DNA of 64,000 nucleotides from Balanoglossus misakiensis (taxonomy: Eukaryota; Animalia; Hemichordata), in NCBI GenBank assembly GCA_040954595.2, contig CM082587.2, forward strand, positions 3,232,275-3,296,274, written 5' to 3'. The notes beneath the pieces were generated by a model, which searched no databases, had not been told where the DNA came from, and was given only the letters and a program-made list of their open reading frames with translations. The translations under genes and the position numbers were made by a program. This document shows positions 1-64,000 of this stretch, in pieces (within the stretch, counting starts at the first letter, position 1; each line of letters begins with the position of its first letter).

Positions 1-1091
1 TGATAGCAATTGCATACTGAATATACATCCGTGTACTATCAGGCAGCTGGAATTTAAAAACTTTACTCTGTGCCAGTGGGGTAACTCTGTACTATGCCAC
101 AATAGTGGCCTAAACACACTTCTTGCTGCTGGAATGACTTCAATCTCTGGTTCTTCTACTATAAAAGGCATGGAACCGAGAAGCAAACAAGAAACCATTT
201 CCGTTTTTGAACTACTCAAACGCGCATGTTGATGCTTTATGTTTTACACATTTTTCCAACATTAAAAGTAAATTATGCTCAATTTCATGCCACAGTTGAA
301 TTTTTCTCTCAGTCTTGCTTCACCATTCAAACCGTAAGACAGTAAATTTAAACACCATCACAGGAGTGTGCTGGATATACCAGGCAGTCAAATTGTGTAT
401 ATACCGGTATGTACGTGACATGCACTTAGCATGCATATAAATTGGAAATATAAAAGAAATTGTAGCGCTTTAAAGTTTGAAATCACTATTTCACAGTAAA
501 TGGCACAGCACCAGGAATAAAAGCAGAATGGCACGATTTCACGAAATGCATCACCGGTTGTAAAAAGTATAAAACCATCGCATTACAATGCATCGTACTT
601 TTAGTAATACCCCTGGTACGTCTAATGCCTAGTGTAAGGCAGACTTAAAATTTTTAATACTCGTTTATGAAAGGTGCATTATTGAGGACTGTTTATTGAC
701 TAGAAGATGATGACTCGTTATCAACAACTTATAAAATGCAATTCAACGCACTTTTCAAGAGTATTTTTCCGACTAGCATTATCCGTGAGTTATTTGATGA
801 ATATCAAGGTCGACAACTATTTGCGAACACTTTTCAATGACTAATGAGACAGCTATTTTGGTTCAGTTTTTATCAACAGCTGTAAGTGGACTGTGAGTGG
901 CCCTAACAATCACGAGCTATACTCATTTCATCAACAGCTGAAGAGCTTCCCAATATCCCAAAAGCCTAGCTAACAACGTCGGAATCAAGCAATCCAGTAC
1001 CCTTGTAGTAACAGCATGTTATACACAATTGCCATGGTTAGGCCAATTCATGTAGAAATAGACTCCATGTTCAAAACTTGCAAATCTGGTT

Positions 1092-1197
1092 TCACCACCA
1101 CCACCACCAAAACCACCACCCTCGCCGCTGCCACCAACAAAAAACCACAAAAACCACCACCCACGTCGCCACCTCCATAACCAACACCATCACCACA
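1092..1197 (+). repeat. Degenerate (CCA)n low-complexity repeat, related to 35809-35883
   Basis: CCA/ACC-rich tract. Shares caccacccacgtYgcca and caccaccaaaaccacca strings with the 35.8-kb copy. Confidence 0.65.
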
Positions 1198-2452
1198 GTT
1201 TTCCAATTGGCTTGGGTTCACCGCTTTTAAAAAATGTACTACAGCTGTCTTATTAAGTGAAATAATTATCAGTGTTACTTGTCGCATACGATATTGTCTG
1301 ATTTAAACTGTTTCTCTAACCACCTGAGCTGAAATAGAAGTGCTCCTTGAAACAACCATTTTGGTGTCATTTGTGTGTGATCGAAAAATTGAATAATTCA
1401 ACGAATATCAGAACAGCACAGAAGATATAAAATATTGACAAACGCCCTTTAAAGATTTTAAAACACAACAAAGAGAACACATGCATCAGGCATTTAGGGA
1501 AGACTACATTTCATGGGACAGACTACTCTCAGGTGTGCCACCACACTCGCATATCATTACAAAAAATGCCAATTAGTAGGGAAAAAAGTACAAAGACGAG
1601 ATATTTGAGATATATTTACATACTGTATTATATCTGTCACGAAACTTTAAGTTCTTCCGCATGAAAATCAATATTCCTTTTTGATAAATACAACTCATAA
1701 TTGAAACCATACACTGTCTAGAACATGCAGGAAGCCATAACCAAATTTAGACTTCGATTTTAAGCAAATGGTTGCTATGGAGAAATATATCATTAAGATT
1801 TTTTTCTTTGAAAACGAACTTTATATACATGTATGACCCCTTCTTCGAACCACTGAATCACACAGGCACAATTCAATGGTAATTGGCAGATGTTATCACA
1901 TAAATGATTCAGGAAATGTTTTTGCATGATTTACATGAAGGTTCTGAGTCTGTATTAAATGTTTAACGATACTGACAAGCATGTCTGTCTCGAAAGCCAA
2001 GAATACATCAAAGTATTGTGATGTCAGGTTTAGGCTTTGGTACGGACTACCACTGGTTGGGAAACATTGATTGATTTTGAGTTCTTTGACATGTTTCTTT
2101 CCCTTCTATATCTCGTGTTTTGTTCTCAACATATATTTTTACACTATTTTATATGCATAGTACCCAGTCAATGCGACTCGAGCGTTATGGATGTGTCTAG
2201 CCATCATATGTTTAAAATTGTATGAGTGTGATCTTTTGCTTGAACTGTAACAGTGTACGGTTTAATTCAATTCCGAGTCAGCCTCCGTTGTAATGAAACG
2301 GAGCTACATTCAGGAAAATTAGAACAAAAGACTGTCGGAAGAGAATTTCTTCTGAAAGTTCATTGGATTGGGAAACAACCGCATGGCCTATCGTGTTGAA
2401 CAGCACAAAAAGACACATTTTTTGTTAAACTCTGCACCTATTCTAGACTCAC

Positions 2453-2477
2453 TCATATTACTTGGTTTGCAACCCAT
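2453..2477 (-). CDS. Putative first coding exon (MGCKPSNM, phase-1 donor) of a gene running off the left edge
   Basis: Minus strand reads gaaATGGGTTGCAAACCAAGTAATATGA|gtgagt, a strong donor. MGCxxS is an N-myristoylation/palmitoylation motif. Promoter-like TCTCGCAAGA and TCACGTG lie just upstream (~2499-2537). A frame-compatible acceptor (ttttatag, exon start 158) would continue IEEPEIEVIPAAR. Confidence 0.4.
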
Positions 2478-5400
2478 TTCAACTGCAATTATCAAAGTCT
2501 CGCAAGATCTCGCAATGTACGGCTTGTCAATCACGTGCTAAAAATTGGCATCCCGAGGAAGAAACATAAATGTAGCCGCAGCGAACAAGGCAGCACTAGA
2601 TCACAAATTCAATAGTGACAATTTCATTCTTTTTCAATAATTTATAATGCTTCTCTTGAAGTCGTTTCATGCTTGACGTACCTTGTCTTTTCGCAATGGA
2701 AAAACAATCGTTCAACTACAAATAGATTGATTGCAAGAAGCGCCCAAGAATATTTGATCTATTCAATGATTTTGATGTCGTGATCGCACATTTTGAGTGT
2801 TTAATATCCACCTTCAGACAGATCTGATACCGTATGGGTCGGTCTGGCAAGGAACCAACGTGGACATGACAATCTAGAAGACAGGTCCTATAAAATGCAA
2901 TTCCCTGATTTTGCCGATGACACTTGCCCCCCCCCCCCACCCATTTGCTCTAATTCGACGGAGCATTTAACACCCCGAAAAGATTCAATTTACCGAGTGA
3001 TTTTATAAGTATCTCAGAAGGCACAAAAATCATTTCTGTTTAAAGTCGCTGATAAATTATTAATCAAAGACATGTATAGAACGATTCTCCTGCAAGTATG
3101 CCAGTCTTAACCACAGGGGCATTTTGAAGAACTTAATGGGGGAATTTTCCTGGGTAGGAGGTAATGATGTAAAATACTGCATGAGTCGTTCTGCTGATGG
3201 TGTACTTCAAAAGCAAAGATAATCTGGACTATGTCGCGTAGCGACGTGAAATTCCACATTTCGTAGATGTTCTGTCACTCGAGTATTACATCTTGAGATA
3301 TGAGTGCCGTCAGTATGAAATAATGCTTTCAGAGATGAAATCTGCATTATTAGGAGCCATTTGGATATCGTCAAGTTGTGTTGTAGACGGTCGTTGAGAG
3401 AGCAGTCATCGTAAGAGGCTCCATAGGAAAAAAACGAACTGTGATAAAACATGATGTCTACTGCGCTGCAGGCAGCAGTATTTGCACGCCTAGAAAGAGA
3501 CGCAATGAGTGTTTACCGGCATCACAGTCCATTGGGTTCCAATGGCTATGGTACGCAGAAATATGACTTGCCGACTAAGACACCGGTATATCCACGCGGG
3601 GTTTTTGCATAACAGATGGATAATATCGTTGCAGTTAACCAGCGGGACCTTGCTCATTCCAGGAGGGGGAGGGGGGAGTATCTTGTACTCCCGTGTGTTC
3701 TCACATGGGGAATTGAACTTTTTTGGACAGGTCATGCAAAGCCTATTACGCGGAAGCAGAGGTCCTCTTAATTCATCAGGGTATGAAATAATAGCGGCAG
3801 GGACACTGCTGCCATCTGATTTGAAACTTAAACTTGTGACATGCTCACGCAGTACGCATCAGATAAAAATACCATGCATGTACTGGGGTATGTATGTCTG
3901 TAAGCAGCGCCCCCCTAAGGGCTAATAGTCTCTTGGGCGCATTGGTCAACACAACAATTGAATATCCATACTGTAAGATGCAGAAATACAACTGTGTAGA
4001 TTTTATTATTGAGACGATGCTCGCAGTGAGACGTACCGGTGCATATGTACGTCAAAGCTGCTTCCTGAAGACTTTATACCAACTACTTCAAACGCACCAC
4101 CCTTTGGGCATGCATGTTCCAAAGTACGCACAGCATCACTCTGTGGTTGAAGTCGAAACATTGAAGCTGAATTATGTCTTTCGGGATCTTCTGAAGTGCA
4201 TGGAAAACAGTTTCTATCCTTTATTTGATGAGCCTTCCCTAAGAAAATAAAGTACTAATCGACTCAATCCTTGTTTTTCGCTTCCACATAGTAAATGCGC
4301 AATCATAACTCCAAACGATTTGTAAAAACCGCCTCCAGACGGTGGAAACATTTAATATTGACATTTCTTGTCCAGTTTATTGGTGACATTTTCCTAGCTT
4401 TGAATCTCAATCGGCGACTAAATTAATCATTAATATACAGCGACGGCTCTGTATCGTCAAAATAAACGTGTTTTTGCCGCCTGTAAATCTTTCAAGAAGA
4501 AATATGACTTTTTCAATATATAAAGGCAGTTTATGAGTTCACAATTTCTTTGCCAAAAGGCACAGGAACAGCATAACCTCCCATGTAATATGAATGACTG
4601 ATTGTGTTTTATGGCTTCCGATACGCCTTTATGAGAGCGATCTCTTGGGATTTATTTCGCCCTGAAATATGCTGTTTATTACACTAGAGGCCGAGATGAT
4701 AAAGTCGTGTGCTGGCATGGGGAGCGAGTGTCTATATGACGCCCCCAAGGCCTGGTTGACAGAAAGCAGCTACACAGCGTCTTGTGGTGCGGATATCTTG
4801 TGCGGATCAAGAAAATTCGACATGCGGTGTATAATTGTGATGATGCGCGTGAATCTGTAGGTGTATGCTTGATCATTAGGTAATCGGTTACTAAGCAGTG
4901 CTATTTGGACAATTTTTTGAGGCGGGTTTTGGGAATTAACTTGTTGGATTCTATAGACAGGGGGGAATCTAGAGTGTGACGCTTTGTCTACTGGATAAAT
5001 TCATCCCGAGGATCGTACCAGACAAAACCTCAGGTATAGTATTTGAACATATTGTCCAATGATTACAAAATTGGTCCCTGTAAGTTTTGCCCTGTAAACT
5101 GGATGATAACCGTCGGGCCAACAACTAATGCCAGCACGCCTTGGTGACCAAAGGGCAACAGAAAACATTTCTCAGAATGTTTACACGATGGAAGACATAC
5201 TACCGCTGGTCAGTGAGAGCACATAGAGCGTCAGCCCTGCCCGCGGGGTACGACATATTGAAGAACAGACACAAACAAAAAGAAAGAAACACACGCAGAC
5301 CAAACCAATAATCCCATCACTGATAGCATTAGTATCTTCACAGGAGAATTGTCGCTCGAACCCAAGTTGAACAGATGCGACATTCCCATCCCTGAATTAG

Positions 5401-6970
5401 AAGACACACTGAAAGAGTTGTAATCTCAATGAGATTTGGTGCGGTAACATTATTACAGTCCCAAATCTGTAAGACCAGCATAATGCCTATTTTGCAACAA
5501 GATAATCTCTAAATCCGCTTCGCGGGTAACGTAATCAATACGAGTGCTGCAAAATTTTATTGCGGAATAAAACTGCATTTGACCCCGTACGCTAGTCCTC
5601 GGGGGAACGGTTGGTTTCGCTGTCACGTATAAATAAAAGAAGACCTGACTGAGGCACTGAAATGAGAAATATCGCTGAAAAATGGAATTGATGAAGCATG
5701 CAAGAGGATAGCCTTACCAACTAACCGTTTCTCTATTAAATATTAAAAAAGAAATGAACTGAATAGAGGGCGCAATTTAAAGTCTAATATCACACCAGAG
5801 CTCCAAGCGAGACTGGTGACGCGAGAGGGAGACTGGAACAAAATGTGCCAAATGGGCAAAGAGTCACTAAAGTAAAAGATACAGACAAAATAGACACATA
5901 GAGAGAGACAAACATGGGTGGACAGACAAACAGACAGAAAGAAACATTGTACATTATAGAAAAATAGATGTAGAGAGGATTGTATCATCAGCATAAAGGC
6001 GGTGGTTTAAGAACATTTGTAACTTAATTTTACCCAACAACCGCAGACAGCAATAAAGATTTGAAAACATATGCAGGAAAGGGAAAGAAAAATGACAGAC
6101 AGAAAGGGACATAACACGAAGGAGAGAGAAAGCCTTATAAATATTGTAGGACACAGAGATGAGTGGCAAAAACAAAGACGGGCGATTAGACAGTTTATAC
6201 AGTATGGCAGGTGAGGGCGTTTGTCCCCAATGAAATTAGTAGTACTATTATTTATTTGTATAAAGGCGTTGTTCATCTGTAGTGATGGTGGACAGTTGGA
6301 ACTGCGCCCCCAAGCGGAGAGTCTGCAACACCAAGACTTGTTTTCAATTCTGAACGTACGGTATATAATAATTAGTTTCGGTTTTACGTTTTAATAGCTG
6401 CTGACAAGATGCACGATATAAGTATGCATGCAAGTGTGTATGTCAAAAAGCGCCACCAAATTCCAATCACACACATTTTGCTTTATCGTTTATGTGAGAG
6501 TAAGGGACGAAGTCTGCAGCGACAGGAAAGCGATCCAGTTTCTTCAGATGCTTCCATTTCTTTAAGTAAAAACCTTGATAAAAGCTCTTCCCCAATGTAA
6601 ATACATGCCTGTTTGAGTCATGAAATTTCCTCTAAATTTTACTCTGCTGTGTTAAGAACTAAAAAAGCAAATGAACAGACGGGTTCTGTTGTGCTAGACG
6701 ATACCTTGAAATCACAATGCATAGTATGGTTACCACGGACGTACACATTAAATAAAGGACAACCAATTACCGTTGCATGTGACTCTTGTTAATGCAGTTC
6801 ATTAACGTTCATGTCTACAAAGTTGGCAAGCCTGCATTTTGAAGGCCTGTGACTGTGTCCACTTCCCGTTTCGTGATCTTTCAAAAAGAACCGAGGTCGT
6901 GAAATCCACATGTTGACTCTGAAGTACGCAAGAAGTCAAACTCACTCTTTGGTCATATTGTGTAGTAAAG

Positions 6971-7030
6971 TGAGAGAGAGTGAGTGAGTGAGTGAGTGAG
7001 TGAGTGAGTGAGTGAGTGAGTGAGTGAGTG
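6971..7030 (+). repeat. (GAGT)n microsatellite
   Basis: Perfect gagt tandem run flanked by GA repeats. Confidence 0.95.
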
Positions 7031-8749
7031 ACAGAGAGAGAGATAATCACCTTGTGACATGATTCTCGCATTTATGACGAGTAACCGACCCCCACCCCAC
7101 CGAGCCCCACCCCACCCAATCCCACTGCTATCTCAGCACTCGATATCCATTGTACCTTAACATGTGTAAGTATAGATGACATGTTTCCAGTGTTTTCTTA
7201 GCGTGCCTAAACCGTAATCGCTGTCAATGGAGTCTTAGCTGAGTGGGTGGTTGTAATAGAGGATAATTGAAGATGGCCAGAGTTCGATCAATAAAATCTC
7301 CCACAGCAGGAAATCATTCAGAAATAATTTCAGCTGGGCTTGTGTTCGGCGAAATTCTAAATTATACGATCAAAGTCATTTGAGTTACGATCGATCTCGT
7401 TCATCTTCATAAGCAGGTCACTTCAAATTCGATGTCGGATCCTGACATTTAATTCTTGAAGAGATTGTTTACTGGGATTGGAAATTACGATCGAACATTT
7501 TTAACAAATGGTTTCTGATAATTAAAGTCAATTTATAATATGTATACAGTACAAGCCATGTTAAAGTAACTCCAGGTTTTGGCTTGGGTTATTTCATCTC
7601 TCTCTCTGTCTCTTTTTTACTCGCTCCATTTATTCAACGGACAAAAACAATTTTCTATGAGTGGGCTACTTTCACGTATTATGCCCAGAGGAACTTTTCA
7701 GTAGTTGAAAGCATTTGGCAGGGAAGACCGGATTTTGATTATGAAACATCATGGTTTAAATTCATAACCAACCCACCAGTCATACGGAATGTTGCAAAAT
7801 AACCATAACAGATTGGTTTTGAAAATGTGATTTTCAGTGTAGCATTTGTGATTCCTATCATTCAGAACTATTATTAATCCCTCAAGCTCAATGTATGTTA
7901 TAATAACCCCGCCTGTTTAATTTACAGTAAGCTCACAGTAGGATTTTGTATTATACAGGCTGTATAGGTGCATATTTTATTCAAAATATTCACCAAAACC
8001 TTTTTTTGGTTATTTAAAAAGTGTGAAAAAGAGCCCCGTGGATACACTCACTTTATTGTACTCATTGCATGCTCTTTCCATTCACAACGAAAGTACCGGT
8101 ATCTGGATTCTGACCTATCAACCACAAACAACTGTATGTATAAAAGATCTTGTCTATGATCCAACACTGTGCTTCCCCCCCCCCCCCCAACAATTTCACA
8201 CTTGACAGGGTACCTAGCTGCAGTGGCAAAACAAACGCAGACACAGACAGAAGTCTTTTGTTTTGGATTACATTTTAATTCGTCAAACCCGACAACTATA
8301 TCTGACACGCTTCATTCTCTCTAAGGTATCAGACACGTACATTACAAAGAATGATATGTTTAAACACGTGAATTAGAGCATTTAAATGATAATAGATCCC
8401 AGCGCTCCGAAAGCGTGATTTACAACTTTTCTATCAGTTCCGCTTCAATTACTCCCCCTCCCCCCGGGCTACGTGTACAATCACGTCTTGATTAACAAGG
8501 GAAATAAATACATGGTGTGATCTGACGCAGATCTTTCTGATCTAAAGCGTTGAAAACGATGCACAGTAATTACAATATTCATCTCCATGGTTACAATTCT
8601 AATTGGCGATACGAAAAAAAATAATAAGAGAAGCGTAAATGTGCAGGTTGCTGAAAATTTACATTATGCAGAGGGCATTCTCGAAATACGAAAAGAGCGA
8701 CATTGTTGTTTCTTTTTTTTTTTGCAAAAGAAAAGAGTTTTTAATGTTC

Positions 8750-9097
8750 TTATTCTTCCGAAGAAGCAGATCGTCGGCGAACGGATCGTTTCCAGGCGTC
8801 GTTCATGTTGAGTCCCTTGAGCTTCATTCGTCGTTTTCTCCACTGCTCGGGGTCGCGCTTGTCTTCCTCCCGCTTCCAGCCGAAGCAGTAGGCGTTGGGT
8901 GTGCCTTGTCTACAGACGGCCTGCGGCTCGCGCTTGTCTGCCAGTCTGTTTTTGGCCCATTCTTTCAGCACCCAGTCTTGGAGTGGGTTGGGTTCATCCA
9001 CATCGTTCGTGTTCTCTTCCGATTGCAAGTCTTGACAGTAAACTATGGCCACAAACGCCGCCAGCAAAACGCAGACGCTGAGAACTTTGACGTGCAT
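8750..9097 (-). CDS. Secreted neuropeptide/prohormone-like precursor, 115 aa, single coding exon
   Basis: ATG at 9097 follows an acceptor (cttatattttacattgcag, exon start 9121). Signal peptide MHVKVLSVCVLLAAFVAIVYC, then an acidic spacer, then KR-EPQAVCRQGTPNAYCFGW-KR, further KR/RKRR/KR/RRR sites and TAA. Candidate AATAAA at 8057-8052. Confidence 0.88.
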   Translation of the reverse strand: MHVKVLSVCVLLAAFVAIVYCQDLQSEENTNDVDEPNPLQDWVLKEWAKNRLADKREPQAVCRQGTPNAYCFGWKREEDKRDPEQWRKRRMKLKGLNMNDAWKRSVRRRSASSEE

Positions 9098-10261
9098 AAT
9101 TTGGAGTTGTTGTGAACTAATCTGCAATGTAAAATATAAGAGACAAGAAGAACCAGAGTTATGGAAACGCGTTAACAAGAAGATAACTGCATAAACAACC
9201 TTAAGCATCTTCGAGCAATAGTCACATTATATTACATTTATTTCATAGATTCACTCGGATGACGAGTATAAACTTTTCATTTTTTGCTGTATTACGAAAT
9301 ATGAACAAGACTATTCAGGATTCCACAACTCGGAGGAGAAAGTAATGGCTTTTCCAAATTTCATTCTCACTGAGGTAGTTTCTGTGAGGGTCTGCTAATA
9401 CACATTCGCACGAGCCATATACTTGGGGCACTTTGATAAAGGGATGCGTAATATTCGAGGAAGGGAATGTGCAGCCCCTACAGTCAGCTACTACATTTCA
9501 AACCAAGAAATGAGCTGTCTAAAAATATACCATGGTCTTTTCTGCTCATTTCATAAATGTACATGTCGTATCTTTTGTTGAAATCAACCCAGAGTAGATA
9601 AGAAAAGCACATTGAAAGGTGAGCGCGTCATATGCCATCACAAAGTTTGCCTTTGTGCAAACACGCATGAGCAATAAAAAGTTCACCCACGCATTTGTAG
9701 AAACTATATTCAATATGTTTTTCAATTTTCTGTGAGATACAAATGCTGCTTTGCGAACGAGGCAGACACCAGACAGGCAAACAGACAGACACATAGACAG
9801 ACAGAATGACAGACACAGGAGAAAATAAACGGATATGACTTTTCTTACTGCTGACACATGCCACACGCTTTTATCTATCTTCAAAGTTGTTCTATTACTG
9901 CCCAGGGAGGGCACACTGCGGTTAATTCTCCACGGAACATTTATTCTACTGTCTTATCAGACGAGTCACCAATCATTAGCTACAGCGGGGCATATTATGA
10001 GAGTGAAGGTCCACACAGAAAATGCTTTCATTCGAGACGGGTTTAGTTAATCAAATTTAGGTCCCAACTGGCAGATAAAATGGATTGAGGCGCTGAACAC
10101 TTCCTCCCACCTGAGAGACAGGTTTGAATGAGCAAGCTGAGGAAAATTATGTCTTTCTTCAACTCGTTATCAGTGTCCTTAGGGACGTACTTATTGGATG
10201 CAGAGGTTGCACTAGAAAAACCGCCGACTGCTTTTGCCGAGCCATCTGCAGGGCGCATTAC

Positions 10262-10430
10262 CTTTCGGGAGAGATGCTGTCTTCTCCGATTGGTAATTGC
10301 GAACTACACATTGGCCAGATGTATATAAACATATTATATATGCAGTTACTGTTTTTTCTTCTGTCTCTCTTGCGGAAGTACTAGTGTCCATTACGCTATC
10401 AAAATCTTGCCGCATTGGATGCGCGTCACT
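10262..10430 (-). promoter_or_regulatory. Putative promoter and non-coding exon 1 of the precursor gene
   Basis: On minus: CRE half-site TGACG (10428-10424), CCAAT (10418-10414), TATATAA (10340-10334), Inr-like TAGTT (~10305), then donor AAAG|gtaatg at 10262/10261. Implies a 1140-nt intron to the 9122 acceptor. Confidence 0.5.
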
Positions 10431-13400
10431 AAAAATAATGTTCGGACGATGAGCACACATTGACGTTTCCTGTGCAGATGACTTTTAAAGATAGCTGGAC
10501 AGACTCCGCAGCCCTTATCAGATAACATTGTGTTCTTCGATTATGCACTATCGGAAAAATCAGTAGAGCCCGCCGTGCACATGCGCACTAGAAGAGAAAT
10601 CAAGCCAGTCGTTGCTTGCATATGGATGGTTGAACACGCGGCTGTTTGGAGAGATATTCGGGATGTACTTTGTTGAATCATGTTTCAGCTGTTCAGGTTC
10701 TGATTAAACTTCAACAATGATGCTAATTTATGACACAAATTACCGAGGAAATTGGCTTATTTTCCGACATCGTATTTTCGGAGTCTCAACACAATGGCAC
10801 CATATCTTGATTAAAAGAGACGTGATTGTTGGGCTCTTGGTTTGAGTCGGCATTGAAATCCCTTTGGTTGTTGTTCGTAGCTTTAAGAAAAGGCAGGGAT
10901 TCTTTGATGTCTCGTGAGCACATTATCGGCTGTGTGTCATTCAGCCTGGAAACTTCCTTCGAAAAAGTTGTATTACTTGTCTGAAGTTGCAACAATGTTC
11001 TTTGATTTCAACTCTCAATAAATTAGCGTTTTGGGAAGTTTTATAGATCTTTGGCCCATCGTCGCATTGAACACTTTCAATCAATTGGTACTAAAATCAA
11101 CCCCTAGTTTTTATTCTAGTACTTCTCTGGATGTTAAAAGTCACCCGATATTGTCCTGAAGGAGATGACTATCTCCCTTACAAAAGCTCGCAGCTATAGT
11201 CACGCTCACTTTAATCAACAGAGTGTTTTAGCCTCGATGGCTCTGATTAGACTTGACTTTGGATGTAATACACTTTAATAGAGTATGAGATAGTGTACTG
11301 TACCGTTATGTGTGAATGCATTTGCTTCACGATTTTGCAGGCACATGAACAGCCTGAGGGGTGAGGCTATTGCCACAACAGTTGTACACAGCTATGCACC
11401 GCCTAAACTGGTTTTCACGTCAGGTTGGCACAGGGGGCCATCACGTGACGTAACATGCAGCTAGACGTGCGTAGGCTCTGAATTTTGCTCAATTTGTTTG
11501 ATGTTGGTTTGACGTCGATTGACGATATCCCGTGCCAGTTAGATGACGCATTTTTTCGGTAAAGTGACGTACCCCCGATGGTCAGGTGTTTGGCAGGGCA
11601 ACTTCCTTTTCAAAAGCATACTTTTCAGTCACTCTGCTTGGTTAGGAAATACTGGTATTTCATATACCTTTGTGTTTCTGTAATATCTGATTTCTACGTC
11701 ATCTTAAATATCGACATACATGGGGTTGGCAAGATTGAATGTATACGTGTTCATCCTGAACTTTAAGATCGCATAGTATACGGTACTCGCCCACAAATTT
11801 CCGTAAAGCACAAAAACACTTTTACTTATATTACAAAAACAAGACAAATAAATAAATGACTTAAGTGAAACCCTATCAATGTTGCAATCTTCAAAACCGG
11901 CCACTTGTCAAAATTGACACAATCATCATTAATCGCCATTAACTTTGAAAAATGCGTTAATGATGGGAGGTAGATCCATTTACTTTCCTGGTACTCATTT
12001 TCATTTTGCCCGGTTTGTGCTCTTGTACATTCTGTAGATTCCATCAATTACTACAGTACATGGAATAATGACTTTCCTTGGATTATCGTAAGATAAATAG
12101 GGCCAAATGACATATCTCCTGACCTTTTCGGGGAAATTTAAACTGTTTCGATTTAATTGAGATAAACCGGATGACATTCATACCGGCTGTGTGAAAAAAA
12201 TGCCATCTCTGTCCAACACGCAATGTTGTTGAAAACAGGGGGTAGTAGGGAATTATTTGTGAAGAGACAGTCAATTCTCCTAAACCCCTTTTCACCACAT
12301 GTATTCAAAATTGGATGATATGAAAAAGTACACTTTCATATAGAACGTATATGCAGCCGAGATCAAAAACCCACCTTTTCTGTATAATCTTTGTCTGGGC
12401 TTTAAATACACATGTACAGCTTCTCTGACTCAACTGTTGTGGCGGCCTTCTATGACTTGTACAAATTAGATTAAAGTAGACGAGATATGTGATACTATGT
12501 TTGTTCAACGTGATAGGGTTTCTGATCTTCAAGCCTGCTTTTCTTCCACCGCAAACTGCCGCTGTACGTGCTCTCTGAACATCAACGAGCAGTTAAAGAA
12601 CATCAGTTGTCCTCGGGGCAGTTTGAAAACCCGTTGCTCTCGTTTTGCACTGCACATGCATGTATTCCATGCATGTACCAGGTATTACCACCCAACTGTG
12701 CGACGATGGTTTACTTGCTGGCATATGCGACAAATCGTGGTTCAATTTTCTCTGCAGGACGTGTCACTAGGGACAGTTTGTGACCTTTGACATTTTTCTT
12801 AAATTTCCAAAATTTCTAATGTGAACGTGAATTAAATACTACCAGTTACCTGCTGACCTTATAACAAATAAACAAATCACATCTTCACTTCACATTTCAG
12901 GAACTGACCGGGAAAAAAATCTAACAAACGATTTTCTTTCAAGCGACCGATTTCCAATGTGACAACATAAGATCATGAATCTCCCTAACAAGACGTCATC
13001 TTGAGGTGAGAAAATTTGCAGTGAAATTGCACTTTACGACTGGGTCAATTGTCTGATGTCTCTAGCGATCCTAACTAACAAAACAGCGGCAGACTGTCAT
13101 TTGAACGATCAGTGTGCTTCACGCTGGCATAATGAGAGTTTGTATCTTCCTTACATTTCTATGCGTGATCAGTGTCACGTATGGAAGCAGTTTATGAGGT
13201 AACAGATAAAGTATCAGGTTCCTGATTTTACTCATGTTGCATGTTAGTCAATTGTAAATAACAAAACTAAATAGGAAAATAAGGTGGTGTTCCCATCATA
13301 TGTTTTTTAAGTAAAGGGAGTCTAAAATATCGCGTAAAATGCTGAGTCAGAACTGTTATTATACTCCCGATTATAGTTTTCCTATATGGTTAAATATCTG

Positions 13401-16400
13401 AAATATCTGAGGGCTTCATCAAATACAAAACGACGCAAGGAATTTACATAAATACAGGTTTGACATTTAAGAAAATTGTCTGAATTAAGGCGATCTTGAA
13501 AGGGCAGTGCTATTCGATTTGTTGGGGAAAATGAAGTTTCATCGGGTTAAGTAAAAATATGATATTTGCTTAAAAGGATTTTACGTGCATCATAAAACAT
13601 TAAAGTGTCTTTACCTTGAAATGATGTTAGCCACGATGGAATAGTTAATGACTTGGATTGATGGAGAGGAGATGGGAAAATGGAAGAAAATGTGCCCCCA
13701 CTGCGATCGTAAATATTGTCACCAAAGCAATTACCCAGAGAGCACAACTTCAAAGAAAATTAACTTCATGAAAATCACGTCTTTCACAATATTCTAAACA
13801 ATGTTTTTTCAGTTGTTCTTTTCGGTGTTTCTGGATTTCCTTCCCAGTCGCTGGACACCTGCAAGTACGGTGACTGGCAAAGTCATGGTTTCCAGTGGGA
13901 TAAACGCTCCACTTTTGCTATTTTGTAATGGGGTATGCCGTTTAATTAGCTGTTCCGCCCCCTCAACCCCCGGAAGCGGTGAAGAAATGAAGCAGTCGCA
14001 GTTCGACTCACTGCCATGATACCAACCAAAGATTCAGCAAAGAACCGGGTCATTTGACATGAATGAGACCGTCTGCTCCGCCGTTGTGACTTGTCATCAT
14101 GGGTGTTGGTGTTACTGAGTCGTCGAGAGATAAGGGCTTTTCAGATTATTCACCAGGGTATTAAGACGTATCAATCTATTTTACGCCCTCGAGCGGTCGA
14201 GAAACTGAACGTCTATTAGGATAAAAAAAAATTGGCGAGTGAATAATATTCTTGGGAAAAATAGGTCTCAATTTGGCATTTGGCAATCTATTTAATGGGC
14301 AGACGACAAGTCGAACGTCAAAACTGCTTTGCAAAAATGTAAATACCCCTTTGGATTTCATTTTCACAATTGGTGTGATACCAATTAATTACTACCCTTT
14401 GGAACTGCAGATTTTAGTCGCACATTATAACGATACTATTGAGAGATGAAAGTCATTAAGGGAAAAATCTTTGTTAGTTTGGGGTAATAAAATAAATGAG
14501 GGGTAGGCAGAGCAGTGAATTGGACATATGCACTTGACCCATGATGCTATCGGAGGAGTTGCCCCCCCCCCCCCCCCAGCATCGAAAAGCGTGACTGTTA
14601 AAATAAGAAAATCACTGAAAATCTCAAGATAGAGACTGAAGAGCAAAGTGGTCTGACAAAAGATATTACTTGTAATCAGGAAATATCATCTCTTCAAATG
14701 TTATCATACTGAGGAGATGGGTACGTTTCATTGCCATGGAAACGTCATAGGTTTTTCTCCTTGTTGATGTACGTCATCGACTGCAGGGGACAATACCAAT
14801 TTTCTCTCTTTTATTCTTTGGGCCGTAGGATTCTACCAGTAACGTTTGAAGTCGGTGTTTATGGCTGTTTCTGAGCATGCGTGGCTCCTCATCTTTAAAC
14901 CACACAAGAGTGAGACGGTAAAAGGAAACATTAATTTTTCAGTTTGGCCAGGGGCAATCAGTAAAAAATATGGAGTTTCATCTAACGAGCCTGTGTGTAT
15001 CAGAAAAGAGAACTACACAGATTAAAGGGGCCTGGTTGGTCCTTGCCAACTCAGTGCATCCGACAAGCTCTGTGAGCATAATTTGTCGTGTGGAAAATGA
15101 AGTAAACTCAAATCCAATCCCACACGTTTTATCTGTTTTCACCACATTCTCTCTGGGAGATCCTGCCGCAAACTTTTGTTTACATACATACGCTCCTTAT
15201 CCAAGATCGTGCGATCAGTGCAAGAGTCATCGTAGGTTGGTCACGTCTGTTGATGGCCGCGATCATTGTGCGCGACATGACTCTCAACCAGAGTTACTGT
15301 GCCCGTGGGAAATAGTACACACAGACGCTTCCACAAGAGAGAGGAAACTAAACGCCCAAACCGTCATGCAGCCTGTTACATGAAACGACCAGCGATGAAA
15401 ACACATGATAGTCACAATTGCCTGTAGGAGCTGCCTGAAATTCTCTGCTTTAACCTATAATGAAAACGGTTTGAGCCGCACAGAAAGAGTTACTGTCAGC
15501 TTTTTCCCATGAAAAGCCATGGTGCGGTGTAATCTGCAACGTATCACCCTACACAGAACACAACCCAATCACGTCCCCCGTGTCAACAATGCCTTTGTGA
15601 GACTTGCAACAATTGATACAACATCTGAGACTAAACAATTTCTTATCATCTGGACTGGTGAAAAAATCGATTGTCAGTGCATTCCCTCTATGCAGCTCAA
15701 ACCGCGCTTTCGTTGTAACATTGTCAAGGAAGACAGAGAATGGTTACTCTACAGCAATCTTAGGGAGACACACATTCGGCACGTTTCAGTACATTGTAAC
15801 TGGGAAGACGTTAACATTCTTCAAGCAAGTACCGCAAGAGCGCAACTAGTGAGAAACCGCAATGTGTATATAAAAAAATTTCAGACTGCTGGGTTATATT
15901 TTGGCAGTACAAATAAATTTACCGAAGCCCAAATCAAGTTCACAATTTTCGTCTGTTCCTCCGTGGGTTTTGTAACAGCAGTGTTGGGTTAAGATTGAAA
16001 ATTCAATAAGTTTCCTTGGAACATTGAATATTGTCGTTTAGTCTCCTATTGCAACATCCGATGCAAAGAAACCACAATTATTAATATTGCTGGGGAAAAC
16101 ACACAAAAAAGCTCCCAATATATTGCGCGATGCTGTTTGTCAATGAGACATCCGTCAATCTGAAGTGTAAAATCCACGCAGTAAAGAAGGAACATTGAAA
16201 GGCTAAGTTTTTTTAAAGAAAATATAGCACCCTACCTGGAGCTAAACAAGAGTCGCACTTTACAGATGGTCGCCTGGTGTGTGTACTTCTGCCTCCCGTT
16301 ATCAACTGTGTAGTGGTCACCGTTACAGAACTTGCATGTAAGTATTTGACTGTCACCAGGTAAAGCGCTGAATGCGAAGATGAGGAAATGTGTAGTTGTA

Positions 16401-19400
16401 TTTATAGAGGCATGTGTCCATCACGAACGGGGTGTAACCCCCTAGGCGTCACATGATAGGCTGACATCCTGTTCGTACTCTGTGACTAGGTGTTGCTGTC
16501 TTTTTTCCAAATTTAGAAGTACTCGCTGAATTCGTAATGACTTAGGGGAGCTGAACCAACTCCCCTGCTGACGTTAACAGCTAGGTAACGACAATTAAAT
16601 TAAAAAAATGGCCAAAGTTTGGGGCCTAATTAGACATTCATACATCCAACGCACATAAGTACGCAGGAAAATGATGAAGGACAGTGCTTTTCTGGGCAGT
16701 TTGACTCATCAAGTCTTCGGTACCTCGTTACCTCATGAATAAGACATTTGCGTGTCGAGAAGGCCTCAGCCGGAGAGGAGAACGTTCTTTAAAGCCAAGG
16801 TGCGCTCCAATTAGAAACGAGGACCGCTGAAGCACTGCTCCAATCTATAATTTGGGGGGAAAGTGTTCATGTTTCCACCAAGATTTTTGTCCTTTACCAC
16901 ATAGCCTGTACGTTTACACCTGTCACTGGTGAAAAAACGTGAGAAGGGAGAGTAGCAGGCTGAGATTACAGAAGTGTTATCGAGGAAAGCACACAACCAA
17001 TTAACTCTAATACACAAGGAGACCCTCCCTACTCAAGAACTCTTTGGAGTGACCTCCCATCTAAACTTGCCCAACGTCAATCAGCAATTTCAGACTATGC
17101 CTCTCACCCTCAGCACTTTTTTTTTTAAATTAAAAATTGAAAGATGTCATAGAAAAATGGGGGAAAGGTGTTGAGTGCGAACCATTTTAATCGTAACGAG
17201 CTGGACTTTACTGGTTCATTAGGATAAAAAAACGGATAGCCTTTCAGACCTCGGGCATCGGGAAGTCTTTGCGACGCCAAATACATATTATATTACAAAT
17301 TACATCAACGGCTGCGTAATTAGTATTAAAGGCTGACAGAGAGTCTGCCACACTACTTTTGTAAAGACATATTTTGCTGTGAGCGAAGCTGTGATAAAGC
17401 CAACAATCATCTTATGTGCAAGTCGTAGTAGCACTGGCAGAAATTTCCATCAGCACAAGAACCATTCGCAGTGTGTCGAACGTCACACTGATTAAATGTA
17501 TATCGGATCGCTACTGTAAGCGCCATCTTTGCCCGGAGACTTTGAAAAGGTGTGCGTACGTGCACTTTAAAGCGGGTATCTTGGCCGCCAACGTTCAATG
17601 GTCATTGGTCGCAATTTCTCGTCAAGCAGTGACGAGAAATAACATGTACATTGTAATTCGGCTGAGTACAATAGCACAAGTCAGCAACTGAACAAATTAT
17701 TTTTCTCCAGACTCGGCATCGGAGAACAGAGAAAACTCACAGCTGTTTGGAGTCCATGCTTTTAATGCGAATATTCCAAATATGAGTTCTACGTTGTAGT
17801 GTTTCCATCTAGACTAGCGTGCAAGCTTGCTTCGCTCTGAAATGACTCTTGCCCAACAATAGAAAGTAACACAGCAGATTGCGCTGGCTGTGTTCGAATC
17901 GTCAGAAATCACCCATTGAAAAGAACAAAATGCACCGCGCTCCCCACAACTAACTCTCTGTCTGTTACTCCCTTCATCTTCCTCACCTTTCTTAAATGTT
18001 AAATTTAACAGCGATGGCAGCGGAGATCACCCTTGGTCGTTTGCAAGTTGTAACACAATACTTTAACCGTTAGCAGTCTGGCGTCATATCGTTTAGAAGC
18101 GCGGACATGATGAGGATACCGCCACGGTATGAAATAACAATTTTCTTTAATTGGATGAAGCCGGTTTCGGTTTGGGGCAGAACAGGTGGTCTTCTGGAGG
18201 AGATGCGAGCTGTAATCGCGTCTTGGAAAGATGTTTTACGCGAACAAGCTCTGCCGCGCTGGCGGTGGAAGAGTTTATTGAGTTAAGAGTGGACGGGTCG
18301 ATGTCGTCACATTTCAAGCTGGATACATGCAGGGTATATCTTTTCTTTGAACTGGTACATTATCTATCGCTCTGCTAATTTGGGGGGAAAAGTTGGTTTA
18401 ATTTCAGTATTTTTCCGTATTTTTATATCATACCAGGCTTAGAACCGTGTATACATGAAAAAAGGCTGGAGTCAACTGAAAGGTAACTCAAGTAGCTAAT
18501 GGTCACCCGATGGACCAGACATGAAGACATAATGGTGTGTGTGCCAAATATATTTTTATCTGAAGGATCAGGTACTTATGCCACAACATAACGATTAAAA
18601 ATAAATCGTTGGTAAAGGTTTTCTTTTTACGATATTGCCATTTTTATATCGCTTCACAGATCCTTTATCTTTATAATGAGAATGCAAAATGCCGTTTGTT
18701 TGCTTTTCATTTCATGTGAAATGTGTAAGCTCGATAATGTCTGCTGATGCGTTGAGAGTTGCCCTTTAATATATGCTACGTTTCTGTGTTTCTGTCGTAC
18801 GATAAGTTTGCGTGCATCTTCTTATTCCGCACAAATATGGCCAAACGACACTTTATTGTAGTTGGATAACGGCCAAATGAGCAAGTAATGGTGCTCGGAT
18901 TACTTGGATATAATGCGGACACGAATTTTTATTACTGTAGATCCCTGTGAAAGGTCAAAATCCACAGAAAAGTTAAAAAACAATATGAAATGAAACAAAA
19001 CAACCACCTAAATTACCGGACTTTAATGAGTGCTGTTGCTCCATCTTCGAATGACCATGTCATACACTCATTGAAAATGACAGAAGAGGGGATATTTTGG
19101 AAGTTTCATTAAGGTAGATGTGAAAATGCGTATTGCCCCTGGGGTAATTGCAGATTTCTATTATACGACACCAGCCTTTCTCCCATAAGAATAATGTTCG
19201 CACATTAAAATTTGATCAAGAATGAAATATTTTCTCTCTGCTATACAACCAACAGGCCGGACACAATGGCGCTAGTACAGATATGATCTTTTAACCGACG
19301 CCGTAAGTGCAAAATATTGTTATTTTTATCTCTGTGACATTTTCTGACAGCTTTGGTTTATAACAAGGAAAGTGCCGATATCAGAATAATTTTTGAGTGT

Positions 19401-22400
19401 CGTAAATTTAATTTTTCCACCCGGGAATCATTGTGTATATTAAAAAGAATAACACTTCACTTCTTTTGACTTCACTATTAGTATTCTCATGACCATGTAG
19501 CTGCGCATGATCTTTTTGGCGTACCCTCAAGTGAAATTGTGTGATTGGCTAAATCTACTGTAACAGTAGTCATAGTGTATGTCGTGTGCTTTTATATGGT
19601 GGCCAGCACCAACTACAAAAGGGAGTTCAAAGAAGTCGCGACCAGCGGCATTTTGACGACATCGAACGCTGACCCACAATTACTCCTTCGAGTGCGCAAA
19701 TCAGAATGCCTATGTTTTCATCACTGCCACTCACTTTTGAAAAGCAATTTATGACATGCTTCCATTTGTATATTTGCATGTATCATGACGCTCCTGAAAA
19801 GAATACCATTTCCTGGCGCGCAAACCCTGTAGGTTCTCGAATCCTGCACAATGACATTATATAATAATACCGAGAAGATATGATTGCAAATTGGCTGTCT
19901 CAAGCAGCGTAATGTTCAGAAAATGACGGAAATGTGTCGTCTGACCAATCTGTAATTTATCCTTAGTATCCTATAAAGTGTTGACGACTCTGGAGTTTGT
20001 ACCGGTAGATCGCTACTTAGTTGTTATAAGGCCGCATTTCCAGTTTAGACAGTCTACACTGGAAGGGTTGGGTAGTAAAAACGAGTTATAGACCCCTTAA
20101 CATCCCGCATATAATTGCAGGCTCCTTATTCCTGAACCAAACCAGAGCTCCTACTATTCCAATAGCCCACGACATGGACATTCATGATATAACCGCTTCG
20201 CCACTTTTTCAACAATATCCCACAAATCAGTACCAACAAAGTGCGAATTTAGTGATATGTGTGTATTACGCTCTTTTTCATAAAAGGAATTTTCACTGCT
20301 GAAATCGTAACCGCACCGCACTCTCGTAACAAGTTTTACACGCATGTATTTTAAAAGATTCCTGCCAGAAATATCTTAGATTTAACGATTCTGTCTCCAG
20401 GGGATGCCTGTAAAATGTGCGGGCTTTGCGTGAAAATAATCATGGTGATTGCCTACGCAGACTCGTTTTTCCAGACAACCAGAAATCTGGACAATGAAGA
20501 GTTCTCTAGTTGCAATGCAATAAGATGCTATTTCTCATTGGACAAAGATATGCAAATATATAATTATTTGTTTGTTTGTTTGTTGATTTATGGTTGGTTG
20601 GTTTTTTAGTTTATGCGACGATGACTTTCGCATCAGTGACGTGTATGACTGATAATTTTGTTATCGGCAGATCTAGACCATCTACAAATATCTTGACCCT
20701 GTAATGCGAAGGGTAATGTCTGCTGATATTTTTCTCACTAATGTGCGTTTCATTGGTCCACGAATTGGCCAGATTATGGTATCATTGTCAGCTGCAAACA
20801 ATGGGTGGTTTTCTAATAAGCACAATAAAGTAAAATGGCGTAGACTACCATTGCATTTTCTAGAAGGTATACCTATCTATATCTACCCACACACCAACCA
20901 CCTGTCAATCCGTCCATCTAAACGGCAATGCCTATATTCCTTTCCTTAGCAGGGGTTCTTATAATCACTTGCTTTAATGGTTGTTTGTGACACAAAATTA
21001 TTTAAGGAGATTATTGTTTTCAGAATATTCACAGGGAAAATCATTTACCCTATAACGATGAATAGTTGTGGATATTGATTGATCTTGTTGAGGCAAGATT
21101 AAATATTAAAGATTTATGAAATCAGATAAACATCACACAAGTATCCACTTGTACTAACGGCTTCCTGAAATAGAAACTCCATAATATTTCTTGATTACAT
21201 AATGACATAATGTATCATAAACGCTCTGTGTAGAGTTGTTTCTGACAAGCGTGATTATTGAAATGTCAGTAGTGATATCAGTCTTAATCAATTAGTTTAG
21301 CTGCAAGATGTTAATGACGAATCCAGAAAGATATTGAAATCAGCTACACAGGGCAGAATTAAGTTACTGTTTTCATCATTCTGTATCCACTTAAAACAAC
21401 TGACCTTATATCTGTTATGAACCAAAAGGATAACAAAAGGTACAGCTGTGCATAACAATGCCCCTTTAAAACTTACGAAACTGAATGATGTAACACACAC
21501 AAAGCAGACGCTTTCTAGTCTTAGTATAACGTTCTTCAAAACCGAGTCTGAGGACTTCAATAAATGTCAGAAAACTACAACTCCTGACAGTATGTGTTTT
21601 ATACATGTCGAATACTGCTCACACTGGTATGTTGTCTGCATGTACCGTATGTGGGAAGCACTTCTAGTTTCAGCAACAATGCTGCAACTTGCGGCAATAC
21701 TTCTGTATCAGATTTGTCGGGAGTGTTTGAACAAAAGAATTCTCCAGTGCAGCAACAGCACATTCACCATATCAGGTGTGAATTGTCAAATCCCCACAAG
21801 TCTCGTCATCCCGCTGAATGAATACCGAACCGAGAATCCAGGGCACACACAGTCTCGAATTACAAATCTGTGAGGGATAGTCTCCGAGCACAACGCGGCA
21901 AACTGTAGTGTATCAAATAAGACTGAGTACAGGGAACTCCAAAACCAATTAAGCACTGTCTCTTTCATTTTCAGCTCCGAAAGGGTCGAAAGGTCAAACA
22001 TGCCAACTCGTGATGTTATTTTGATTTATTTTTGTTGCCAGACATGTCTTTTCGGATTATTAACAGCATTCGAGCAAACAGTCTAATGTCACCATGATGT
22101 ATTCATCTGCATTATCAATATATTGTCCTATTTGTACCCCTTAAAAGAGGGACAGCAACTTTTAGAGTCAGTGCGTTTCAAGGAAGACGAAATACGTGAA
22201 CATTTAAAGTACCAATTTATTAGGTCCATATGTTTTCAAAAAGAACAACCATTAATGTTATCGAATGAAGAATATGCCCCATTAAGATATATATTGCTAT
22301 CAAGCAACAAATATTAAATACCCTTGTGCCAATACTGTGTTTGCAGGCCCATATGAAGATCGCCATATCATAAGTATTAAATTTAGTCCCCATCTACCGG

Positions 22401-25400
22401 TATGCAAACACAAATATGACCTCTGATATTCCAAAAAACCAAACAAGCCACATAAACTGGTTGTAAACTACTCTATAATGATTCTATTTCCTCAGAACCA
22501 TTCACATCCACTGCTTTTATCCGGTTTGTCCAGCTGCAAAAATCATGATGACGGCAACATATCTGGCTTAACCACATGAGATCTCACAGGATCTCGTGGA
22601 GTTCGGAAAATGGTATATTGCAAGGGGTATGTACTCTGACGCCTACATATTGTCCTTTTTTAACGTTTTGCCAGTTTTACATAGGACTCCCGGATGCTTG
22701 TCACAACCTTTTTTGTGATCATTTCCATGACGTATTTGCATGCATTTGTAGAATGCAACACCCTCGAAGGGCACGAATCACAGATTTAGATTTGGACTTG
22801 GTACTTCTTGGCCTGCCGGATGTGACGCATATGCGCTAATTTTGGACAGTTTTGTTTACTTGCTCGGGGTCAAGTAGGAAGTCGTATTCACGTCAGTTAC
22901 GCTTTTACTTCATTAAACTGGTCGATGTACGGTAGGCTCCTGCAGGTTCATATGCGGACCTATTCGATATTACAAACCCGCCTCCAAAGATAAACATATC
23001 GAACGAATGGCATACATACACACAGACAGATAGATAGATACAGAGGAAAAGAGCCGGACAAAGGTGGAAGGACGACTCTGAGAGCCCATCACGTCATCGG
23101 TAATCGAATAATAAAAAATCATGATTGTCAATTGGAGCTGACAACCGGCATGCCACAATTCTGACTGCACTCCATCGGTACACGCAGTTTTTTGCATTAA
23201 AGATCTCTGAAGTAAGTATTCTGCACTGTGGTTTACTGAGACAAATCAGGAATCACCGAAAGTGGCATCATTAGTCTCGTTGCTACTGGAAACCGACTTG
23301 CGTCTCCGTTGAACAGTAGAACAGTAAAGGTTTGTGTGCGTAAAATTTGTCTTTATGCTCTCTGACAGATGGTACAGGTCTTCACCAGTTCGGTGGTATA
23401 TGTTTTTTCAGTATTTCTTGAGTGACATTTTATGTCAGTCGGTGGTTTCTTGTAAGAACGTTATTTTCCCTCAGGTCAGCGGTCACATTGTTTCGGAGAC
23501 CTCTGACCTCTAATTGACACTGTCAAAACAAACCAACACCTAAGGTTTTATGTGCACTGTATTACACAAAGTCGCATGGCTGTTATTTTATGGTTCCCGC
23601 TTGAGATAAATGAGTGAATACACAACTAAACGGCACGTCAGTTTGTCCATTGCTAAACTGCATTATACATGTACATGGTCGTTTCCATGGCAAGCAGTCA
23701 ACCTGGTAGTTACGGCACAGCACGTGGTGTACCGCAATGGGAAATAACGCACGTTTCGAACAACCTCGAAAAAAACTGATCCAGAATTTCCTGACAGGAA
23801 AGAAATATTAGAAGCCTATGTAAAAATAAGAACAAGTTTATCCTTCACCCCCAGAACAATATCTGCTACTGAGAAGGTTTCTAAACAGGTATATACAATC
23901 GTGTTGGGTCACCGTATACGGTAGAATATTTATACGCATAAAATGCAAACGATGAATACATATTGGATGGTAAACCACAAGCAGGGATAATAGTTTCCAT
24001 TTGTGTACGTTACACTATACCGGTACAAATGTGTGGGATCGGCAGCTTCTGCCTCCCGCCGCTCAGCACACACCTGTACCTCCATTGTGATGAATATCTC
24101 CATCGCATCAGATATGATGTCAAAGATAGAGGTATATTAACCGGTGGCTGCGTGCCCTCTTCCATCAATACTGTCATAGGGAGACAGTGCAAGTCCCAGT
24201 GACATTTGCATTGAATATCCTTACATTTAATCGAATGCTTCGCCGGATAATTTAAGTTGTTCAAATATTTGCTGTGCAAACTTCTGCATAACCATAGACC
24301 TTTGGATATGAGGCAGAGGCGATGGAGAAAACTATATGGCTTTAAACTAATGAAACAATATAGGGCGTCAGTGGTCTGTGACACATTGCACGACAAAAAA
24401 TCCTAGACTATAACTGATGCTCCAGAAAGATTACAACTGATGTAGGCCTATGCCCCAAATGCTAAATTGGGTATATGAAGAATTGCATTACTACTTCCAC
24501 AGACATTTCACTGAGTACAATTTGTTCCCCTGCAAAGTTCAAGCTGCGGCATTACCCCCCACCCCCACCACGGCATCCTATCGTCTCCCGAAATCAATAC
24601 ATGCACACTTTTCAATGTGACTGTGGAAACGGTTCAATTGCTTGAGAACGAGGGCAGGGAAATCATAACTAAGAATTGTCTGTCACGCTGCTCAATCTGG
24701 ATGATGAAGTGATTCACCGTTCAGCCGCTTGTAGTGTTTGGGAGTAGCTTGGTTATCGCCAGAGAAAATCGGGGTCAGGGAAGTCTATTGCTGCTCTTCC
24801 TCTTGTACAAGAGTGAATTATCTGTAACTATTAACGAACGTTGGGCTTAGTATACATGCTCGTTAATCACAGTTTTTCCATTAGACAACGGATGTCCCCT
24901 GGAGCAATATGCGTCGTACAGCTCTCGCAAGGAGATTTGGAAATAAAAGTCGTTTCTTGCCCGCTCAACCCGGGAGAACGTTTCCAACACTTTTTCGAGT
25001 GTCGTCACGTTTTGTTGAACAGATGTGTTTTGTGTTGTTTATGGTTTCCATAGCAGCAGAGGGTGCATCGACTTTTGTCCTTGTCAGCATGATTTAAAGT
25101 CAGTCTGACTGAAACTTTTGCCTGCGTGATGCAAAACCTGAGATGGCCTTTCCGCCGTGTTTGCAACTGTTATCGATTGGAAGTGCAAAAGAGGAGATTA
25201 ACCGATTTCCAATAGCAACCTAGAATGATTTGTTCTGTTTTCCCGCCACACATTAGGCACAGAAGCATTTTCAGTCAGCTGGCAAGGCAGTCTCGGCGAA
25301 TAGGCTCGATATCCGCAAGACAAACGAATCGAACCATGAAGAACCAGAAACTATGACGTCACCATTTAAAAGAATCATTAAATTTTACATCGACGCAAAG

Positions 25401-28400
25401 GTTAAAGGCCCCCCGAGATCCAACAATTGACATTTTTGTCATGTACTTTTTAAACTAAATTAAATCATTTGATGTATACAAAAGCTTATGCAGATATCAT
25501 TAACCACTAAATGGTACTGGATGTGGAAGTGTGAACAATATAAACAATAAACGGGTGCCACACTCAAATATCGTTGGCTTTGCCTGAAAGTGTAAACAGT
25601 AGGTACATGTAGGTCAGGCATACAGTGAAAAATTATGAGTCGATCTGTTCGCCTGTTTATTTGTAAGTCTTTCGGGATTACTCCCATTTAGAGGCCAACT
25701 CATTCTCATTGCCTTGTTAACATCAACACACGTGTTGGCAACTTTGATAGCCCTGCAGTTAACTGTTACTGTAACCCATGGTAACAGACAAGATCAAAAG
25801 AAGTATTTATCCATATTTCTTACTCTGTGTGTGTGTATTCGTCTGTCTGTCTGCCTGTCTTGGATATGTAGGTACATTGTAGGTAGGCATGAGAACATAA
25901 ATTGAAAATCTGCAGAAAAGAAACCCTTTGTTATTTCTAAGTGCCCTTGTTACGGAATATGATTGTTTATCTCAGCAAATGTCACGAACATGCCGTTAAT
26001 GTGCCCGGCACCTGCTGTGACCCCGACTTCAACATTTTAATTGTAAACGGTCCGAGTCTATTTTGGGGGTTTTGTTTGTCGTCTTCCAGGATAGACCCAC
26101 GTGTGTCTAAATGTCAGAACGCACGGTGGCATTCTTAGTTAGTTTGACCGACTTCACTTACAGCCAATGCCAAACAAGCTTGAAGTTTCTTTGTTTCTGG
26201 GTGATGCCTAATTCTTTGCAAAAAAAGAAAAGAATATATCGATTCTGATTTTGAGTTTTGGTAAATTTCGCAAGTCATCGCAGAAAAAAAGTATGTATTG
26301 CGACAGTAAAGATATTTCTTGCGAACTCATTCGCCTCAATTTTAAATCATCGCTCCAGTATTGCACCGAACACAGCTGCATGCATTCATGATTGCACTCG
26401 CGCGCTTCTTTGACTCTATTATGGCATGGGTTCATTCGAAGAGGACGTCAAAAACAACGTATCTATTGAAGGAGCTTCTCCCCGGGGAAATCTCTCACTT
26501 CTACCCTACTGATTTCTGTTCCAGTGAACCGATTCACTTCCGGCGAGACCTTGTGCCTTCTGATGCAGGGATCGATCCGATCATACCCCAAAGCCTTCCC
26601 GCCCGCAGCATTTATACCCAGCACAGTCTCTGATCCTAAAATGCGATATGCACGTACTCGGTGGGAAAAGATTAGCGAGTTACGCCGACTGTCAATAATT
26701 CTTTTAAGTCAGTGAATAAACACACAAGACGTTATCGTTCACTACAGGGACGGCGAGTTCTTCAATTCGATTGTTTCTCACTCGGGTAAAAATTTCCCTG
26801 GAAACAAAGTTGCGTGCAGTCAATATAACCTACTATTTTCATATTCTTTACAATGATGGAATCCGTCGCATATAAATTACATGCAAATTTGCTTTACATT
26901 GCTTCAGTCGTTTATACCTGTTCGTGAATTGTGTGTGAGATAGCAGAAACACGCATTTCATCTCTCTCCCCCCCTCTCTACCTCGAGTTTTAGCACTTTT
27001 CTCTCGACTCTTGTGTCGAGCGAGCGTTCTATGATGCTGAACGAAGAACAGAACTACATCTTATCATTCAACAACCCAGAAAGTAGGGAACACCCTTTGG
27101 CGAACGAGTAAACCCTCGTAAAATGCCCGGGGAGGGGAGGGGGGCTATATAAAACCTTCGGACATCAGTGAAAATTGTTTAAGTTGTTAGAGCTTGACTT
27201 AGCGTTTTTTAGATTTGAGGTCAATTATTTGACTAAGTAGTTTCACAGCAACAGCTACTGTGAACTATTTAAATGGAGCGGTGATTTGCAGCGATAAAGG
27301 ATTGTGCTGTAAGGGCAATACCCTGAATGGAAGGAGTCAAATTGTTGTACCATAATGCTCTCACGATCGCATAGTCACCCTGTTGTAGAATTCACTCCCC
27401 GTTTCTTTATAGGTAATCAATACCAATACCAGGTCAAACATTGATGTGGGTATAGGCCCATTGCCTGGGATCGTTACACTCTCTCAACCACACCAGTTTA
27501 GCATATGATATTGAGTAATGTTTTGATAGAAGGCAATTTCGGTAATCAAAGTAAAGGATAAAAACAATTCTTTAAAGTTTTCTGTCTCTTTCGAGAATTG
27601 ATTTAATTGATTGCACCATCAAGTTACATTAATCAAGCCTACAAAACAACTATTTTTATAAGCCGTGATGAGCTACGATGCTTGCAGTTTGCAGTCTGAA
27701 AAACCTTCGCAAAACAAACCAGGAGAGTTTGAGAACCATTTGAGAACCAACAATCTGCAATTAACTGATTTGCTAGTCATCTCGAAGGCCAGCTGGTCTA
27801 AAATTGCCACCGATTACAAAAATGATTCGAATTTATGGGTCCAAGTTCGTTGTGCCTTGTCGAACATGAGAGAAGCAAAGAGACGACTGCAGGTGGTTAA
27901 ATAATTGGAGGAAAGAAACTGTGGAAGTATGGTGAAGGAAATATCACAGTCTGGCACGGCATTGTAGGGCTGTACAGGAGTCTTTACGTTCGTTCCTGGA
28001 ATTGATACACTCGTGTTTTGAGGCAACACAATTTAAGTCGACAAAGAAACAGCGATACTGGATCGAAACAGCTGCTTATTCTCTCCATTAAATTGCCATG
28101 AAAATATACAGCGTCTATTACAGGTAGCGTGCTGGAGGGGTATTGAAATTCTTTTATGCGAAGAAACACGCTAGAGGGCCTTTGCAAAAAAAATTGCACA
28201 GTATAGTAGGGGATAGCCAGGTCGGAAGTCATTTTGCCATTTACGTTTTTAATAGGTTACTAGTAAAGACTCCTTTCTTAATGGACCACATAAAAGTGAA
28301 GAGGTTTAGGACGAAGTACCTGTGAACTTTGTTTATTGCTTTATGTACGTTCGGGCCTTAATACATGTCATTGGCTTTTCATTCTTTCACTTCTAATGAT

Positions 28401-31400
28401 ACCATATGACATATTTATTCTTTAACGAATGAGTATGTTTTCACACGTATTAATATGATTACAGACAGTAATATCATAAAGTTATTGTAGGTGATGTATC
28501 ATTTTTGGATCCACATTACACATCTTTTTGCTGTCGTCAGTGAATATTGTTTATAAGCTTAAATACATACATACAATTGAAATTATTGGATACATTTTTG
28601 AACTAAACACGATTGTTTGCCACTGTAATTTCAAATTCACCTGGTCCTGATAAGTGTTTATCATCGAGCAAAACAAGAGCTAAACAAAGTTGATGTTTGA
28701 GTAGCATACTTCTTGTCGTGAGAGCTTGTTTGAAAATTTGATATATAAGCCTATAATGGAGGCACGTCCAGGAAATAACTGGCGGAAGATTGATTTACAA
28801 ACTTCCCCTATTGTCGTCGTTCTGTTTTTATTTTGTCCTCTCTATGCAAACGGGTATGTTAGTATCGCGTTCCAAATTTCATCGACCGATCATTTGATCG
28901 TTTTTCGTCTGATCACCCAGAATGAATGCTGTCGCCATTGTAGAATAGTTCGGTTGATGCGAGTCTAGACAACAAATATTCGGCTGCTCAAACAGCTGCA
29001 CTGTCGACATTTAAATTGTCGAGCTGCCAGAGAACCGCAACTTCCTGCTGAGACAGACAACACTTTCAAGAGAGAGGGAAGGAGGGAGGGAATCCATTCA
29101 CACATTTCCAGCTGCAATGTACATGACAGAACACCCAATTCCCAGTCTGACAATGAACTACAAGTCTCAACAACGCAAGGTCAACATCATTTGCTTTCCA
29201 CCAATCAGAGAGAAGCAAAGCGTTAACCTAGCCAGTGGCCACCATGAATTTTAAGTCATAGTTTTCACAACAGAAAATGTTCGTTCTTTTTCCCGAAGCT
29301 GTTGATTCTGACGGAAGCACTATGGTCGTGGAATTGGCAAAGATTGTGCCAATCTAATAGAATCAGGAAAGAAAACAGCATGACTCCTACAGTTTCTGGG
29401 TATTGGCACTGAACGCCTGACTGAAAAATGTGAAAAGTGCAGACAAATAAGCTGAGCATGTGATACTGACAGCGGATGTTGCAACCTTAATTTTGAGGTT
29501 TGATAATTGATACACCACCCTCGTGCGTCAACAACTGCACACAAAGCAGTCTGCCGCAAACAACACACATTTCTGGTCTTCTGAAACTGAAAATGTTTCC
29601 AAGTGCCTGATAAAAAAATTGTTTACAGGAAAGAGAGCACACGACTTGGAGCAAATGCCAGTGCCGGTAGAAAAAAATGCAATTGGCATAAAAGAAGCAC
29701 TCTACTTGTAGAGGCGGGATTGTGCAAACATATCACAAAAAGGTTAACGTGCTTGTAAGTCTACACCAGTTGTACGGTACAGCTAATGTGGTACAAACCT
29801 AACCGCCATTAATTGGATTAGAAAGTAATTCCGCATTGCTTACACGTTTAACTTAATTACAACGGAAAACGCTCGAAGCAAGGAAGAGGAGACCCTCGAC
29901 TAGACTTTGATCTTTAGTTCCATTGTTTTTTCCATACTGCGTCGGAATCAACGCGTTTGTTAACGCAAGGATGATGAGGCGCGTTCATTCAAGGCACGCG
30001 TCCGAGTCATACGCGCATCAATCAAAAGCGTTTGTCATCCTCGCCCACTTTTGTCTCTCAAAAAGTTTGGCATCTCGAAAAAAGAAACAAGTGACTCCAA
30101 TTAGCTGCGGTGCCTACCTTCTCGTGAAATCCGCGGAGCTGCGTCGTAAAGTGGCACAGATCTGGAGAGGAAAACACAGTTGTCACCTGTTTGACTAATA
30201 GACGCCTCTTAAAAGAGCAAGTTCCAAGCAGGCATCAGTCGGCAGATGAGAGTTCCAACTTTGATTTTGTAGCGCGGGTCAAGCGGTCACGTGACCTTCA
30301 TTAGACCTTTCCTCACATTTCCCATGATCCTTTGCAGACTGATCAATCCATCATACACCTGCAGGGCTGTGATTTATTTCATTTATGTTTTCTGCATAAT
30401 TAACTTTCGATTTCTTATTATATTTGCCCGGGAGCTGTAAATGTACGAGCGCTGGCTCCGCGAAGAGACTTTATTTGAATGCGATTCTCACAACATGCAG
30501 CTGTTATAAATTTTATCAGGAAGCAACATTCTTCGGCAAACATTTCATGTATGGAGATGCGCTTCTGGGGGCTTCGCGTTGTCAGTTTTTTTAGCGCCGC
30601 TCACCCGTGACGAAATGCACTGAAAGAGACAGATGTTCGAGTATATAGAAATAAATAATCGCATCGATTGAGCGCTTATCAATGGGCGCATAATGAAGTG
30701 GTGATGAAACCATAGTTTGAACGCGCACAGTCAAGATAACTCACTCAACTTATTTGATGATTTTTTTGTTCTTAAGTGCCTGCGCTCTTGCTAAGAACAT
30801 TTCACTCAAACACACTGACAGTCCCCAGACACCCACACAGAAATTTTTACTGGCTCTTAAGTTGATCGAGCCTAGGACTTGATTTGCTCCGCGCCTGGTT
30901 TAGACCAATTGTATAAGTTTTCAAAAGCTGTGTTCAAGATAGCCCGAGGAACAATCATACACACGGCAGACTATGGAAGCGCATGTGCGTCACTTGAGGT
31001 TTCACATTTTATAAACTACTCACTATCTTTGCGCCTTGTCCAATTATGATAAATCCAGCTAAAAATGTGATTCCAAGCATGCTTTTCAAAAATCAAAAAT
31101 AGAGTAGGCAGGCAGGAAAAATTTTTCTAGATACACAACTTGCTGATAAATATCTTGAAAACATCCAATTATCATATTTTCGAAAACACTTATTAAGACA
31201 AGTGCGTTCTATAAGGACATCTTACTCTATAGATTTGATGTAATTTTGTCAGTTTTCCACTTATTTTCATGAAATCGTGATTTCCGTAACTTCCGATTTA
31301 TTATTTGGCTCTGAAACGGTAAGGATGCAGACTGGTCAGGTTACCCGGGAACAAATTAATTGTTTTGCGCGGCCTAATAATACATCATTTAGTGGATAGA

Positions 31401-34400
31401 TTTCTCGGCTTAATACAGCGTCTCATGTTTGCATGAATTAACTTGGAGATAATTGTAGGGCCTAGCTGAAGATGTGTTTGACAGAAAGAGGGACAGAAGT
31501 GGGTAGAAAGAAAGAGACAAAGAGATAGGCAGAGAGAAATAGTGAAAGTCGCGTGTGGCATGCCAGCCCTCTTCATAGTCCTGCGTGTCTCTGGCGATGT
31601 GTGTAATGTGATTTCACGGCATTGATCATATCAGTGTCGGTACAAGACTGATTAGGCGACGGGCCTTATCCCCCTCTCAATCACACTTTGAAATCGTTAA
31701 AACAACTGTTCACCCGACAATTGTCGACGTTCAGTGTAATTGCTGACCTACGTGGGCAGCGTGCGTGAAAACATACAAGGGCGCGTGTCAGTGACGCACG
31801 CAGTGAAAGTGAAACTCAGTCTTCCTGGTGTCGGTGGCACAATGATTTTTCACGGTTGGGGAACAATGATCTCAAACACAATAAAGGAACAAAAGTCACT
31901 CAACCCGCAAAAACATATTTTAGAGCAGTAGAGGTGGGGGGAAAATCCAAGTTTTTTACTCTTAGCTAGTTAGTGCGCAAGCATGTACGTATTTATGAAC
32001 CACAGTGTGACCAAGGCAGAATCTTAGAACAATTGCAGAGATGTTCAGACAACATGGGAAATGGTAGTACGTGACAGAAGACTGAGAGAAAATATCCTTA
32101 CTTCACCGCTTGTCCATAAAATGTCAGGTTGAGTGTGACAAATGAGCCATTTACCCCCAGAATTCCAGGTATTTGTAATATAAATTTGTGAGCCTGTGTA
32201 TTGTCCGTAATTTTTAAAACTTGTGCTGATGCCTTTTATCGCACAATTCTGATAATGTCAGTTTTTAAGGATACCAGTATATCGTTTTAAGGATACAAAA
32301 TTTTATGGAAGTTTATACAATGGCACGATCACAGATATAGTCACTTGCAAATAAACAACTACTAAGCAACACTTCCACAATTGGACAGACAAAGACAGGC
32401 ATGCAGACAGAAAGTCTGGGTTCGGGTACAGTACCGGGTATGTATTTATTTGAGGACATCGCACCTCGTGGCTCAGCCTAACCGAGTTGGTATTCCACGT
32501 GTTTACAGTGAGTTTATTACCGGAAAGAAAGGGCAAATTATATCAGAAATTGAATTTACCCACGTAGAGCGTCAGCGTTAAATCAAAACCGTGTGAAAAT
32601 GGCAAATGCAAGATGCTAACGATGATCTTCTAAAAACAGGCACACTTCAGCATTTCAGCTGATGGACCGTTTTGATTTGTCGATGGCATTTTCATGCGTC
32701 ATCTGAAACATTTCAGGGAAACAGTGATGTCATCAGTAAGCTGTATGGACAGTGGTGAACTAACATATGTTACACGCATTGCTTTTTTCCAGAACTAAAC
32801 ACGACCAACTCTGTTCTTTCGGCACAACATAAAAATAATCTTTGCTTGAGAACTGAAATATATATACTCTTGGCTTTCATTGTTCTTTTATTGAATGAAG
32901 TGTTTGCAGCCTGCGTTTTTTGATAGATAACCCCTTTCATGCAGTCATGCCATTATTTGTAGCCCTTTCTCAGCAAGACATTTCCTTATTTTCATCGCCA
33001 CCCACACGATAATTCTTCCAGCAGGTGTTCGCGCTGAAGGGAGAAACTATTTCAAATCTGTCTGTAATGTAAATCAAGCCTTCATTGAGTCATTCTTTGA
33101 AGTGTAATGCCTTATTTTTCACATTTTGCAAATTTTGTACCCATATGATTTGTTCGCCTGCATCACTTTACACATGGTTAATGATGATATCATTCATTAC
33201 CGCGAAACGTTCCGTGAAATTTTGCTAATCTCTTCGCAATCAACTCCGTTATCTCAATTTTACCAGAAATGAAAGTATGTGACGTCAACAAGTAATCCAA
33301 ATCCCAGTTGCATCCCACAACTATTAATTCGTCAGTAGTTCAATGGTCTAATGCAGCTGTATAACCAAAGTGTGTCTACTCCCATCGTTTGGTCTCAACA
33401 ATACTGTGCAGCTGGGAATCAAGTTTGCAAACTTCCGGGACGAGAGACTCGCCTTCTATTCTACCTAATGGCTGTTTAAATGCGACTCTTTTCTCTCTCT
33501 CAAAAAGACTCGCCAAAAAAGCAAACTCATTGTCAAAAATAATGATGTTTGCTTTTCCATAAGCGTTATTTCAGGACGACCACAACAGATCATGTGATGA
33601 GTCCATCTCACTGATTGAAAGGCTATGTATCTTCTCTCTGAGCACAATACTTGTATCTTCAACTGCAATGGAATTTGACGGCAGATAAAGAAGAATGTCG
33701 TTAGGAAAGTCGCGGCCCTTTAATCGAGGTTTTCATCCTTCATCCATACTACAACGATCATAATCATACATCCCATTAAAATGGAAACATGTTCAAATCG
33801 ATGGCTCCAAGCAGAGAGAGCAAATACATATCTATCTCGGCATGACCTGCGAGACGTGATCAGCATGCATGTCGTGGTTTAGCGAAAAGATGCAAACAAT
33901 TCTCGACCTTTTCTAATTAAGTTAATTTAAGACATTAAATTTACTCTCTATCCAGAGATGGTGTGTTTTATTACATTCCACGCAGGTACAGAATCGGTGT
34001 CAATGTTTATGTCAAGCATATCAAGATGCAAATCATGAACAACTAGATTAAAACTCGCCAGATAAATTATTCCTCCTCTAACATCATTTTCCTCTGATAA
34101 GAAATAATTCCATATATAGCATGTCCGCAAAGATATTGCATTTCTTGTGCGGATAGTCGCTTTCTTCTGTCTATGACTAATTACCTATCTGTGAGAAAAA
34201 CGCGCTTCCGATTGGCATTGTCAAGATTTGTAATTTGACGCAAAGTCCCGGGTGGACACGAATTGCGCCTGACAATGTTACCTGTATACGATCGGTGTCT
34301 CTTTTGGTCTATCTGTTTTAATGACCGTTGATTTTAGGATTACTCACGGGTAATGGCACACCGATCAGTAGGCGTCGTGGTTCATTTGCGACGAACTATC

Positions 34401-35808
34401 TTTTGTGACAGAAGCTGCCATTTCGAGTAAAATTAATTAACATCAAACACTACGCGTTCAGAGAGCTGCAAGTCCTCACTATTCCTTCACTGACATTTGA
34501 CTCGTTTGTACAAGCAGTGAGCATTTTCCACATAAGTGCGGGACTTCCAAAAAGCAACATTTCAGTAACCTCACATGCATAATTTGATGCACCAAAGGAT
34601 GGATTATTTACATTTCGCTCGTTTAAAATCATAAGATTCACAAAACGAAATGAAATAAAATGTCAAGACAATCATCAAATTGTTTTAGGGGTTGCCTTCG
34701 AACAAACCGACACAACTTTAACTTCTCAAATTTAACACTGAACGAGATAAGTACTTGAAACAAGTCTGAACTTTATCAGCAGGATGGCAATTTACTCATC
34801 AGAACGGCTAAATGGTCTGTTTTGAACCAGTTCTCAGCTTACTGGTCATGGAATTGATAACAACTGACTCCTTTCTAATAAACCACAGTGACTGTTTACA
34901 CAATTTTGATAGCCGATAATTCGGTACACAAGTCTCCTAGGATGATCAATAACAGACTTTGGGGCAATTTGGATAAAAGCGAATACTCCATCTCAGAGTC
35001 CGCTTGTTCGATTGCTTTGAAACTGGGCACGCTAATTTCTAAGGCGATGTAAATCATGTTAGTCAAAATTGTGACTAAATCTGCAATATTGTGGTGCATT
35101 TTGGTCACAAAACTTGATGCAGGTCCTTAGCTGATCGGTCACGTTTTACACCACGACCTGTTTCAGATAACACGTTAGCCTCAAGTGCAAAATTTGATCC
35201 AAAATTGCCATGTAAACTACAGTGCATTTTTGAGTGCTTTTGTCCATCTCAAAAAGTATTCATAGACGATCTTTGCGGTTACATATATAAAATTACAAAT
35301 AAAAGCTACGAGTTCTAATCAATACTGTAGGTTTACGGCTGATGACGTGTGCCTGGCCAAACTATATCCTTTGGCATTAGCGGGCCTGATGGCAAATAAT
35401 CTTAATATAATAAAATAATATCAAGACTACAGAGTGAGCATTGCGGGTATAATTTCATCATTATATCATAATTGTCCTCAAAATATCATTTGTGAATATC
35501 GCTGTCTTATGTGACATTTTAAACTTTTACTGTAATTGATGTAGGATTATAACTGGCGTGGAAAAGAAATGACAAATCGTGTGTTAATTAAAAGTAAATG
35601 GAAAACAGGACATAAAGTTCAACAGCCAGGCTTCATTTGATTTTTATCGCTATTCAGCTCTTATTGTCGATATCCCCATTGATGTGTTGTTAACACTTCC
35701 ATATTGCAGGGAGGATCTCTGTTGGCAATTGACAATTGTCCATACGACAAAGCTATGCAATTATGTGCTGTCTCAATGTCACTGGTTTGAACATTTCGTG
35801 CAACAATG

Positions 35809-35883
35809 GCACCAACACCAACGCAGCCACCACCACCAAAACCACCAACACACCACCCACGTTGCCATCATCATCATCATCAT
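35809..35883 (+). repeat. Degenerate (CCA)n/(CAT)n repeat, related to 1092-1197
   Basis: caccaccaaaaccacc...caccacccacgttgccatcatcatcatcat. Confidence 0.65.
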
Positions 35884-37943
35884 GGAACAAAAATAAACGC
35901 TTCTGGCATGTTAAACACTTTCATCTCAAGTTGCCTGAGTAGAGGTCCAACTTTGCCGTATAAAACAATAGATATGTGGTGAAATAGTTAACAGTAAAGA
36001 CCCTTTGCTATATGTTGGTTGCACACAATACATCAGTGTACTGTATATCATGGCACAAAATGTCCTAAAAGCGGTAGGATGGGGGGGTCAGGTTTTACAA
36101 TGTCGGACAAGGGGGAGGGTCACATTTTAGAGTCCAGGTGTACGCTTAATCACCTCGACCCACCCCCTTGAAAATACTGAAGGCTCCCTAGTTAAAAACG
36201 CACGAGTTCCCTGTGATAATTATAAGGCAGTGTGTCGTCAGTATACTTTTGGAATAAGGTTCCGAGGTCGGATCTCACGATAAATTTTGCCAGAATTTGA
36301 ATGATTGTGGTGACAATTTTGATGAGATATTCGAAATAAATTACTTGGCATTCTGCATGACGAGATAACGACATCTCTTCCATCATTCCGAAGGAAATGT
36401 CAACAAATGTTAACATTTTGCGACACAACTTCTGCGCATGACCTTGTGACACGTCAATCAGTCATCAGAAATAACGATAAAATCGTGGCGAGTAATTACT
36501 TCCACGTGGCATGAGATAATGAGTGTAGAATTGTGAACCTTTCCTTTCTTGGGAGAAACATTGTGATTAACTACAAAAAGATACAACTACGCAGTTATTG
36601 AGTCCATTGACTTTTGGTCTTCGAGTTCGATTTTGATGAGCATTTTTTTCCTGAATTCTCATTACGTCTCATTATCAACGTATTCTACCAAGTTAAAATC
36701 TTCTGTAAGGCCAAGCAATTTTGCTTTTTTTCTCAATGTAGAATTCAGCTGACACTTTCAAAACACACATTTGATAACCAAAAACAACCATTACCACCAC
36801 TCAACACCACCTCATCATCTCAATCTCATCACTTTCTTTCATTTTTGTTTTATTTTCGACAAATAAACAATGTTTTTGAAAATAAGGCAAACAACCATTG
36901 CAAACATTTTGTATTGATGGAAAGCAACAAGGAAAGAAGACAAATCTATATTCAAATATTTAGATTATGACGCGCATAAAACGTCATGAACTTCTAACAT
37001 CACGTAAAACACAATCTCCAACCCCCCAACCCCCATTACTGTTTTCTGTACGTCAATTGAAGTTGTATTATGCCCACCCCCTCTGATGATAACCTCCAAG
37101 ATGAGAAAATATTGAGAGCAGACCACACAATTCATTCTATAATAAGACATTTCATATATCCATGGCAGTGTTATCAATGCGAGGCATAGAGCTTATAACT
37201 AAACCGTGTTGTACGCGATGGCTATCTAACTTTAACCATGGACGTTACATGGCTTAGGATTCTGGTGATCAGTGGACTTAAGCACTCGTAAAAGACAATA
37301 GTGTCGAGAGCACAAACCAGACCAAAAAGTCTACGCCGTTTCAAGCCACCGCTGTTTCACCAGTGCAATATGAAATCATGGTGGGTTTTCAAGGGCTGAC
37401 AGTGGGTGGCATGCACAGATGTAAAAGATAATTCGGTAGCATAGTGATGACCATGTATTTGCGCAAAATCAATTACGACATCGAATTATTCCCTAATTTG
37501 TGCCTCCAAGCGGTGCTGTCGTGACATGCGTGCGGCAATGATCTCGCGTGAAACCAAAATGACGTCAGAGCCAGCTAATGCAACCCTGATCCATTTCAAT
37601 ATCTCGGGGCTACATTTTTTTTACGAAAGGAACTCTGGAAAAGCATGGGGATAAATTGACACCATGTCAAAGGCGAGTAGAAATGGCCCCAAGACATATG
37701 AAATAAAATTTAAAAAGAAATAGATGACGTTGGAGGGCGCACGTAAATGGTGGAAACTAAATCCTTCAGAAAAGGTTAACAAAACAGACGAATGCAACAC
37801 AATACATCAAAAAATAAAAGCATCCGTGGATCATGGTCTACAAAAAATAAAAAAGCACCTTGTGAATGTAACCGACTAAAAGAAGCACATATACACTACT
37901 GCGCATTTACTTAAAGATTCACACATGAGCAATGCGTGAGTGA

Positions 37944-37974
<31 letters not shown>

Positions 37975-38474
37975 TAGTTTATGCAGCAGCTCTGTCAGGA
38001 AAAACTGCAAAATATTTGGACAGCGCCACTTGTGGCAAGGTTTTGAATTTTCACTGTTTTCAGCCAAGGGTATACTCTACTCATTACCTCACATGAACAT
38101 TCATATACCCTTAAACTGCAATAAAAAGTGTTGAAACTCTCAATAACAAGTTTGAGTTGTCACTTTTGTATATATTTTCTGATATTGACCCTTTATGGGC
38201 AAAAAGTGGCCACAAAGTTAATTTCATCTTCATTGAGGTCAATAAGATTGCTTTTTCTGGAATCGACACCAATATTTACATAAAGCGGCCAAAACGGCAA
38301 GTCTGTCTTGAGTGAGGTCAAGAAGACTTTTTTGAATCAGCACCAATTTTTTTTACATAGAATGGACTTTTCAAACCTTCCTCGGCAAAAATTCTTATTA
38401 AATGCACCTAATCTCCTTGGCTACAACACCTTGTGTTTGTTGTTTATGAACAGAACCAGCAGACAAAAAGACAG

Positions 38475-39400
38475 GCACCAAATGGCTTTAAGGAAAGAGA
38501 GAACTTCTTCAAAACACTAAAATTCTTGATACTCAAGCATACAGGTGAGGGTTTGCTACTGATCGGAGGGGATTTCAACACAATCATGAATACAGAAATG
38601 GGTAGAATGGGTACAAAGTGTCATCTAAAGCAATGTAAAAAAATTTAATAGCATGCTAAAATGTCTTAAATTAATTGATATTTGGAGAATACTAAACCCA
38701 AATACTTTATGGTACACAAGGGGGGGGGGGGGGAGTAAAGCTAGGCATTGCAAGCAGAACATTGCTTTTTGTCAAGTATTGATTCTGCAGATATCAGACC
38801 AGCAATCAAAGCTGATCATAAAACCATGTCTTTGAAAATAAATTTAAAACAAAACTTTGGGGAGTACACATGATAGATGTGAATTTAGCAATAAAAGCCT
38901 TAAAATGTAGATGGGTGACAAGACTGGCAATATCTGTTATAATAATCTTGACAAAAGCGGAATAAATAGTATAACCGAAGGACTCCCAGGCTTCTACAAA
39001 CAGATATTACCAAATTGGTTTGAATTTCAGAAAAGTGAAACAAAAATGATACTCATACAGAGTTCTGTTGGAAAAGAAATTATCTAGGGAAATAATTTAA
39101 ATTACAGAAAGAAAATCTTGTTTTAGGTTTCATGCACATGGCAGATTTGGTCACAAATGGAAATTTTATCAAACAGAGAGAACTGTTGGAAAAATTAAAT
39201 TGCAAAAGAAATTGGATTGTACAATACTTGCAGATAAAGCAAGCGATTCCACATCAGTGGGAAAATGTATGATGCTGCCAAAAACCAATCTGAAGGTCAA
39301 CAAAAAGTATTTTTAAAAATCCGTATTGAAAAAGAATTTTGTGAGAAAGTACGTATATTTTTCCTGTAAGGATTTCTATTGGAGATTTGTCAGCAAAATT
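38475..39400 (+). mobile_element. Decayed L1/Tx1-like non-LTR retrotransposon ORF2 remnant
   Basis: APE-endonuclease motifs APN...RENFF, LLIGGDFN, LIDIWRILNP..WYT and ADH (SDH equivalent, ~38811), with frameshifts. Followed by sequence resembling the post-RT region (LPGFYKQIL..W; WIVQYLQIKQAIP..W). Confidence 0.8.
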
Positions 39401-39688
39401 GTGGAAAATCCCCCCCCCCCCCAATACCCGATGAAACGAGGCTAGTTTCCAAGGCTTTTTCAGGAATGACAGTAGAATTAACAGATCTTTTCTCAGACTC
39501 TCGAACCCGGAATAAACCTTACTGTTGAAGAAGACAACCTCCCCATCCTGCGATAAATTCGTATCCCCCATATTCGAGTAGCCATGATAAAATTTACCGG
39601 ACACGACGCTTTCTATGAAAAAAAAACCCTAAAATCGGACTGTCAACACAGAAATCAAATCGGACGATGAATAGCTCTCAAATCACAG

Positions 39689-40105
39689 CAAAAGAAGGCG
39701 ATACAAAAGCCTGAGGTAACGTGTTGAGCTGACCTGCGTTAACAGATCCCGTGAGGAGTACGGTGCCCAGAGTTCAACACGCCCCCCAAACTCCTGTGGC
39801 CTCTTTTGAACACAACTAATACAAGTTTAACGGTTTTTTGTGACAGAAACCCGGACCGTCCCGCCTTTGAATCTGGTAGCACGTACGAGTCTCTCACAAA
39901 CAGCGGGGTCTCGAACACGGCAGAACTCGCCAGAAAGCACGCGACTTGGCGAAAATATCGGCCCCTCACCGACTGCTAAGATAAACACGAATTAGATCTG
40001 GCGATCGGTGACCCGGAGCTGGCTATCAAGTAGGAATAAGGGGGAATAAATCAGGAAAAGTTGCACAGATCCGAAACTCCGTGTTCTCACTTCGAAAGAT
40101 ACCCC
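39689..40105 (-). ncRNA. Unclassified multi-domain structured RNA element (ncRNA or structured UTR)
   Basis: Three consecutive folding domains whose helices rely on many G-U pairs available only on the minus strand (see findings). Confidence 0.5.
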
Positions 40106-40150
40106 TCTTCTGAGCACATGCATGCTAAACATATGAACAAGAACGCGCCT

Positions 40151-40265
40151 CTGATTGGTGTAACAACAAGCCATGATCACTCACCAAGGGCGTGATAGGA
40201 AACTTCCCATATAGTACGTGATATCAGACCATACAAGCCGTCTTAGCAACAGGTACCATGGCAAC
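40151..40265. promoter_or_regulatory. Promoter-like cluster: CCAAT box plus two RFX X-box motifs
   Basis: CCAATCAG on minus (40158-40151); GTCTTAGCAAC 40240-40250; GGTACCATGGCAAC 40252-40265. Confidence 0.45.
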
Positions 40266-40734
40266 ACCATCACGCGAGTGAAACCATACAAGTACACCAT
40301 GCCAAATTAAAACAACGGAACAGTACGATTGCATAGGCCTATAGACACACTTTATTCCCTTAAACCGCAATATTAATGACAGTTTGAATTGTGAAAGTAA
40401 ACTCAATAATAATACGCAATAAAAATAGACCAGCGCTAACATATTTCTTGGTTTTGATTCGGACTGGGTCTGCACGTTGTGTATGTCAGCATTCATGATA
40501 GGCCTAAACCGTTCAAGGTGGTTTAGAAGATTGTCAAGTAGGCCTAATCGCAGATTATGCTGAATTGTGTTTACATTAAATAAGTTTTTAGTTCATCCAA
40601 GGGGATCAAATCACATAAACATTTTTCGATATCACTAAAATGTTCCGTTGAGGCTACTCCAAATGGCTTCACCAAGGCTACGAGCATGCCAACAAAGTTT
40701 TTTTCAGAGAAGATAAACTAATCAGTAACGATCG

Positions 40735-41021
40735 CACTGTCGAAGACACCCAAGGCAACAGAACCAGAACATTGTATGGCGTTTGAATATTTCGGTCAAC
40801 TTTGTAAAATGTCGTTTGCTGTCACGTTTTGCACGCTTACGCCGTACGATTTGACATTTTAAGACATCACTTCAACACCCGCACTGTCAAAGACATTCAG
40901 GCGCTGAGCTAGCAAAAACAGAACATTGTATGGCGTTTGAATCTTTCGGTTTCTATAACTTTGTAAATGCCGCTCTTCTGTCACGTTTTGCACGCTTCCG
41001 CGGCACGACTTCATATTTAAG
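40735..41021 (+). repeat. Two-copy diverged direct repeat (period ~147 bp)
   Basis: cactgtcRaagaca...cagaacattgtatggcgtttgaat...ctgtcacgttttgcacgctt recurs at ~40735 and ~40882. Confidence 0.9.
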
Positions 41022-41124
41022 GCCTATGACCAGCTGCAGTCATGTGCTTATAAAGTGTGTATATGACAATCACACTAGTCTGGTCAGATAGTGAAGGGCT
41101 CGGAGCTGGAGTCCAAGTTGCCCC

Positions 41125-41198
41125 TAGCCTGGTCACCATACCCAGTGTGTTTTATATAGACTCCTTGTAAATACACTGGGTATATGGTGACCAGGCTA
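41125..41198. mobile_element. 74-bp palindromic MITE with TAG...CTA termini (Academ-like)
   Basis: TAGCCTGGTCACCATA-CCCAGTGT ... ACACTGGG-TA-TATGGTGACCAGGCTA inverted repeat. Flanks agttgcccc / cattgcccc resemble a 9-bp TSD (7/9 match). Confidence 0.75.
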
Positions 41199-41659
41199 CA
41201 TTGCCCCATTTCCACGTTTGTTAAGAAGCCTTCGCCAGCTGATAAATGAATACAGCTCTGCGTAGGATGGCTATGCAGAAACGATGTTTCAAGGATTCGT
41301 GGCTACCTGCGGCCAAGTGAAATTCTTGTCGGATCTTCAAGCTTTCTAATTGCTAGGTTAACTGCGCCTTGCATCTCTCCCGTTCATGGACAGAGTGGAA
41401 TAACCAGCGCCTCCCATTCACAGACTGCTGAAACTGTTAACTTCTGAATGTGTTGGGCGTGTGTTAACTGACTTGCCAAGTGTTTTGTACAATGTTTGCC
41501 GTGGGCAATCACGTTTTAGATTGGTGAACGATGGAGTTTTTTTTATTTGTCGTACTTGATATATACCTATAAATCAGTGTTCCAAAGAAACAGGCATCAT
41601 TCGCAAAGTAGCCTTCTCTCGAAGTGTCTCTTACCGAGAGATTCTCCTCTGAAGCGACC

Positions 41660-42652
41660 ATGGCGGCCAACGATTCAGACGCTGTAGGTTTGAACGGTAC
41701 ATTTGATGTTCCTGCTGATCAACCCGTAAGAACCAAATACGAAGCTGGCGTTACGTCGGCTGTCGTACTCATCGGCATCGCCGGAGTCATCGGCAACGGT
41801 GTGGTGATGTTCGTGGTGTACAGAGCCAAGCAACTGCACACCATCACCAACTATTTCGTCGCCCACCAGGCGCTCATCGATTCCATATCATCGTTCCTAA
41901 TGATGTACCACTACGTCATCCCGATACCGAAACCACCAGCAGGCTTGGCCGGCCAGTTGATTTGCAAGCTCTGGGCGGCTCGGTTTCCCATGTGGACCAG
42001 CATGGTCGCATCCACCTACAATCTGGTGTTCTTGACGATGGAGCGGTACATCGCCATCGTCTTTCCGTTCACCTACGTGAATCTCCTCACCCCTCGAAGA
42101 TTGGTACCTATTTTCGTCGGCACCTGGGTCTTCGCCATCTTCTTCAACTCGCCGTACCTGGACCGAACGATCGCTCTGAACGGCCGCTGCCTATTCGTGG
42201 ATCCGTACACACCAGTCGTGTACAAGCTCATCGCCTCCTTCAGCTTCATCGTGCAATACTTTTTCCCGCTGCTCTTCATGTTTTTCAGCTACCTGCACAT
42301 CATACTGGTGATCACGTCAAAAATAACAGGCCGAGTCGGTCCCAACGCAGACCTGCCCCAAGCCCAGCAAGATTCGATGTCCACGGCTCGGCGCAACTTA
42401 ATCAAGACGCAGATTCTTGTCTGTACCGCCTTCGCCGTACTCTGGGCTCCGAATCAAATCTACTACTTCATTTATAACATATCGATTCCGGCCGACGTAC
42501 CCAGCTATTTTCACAACGTGACCGTGTGCATAGCCTATCTGAACAGTTGCATAAATCCCGTCATCTACGGCTTGAAATACAAGCAATTTCGCAACGGAGT
42601 GAAGGTTGCCTTCCCGTGCCTGGGCAACCGCGTTCACGATGTGGTCTTTTGA
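41660..42652 (+). CDS. Rhodopsin-class (class A) GPCR, galanin/allatostatin-A/somatostatin-receptor-like, intronless, 330 aa
   Basis: accATGg start at 41660; seven hydrophobic segments; GN in TM1, TM3 Cys, ERY, W in TM4, FxxLWAP, NSCINPVIY, helix-8 KQFR; N-terminal sequons NDS and NGT. Confidence 0.95.
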   Translation: MAANDSDAVGLNGTFDVPADQPVRTKYEAGVTSAVVLIGIAGVIGNGVVMFVVYRAKQLHTITNYFVAHQALIDSISSFLMMYHYVIPIPKPPAGLAGQLICKLWAARFPMWTSMVASTYNLVFLTMERYIAIVFPFTYVNLLTPRRLVPIFVGTWVFAIFFNSPYLDRTIALNGRCLFVDPYTPVVYKLIASFSFIVQYFFPLLFMFFSYLHIILVITSKITGRVGPNADLPQAQQDSMSTARRNLIKTQILVCTAFAVLWAPNQIYYFIYNISIPADVPSYFHNVTVCIAYLNSCINPVIYGLKYKQFRNGVKVAFPCLGNRVHDVVF

Positions 42653-45600
42653 CTTGTGATTCTGAGCCGAAGAGAGCTCGGCACTTTTGAAAGTCTATGT
42701 CAAAAAGTCCTATACCTGTGGTGTTTCATTAAAACCAAAATGTCGACGATTTGTCAGTGCATAGAACCGTTGATGACTGTCAATTTGATACCAAGTACCG
42801 CATTTCAGAGGTTGCAATGAATTCTTGTGAAAGTTTTGTACTTTTGTACGACAAGATTTGAACAACAATATACAGAATATAGTACATATACATTTAGGTA
42901 ACCTTTTTACCGTATCTTTGTGTTTCGATTGCTTAATCAAAGTTTGACACTCTTTTTCTTATATGTTAATCAAGGTAACTTTAGACAATTCTTTCTTAAA
43001 ATTGAGAACAAAAACGGGGGTCACAGTGACTGTAAAATCATGAATGAGAGAGAAAAATTATCTCACATTTCGGGATGACCATGATTGGTACCGTAGACTA
43101 TAATTGGTGAATTTATTTAGATTATAATCAAGACTACAAATTTTCGATTTTTGAATATTGCAATTGTCAAGTATGTACTTTTCTTGTTTTATTCAGATAC
43201 CATGAAGTTTGTAAATTAATTGTTTTATATTAGTAGTACTGTGACATTTTTATCGATATAAATTTGATATGTAATACGATTTGTCCGTGAATTGTAATAA
43301 AGCAAGTTTATTGTCAACAAAACCTGCAGTGGCAGTCGTTAAATGAATCCTAAGTTGTCGGCCTATGTCAAAGACTTATGGACTAATTTCTTTCAAAGTT
43401 CTCATGCGACACCTCGAATATAATTTCTCACGTCTGTCTTAACTCTTGTGATTCTATTATCCACTTAGCAGCTCTATCTCCCCCCACCCCTCCCTTGTTT
43501 GGCGTATCTTCACTTGAAGTGAATTAACAGCTATACAAAATTCAACATCCTTGAGAACAAATATTAAATTTGGGCTTAGGAAACTTCCTTCTGACAACGC
43601 ACGTATGGTACGTGACCCATACAGTGCTTGATATCAACTGAACAATACGCGGAGAAGCTGAACATGAACTTCAAACACAGCCGCGCCTTCAAAGACATCT
43701 AAAGCTGCACGTACCGAGTGCAGAATGCATGGGTAGAATCACGTGACAGGTTCCTTCAATCCGATATATCCGATTTTTCTCACAAAACGGGTCAGCTCAA
43801 AATCCTTGAATCGAACATTTCTTTTCTCGTCTCGATCGCCATTCACACATGCGTGACACGGCTAATAAAGATTGCCAGTTATTCCCCGGGCTTCAGATGT
43901 GATGATACCTAAAGAAATGATGACAATCAAACTGCACGTTCTGCATTGCAGACATTGTCACTGCTGGTATGAAATGATTGTTATTTCTATGTGATATCAA
44001 TATGCGGAAAACAGTTTCAAAGTAATTAATATCGATTTCAAAATGGCCGCCATTTTAAATTCGACGAGGCAAAACACAAAATTATCTGTTCTAAAGTTAT
44101 TGGCGGCGTTTTGAATGCCGGATAGCATTTGTCTTGGTGTTACGTCACCCTGGGCAGCCCGAAAAATGGCTGATATCAATTTGTTTAACATCATAGTCCT
44201 GTACTACACGAGTTTTAAATTAAGGCTGTGTCGATTTTCTTTAATAATATGGCCGGCCTGGCCTCGGTATTGTAACCCACTTCTTATTTTACATACTGAA
44301 CTGTATAGCGCCATCTATAAAAAAAATCCTGTTTGCTAAAAAGAAACGAAATAAGTGGACAAGGCTTGATAATGATGGCGCTGTAAATAGAGCAAAAATA
44401 ATCGTGGTTGCTCGCGTAACTAGGGGTATTAGCGCCATCACTCAAATCCATCCCTGAATAGAACATGCTCCTTTTAAGGACACTCGAGGATTTTTTTCCC
44501 TTGGCCTTCCAATTAACTTTTCAAGCATCATCTGATAGCTATTGGCCATGCATTGTACCGTGACGGACAATGTGAATGTGATCGTGATAGCGACGGCACA
44601 CCCATTTATCCCGCAAGTTTCAACTTCAGAAACTTAGTCCTGTCACTAGTCTGTTTATGCCATTTACAAGAACATTGGAAAGCACGTCTGTGAACCCAGT
44701 AAGCCCCGCGAGGGAATCCACAAATGATGCCCCACTTTAATTGTTCATCATCTCATTTGAGCAGCAAGCTTTACTAGTCAGTATTCTCTAATTAGCTTTA
44801 TTACCCGATTGGCGTGAAGCATTCAGGGAGTGGACTCGAACCGAATTCATGTAATGATCTGAGCTTTATGATTCACAGCTTTACAAAAAGTTGAGAATCC
44901 CAGAAAAAAGTTCCTCGTGTGTTATGATAGCCATCAGCAGCTTCCCATCTTGTGCAAGAAAAAGAACAAGATTTTTGCTTTGGTCGAGTCGCCACGAACA
45001 ACGAACAACGGTGCCTTACAATTTTCAGTTCATCAGAACTCCAATTCCCCACCGACCATTGATCCGTGTCACGTTTCGCACGAAACTGGTCTGATCTGAA
45101 CACTGAGAACTGTGCGTCGCATGGAATATTTTCTCCGCCAACTTTCAACCACATCTGCGAGTCTTAAACTTCTCGGGGAGCCCATCCCTACGTGTTTCCT
45201 GAAAGACGTTCTGTAGATTTTCCTCCGGCCTGCCACATAATTCCATGAGTACATGTATACCAGGAGCTAGTATCATGAAAAAGAAACAAATCTGGCAAGG
45301 ATTCACAGTAAAAAAATACATATAATAGAAGAATCGACCGAACGTGCCCTTAGTAATAATTCACATTTTGACCCGGTGGCAATGTATGTACTAATTAGTG
45401 ACTACCATCTCTCTGCTGCCGATTTGCTGGAGTTTGAAATGAAAACGTACAAAGCACAGTGACGGCACCAATTTAACACTTTTCATACACATCTCCAATA
45501 AATATGCCGTGGGTGCATTCAGAAGCTACTGGTGTCCATATTCATGGTCATTCGGCACTCTGATATCTGTAGACGATAAAATCTGGTCCAAGAAGAAAGG

Positions 45601-45707
45601 GGTGTCATTTCCACCTAAACTTGCGTATGCCGCACTTCTTTGCCATAATCTCTTTTCAAGATCTAGAGGATCATTGCAGTTCTTCATATAACTCCAATTA
45701 AGATATC

Positions 45708-46703
45708 ATGGCTGACAACGGAACAAGCGCAGATCTGTATAACGAGACGCTAACGGGCGGCTCTCCGGCCGTCAACACCAACTTCGAGACGGGCATCCTG
45801 ACAACGGTGTCCGTGATCGGCATCGCCGGAGTCATCGGCAATGCCGTGGTGATGTTCGTGGTGTACCGAGCCAAGCAGCTGCACAACATCACCAACTATT
45901 TCGTCGCCCACCAGGCGTTCATCGACTGCATCTCCTCCTTCTTCATTCTCTACCACTACATCCTCCCGATACCGAAGCCACCAGCGGGCGTGGCCGGCCA
46001 CTTGCTCTGCAAGCTCTGGGCGGCCCGATTCCCAATGTGGATGAGCCTGGTCGTGTCCACCTACAATCTGGTCACCTTGACGCTGGAACGCTACATCGCC
46101 ATCGTGTTTCCGTTCACCTACTTGAAGCTCTTCACACCGCGGCGGTTGATACCGATCTTCATCGGCACCTGGGTCTTCGCAACCCTCTTCAAGTCCGTCA
46201 ACCTCCTGCGAACGACCCTCTTGAACGGTCGCTGTGTGCACACGTTGCCGTTCACCCCGGCCGAATACAAAGTCATCGCTCTCTTCACGTTCCTCGTGCA
46301 GTACGCTTTTCCGCTACTGTTCATGTTTTTCGCCTATCTGCACGTCGTGCTGGTGATCAGTTCCAAGATAACCAACCGGGTCGGTCCCAGCAATGACTTG
46401 CCCCAAGTACAACAAGATTCCATGTCCACAGCTCGACGCAACGTCATCAAGACCCAGATGATTGTCTGCGCAGCCTTCGCCATACTCTGGGCTCCTAATC
46501 AATTCTACTTCTTCATCAGAAACTTTACCTCCGCTCACATACCCAACTATTTTCACAATGTGACCATAGTCATTGCCTTTTTCAACAGTTGTGTTAACCC
46601 GTTTATATACGCTTTAAAGTACAAGCAGTTTCATAGTGGCATGAAAGTTGCCTTTCGCTGTTCGGGCAGTAACAGCATTCAGAGTGTTACTACCGTGACA
46701 TAA
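45708..46703 (+). CDS. Rhodopsin-class GPCR, tandem paralog of 41660-42652, intronless, 331 aa
   Basis: Same motifs (GN, ERY, LWAP, NSCVNPFIY); colinear with the upstream paralog. Confidence 0.95.
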   Translation: MADNGTSADLYNETLTGGSPAVNTNFETGILTTVSVIGIAGVIGNAVVMFVVYRAKQLHNITNYFVAHQAFIDCISSFFILYHYILPIPKPPAGVAGHLLCKLWAARFPMWMSLVVSTYNLVTLTLERYIAIVFPFTYLKLFTPRRLIPIFIGTWVFATLFKSVNLLRTTLLNGRCVHTLPFTPAEYKVIALFTFLVQYAFPLLFMFFAYLHVVLVISSKITNRVGPSNDLPQVQQDSMSTARRNVIKTQMIVCAAFAILWAPNQFYFFIRNFTSAHIPNYFHNVTIVIAFFNSCVNPFIYALKYKQFHSGMKVAFRCSGSNSIQSVTTVT

Positions 46704-47977
46704 GTTTTGAGTTACTTTCACGAAGGAAAGAAGAGAGACATAAAGCAGTCGTACAGTCCAAATATTACATTGAAATATCAAACTTTGTTATTTTATACAG
46801 AGACAGCTCTTTCGTGAAAATTCGCAATTCTATGATGATCGATAAATTTTACCGAACTCATAAAGCCATTACAATCGTAAATAAATGTTATGCCTTTTTT
46901 GTGAACTTCGTGCCATTGCATTCATTATCTGACACGTTTTATTCGTCATGAAAAATATAAAAAGACTTAAATTCTAAAAATTATCAGCACGATTTCCTGA
47001 TCCGTTCACAATCTGACATTGTGCGTCGTGTTTTAACGTCACGTGCGTGGCGATGTACACCTCGTAATTTACCAATGGTTTTATTATATAGACGTCTAAA
47101 ATTGAAAGAAGGGTTTAATGTTTATAAAATATCTGCTACAGTCAGTTTTCATGAAGTTATTGTTAAATGTAAACCAGGATATACTATTATATTTATTTTC
47201 CATACTATCTTATGAATGTGAACTGTTTCGTACAAAATACAGAACTATGTCTTGTAATTCAATTTTAGTATTCCTCTCATAATTAACATTGCTTGCACTG
47301 TTATGTTTATAATATTTACTTCTTTCCACAATAATTGTATATATATATAAAAAAATCTAGTTCCTGAATAAAGGAAACTGATCAAACATGACTGGTTCGT
47401 GTGTTGTGATGAGCACCAAGGCGGCCAGCTTGGAACCCTTCTCTAAAATCAAACCAAAGCTGGATTTAATTAATCTCTCAGAGTTTTAATAATCCAGCTC
47501 TTCGATTGCACAATTTATCAATCCATTCATCCATCTGTAAAGCCTATACTGATTCAAGCGAAAGTGAAATGAAAACAATCTGTTTCACAGCGTGTTGCAA
47601 TAGTCCGAAATCCGCGATTGCGTCAATCCTGATCGACAGCCCAGGGAGTGTCGATCCTGCATGCATGCCACACCCAATCCCCTTGATTAGGAACCCTGTT
47701 AACGGCTACAATGCTGTGCATCTATAGTTGATGGGATTAATTGGCATACAAGGCAAATCAAGAGAAAAGATAATCATCACTCCATCGATCTTGTTCATGT
47801 ACTTCAAAATGATAGTATGTAAACCAAATGTTAGGCCTAACTACCCAAGTTTTCGCGATCCCGAGTCCCCTTCATCTCTACTCCCTTAACCCCGGTTGAA
47901 AATCCTACGTCCCCAGTAAGAGGATACAATTAAAAGAGAATTTATAGTTGCTCACTCACATCACGTCTGATTTCGCC

Positions 47978-49929
47978 ATGAAAACACCGCCTGTTAACTT
48001 TCTCCGTGTTCTGTTCTTGATTGCAATTGCCACAGTTTTGTGGCTACTACTACATCCAGGTAAGACCCATCTGATAATAAATAAACGGACCATGAACACC
48101 GTATTCTCGGTAACGGTTATACGTCATGGGTTACACGGTTACGGTATGCAGATTTTATTTTTTGCAGGTCAAGTTAAAAATAAAAGTCTGGACAGGGAAA
48201 CAACGGTAAGTTTGTCCAAAAATAAAGTTGATCTTTAACAAAAATGGTTCCGATGTATGTATCTCTGTCTAGCCAAATTATTGCCGGTGGCTTGGCGGTC
48301 AAAACGCTCATTGTAAGCATTAAGACAGACACTTTTAATCATGGGCATATGTAAATTAAGGATGCTTGCATACCTTCAACTACGATTAGGAGGAGAAACA
48401 AGAGAAACCCGAACGCTATGTTATTGATCCAGCGGTTGAAGACATCCTCACTGAAGACCAGTTTCGTGGCCTTCTTATCGACACTATTTCAAGACCAACT
48501 TACACTTGTATGGATGATCAACGAATGGGTGTACCTTTTCCCGAAGATGGAGGATACAATGTATGTATGGATGTTGATGTAAATCCAAACCGATGTATCG
48601 TGTATTCATTTGGGTGAGTATCGCATTCTTTTATGTGATGTAACATTGCTATCTCAAATGTGGTATCATAATATTGCTTCAAAATATAGTGATGACCACT
48701 TAAATCAACTACATGTAACTGTGCATCATGTATATTTTATATGTTGTTCTAGGATCGCTCAAAAATGGTCGTTTGACGATGACATGGGAAACTACGGTTG
48801 TAATGTATACAGTTTTGACCCATTGTAAGTATGACCTTGTGGTGAAATTTAAAACATTTCTTCACGTTATTAAACTGCGACTACTGTTAAAGGGCGACGA
48901 TCCTCTTATGCGCATGTGCCAAAAATCAAATAACCGAATGACAAGATATTTCTTCTTTGTTGCAGTAATGGGATGACTGAACATCAACGTTCTGATCGAG
49001 TTCGATTCTATGACATCGGGCTTTGTGACGAGGATAGTGACAATGTTTTTCATAGTCTCACAGGCAAAACTATAAAATGTCGATCTGTAGGTGGTGTCAG
49101 GAGAATGTTAAACCATGAAAAGGTAACGGCATTGGAACTTGGTTTCGCACTGATGTTAAGGGTATGACCTTCAAGCATACACTCCAACATACCTGAAGCT
49201 ACTGTGTTCAAAGTTATACTACTGTGTCACACGTATACTATTTTCAATTTGTGCCGTGGCATAATCCAAGATGGCTGCTGGAGGACATCTTGTTACGAAG
49301 GTTTTATGTCACTTGTGCAAAATTGTCTCAAATTTGACACTCAAATGGCCATTAACTCTATGGAGAAAATTTAAATTAGTGATTTTTACAGTAAAAAGAT
49401 CACAAGACACCCTGTTTTTGTTATCAAAGAGTGATCACACAGTTATATAGCAAAGAATTTTTGTGACAATCGGTCTCCAGGTCTGTACTATGTTACAGAC
49501 ATACTTTCGTTATTTAGATCACATCACACTTATAATTGTCACTGCAGTTACCCTATTTTTCCATGCATTTTCTTTCTTATTTTGCAGAGAGACATTGACG
49601 TTCTTAAAATGGATGTCGAAGGAGATGAATGGGCGTCTCTGAATCAGATCATGTCGAATGGTATCATCAATCGCGTGAAGCAGCTCATTTTTGAACTGCA
49701 CGTCAGGAGGATCCTCACAAAACTAAGCGTACCGGTCACGACCTCTGACATGTTCAAGCTTTTCAGAAGACTGCAGCATGAACACGGTTTTCAGCTCTGG
49801 TTCATGCACGAAAACGAAATTGTTGCCACTGACAACTACGGACCATACGGAGGAAATCACAGCAGAGATTTCGAACTCGCGTGGGTGAATACAAACTTTG
49901 TGAAAGGAAACACACGTACGGAAGAATGA
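47978..49929 (+). CDS. METTL24: Methyltransferase-like protein 24 family (FkbM-like, signal-anchored), 6 exons, 304 aa
   Basis: Exons 47978-48059, 48168-48205, 48390-48613, 48753-48824, 48966-49122, 49588-49929; all GT-AG and phase-consistent (915 nt). Motifs DGGYNVC, CIVYSFG, WSFDD, VYSFDP, IDVLKMDVEGDEW, QLIFELH, ELAWVN; N-terminal hydrophobic anchor. Confidence 0.9.
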
Positions 49930-50437
49930 TGATAAATATTTCTTTGTGTGCTACATTCCTGTTGCAAGGCATTTCTTGACAGGCAACATGTTTTTCTTGA
50001 CTTAATATCATATGTATTTCAATACAGAACACGTTTATTTAGAATATTACTTTGAAAATGGTGCTCTGGTTCACGTCTGATAAAAGACGTTATTAATATT
50101 GTGAATTGGGAAGGTATACATATTGATGGTTAATTCAGTATTACTTGGAGGTTGTAATTGATATTTCTGTTTATGGAAATCTCATATTTGCAAGGCAATA
50201 AACTACATACAGAGTAAATGTAAAGTGGAGACCAGGAGTGGAGTAATATTTAAGGTGGCCTTAATAGTTCACGAATAATTCATTTAAGATTAAAACTTCA
50301 CATTATGTACTTTAAAACTGTCAGTTGGACATATTCATGACCACTGTATGAGCTTATGTCTTCGTATTTTGGCTGATATGTGGTTTCTGGCACTCAAACT
50401 GCATCCAGACTGACATCTCACAGAATGCCGGATGAAA

Positions 50438-53400
50438 TTACTTCTTTGTCATGGAGTCCTTCCATTCCCTGATAATCTTCTCTGCCTTGTCTAATGTGCT
50501 CTCTTCCTGTAAGTGTGACAGATTAGGGACTGTGTTGAGAAATACATGTTGTGCAAATCAGAATACAGTACACAGCAGAACCTCTCTCTGCCTGATTCCA
50601 TCCATGAATGAAAGAATACAATATCTGAGCTGACATACCTTGATGAAACAGAATCTGATGTAATTTTCTCCTAGGTGCTTGTGGTCTTTACTGTAAAATG
50701 CACTCGGGGGAATAGCACCAATTCCCTGTGGGATTGTGAAGATGAGTTCAGTGTCATGACACAATAATTGTATTAAATTCAATTGATTATGTTAATTAAA
50801 GTACAGCTTTTCGCTAATCTTAGGAGTACATGAAAAGTATTGATTTAAACTATGGTTTTATTAAAATGAAATTACTTAATTAGGCAGGCCAGTGGAGAAT
50901 GTATATGGCATTTCCCTATATTACCTTTTTCATGGTTAACCATCGAACCAACTTGTAATCTCGATTTCCTTCGCCAAGTTCAGGGTCATCCAAGTTTACA
51001 TCTGCAAGTAAGCATATAGACACCAGAGGAGCATTATGGGTAAAAAGTTGACCAATCTCTAACCTGTATTTCACCTCACAACTGAAAGCAGAAGTTCTCA
51101 CCTTGCAGATAGTTAATGTAAACTGACATGGCCAGAAATTAATTGAAACATGATCACTGCGAGTATAACTTTGATTCTGCTTATCAATTAATTGTCAGAA
51201 CATACCAATGCCAGATGTGTCAGCCATCATGAAATAGCCACCTTCGGGAATGATGGGTTTCATACCAACTTCTGCCAAAAACTTTCTCATTCTTTCTCGT
51301 TTGCCTTCCAACATGTCTGCCAATTCCTTAAAGTAGCTGTCAGGTTTATTCAGTCGGGCCATCTCGATCTCGAACCCTATTGCTGCAGCTTCCTATTAGG
51401 AGAAAGACATTGTGTGACTGTGGTAGAAAGTCTGTCTGTCTGTATGTCTGACTGTCTGTCCATCCATCTGCCTATTTGTCTCTCAGTTCACCTGTCTCTT
51501 TCTCTCTGTCTCCTTTGAGATAGCCACAGTGGGCTGAAATCTATTATATACCTTTATTTGATCTATTAAAATGTTGTGACGCACTAATCTTGCAAAATGG
51601 TGGAAGGATATGCATGAGACTGTAGAATCAAACTCGCACCACACATGAAATCATGTATCATGGAACTTACCTGGAGAGGGGTAGGAATTGTATACAGACT
51701 ATTCTGATGTACTGTCATTAAATGACGGATTAGGTGGGCTGGACCAAATGACCATCCAAGCTGATGAGAAAAAAAGGCGAATCATTGACTCTTCATATAC
51801 ATAAGTCATCCAAATGCATAACAGTCCTGTACCATGCATAAGGCATGATGTTGTCCCTATACCTGTCTGTGGTTTTCTAGCTGCGTATCCACACAGCCAT
51901 TATTGACAGTCCCGTGCACTCACCTTCCAGCCTGTAACGCTGAATGTTTTACCAGCACTGCCTATAGTTATGGTGCGATCCCACATTCCTGGCAAAGATG
52001 CTGTTTGGTAATGAAGGAAGGAAGTGTCAGTCTGGCCAAGTCTTGCTATGAAACATCACTATTTGACAACAAAGCTGTTAAGACCAATGCATCACCCATG
52101 TAATCAGCTATCAGTTTATTGGGCTAAATTACAGATCTCTGTGGCTGGTGTTAGATATCTGATGGCAGATTGCACGGCCAAGTAATAACATTTAAAGAAA
52201 TTTCCCCAAATATACAGAAATTTTAGTATGCCAAGTAACACTCACCCATTCTTACATGTTCACTACCAGAATACACCAGCCATTCATAAACTTCATCACT
52301 GATGCATATGACGTCGTGTTTCTTGCACAAGTCTGCCACCATTTCCAATTCACTTTTCTGAAATACCTGCAGGAATAGTTTGGGAACACAGAAAGGAAGT
52401 GATCAGAAACAATGTGGTGATTGCAATTTCAAGGTGCATTTTGTAATAGGTACACAATCAGATAGAACCGTTTTTTTTTTTTGGGGGGGGGGGAGTGGTT
52501 GATTAGTGGGAGGGGGAGGGGTTTGGTGATAGTGATGTATTGGTTTCTACTTACTTTCCCCAGGGGGTTGTTTGGAGTGTTTATGAGAAGAGCTTTGGTT
52601 TTATCAGTAAATTTGCTGGCAAGTTCCTCTGGATCTAGAACGAAATCTGTGGTCGACTGCACACCAGGATGTTTCTGAAGAGAGGGCGGTACAAAGGTCA
52701 AAGGTCAACAAATCAAACAGCCAAAAACATCAAAGAATATCAAATATGTGATATCTACAAGCCACTGTTGCCCCATGGGTAGAATTACACATACAACACA
52801 GTGCAGTAAAACAATAACGTGGTATACTTACTGGTCTGAGCGGGACAAATACTGGTGTTCCGCCAGCCATTTTGACCATGGGTTCGTAGCAGTCAAAGTA
52901 TGGCTCTATTATGATCACCTACATATACAAGAAAATGAAAGAAATGAAAAGTTTTCCATGGCTGTGAAAGAATCAATAGCCAATTCACAACTCTGACTCT
53001 TCCATACAATGCAGTCCAAAACAGGTTAGGGCAGTCAACCAGTCTGTCTCCTTTCTCTTAAAGTATTATTCTCATAATACTACATCTACTTTACAGGTTA
53101 CCTGATTCCCAACCTCAGCATGAATCCCACAGTGCCTTGCAATTTACCTCATCCCCATGATCGATCAATCCCATGATGCTGCAGAAGAGAGAATCATAGG
53201 CTCCAACAGTGCACAGCACTTCAGTGTTCTGGTTGATTTCTCTGCCAATCAACTGACCATACAGAGTGGCTATTGCCTTCACCAACCTTGGATGGCCCTG
53301 TAAAATAAAATACTTTTATTCAGGAGCATGCCACATGTAAGCTCAAAGGTGCGAGTCTTCAGTATGTAAATTGTCAAGTGGGGAGCCAAATTGTGTTTCA

Positions 53401-54068
53401 ATGTGCACATGAAACGAAATACTATCATGGCAACAGACCTCCGACACATGAATCAACTACTGTATTCACAGACTTACAAAACCCCTGGTGTATTGATGCA
53501 TCATGATATTATCACTGGTCACAGTCTTGGCTAAGGCATCCACCAGGTGGGCAGGTGCGGCAAAGTCCGGAAAACCCTGCAAAAAGAGACATTGGATCAA
53601 ACTTAAAATTTCAAAAGAAATGTTTAAAGATAATCCCCACATACATCCATTTATCATGTTTCATCAGGGATATCACAGGAATGTGCCTTGTTCCACCCTC
53701 CCATTGGAGATTACTGAAGGGAAAAAATGCTGAAAATCAGAGCATTTCATGTACATTTTGGATATTTACTCACCTGTCCAAGGTTAACAGGTTTATATTC
53801 CAAGGCTAATCCCACAAACTCAACCCTAAAAATATCAAGTATTATTTTACTCGGTTAATGCTGCAGGCATTGAAAACAGGGGTTATTGCTTAATTAAAAT
53901 CTTCATTTAAGTAAAGTATCATATTTGCGAACTTACCACACATTTTTGTCAAGTCCCTGGATTCTCTTGGCTGGGCCGTGCTTCTTAGACATTGTTGGGG
54001 CCTGTGAAAGTGTCAAATGAAACGCATGAGACAGACAGACAGACAGACGGACAGATAGACAGACAGAT

Positions 54069-54100
<32 letters not shown>

Positions 54101-54476
54101 AGTATGGAGAAAGATACATGTAAAGCAAGTAATTGTCTTGGAGAGGCAGAAGCGATGGTTAACCCATCCTGTCAATGGGCACATGTACATGCATACATGC
54201 ACCCATTCAATAAAATTAAAATGACATCAGAAAATGAACATCACCCCACTATACATGACAAATTTGAAGACAACTATATGTTTCCTCTGTCACGTTTAAC
54301 TACTGTAGATTACTGTAACCTTACACGTCACTCATTTTCAAAACAATTGTTCTGAAATCATCAGTACTTACAGATGAGCTGAAGTGAACTGGTTGATTGC
54401 TAAATAAAGAGTACGCAGCTGGATTAAGCACCCTACGTGATAGCTGTTTTATTGTGTGAATAGTGGCAAGCATCAT
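50438..54476 (-). CDS. KYAT3: Kynurenine--oxoglutarate transaminase (KYAT1/KYAT3 co-ortholog), 14 coding exons, 461 aa (423 aa from second ATG at 53992)
   Basis: Exons 54476-54372, 54001-53937, 53825-53774, 53576-53478, 53297-53148, 52918-52832, 52674-52555, 52366-52246, 52000-51924, 51760-51671, 51392-51206, 51001-50925, 50725-50639, 50506-50438; all GT-AG and in phase. Motifs [46 protein letters not shown]-lysine [22 protein letters not shown]. Confidence 0.95.
54028..54101 (+). repeat. (GACA)n microsatellite with variant units, in KYAT intron
   Basis: agacagacagac...ggacagatagac tandem array. Confidence 0.95.
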
Positions 54477-56266
54477 ACACCTGTATGAACAACTATTAGA
54501 AGAAATATATTCACTTAATGAGAATGTGACAGCATGGTGTGTTCCCATATTGCTTTCCATCTCACTTATTCAAGTGGCTTCTACGAGCAAGCTTACCAGG
54601 TTAACATGCGTCATGAAGTTACTAGAATCTACTCTCATGATATGCAAACAGACTAAAGCCAAACCAGACACCAAATGATTGTGAAAAATTGCTCAATTTC
54701 CACAAATGCCTGGTTTATAGGGGACCCTTTGACATACATGTAGTCCTAATAAAAGTCTAGAAAGTGTTTTTTAAGCTTGCTCCCCACACATGATATATAC
54801 ATGTATATTACTTGCACAGCACACAACTCCAAGAGGACTACCTGGTATCCTTGAGAGTCAAAAGCCTGCGCTATACAGCATGAAGCAGTAACTGCACCTA
54901 CAGGACAAAATGTAGTCAGTAAGTCTGCACATGAGTTTGTCAATAGCAGGTAGTTGATTCATAGGAGAAAAAATGTTAGATTTACTGGGGCTTTATTTTG
55001 GTGATAGATACGGTATATTATTAATTTTGCCAGGTTTCCCAACCATTACAATCTCCCTCTGTTGTATTGTGCTACGTGATCTTTTCAGTGAAATACTCAT
55101 TGCCCTATGTTTCCTGATCTGTGTAATCTCAGTAAAACATGTTCTAGCAAGCATTAATGCATCATGAACAATGAGAAAAAAAATGTGCGGAGGTTGAATA
55201 CTCATCATAAACAATAGACATTTTCTATAACTGCAGCTTTGCATGCATATAATGCCGGGTACACTGTAAACCTCTAAAGCTTTCATGTTTCATCTTGTTA
55301 TTTCATATTTTATTTTGCACAACTATGAATAGAACATTCTGAATGCTGACCAAGATTTTATCTGCCACAATCAAATCTGGGTCACTGCAAATCTGGGTCA
55401 CACTCATGCAACAACAGCCGAGTCTTGTTATTATTTCCCTCAATTTTCTCTCTCTTTGAGTTTGCCTCCTGGTCGAGTCGGGTTTATTGTAACCATGGTA
55501 ACGGTACACTTGGGCCGTATGCCGAAGCCCCCATGATTGTACACTGGAGTGGGTTGCAATCACGGATAAATCTTACAGTTACACATGGTTATTAAACTAC
55601 GGTATATGGTGGACGCACTTGTACTCTCACAGTCAGTGAAACTGCAAGTGTAAAATCATATCCAAACTCGAGATCATGTACAACAGTGTAACGATTTTAT
55701 AATCAACAGCGTATGTTAAACAAACCTTTCGACACTTCGCTCAGCCTGCAACTTGCTTTAATGTCTCCTCATCATATCCTTTCTCGGATTTATATATTGA
55801 ATATTGTTTGTAATTATATATACGAAGTTCACGCCAGACACAAACGGTGGTGGCGCTCCAACTTCCGTTTCAGGAGTGACCCAGTTCCCCTAACTTTATG
55901 AGAACTTGTATTTGCGTGCAATCGTGTGGTTCTCATAGCTTTTCAAAAATATATCGTATTTTATCATATGTTTCACGTGTTTAGTCACAGTCCCTCTATT
56001 ATCAGCCTTGCCGTCGGTAGAAACATGCATGCTTCCTCCAACAATCCACTGTATGATTTAATGTTCACAATTCAAAAGTTAGGCTACATATGTTGCTTCC
56101 TGTAAATCACTGGTTTATATATATTTTGCAGAGGATGGGGGGTTTGAGGTCAATATTTTCGGATCTAGACAGATATGATCGTCGCGTTTTGACCTATGAT
56201 CTATTGAACAGTTGAGCGGTTAAGCTAACACTGTCAAGATATATACGAAGGCCAAATGCGCCCCTA

Positions 56267-58544
56267 ATGTTCCACTGCAAAAGAACCATGTTCAAATTGT
56301 CTCTTGTAGTCTTGGCAACAGCAGCTCTGATTGGGTATTGGTTGTACTCGGGGATTGGTACAGGACTTTTGTTTCAGAATATTCTTTGGAATCGGCATAA
56401 TCTCGAAACACTCGTGGTTGACAGACTGCACTATGACTTGAGAAGCCATGAATTTACTTTGAAGAAGTCTGTCGACGGAACTGCCGTTTTGCAAGGCACT
56501 TTGGGAGAGTACTTCGATGACACAGAGGTACGGGAGTGTGAAAGCACTTTGCAAAACGGTTTCAGTCACTGCGCGGAGTTCCCACTCCAAGCTCGGCTGA
56601 GGATACTACACCAGCCCTCATCTGGAAACACAGACTGTTATGTCATTGCCTGGGAAGCTCTTGCCGGTGATGTTTGCCCACAAGATTGTCTAGATCTCTC
56701 GGATAGCCACTGGTATGGTGGCTCGGAGTTACTGCACCAGCACTGGCCAATCGAGAAGTCAAGCGTCCCTATGCAACCGTACCAGACCGCCGACGCCGGG
56801 CTCATACGCAATAAAACCACTTACGGGGGATTTCTCGAGAGATTTTTCGTGAATTCGAAAGGAGTCGGCGTCTTTGTCGACAGCTCAGTCCACTTGCACG
56901 CTAGCATAAACGAGAAGGGGGATGCAAAACTGTGCATCAAATCGAAAAGCTATGGCGACAGTTACCATGGGAACAAAGATTCAGATTTGAGATACACACT
57001 CTGTGTGGGCAATAATGTCAAAGATGTGTACACCTTCATGTCGCAGGAGTACCTGGACAACCCAGAAGGGATCCCCGACGAACGGATGTTCCGTTCCCCG
57101 ATTTGGTCAACGTGGGCCAGGTACAAAACCGCGGTCAACCAGACGAAAGTGATGAGCTTTGCTCACGAAATCAAAAGCCGCGGTTTCTCCAACAGCCAGA
57201 TCGAGATAGACGACATGTGGTCGCCGGCCTACGGCGATTTCGAGTTTTCTGGCGACAAATTTCCCGACGCACGGGGGATGGTTTCCGCCCTGCATGCCAT
57301 GGGATTTCGAGTCACCGCCTGGGTTATCCCTTTCACGGATTTGGATTCCAAAGCCTACAGAGAAGGGCGAGAGAAGGGCTACCTGGTCGCGGACAACAGC
57401 GAAATGCCGGTGCTAACAAACTGGTGGCAAGGCGTCGGTGCAATGATTGACTTTACAAACCCAGACGCCTGCCAATGGTTCCTTGGCAGACTTGATAAAT
57501 TGAGAGAAGTCGTTGGATTAAATTCTTACAAGATTGACGCCGGCGAAACTAATTTTCTTCCCGCCTCGATCAAGACCCACCGACTTCTGACAGACCCCGG
57601 CGACTACACAAAGTACTACGTCGACTGCGTCGCGAGACTGGGTCGCCAGATTGAGGTTCGCACCGGGTATCGAACTCAGAAGTATGCCGTCCACCAGAGG
57701 ATGTTTGACAAGGACTCGACGTGGGGCTACGACAACGGGCTGAGAACGGTGATCCCGACCGCCTTGGTGATGGGCGTCATCGGCTACCCGTTCACCCTCC
57801 CCGACATGATCGGCGGCAACGCCTACCACCCCGTCGACATCTCGATTACCGTCTTCCCGGAGAGGGAGCTCTTCATCCGGTGGATGCAGCTCACCGCTTA
57901 CCTGCCGTCCATGCAGTTCTCCCTGTCGCCATGGCAATATGACGACGAAGTGGTTGACATGGCGCTGAGGTTGGTTCAGGTTCACGAGGACGTGGTGGCG
58001 CCGATTGTGTTGAAAGCAGCCAGAGAGGCAACTGTGGCAGGTGCGTGTATCATGATAATAGTTCAGAGCACAGTTTCTGGAAACCAAAGGATGAAATTGA
58101 ACTTGAAGACAGTCGTACATCTGAAATAAATTTGAAATGGCTCTATTTGCGTTCCGAAGCATAGACTAACTTTTGCAAAACATCTAAGTTATATCCTAAA
58201 CTATGATATTCACACAGATTTATATTCTGAAAATTGGTTTATGTTCAGTGGAGAAAAAATTGACGTGTGTGCCTTGGTTTTCAGGTACACCGATCATCCG
58301 ACCGCTTTGGTGGATTTCCCCGGAAGACGAAGTTGCCCTAACAACGGATTCCGAGTTTCTCGTGGGTGACGATCTGTTGGTTGCTCCCATTCTCGACAGG
58401 GGTGGTCGAAGTCGTGATATCTACCTGCCGAACGGTCAATGGACAGACGACCTGCGCGGTGGCCAACACACAGGAGCGACGTGGCTGAATGACTACACAA
58501 TCGATTTGCATGAGATCGCCACTTTCACAAGGGTCAAGAAATAG
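56267..58544 (+). CDS. MYORG: MYORG-like GH31 glycosidase paralog 1, 2 coding exons, 677 aa, catalytic residues intact
   Basis: Exons 56267-58040 and 58285-58544 (phase 1). N-terminal TM anchor; motifs HWYGG, PIWSTWARYK, QIEIDD, nucleophile YKIDAGE (GAC 57536-57538), EVR, acid/base RMFDKDS, LPDMIGGN, PIIRPLWW, FLVGDDLLVAPI. Confidence 0.95.
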
Positions 58545-59766
58545 CTTGCAAAAAAAATAATGTCGTGATCTCACTGTGATGTCCACAGAGGGAGATGGGG
58601 TGAAATGAGTGGCCTATTATTAATTTATACACAGAAAATGATGTTATTTCAATATAAATGTATTTTACTGAAGGCACGGGGATGACAAATGGTTTACAGT
58701 ACAATGTACTTGCTGATGCTCTGGCAACAGAAACTTTTGCGAAATATACTTGAGGGCATAAGTCTGGGGTCATATCACTGATGCGAGAACTTCAGGCTGG
58801 AGTACGTGCAGCGTTCTGTCAGGCGTATGTCGTGTCAGTTATACAGCTGTCTATTGGTCAATACGCATACACATGTAATAAAGATGACAATTTTGCGCAA
58901 ATAGGTCACTGCAATACAAACTAAAACCGCATTCATGAATACGTACGAAAATGTGTATGTTTCTGCGCTTGCCCAAATCATATGCGTTCTGGTTGACTTT
59001 TGCCTTCAATCGCAATGGTGAAGTCCAACACTTGTGCAAAATTTACGCGACCCGAGGCAAATGTCATGTAAGAGAAAACACTACTCGGCTATTAAAATAC
59101 AACTTGAAGCATTTCTATGATATGCGTCATAAAACTCATTATAAAATTCTTTGTTTAAATGAAAAATAACGTAAAATCAGTTTGTCATATTTGGTTATGT
59201 ACAGTCATACAAAAATAATGACTATGCAAAGTACTGTAGGTGCAATGTACATAGGCGGAGGTCTTGTCCGAATACTGGGACGCATGCAACAGAAACTGAA
59301 TGATGTATGAATAAACATCAATAACTTGCGTGGGCAATAGAAAAAAAAATCTCATTGCAGTCTTTGTCAGACTAAAATCAATTAAAATCAGAAGCAAACT
59401 GACCGAGCACCAAAAATAGGGATTTAATATGCCCGTGCTCTTAGACTTTCTCCTCCAAGAACCATGCATTAAAAATATTAGACCATAGTGGTAGCACACG
59501 TTCTGACTATGATTCAGGTCACTCCGATATCTTGTTATTGCTTTATCGTTGATTAGAATTATGGTAATATGGTCGGATTAAAAAAATATGCAAGATAGGT
59601 AACTGTTGTAAGTGGGAATAGGACGATCCACTGTGAAATTGGGACTGGGTGCCATACGATCGTTACTCACTGTTGTATATCAACCCTCATTTTCACTCTG
59701 TGGTTTTCACCCACTTTCACGGCATTCACAGACATGTGATGTCTTCTACACTCTATCACGCCAGCT

Positions 59767-61974
59767 TTACTGCTCTTCCCTGGTAAACGTCGCAATCTCG
59801 GACAGCTTTACCCTATAGTCCCTAAGCCAGCGTTCGCCCTCGAAGTACCCTCCCCGGAGGCCGTCCCGCCATTTCCCCGGGGGCAAGTACACGTCCCGTT
59901 CCCTGGCCCCTTTATCCAGGATCGGCGCCACCATGAGGTCGTCGCCGACCAGGAACTGGTCGTCAGACTTCAGCGCGTTAGGGTCATCCGGGGCAATCCA
60001 CCACAGAGGTCGAATTATTGGTGACCCTGAATTGAATAGAAATGTAGAAACGAATAAAATATACAAGAAAATATATATGCTTGAAAACGGGATCAAGCGT
60101 CAAAACCCTCTCTTTGCAACTTTTAAAAAATCACCCCCCCCCCCAAATGTGGTCTCATTTAGTAGCGGCATTATAGCCTCACCTGTTTCCACGGCTTGTG
60201 CGGCAGCCTTTAACATGACAGAGGCGAGATTTTCGTGGACATGGACCATTTCTTTGGCGATGTTGAAAACCTCGGCGTTGTACTCCCACGGGCAAATTGA
60301 AAATGTCATCACAGGTAAATATGCGGCCAGTTGGACCCATCGGATGAGCAGCTCCCTCTCTGGCAAGACAGCCTTTCCCCTCCAATCACGTTCGGCGCCG
60401 TTCCCGCCAACTATTCCCGGCGCCACGAACGGATACCCCACAATTCCAGCCACGAAGGTGGCAGGGATTATCGACTTCAGCCCGTTGTCGTACCCCCATC
60501 GCCCGAATCTGTCGTAAAGTTTCACAAAGATGGGGAGGTTTTGAGTTCTGTGGGCGGTCTGTACATCAACCGTTCCTCCGAGTCTGGCGGCCATCTGGAC
60601 GTATTTGGTGCTGTACTCGTTGGGCGTGCGAAGTCCGTGCTGAACAACGTAACTTTCCGGTAGATAGTACACCTCTCCCGCCCCGAATTTAAATGTATCT
60701 ATACCGATTTCGTGCCGTAGCTTTTCCAGTCGGCCAACAAACCAATCCACCGCTTCATTGTTGGTGACGTCCAAGACCACGCAAAGGTCTGAATGGAAAC
60801 AGCTGATCACGGCCGGCGCACGCCCTTTGCCATCCTTGAGCCAGTAGTCGCGTTCCAGACCCACACCAAACGCCTCGGAATTCAGACTGGCAAACGGGGT
60901 GACCCACACACTCACGGTGGTGACCCCCATGCTGTGCAAACGATCGGTCATGCCCCGGGCATCGGGGAATTTCACCGGGTCGAATTCGAAATCCCCGTAA
61001 ACGCTCTCCCAGCCATTGTCGATGTGCAGGTGTCCCATGGGAAACCAGTTGCTGCTCACGTCGTCTGCAAGTTGAAGTACCCGGCTTTGGTTGACATCCG
61101 TCCGGTACTTGGCCCAGGTTGACCACACGGGATTTCTGAACAAGTCTGCGGAGGGGGCCTGTGTAGGACGATTGAAGTGTCTCTGCGACATGAACTGGTG
61201 AATGGTTCTGACGTTGTTCCCCAAGCACACCTGGTACTTTAACCTCAAGAAGGTGTCATCGGGGTTGTTGTAGAGTTTCGAATCATACGCTGTTTTGAGA
61301 CACAGCATCTGGTCGTCGTTGTTGGTGCTCACGTGGAGGGGGATGAAGTCATTGACCTTCACAGCAACTCCGCGAGAGTTCACCCAGTACCGCTCCACGA
61401 TGGAACCGAAACGGGTCGTCACCGACGCCTGCATCGGCATCTGGACGGTTTCGATCGGCCAGTGCTGAAAGAAAGACTCCGACCCGCCAAACCAATGTGC
61501 GTCCGCCATGTGCAGACAGTCCATAGGTATCACATCACACGCCAGAGAGGTCCATTCGATATCATAACAATCGATCAAATCGTACACTGAGTGAGCGATG
61601 GTGAGTTTGATCTTGTCTTCAACCTTCATGCAGACAGCATCGACAATATCCTCCGAATCCGTCTGCCTGAAGTCGCACTCTGTAAAACCTTCTTCAAAGG
61701 TCATACCTAAGCCATACGTGGCACGTAGCCTCTCCGTGTGCGAACGGTTCTTAACAACGAACTGGCCGCTGGTGGAATCAAGTATCATGTTGCCAACGAT
61801 CAGAGTATGGATTCCAACAGGGTTCAGGTCCTGTCTGCTCTCCTGAGAGCCAAGCCTTCCGGACGAGCACGGTATCTGGTACCAGCTAAGTAAAGACACG
61901 GTAAAAATGACGATAATGGCGAGAATAATCTTGGGAAGGTGTCCCAAGTTCGCGGCTTTCGTTGCTGCAGTCAT
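59767..61974 (-). CDS. MYORG: MYORG-like GH31 paralog 2, 2 coding exons, 683 aa, predicted catalytically inactive
   Basis: Exons 61974-60183 and 60026-59767 (same phase-1 intron and same 260-nt last exon as paralog 1). TM anchor and PVWSTWAKY present; nucleophile motif reads FKFGAGE. Confidence 0.92.
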
Positions 61975-62891
61975 TTTCAGACCTTCTCCAGACTCAGCTG
62001 CATGCCTCCTAAGTTCAATCAATGACACGACAAAAGACTCCGGTCACCTGCCTCGGTTGGGACGTCGACTTCATCTACCCGGTCTGGCGGATTTATGATG
62101 CCCTTCCGTTCGCTCCCGACCCGTTTCGGCGCACCTACGTCAAAATCCTTGGCTCATAGACCTGTATACCGATTGGTAACCTCTCCATGTAATACCCTTC
62201 GCGCATTCTTTAGCCCGGAAGCGTCAAGCTACAGTCGCAGTCTAGTCTGTGACTTGCAGACTAGCTGTGAACTCGTGTGACCTCAGTTGATCTCGTTATC
62301 AAGTCTCGCCGCCTCACACGAGACTTCATAACAAAGAGACTTCAATATTGCCGACAGCGAGCTTTGTGTGGATAATCAGAGTTTCTAAATGCGACAGCAC
62401 GAAATGCTTCCCAAATGTAAATTTGTAATTGTAGTCATTTCAAGTATAGCTCGAAGAATGGCTTGATTATTCGATTTGTATTGTATGACAGTACGTTTGA
62501 AGTGAGTGAGACCCAAGTACTCGCAAAGAATAAAGTCTACGACAAAGGTAAATAAAGTATGTTTACTCCGAACGATAAGCAAAAGCGAGGCTCAAAATAT
62601 TAACCATAAATTTCTCTCAGACAAATTTCATATGACAGGCATCGATAGCAATCCCACGAATGGGAACTGACGCACTGACATGTCACGGTCGCTCAAGGTC
62701 AGAGTTCACTGATGACATATTAACTAGCTTAAAATCTTTTCATGCAGCGGTAACACGCTTCTCTTACGATATTGCAATTTACGGGGATTTCTCGTCACAG
62801 GAGAACAAAGTACCAACACAGGTAACGAGGTAGTGCTTAAGACTTTGCTTTTATGAATCACCGTGTCTGTTATATGTCTTGATATCTCGCC

Positions 62892-64000
62892 ATGGCCAAG
62901 TCGGCTGTGCTGGTGCTAATCATTGCCATGGGAACGTGGTACTATTGGCCTCTTCTGGAAAAGTGGAGTGTCTTATTGGTTGATTACATTACTGGCAATG
63001 CCGTGCATTTCGACTTTGATGAAGGCACCCAGAAGATCGCCGTAAGAAATATCGAAGGCGAAGACGTGTTGCACATCAGGTTGGGGCAAAGGTCGGACCT
63101 TAATCAAGGGTCGGCCTCTTGTCCCCTGACCCCGAACGATGCGGACGTTTGCTTGGATTTTGACTGCGGTATGCAGTTGACGTTACGGGAGGAGACGAAC
63201 GATGGCGTCCTGTGCCTCGACGTCAAATGGCAAGCCACCAGACAAGGCGTGATACCGTCGGATTGTCTCGAGCTCGCCGGTGCTCACTGGTACGGCGGCA
63301 GTGGGATGTACCACCAGCGCTGGCCAATCGAGGAACTGGACGCTCCCATGCAGCCGTACGTGTCCTCTGACATCCTCCAAGATATCCACGGACAATTCAG
63401 GCGAAATTACGGATCGGTGATCGAGCGGTACTGGATAAACTCTCGCGGCGTGGGCATCGCCGTCGATAACTCCGTACCCTTGCACGTGAGCATCAACGAA
63501 GACAACGACGGACTGATGTGCTTTGAGGCCGAGTATGAAGAGTCGCCGTACCAGTACCAGAGCCAGAATAAATTCCCATTTCTGAGCTACCGTGTCTGCG
63601 CAGGTGACAACGTCAGAAACATCCACGAGTTCCTTTCCGATCGCTTATTCGATAAGCCCGATGGTATCCCGGACGAAAGAATGTTCAGGTCCCCCATCTG
63701 GTCGACCTGGGCGCGCTACAAGATGGACATCAACCAATCGACGGTGGTCAACTTTGCACGCGAGATAAAGAGATTCGGTTTCTCCAACAGCCAGATTGAA
63801 ATCGACGACATTTGGTCCCCCACCTACGGCGATATTAAATTCGTCAAGGAAAAGTTTCCCAACCCAGCCCTGATGGTTGCTACGCTGCAGCGTCTGGGTT
63901 ACCGGGTGACCGCTTGGGTCACGCCCTTTGCTAACACCGACTCCGAAGCATACGCCGAAGGGATGCGAGAGGGTTACTGGGTGATGGACTGCTCGGGAGA
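62892..64000 (+). CDS. MYORG: MYORG-like GH31 paralog 3, 5' part (runs off window; absent from the ORF track)
   Basis: gccATGg at 62892 after an in-frame stop; MAKSAVLVLIIAMGTWYYW anchor; HWYGG, ERYWINSRG, RMFRSPIWSTWARYK, QIEIDD, RVTAWVTPF; open to the window end. Confidence 0.93.
   Translation, partial: MAKSAVLVLIIAMGTWYYWPLLEKWSVLLVDYITGNAVHFDFDEGTQKIAVRNIEGEDVLHIRLGQRSDLNQGSASCPLTPNDADVCLDFDCGMQLTLREETNDGVLCLDVKWQATRQGVIPSDCLELAGAHWYGGSGMYHQRWPIEELDAPMQPYVSSDILQDIHGQFRRNYGSVIERYWINSRGVGIAVDNSVPLHVSINEDNDGLMCFEAEYEESPYQYQSQNKFPFLSYRVCAGDNVRNIHEFLSDRLFDKPDGIPDERMFRSPIWSTWARYKMDINQSTVVNFAREIKRFGFSNSQIEIDDIWSPTYGDIKFVKEKFPNPALMVATLQRLGYRVTAWVTPFANTDSEAYAEGMREGYWVMDCSG

What the first reader, a model, noticed from the sequence alone, without database searches (positions are those of the whole stretch)
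39689..40105. ~420-nt, three-domain structured RNA encoded on the minus strand, no family recognised
Seen (minus RNA). Domain I is closed by GGGGU(40105-01)/ACCCC(39909-05) and GAACACGG(40086-79)/CCGUGUUC(39920-13); it encloses a pyrimidine-rich strand, the hairpin GCUCC..UCACCGAU/GUCGGUGA GGGGC (40019-39961) and the hairpin UCGCCA/UGGCGA (39952-39927). Domain II is UUUGUGA-GAGACUCG/CGGGUUUC-UG-UCACAAA (39900-39837). Domain III is a ~120-nt rod (39808-39689): CAAAAGAGGC/GCCUUCUUUUG, then 14 contiguous pairs ACAGGAGUUUGGGG/CCUCAGGCUUUUGU (5 G-U), then CGUGUUGA/UCAACACG, capped by a three-way junction (CCGU/ACGG and GAUCUG/CAGGUC). More than ten pairs are G-U on minus and would be A-C mismatches on plus, which points to selection on single-strand structure rather than DNA palindromy. 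A CCAAT box lies ~50 nt upstream and a U9 run ~65 nt downstream. Inference: an undescribed ncRNA, an IRES-like leader or a mobile-element RNA. The layout (closed 5' domain, long arm ending in a three-way junction) loosely recalls telomerase RNA, but no CCCUAA template is present.
Basis: partly seen in the sequence, partly recalled or inferred. Interest (0 to 1): 0.82.

Follow-up and report, generated by a model that had tools for sequence, protein, structure and literature searches.

The report
7SK-like folded RNA, acorn worm
In what is likely an acorn worm, a stretch of about 400 bases is predicted to fold into an RNA with one solid 120-base arm and ends resembling 7SK, the RNA that restrains transcription in animals, but it lacks 7SK's key protein-binding motif, so it is at best a possible 7SK offshoot, likely cut from a small non-coding gene, and chance folding is nearly as likely.

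Summary
The pairings are in the sequence, on the minus strand of an acorn-worm-like genome. Only the 120-nt rod (39808-39689) is robust, and one shuffled 64-kb window gave an equally stable fold. It is not telomerase RNA, and Rfam has no hit. The U9 run reads better as the pyrimidine tract of a 3' splice site. CCAAT, TCT-like starts, alternating splice sites and a CpG-poor body downstream suggest a small non-coding Pol II gene. An RNA from G40086 to U39690 mimics the 7SK core: a 5' end with two alternative partners (open/closed), the AAAAG-AGGC...GCCU-UCUUUU foot, and a first hairpin resembling 7SK's. The strict UuGAUC/uGAUC motif and the short 3' hairpin are missing, and two 7SK covariance models miss it, so it is not filed as 7SK. 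Best reading (0.33): a 7SK-derived RNA cut from a Pol II transcript, like fly 7SK:94F. Rivals: chance (0.27), unrelated intronic structure (0.22). No homologue or expression data could be obtained.

The parts
40151..40158 (-). CCAATCAG, CCAAT box (likely Pol II promoter element)
   Evidence: 2 such octamers on the minus strand of the window; role inferred
40094..40099 (-). TCT-like initiator (C at 40098), candidate start, 60 nt after CCAAT
   Evidence: pattern is common: 121 on minus; inferred
40085..40093 (-). GAA|GTGAGA candidate 5' splice site at 40090; CGAAGTGAG (40094-40086) also matches the 7SK first 9 nt at 7 of 9
   Evidence: (rank 98 of 4026)
40079..40086 (-). GAACACGG, 5' octamer with two alternative partners (M1-like arm); proposed 5' end G40086
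40066..40071 (-). GAUCUG, first GAUC (nt 16 of the proposed RNA; nt 13 in mammalian 7SK)
40023..40060 (-). Unpaired pyrimidine strand; reads as branch point (CTGAT 40054-40050) + tract + TAG acceptor, or as a 5'TOP start (CTTTTCC at 40060)
   Evidence: rank 69 of 3484; 9 such heptamers on minus
39961..40021 (-). Hairpin carrying GAUCGCCAG-N5-AUUCG (like the top of 7SK HP1/M3); its stem hides the donor at 39969
39908..39920 (-). CCGUGUUC, the 'open' partner of the 5' octamer, overlapping GTTCGAGAC (B-box-like, the only one in the window)
39837..39900 (-). Domain II hairpin (22 bp, 3 G-U); hides the donor-like site at 39897
39808..39815 (-). UUGUGUUC, the 'closed' (M1-like) partner of the 5' octamer, directly before AAAAG-AGGC
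39689..39808 (-). Domain III: 120-nt rod capped by a three-way junction; foot CAAAAGAGGC ... GCCUUCUUUU resembles the foot of the 7SK 3' hairpin; proposed 3' end U39690
   Evidence: pair probability 1.0
39613..39646 (-). Candidate 3' splice site: branch TTGAC (39646-39642), T9 tract (39626-39618), CATAG
   Evidence: (rank 58 of 3484); inferred
39523..39612 (-). Candidate 90-nt exon with two ATGs (39585, 39571), donor at 39522, next acceptor 39289; no long ORF
37940..39240 (-). CpG-poor block (8 seen, 39 expected), read as a methylated gene body
   Evidence: meaning and strand inferred (T>A skew on minus)

Best explanation
The element is likely a 7SK-derived RNA of about 397 nt (G40086 to U39690) that would be cut out of the 5' end or first intron of a small, probably non-coding Pol II gene, keeping 7SK's end-closing core but lacking its HEXIM motif. 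Shown: the pairings, the motif matches, the splice-like sites and the CpG-poor block. Inferred steps: (1) Pol II starts about 60 nt after the CCAAT box. (2) The RNA is freed either by splicing from the donor at 40090 to the acceptor at 39613 followed by trimming, or by cleavage of the 5' end of the transcript. (3) The 5' octamer pairs beside the rod foot, bringing both ends together as in closed 7SK, and can flip to a second partner about 1 kcal/mol away. (4) The LARP7 La module would hold the UUUU end and the foot. (5) Without the U-bulged GAUC pair it would bind HEXIM/P-TEFb poorly, so it would act as a competitor for the core proteins or as a scaffold whose new 120-nt arm docks another partner. 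If released by splicing it would have no 5' triphosphate for MePCE to cap.
For: Rod foot against the Rfam RF00100 consensus pieces: 3rd of 10,355 local folds; the two above it are weak folds of -18 and -21 kcal/mol. Mammalian 7SK nt 1-108 (L006) ranks the element's 5' tile 1st to 10th of 606 under 12 alignment settings, and 1st of 68 GC-matched tiles in 11 of 12. A five-block + M1 descriptor scores it highest in the window on both strands (50.4; next 48.7; 7SK control 91); 3 of 135 simulated windows reach that score, as does 1 of 3,982 shuffled-motif sets locally. Open and closed folds are -126.9 and -128.0 kcal/mol, like the two pairings of the human 5' end (PMC5499737 passages). The fly 7SK 3' primer also implies a paired CC followed by UUCUUUU (PMC3384314 passage). 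Precedent: fly snRNA:7SK:94F is 404 nt, intronic, has internal T runs, an altered GAUC stem and a probable Pol II precursor (PMC8406779). Pol II context.
Against: The UuGAUC/uGAUC motif called strictly conserved (PMC5389472) is absent in every register: CC replaces UU and UAUC replaces the third GAUC. Part of the match lies in the loop that this paper calls unconserved, the reverse of what homology predicts. The short stem-bulge-stem-loop that LARP7 needs (PMC3632141; PMC4381077) is replaced by a long arm. Rfam gives 0 hits at E<=10. Models built from mammalian 7SK miss it: 0 of 25 hits in 20 kb and 0 of 11 in 64 kb. Window-wide blastn and nhmmer E-values are 5.5 and 11, and the 3' piece of L006 ranks the element 1255th of 2554. 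Full-length 7SK ranks it only 8th to 56th of 296. The descriptor blocks were chosen after I had seen the likeness, among many families considered. The closed fold is lost if the RNA runs to the T9 (P<=0.01) or starts at 40105. The splice chain is only 8th on minus and below the best plus-strand chain. No homologue and no expression evidence were obtained.
Confidence: 0.33

Rival explanations
1. Chance folding: G+U-rich, CpG-rich sequence next to a promoter happens to give one good rod, and the 7SK likeness is a product of looking through many families.
For: Whole element z -1.5; splice-bounded z -1.0 and -1.1; a shuffled window gives folds as stable as the rod; the minus strand is T- and G-skewed at 39501-40500, which favours G-U pairs; both covariance models are negative.
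Against: The rod, domain II and the first hairpin are adjacent (II+III z -4.5, 0 of 200); G-U:A-C is 9:1 in the rod; two separate 7SK matches, at the 5' part and at the rod foot, fall in the right order.
Confidence: 0.27
2. A real intronic structure unrelated to 7SK: domains II and III lie inside intron 39969-39613 of a TOP-type non-coding host gene and are either released as an orphan intron-encoded RNA (a Drosha substrate is a minor variant) or act in cis by hiding the donors at 39969 and 39897, so deciding whether the 53-nt exon 40022-39970 is used.
For: Donors rank 28, 34, 98 and 177 of 4,026 and acceptors 69, 58 and 34 of 3,484, in alternating order, two with branch-like motifs about 30 nt upstream. 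4 of the window's 61 minus-strand GTGAG lie in 290 nt here. The donors at 39969 and 39897 are predicted paired, 0.97 and 0.94. The longest ATG ORF over 1,084 junction chains is 105 aa, with no Pfam or homologue hit. snoRNA hosts start at a C in a pyrimidine run (PMC6954239 passages). The rod stem is about 34 bp.
Against: No C/D boxes or H/ACA ends frame the structure; no convincing snoRNA in the downstream introns (8 weak hits, none near its gathering score); intron z -1.0; the rod's capped end of about 50 nt is long for an animal pre-miRNA (recalled limit of about 40 nt); the splice scores use recalled frequency tables.
Confidence: 0.22
3. It is the animal's actual 7SK gene, transcribed by Pol III from about 40086-40093 to the T4 at 39693-39690, with a lineage-specific HEXIM site.
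For: Same motif evidence as the best explanation; starts with G and ends in UUUU; one B-box-like nonamer inside; length close to fly 7SK, 444 nt.
Against: No TATA-like word at -30; three internal T4 runs at 40059, 39955 and 39708; the motif kept from vertebrates to arthropods is missing; the promoter marks look like Pol II.
Confidence: 0.09
4. A decayed mobile palindrome or SINE-like insertion whose inverted arms form the rod.
For: Rod-shaped, and weakly folded on plus too (z -3.0); B-box-like word; a real DNA palindrome lies 1 kb away.
Against: No second copy in 64 kb; no target-site duplication seen by eye; G-U asymmetry 9:1, whereas the nearby palindrome has only 2-3 G-U.
Confidence: 0.07
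5. Telomerase RNA or a copy with a changed template; the unpaired loop holds a 1.7-copy 10-nt repeat at 40049-40033.
For: CCAAT upstream; closed 5' domain; rod with a three-way junction; an 8-bp pairing 40004-39997/39934-39927 could form a pseudoknot.
Against: The three acorn-worm TR rows seen all carry UAACCCUAACC and U-rich/A-rich pseudoknot strands (PMC8480181 supplement); none of this is here, and no H box follows the rod. The 14-mer covering the 10-nt repeat occurs only at this site in the window, with up to 2 mismatches allowed.
Confidence: 0.02

Closest known systems
Drosophila snRNA:7SK:94F (PMC8406779; passages, section 5 and supplement passages read)
   Same: About 400 nt, lies in an intron or at the 5' end of a Pol II non-coding transcript, internal T runs, altered GAUC stem, 5' and 3' ends brought together, 3' end 7SK-like.
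   Different: 94F keeps M3- and M8-like motifs, is expressed, conserved across Drosophilidae and binds P-TEFb components. Here the 3' hairpin is a 120-nt branched arm, and nothing is shown experimentally.
Vertebrate 7SK snRNA (Rfam RF00100; consensus and copy L006 seen)
   Same: 5' end with two partners (open/closed); M1-like helix followed by a 5-nt A-rich linker, AGGC/GCCU and a U tail; GAUCUG near nt 13-16; GAUCGCCAG-N5-AUUCG in the first hairpin.
   Different: No U-bulged GAUC/GAUC helix; different 5' sequence; pyrimidine strand before, not after, the hairpin; no 30-nt 3' hairpin; no TATA; middle part unrelated; the model does not detect it.
Non-coding 5'TOP snoRNA host genes, GAS5/U17HG type (PMC6954239 passages)
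   Same: Pyrimidine start candidates, short exons and introns, no long ORF, a structured stretch ending 77 nt before a 3' splice site.
   Different: No C/D or H/ACA snoRNA was found in the candidate introns.
Acorn-worm telomerase RNA (PMC8480181 passages and supplement rows)
   Same: Similar length (436-440 nt), closed 5' domain, arm with a three-way junction.
   Different: No template, no U/A-rich pseudoknot, no H box after the arm.

Membership tests
7SK snRNA | UuGAUC/uGAUC helix (HEXIM site) | tested here: not met
   GAUC at 40071, 40006 and 39998, none preceded by U; the third position reads UAUC (definition from PMC5389472)
7SK snRNA | M1 closure of the 5' end next to the 3' hairpin, with an alternative open partner | tested here: met
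   Predicted only: P 0.98-1.0 for starts 40086-40101 with end 39690; open form within 1.2 kcal/mol. Depends on unverified ends.
7SK snRNA | A-rich linker, AGGC/GCCU foot and U tail | tested here: met
   (3rd of 10,355 folds)
7SK snRNA | Short stem-bulge-stem-loop with G312/U313-type loop for the LARP7 xRRM | tested here: not met
   120-nt branched arm instead
7SK snRNA | Pol III type 3 promoter and clean T-run terminator | tested here: inconclusive
   No TATA-like word near -30; three internal T4 runs; no acorn-worm PSE was available to compare
7SK snRNA | Match to a 7SK covariance model | tested here: not met
7SK snRNA | Binding of LARP7, MePCE, HEXIM and P-TEFb | not testable with these tools
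   needs immunoprecipitation
Telomerase RNA | Template complementary to TTAGGG | tested here: not met
Telomerase RNA | U/A-rich pseudoknot; H box after the arm and ACA end | tested here: not met
   the ACA at 39643 coincides with the candidate branch point
Box C/D or H/ACA sno/scaRNA | Terminal C and D boxes, or H box plus ACA 3 nt from the end | tested here: not met
   an H-like A-run follows domain II but no ACA follows domain III
Vault RNA / tRNA-type Pol III gene | A box, B box and a terminator shortly after | tested here: not met
   B-like word at 39916, no A-box pattern, next T4 is 200 nt away; no tRNA
Animal pri-miRNA | About 35-bp stem, short terminal loop, precise 22-nt reads | tested here: inconclusive
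   Stem length fits; the capped end of about 50 nt does not (limit recalled); no reads available

The most novel reading that the evidence does not exclude
A 7SK offshoot in acorn worms that is released from the first intron of a TOP-type host gene, keeps the closed ends held by LARP7, has shed the HEXIM site and has replaced the 30-nt 3' hairpin with a 120-nt branched arm: a LARP7 RNP with a job other than holding P-TEFb, and a 7SK-type RNA made by splicing.
Probability: 0.18. Interest if true: 0.75.

Novelty: new variant of a known kind. Interest (0 to 1): 0.45.

Why it matters
If the 7SK link is real, this would be a second lineage, after flies, with a Pol II-derived 7SK paralogue. It would give a natural test of which parts of 7SK are separable: the LARP7/MePCE end core against the HEXIM switch. 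It would also supply a hemichordate seed for 7SK searches in echinoderms and acorn worms. The held literature has no paper with both '7SK' and 'hemichordate', 0 for 7SK + deuterostome + HEXIM and 3 with both '7SK' and 'Saccoglossus' (one opened, it does not describe an acorn-worm 7SK). The three surveys of invertebrate 7SK (Gruber 2008, Marz 2009, Yazbeck 2018) were not seen; from recall they include an acorn-worm candidate, so part of this may be in print. If the link is false, the finding is one ordinary intronic hairpin.

Tried and rejected
No whole genome is held, so copy number and a second 7SK locus could not be checked. No RNA holder was listed, so no reads were laid; this says nothing on expression. 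Rfam: 0 hits at gathering in 64 kb and 0 at E<=10 in two stretches over the element; one truncated plus-strand hit at E 9. The one metagenome scan gave 10 loci: 3 mammalian-type 7SK copies and 7 without a 7SK hit, none a relative of the window. The pattern was shaped with recall of 7SK, so finding 7SK there is by construction and served only to obtain a control. Viral contigs 0, phage records 0. tRNA 0 and no tandem repeat here; the bacterial promoter/terminator scan found 0 and does not apply. Pfam: 0 of 38 nearby frames (38 of the 123 listed); the 105-aa frame had 0 of 3 candidates at E<=1. Earlier findings by relatives, words, sequence and near place: none. Considered by eye from recalled family features, and dropped because order or partner elements do not fit: U17/snR30 (m1-like 40039-40031 and m2-like 39836-39830 are 200 nt apart, no terminal ACA), U18-like antisense in domain II (no boxes), HDV-like ribozyme (P3 and P1 fail), RNase P/MRP (no downstream P4 partner), SRP RNA. 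A 13-bp helix 39745-39733/39652-39640 is within chance for 540 nt by my estimate.

Full report
Source. The window is animal DNA with intronless GPCR and GH31 genes. The GH31 protein's best hits are Ptychodera flava (69%) and Glandiceps talaboti (58%), so it is likely an acorn worm. No genome is held, so all tests are on the window alone.

Observation. The minus strand folds better than plus (-136 against -116 kcal/mol) but not clearly better than shuffles: z -1.51, 6 of 100. By part, domain I is at chance (z +0.2), the first hairpin and domain II are modest (z -2.8, -2.7) and the rod is strong (z -6.1, 0 of 200). Those boundaries were tuned. Tuned the same way, the rod is 8th of 30 pre-picked folds in the window, and one shuffled window produced z -5.4 and a -53.9 kcal/mol fold of 112 nt. 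The rod is therefore about a once-per-window chance event on energy alone. It keeps pair probability 1.0 in both longer contexts tested, and its 9 G-U to 1 A-C ratio leans to RNA-level selection (p 0.011, or 0.046 allowing for strand bias).

Known families. Rfam finds nothing. Telomerase RNA fails: the acorn-worm TR rows I saw have a UAACCCUAACC template and U/A-rich pseudoknot strands (PMC8480181 supplement rows; main-text passages); the element has neither, and no H box follows the rod.

The T9 is followed by CATAG and preceded by a branch-like TTGAC 30 nt upstream, so it reads as a 3' splice site. The 'pyrimidine-rich strand' has the same build (CTGAT, tract, TAG at 40023) and also begins with CTTTTCC, a possible TOP start. 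Donors at 40184, 40090, 39969 and 39522 and acceptors at 40022, 39612 and 39289 alternate and rank in the top 1-5% of sites (the frequency tables are recalled). A CpG-poor block follows at 37940-39240 (8 CpG against 39 expected; limits set by eye); the only other such block in the window, 50-55 kb, holds 4 of the 6 best minus-strand splice chains. Reading CpG loss as gene-body methylation is established knowledge for invertebrate deuterostomes, recalled. The chain here is only 8th on minus and below the best plus-strand chain, so the gene is likely, not shown. No junction choice gives an ORF above 105 aa (1,084 chains), and that frame has no Pfam or homologue hit. This is the layout of a non-coding TOP-type host gene (PMC6954239 passages), though no snoRNA was found in it.

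7SK likeness. The two folds differ by about 1 kcal/mol under constraint, and the closed one dominates for starts 40086-40101 with the end at 39690. Human 7SK has the same two-partner 5' end (PMC5499737 passages; PMC10083321 passages; PMC4381077 passages). The closure is followed by AAAAG-AGGC and the rod ends GCCU-UCUUUU, against CAaaugaGgC and GcCucucuuU in the Rfam consensus; this foot ranks 3rd of 10,355 local folds. A mammalian 7SK 5' domain (L006 nt 1-108) ranks the element's 5' tile 1st to 10th of 606 under all 12 settings tried. A chained descriptor puts it first in the window (3 of 135 simulated windows and 1 of 3,982 shuffled-motif sets reach its score).

Against 7SK. The motif that defines 7SK, UuGAUC/uGAUC (PMC5389472 passages), is absent: CC stands for UU and UAUC for the third GAUC, while part of the match sits in a loop that paper calls unconserved. 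The short 3' hairpin needed by LARP7 (PMC3632141 passages) is replaced by the 120-nt arm. Two models built from mammalian copies miss it (0 of 25 hits in 20 kb; 0 of 11 in 64 kb); both rest on one or two near-identical sequences, and L006 has an altered 3' end, so they are weak tests. Plain searches give E 5.5-11 and full-length 7SK ranks it 8th to 56th of 296. There is no TATA-like word at -30 and there are three internal T4 runs. The descriptor blocks were chosen after I saw the likeness, after going through many families by eye, and a genome has only one or two 7SK genes, so the prior is low. It is not filed as 7SK.

Mechanism. The reading that joins both sets of clues is a 7SK-derived RNA freed from a Pol II transcript. 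The proposed 5' end lies 4 nt inside the donor at 40090 and the 3' end 77 nt before the acceptor at 39613; the two inner donor-like sites are predicted hidden in stems (0.97, 0.94), though the inner acceptor tract is open. Fly snRNA:7SK:94F is a precedent: 404 nt, intronic, internal T runs, GAUC changed to GAUG, probably cut from a Pol II lncRNA (PMC8406779 section 5; passages). Every step after the sequence features (start site, release, protein binding, function) is inferred. I give this 0.33, chance folding 0.27, an unrelated intronic structure or splice switch 0.22, a true Pol III 7SK 0.09, a mobile remnant 0.07 and telomerase RNA 0.02.

Literature limits. Gruber 2008 and Yazbeck 2018 are not held, and Marz 2009 was seen only as a reference and through other papers' accounts. 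Their alignments and supplements of invertebrate 7SK bear directly on this claim; from recall they include an acorn-worm candidate. Searches for 7SK with hemichordate, with Branchiostoma + Lottia, and with deuterostome + HEXIM found 0 papers; with Saccoglossus 3 were listed, of which PMC8704543 was opened (passages) and does not cover this. Searches were seen as listings. PMC3384314 and PMC12439597 were seen as passages.

Verdict. The rod is real sequence and probably real structure, the three-domain model as a whole is not supported by folding statistics, and the 7SK likeness is a lead worth one synteny alignment and one Northern blot. Novelty: new variant of a known kind if true. Interest 0.45.

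Noticed in passing
window 41125-41198: 29-nt inverted repeat with a 16-nt spacer; the strongest hairpin in the window, on both strands, with few G-U pairs: a DNA palindrome, MITE-like.
   Followed up: partly
window 40733-41018: Tandem duplication of about 150 nt at 77% identity.
   Followed up: no
window 41624-42652 and 45708-46703 (+): Two intronless rhodopsin-family GPCR genes, 79% alike in DNA.
   Followed up: partly
window 56267-58129 (+), 60100-62028 (-), about 63200-64000: Cluster of intronless GH31 / MYORG-like genes; a third copy seems to begin near 63200.
   Followed up: partly
window about 50000-55300 (-): CpG-poor block with the best minus-strand splice chains, likely a multi-exon gene, not identified; a CCAATCAG lies at 56334 on minus.
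   Followed up: no
window 40049-40033 (-): Direct repeat UUAUUCC-CCC-UUAUUCC in the unpaired strand, shaped like a template with terminal redundancy; no matching repeat array in the window.
   Followed up: partly
window 39585-39523 (-): ATG in a strong context opens 21 Arg/Ser-rich codons without acidic residues up to the donor at 39522, like a mitochondrial leader, but no downstream coding exon was found.
   Followed up: partly
window 40209-40185 (-): Short frame beginning M-G-S-F-L-S before the strong donor at 40184, like a myristoylation start (motif recalled); no open continuation found.
   Followed up: partly
window 39586-39498 (-): A-box-like and B-box-like words about 75 nt apart just downstream; possibly a decayed tRNA-type SINE (seen by eye).
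   Followed up: no
window 40004-39997 with 39934-39927 (-): Perfect 8-bp complement between the top of the first hairpin and the small downstream hairpin: a possible pseudoknot or switch.
   Followed up: partly
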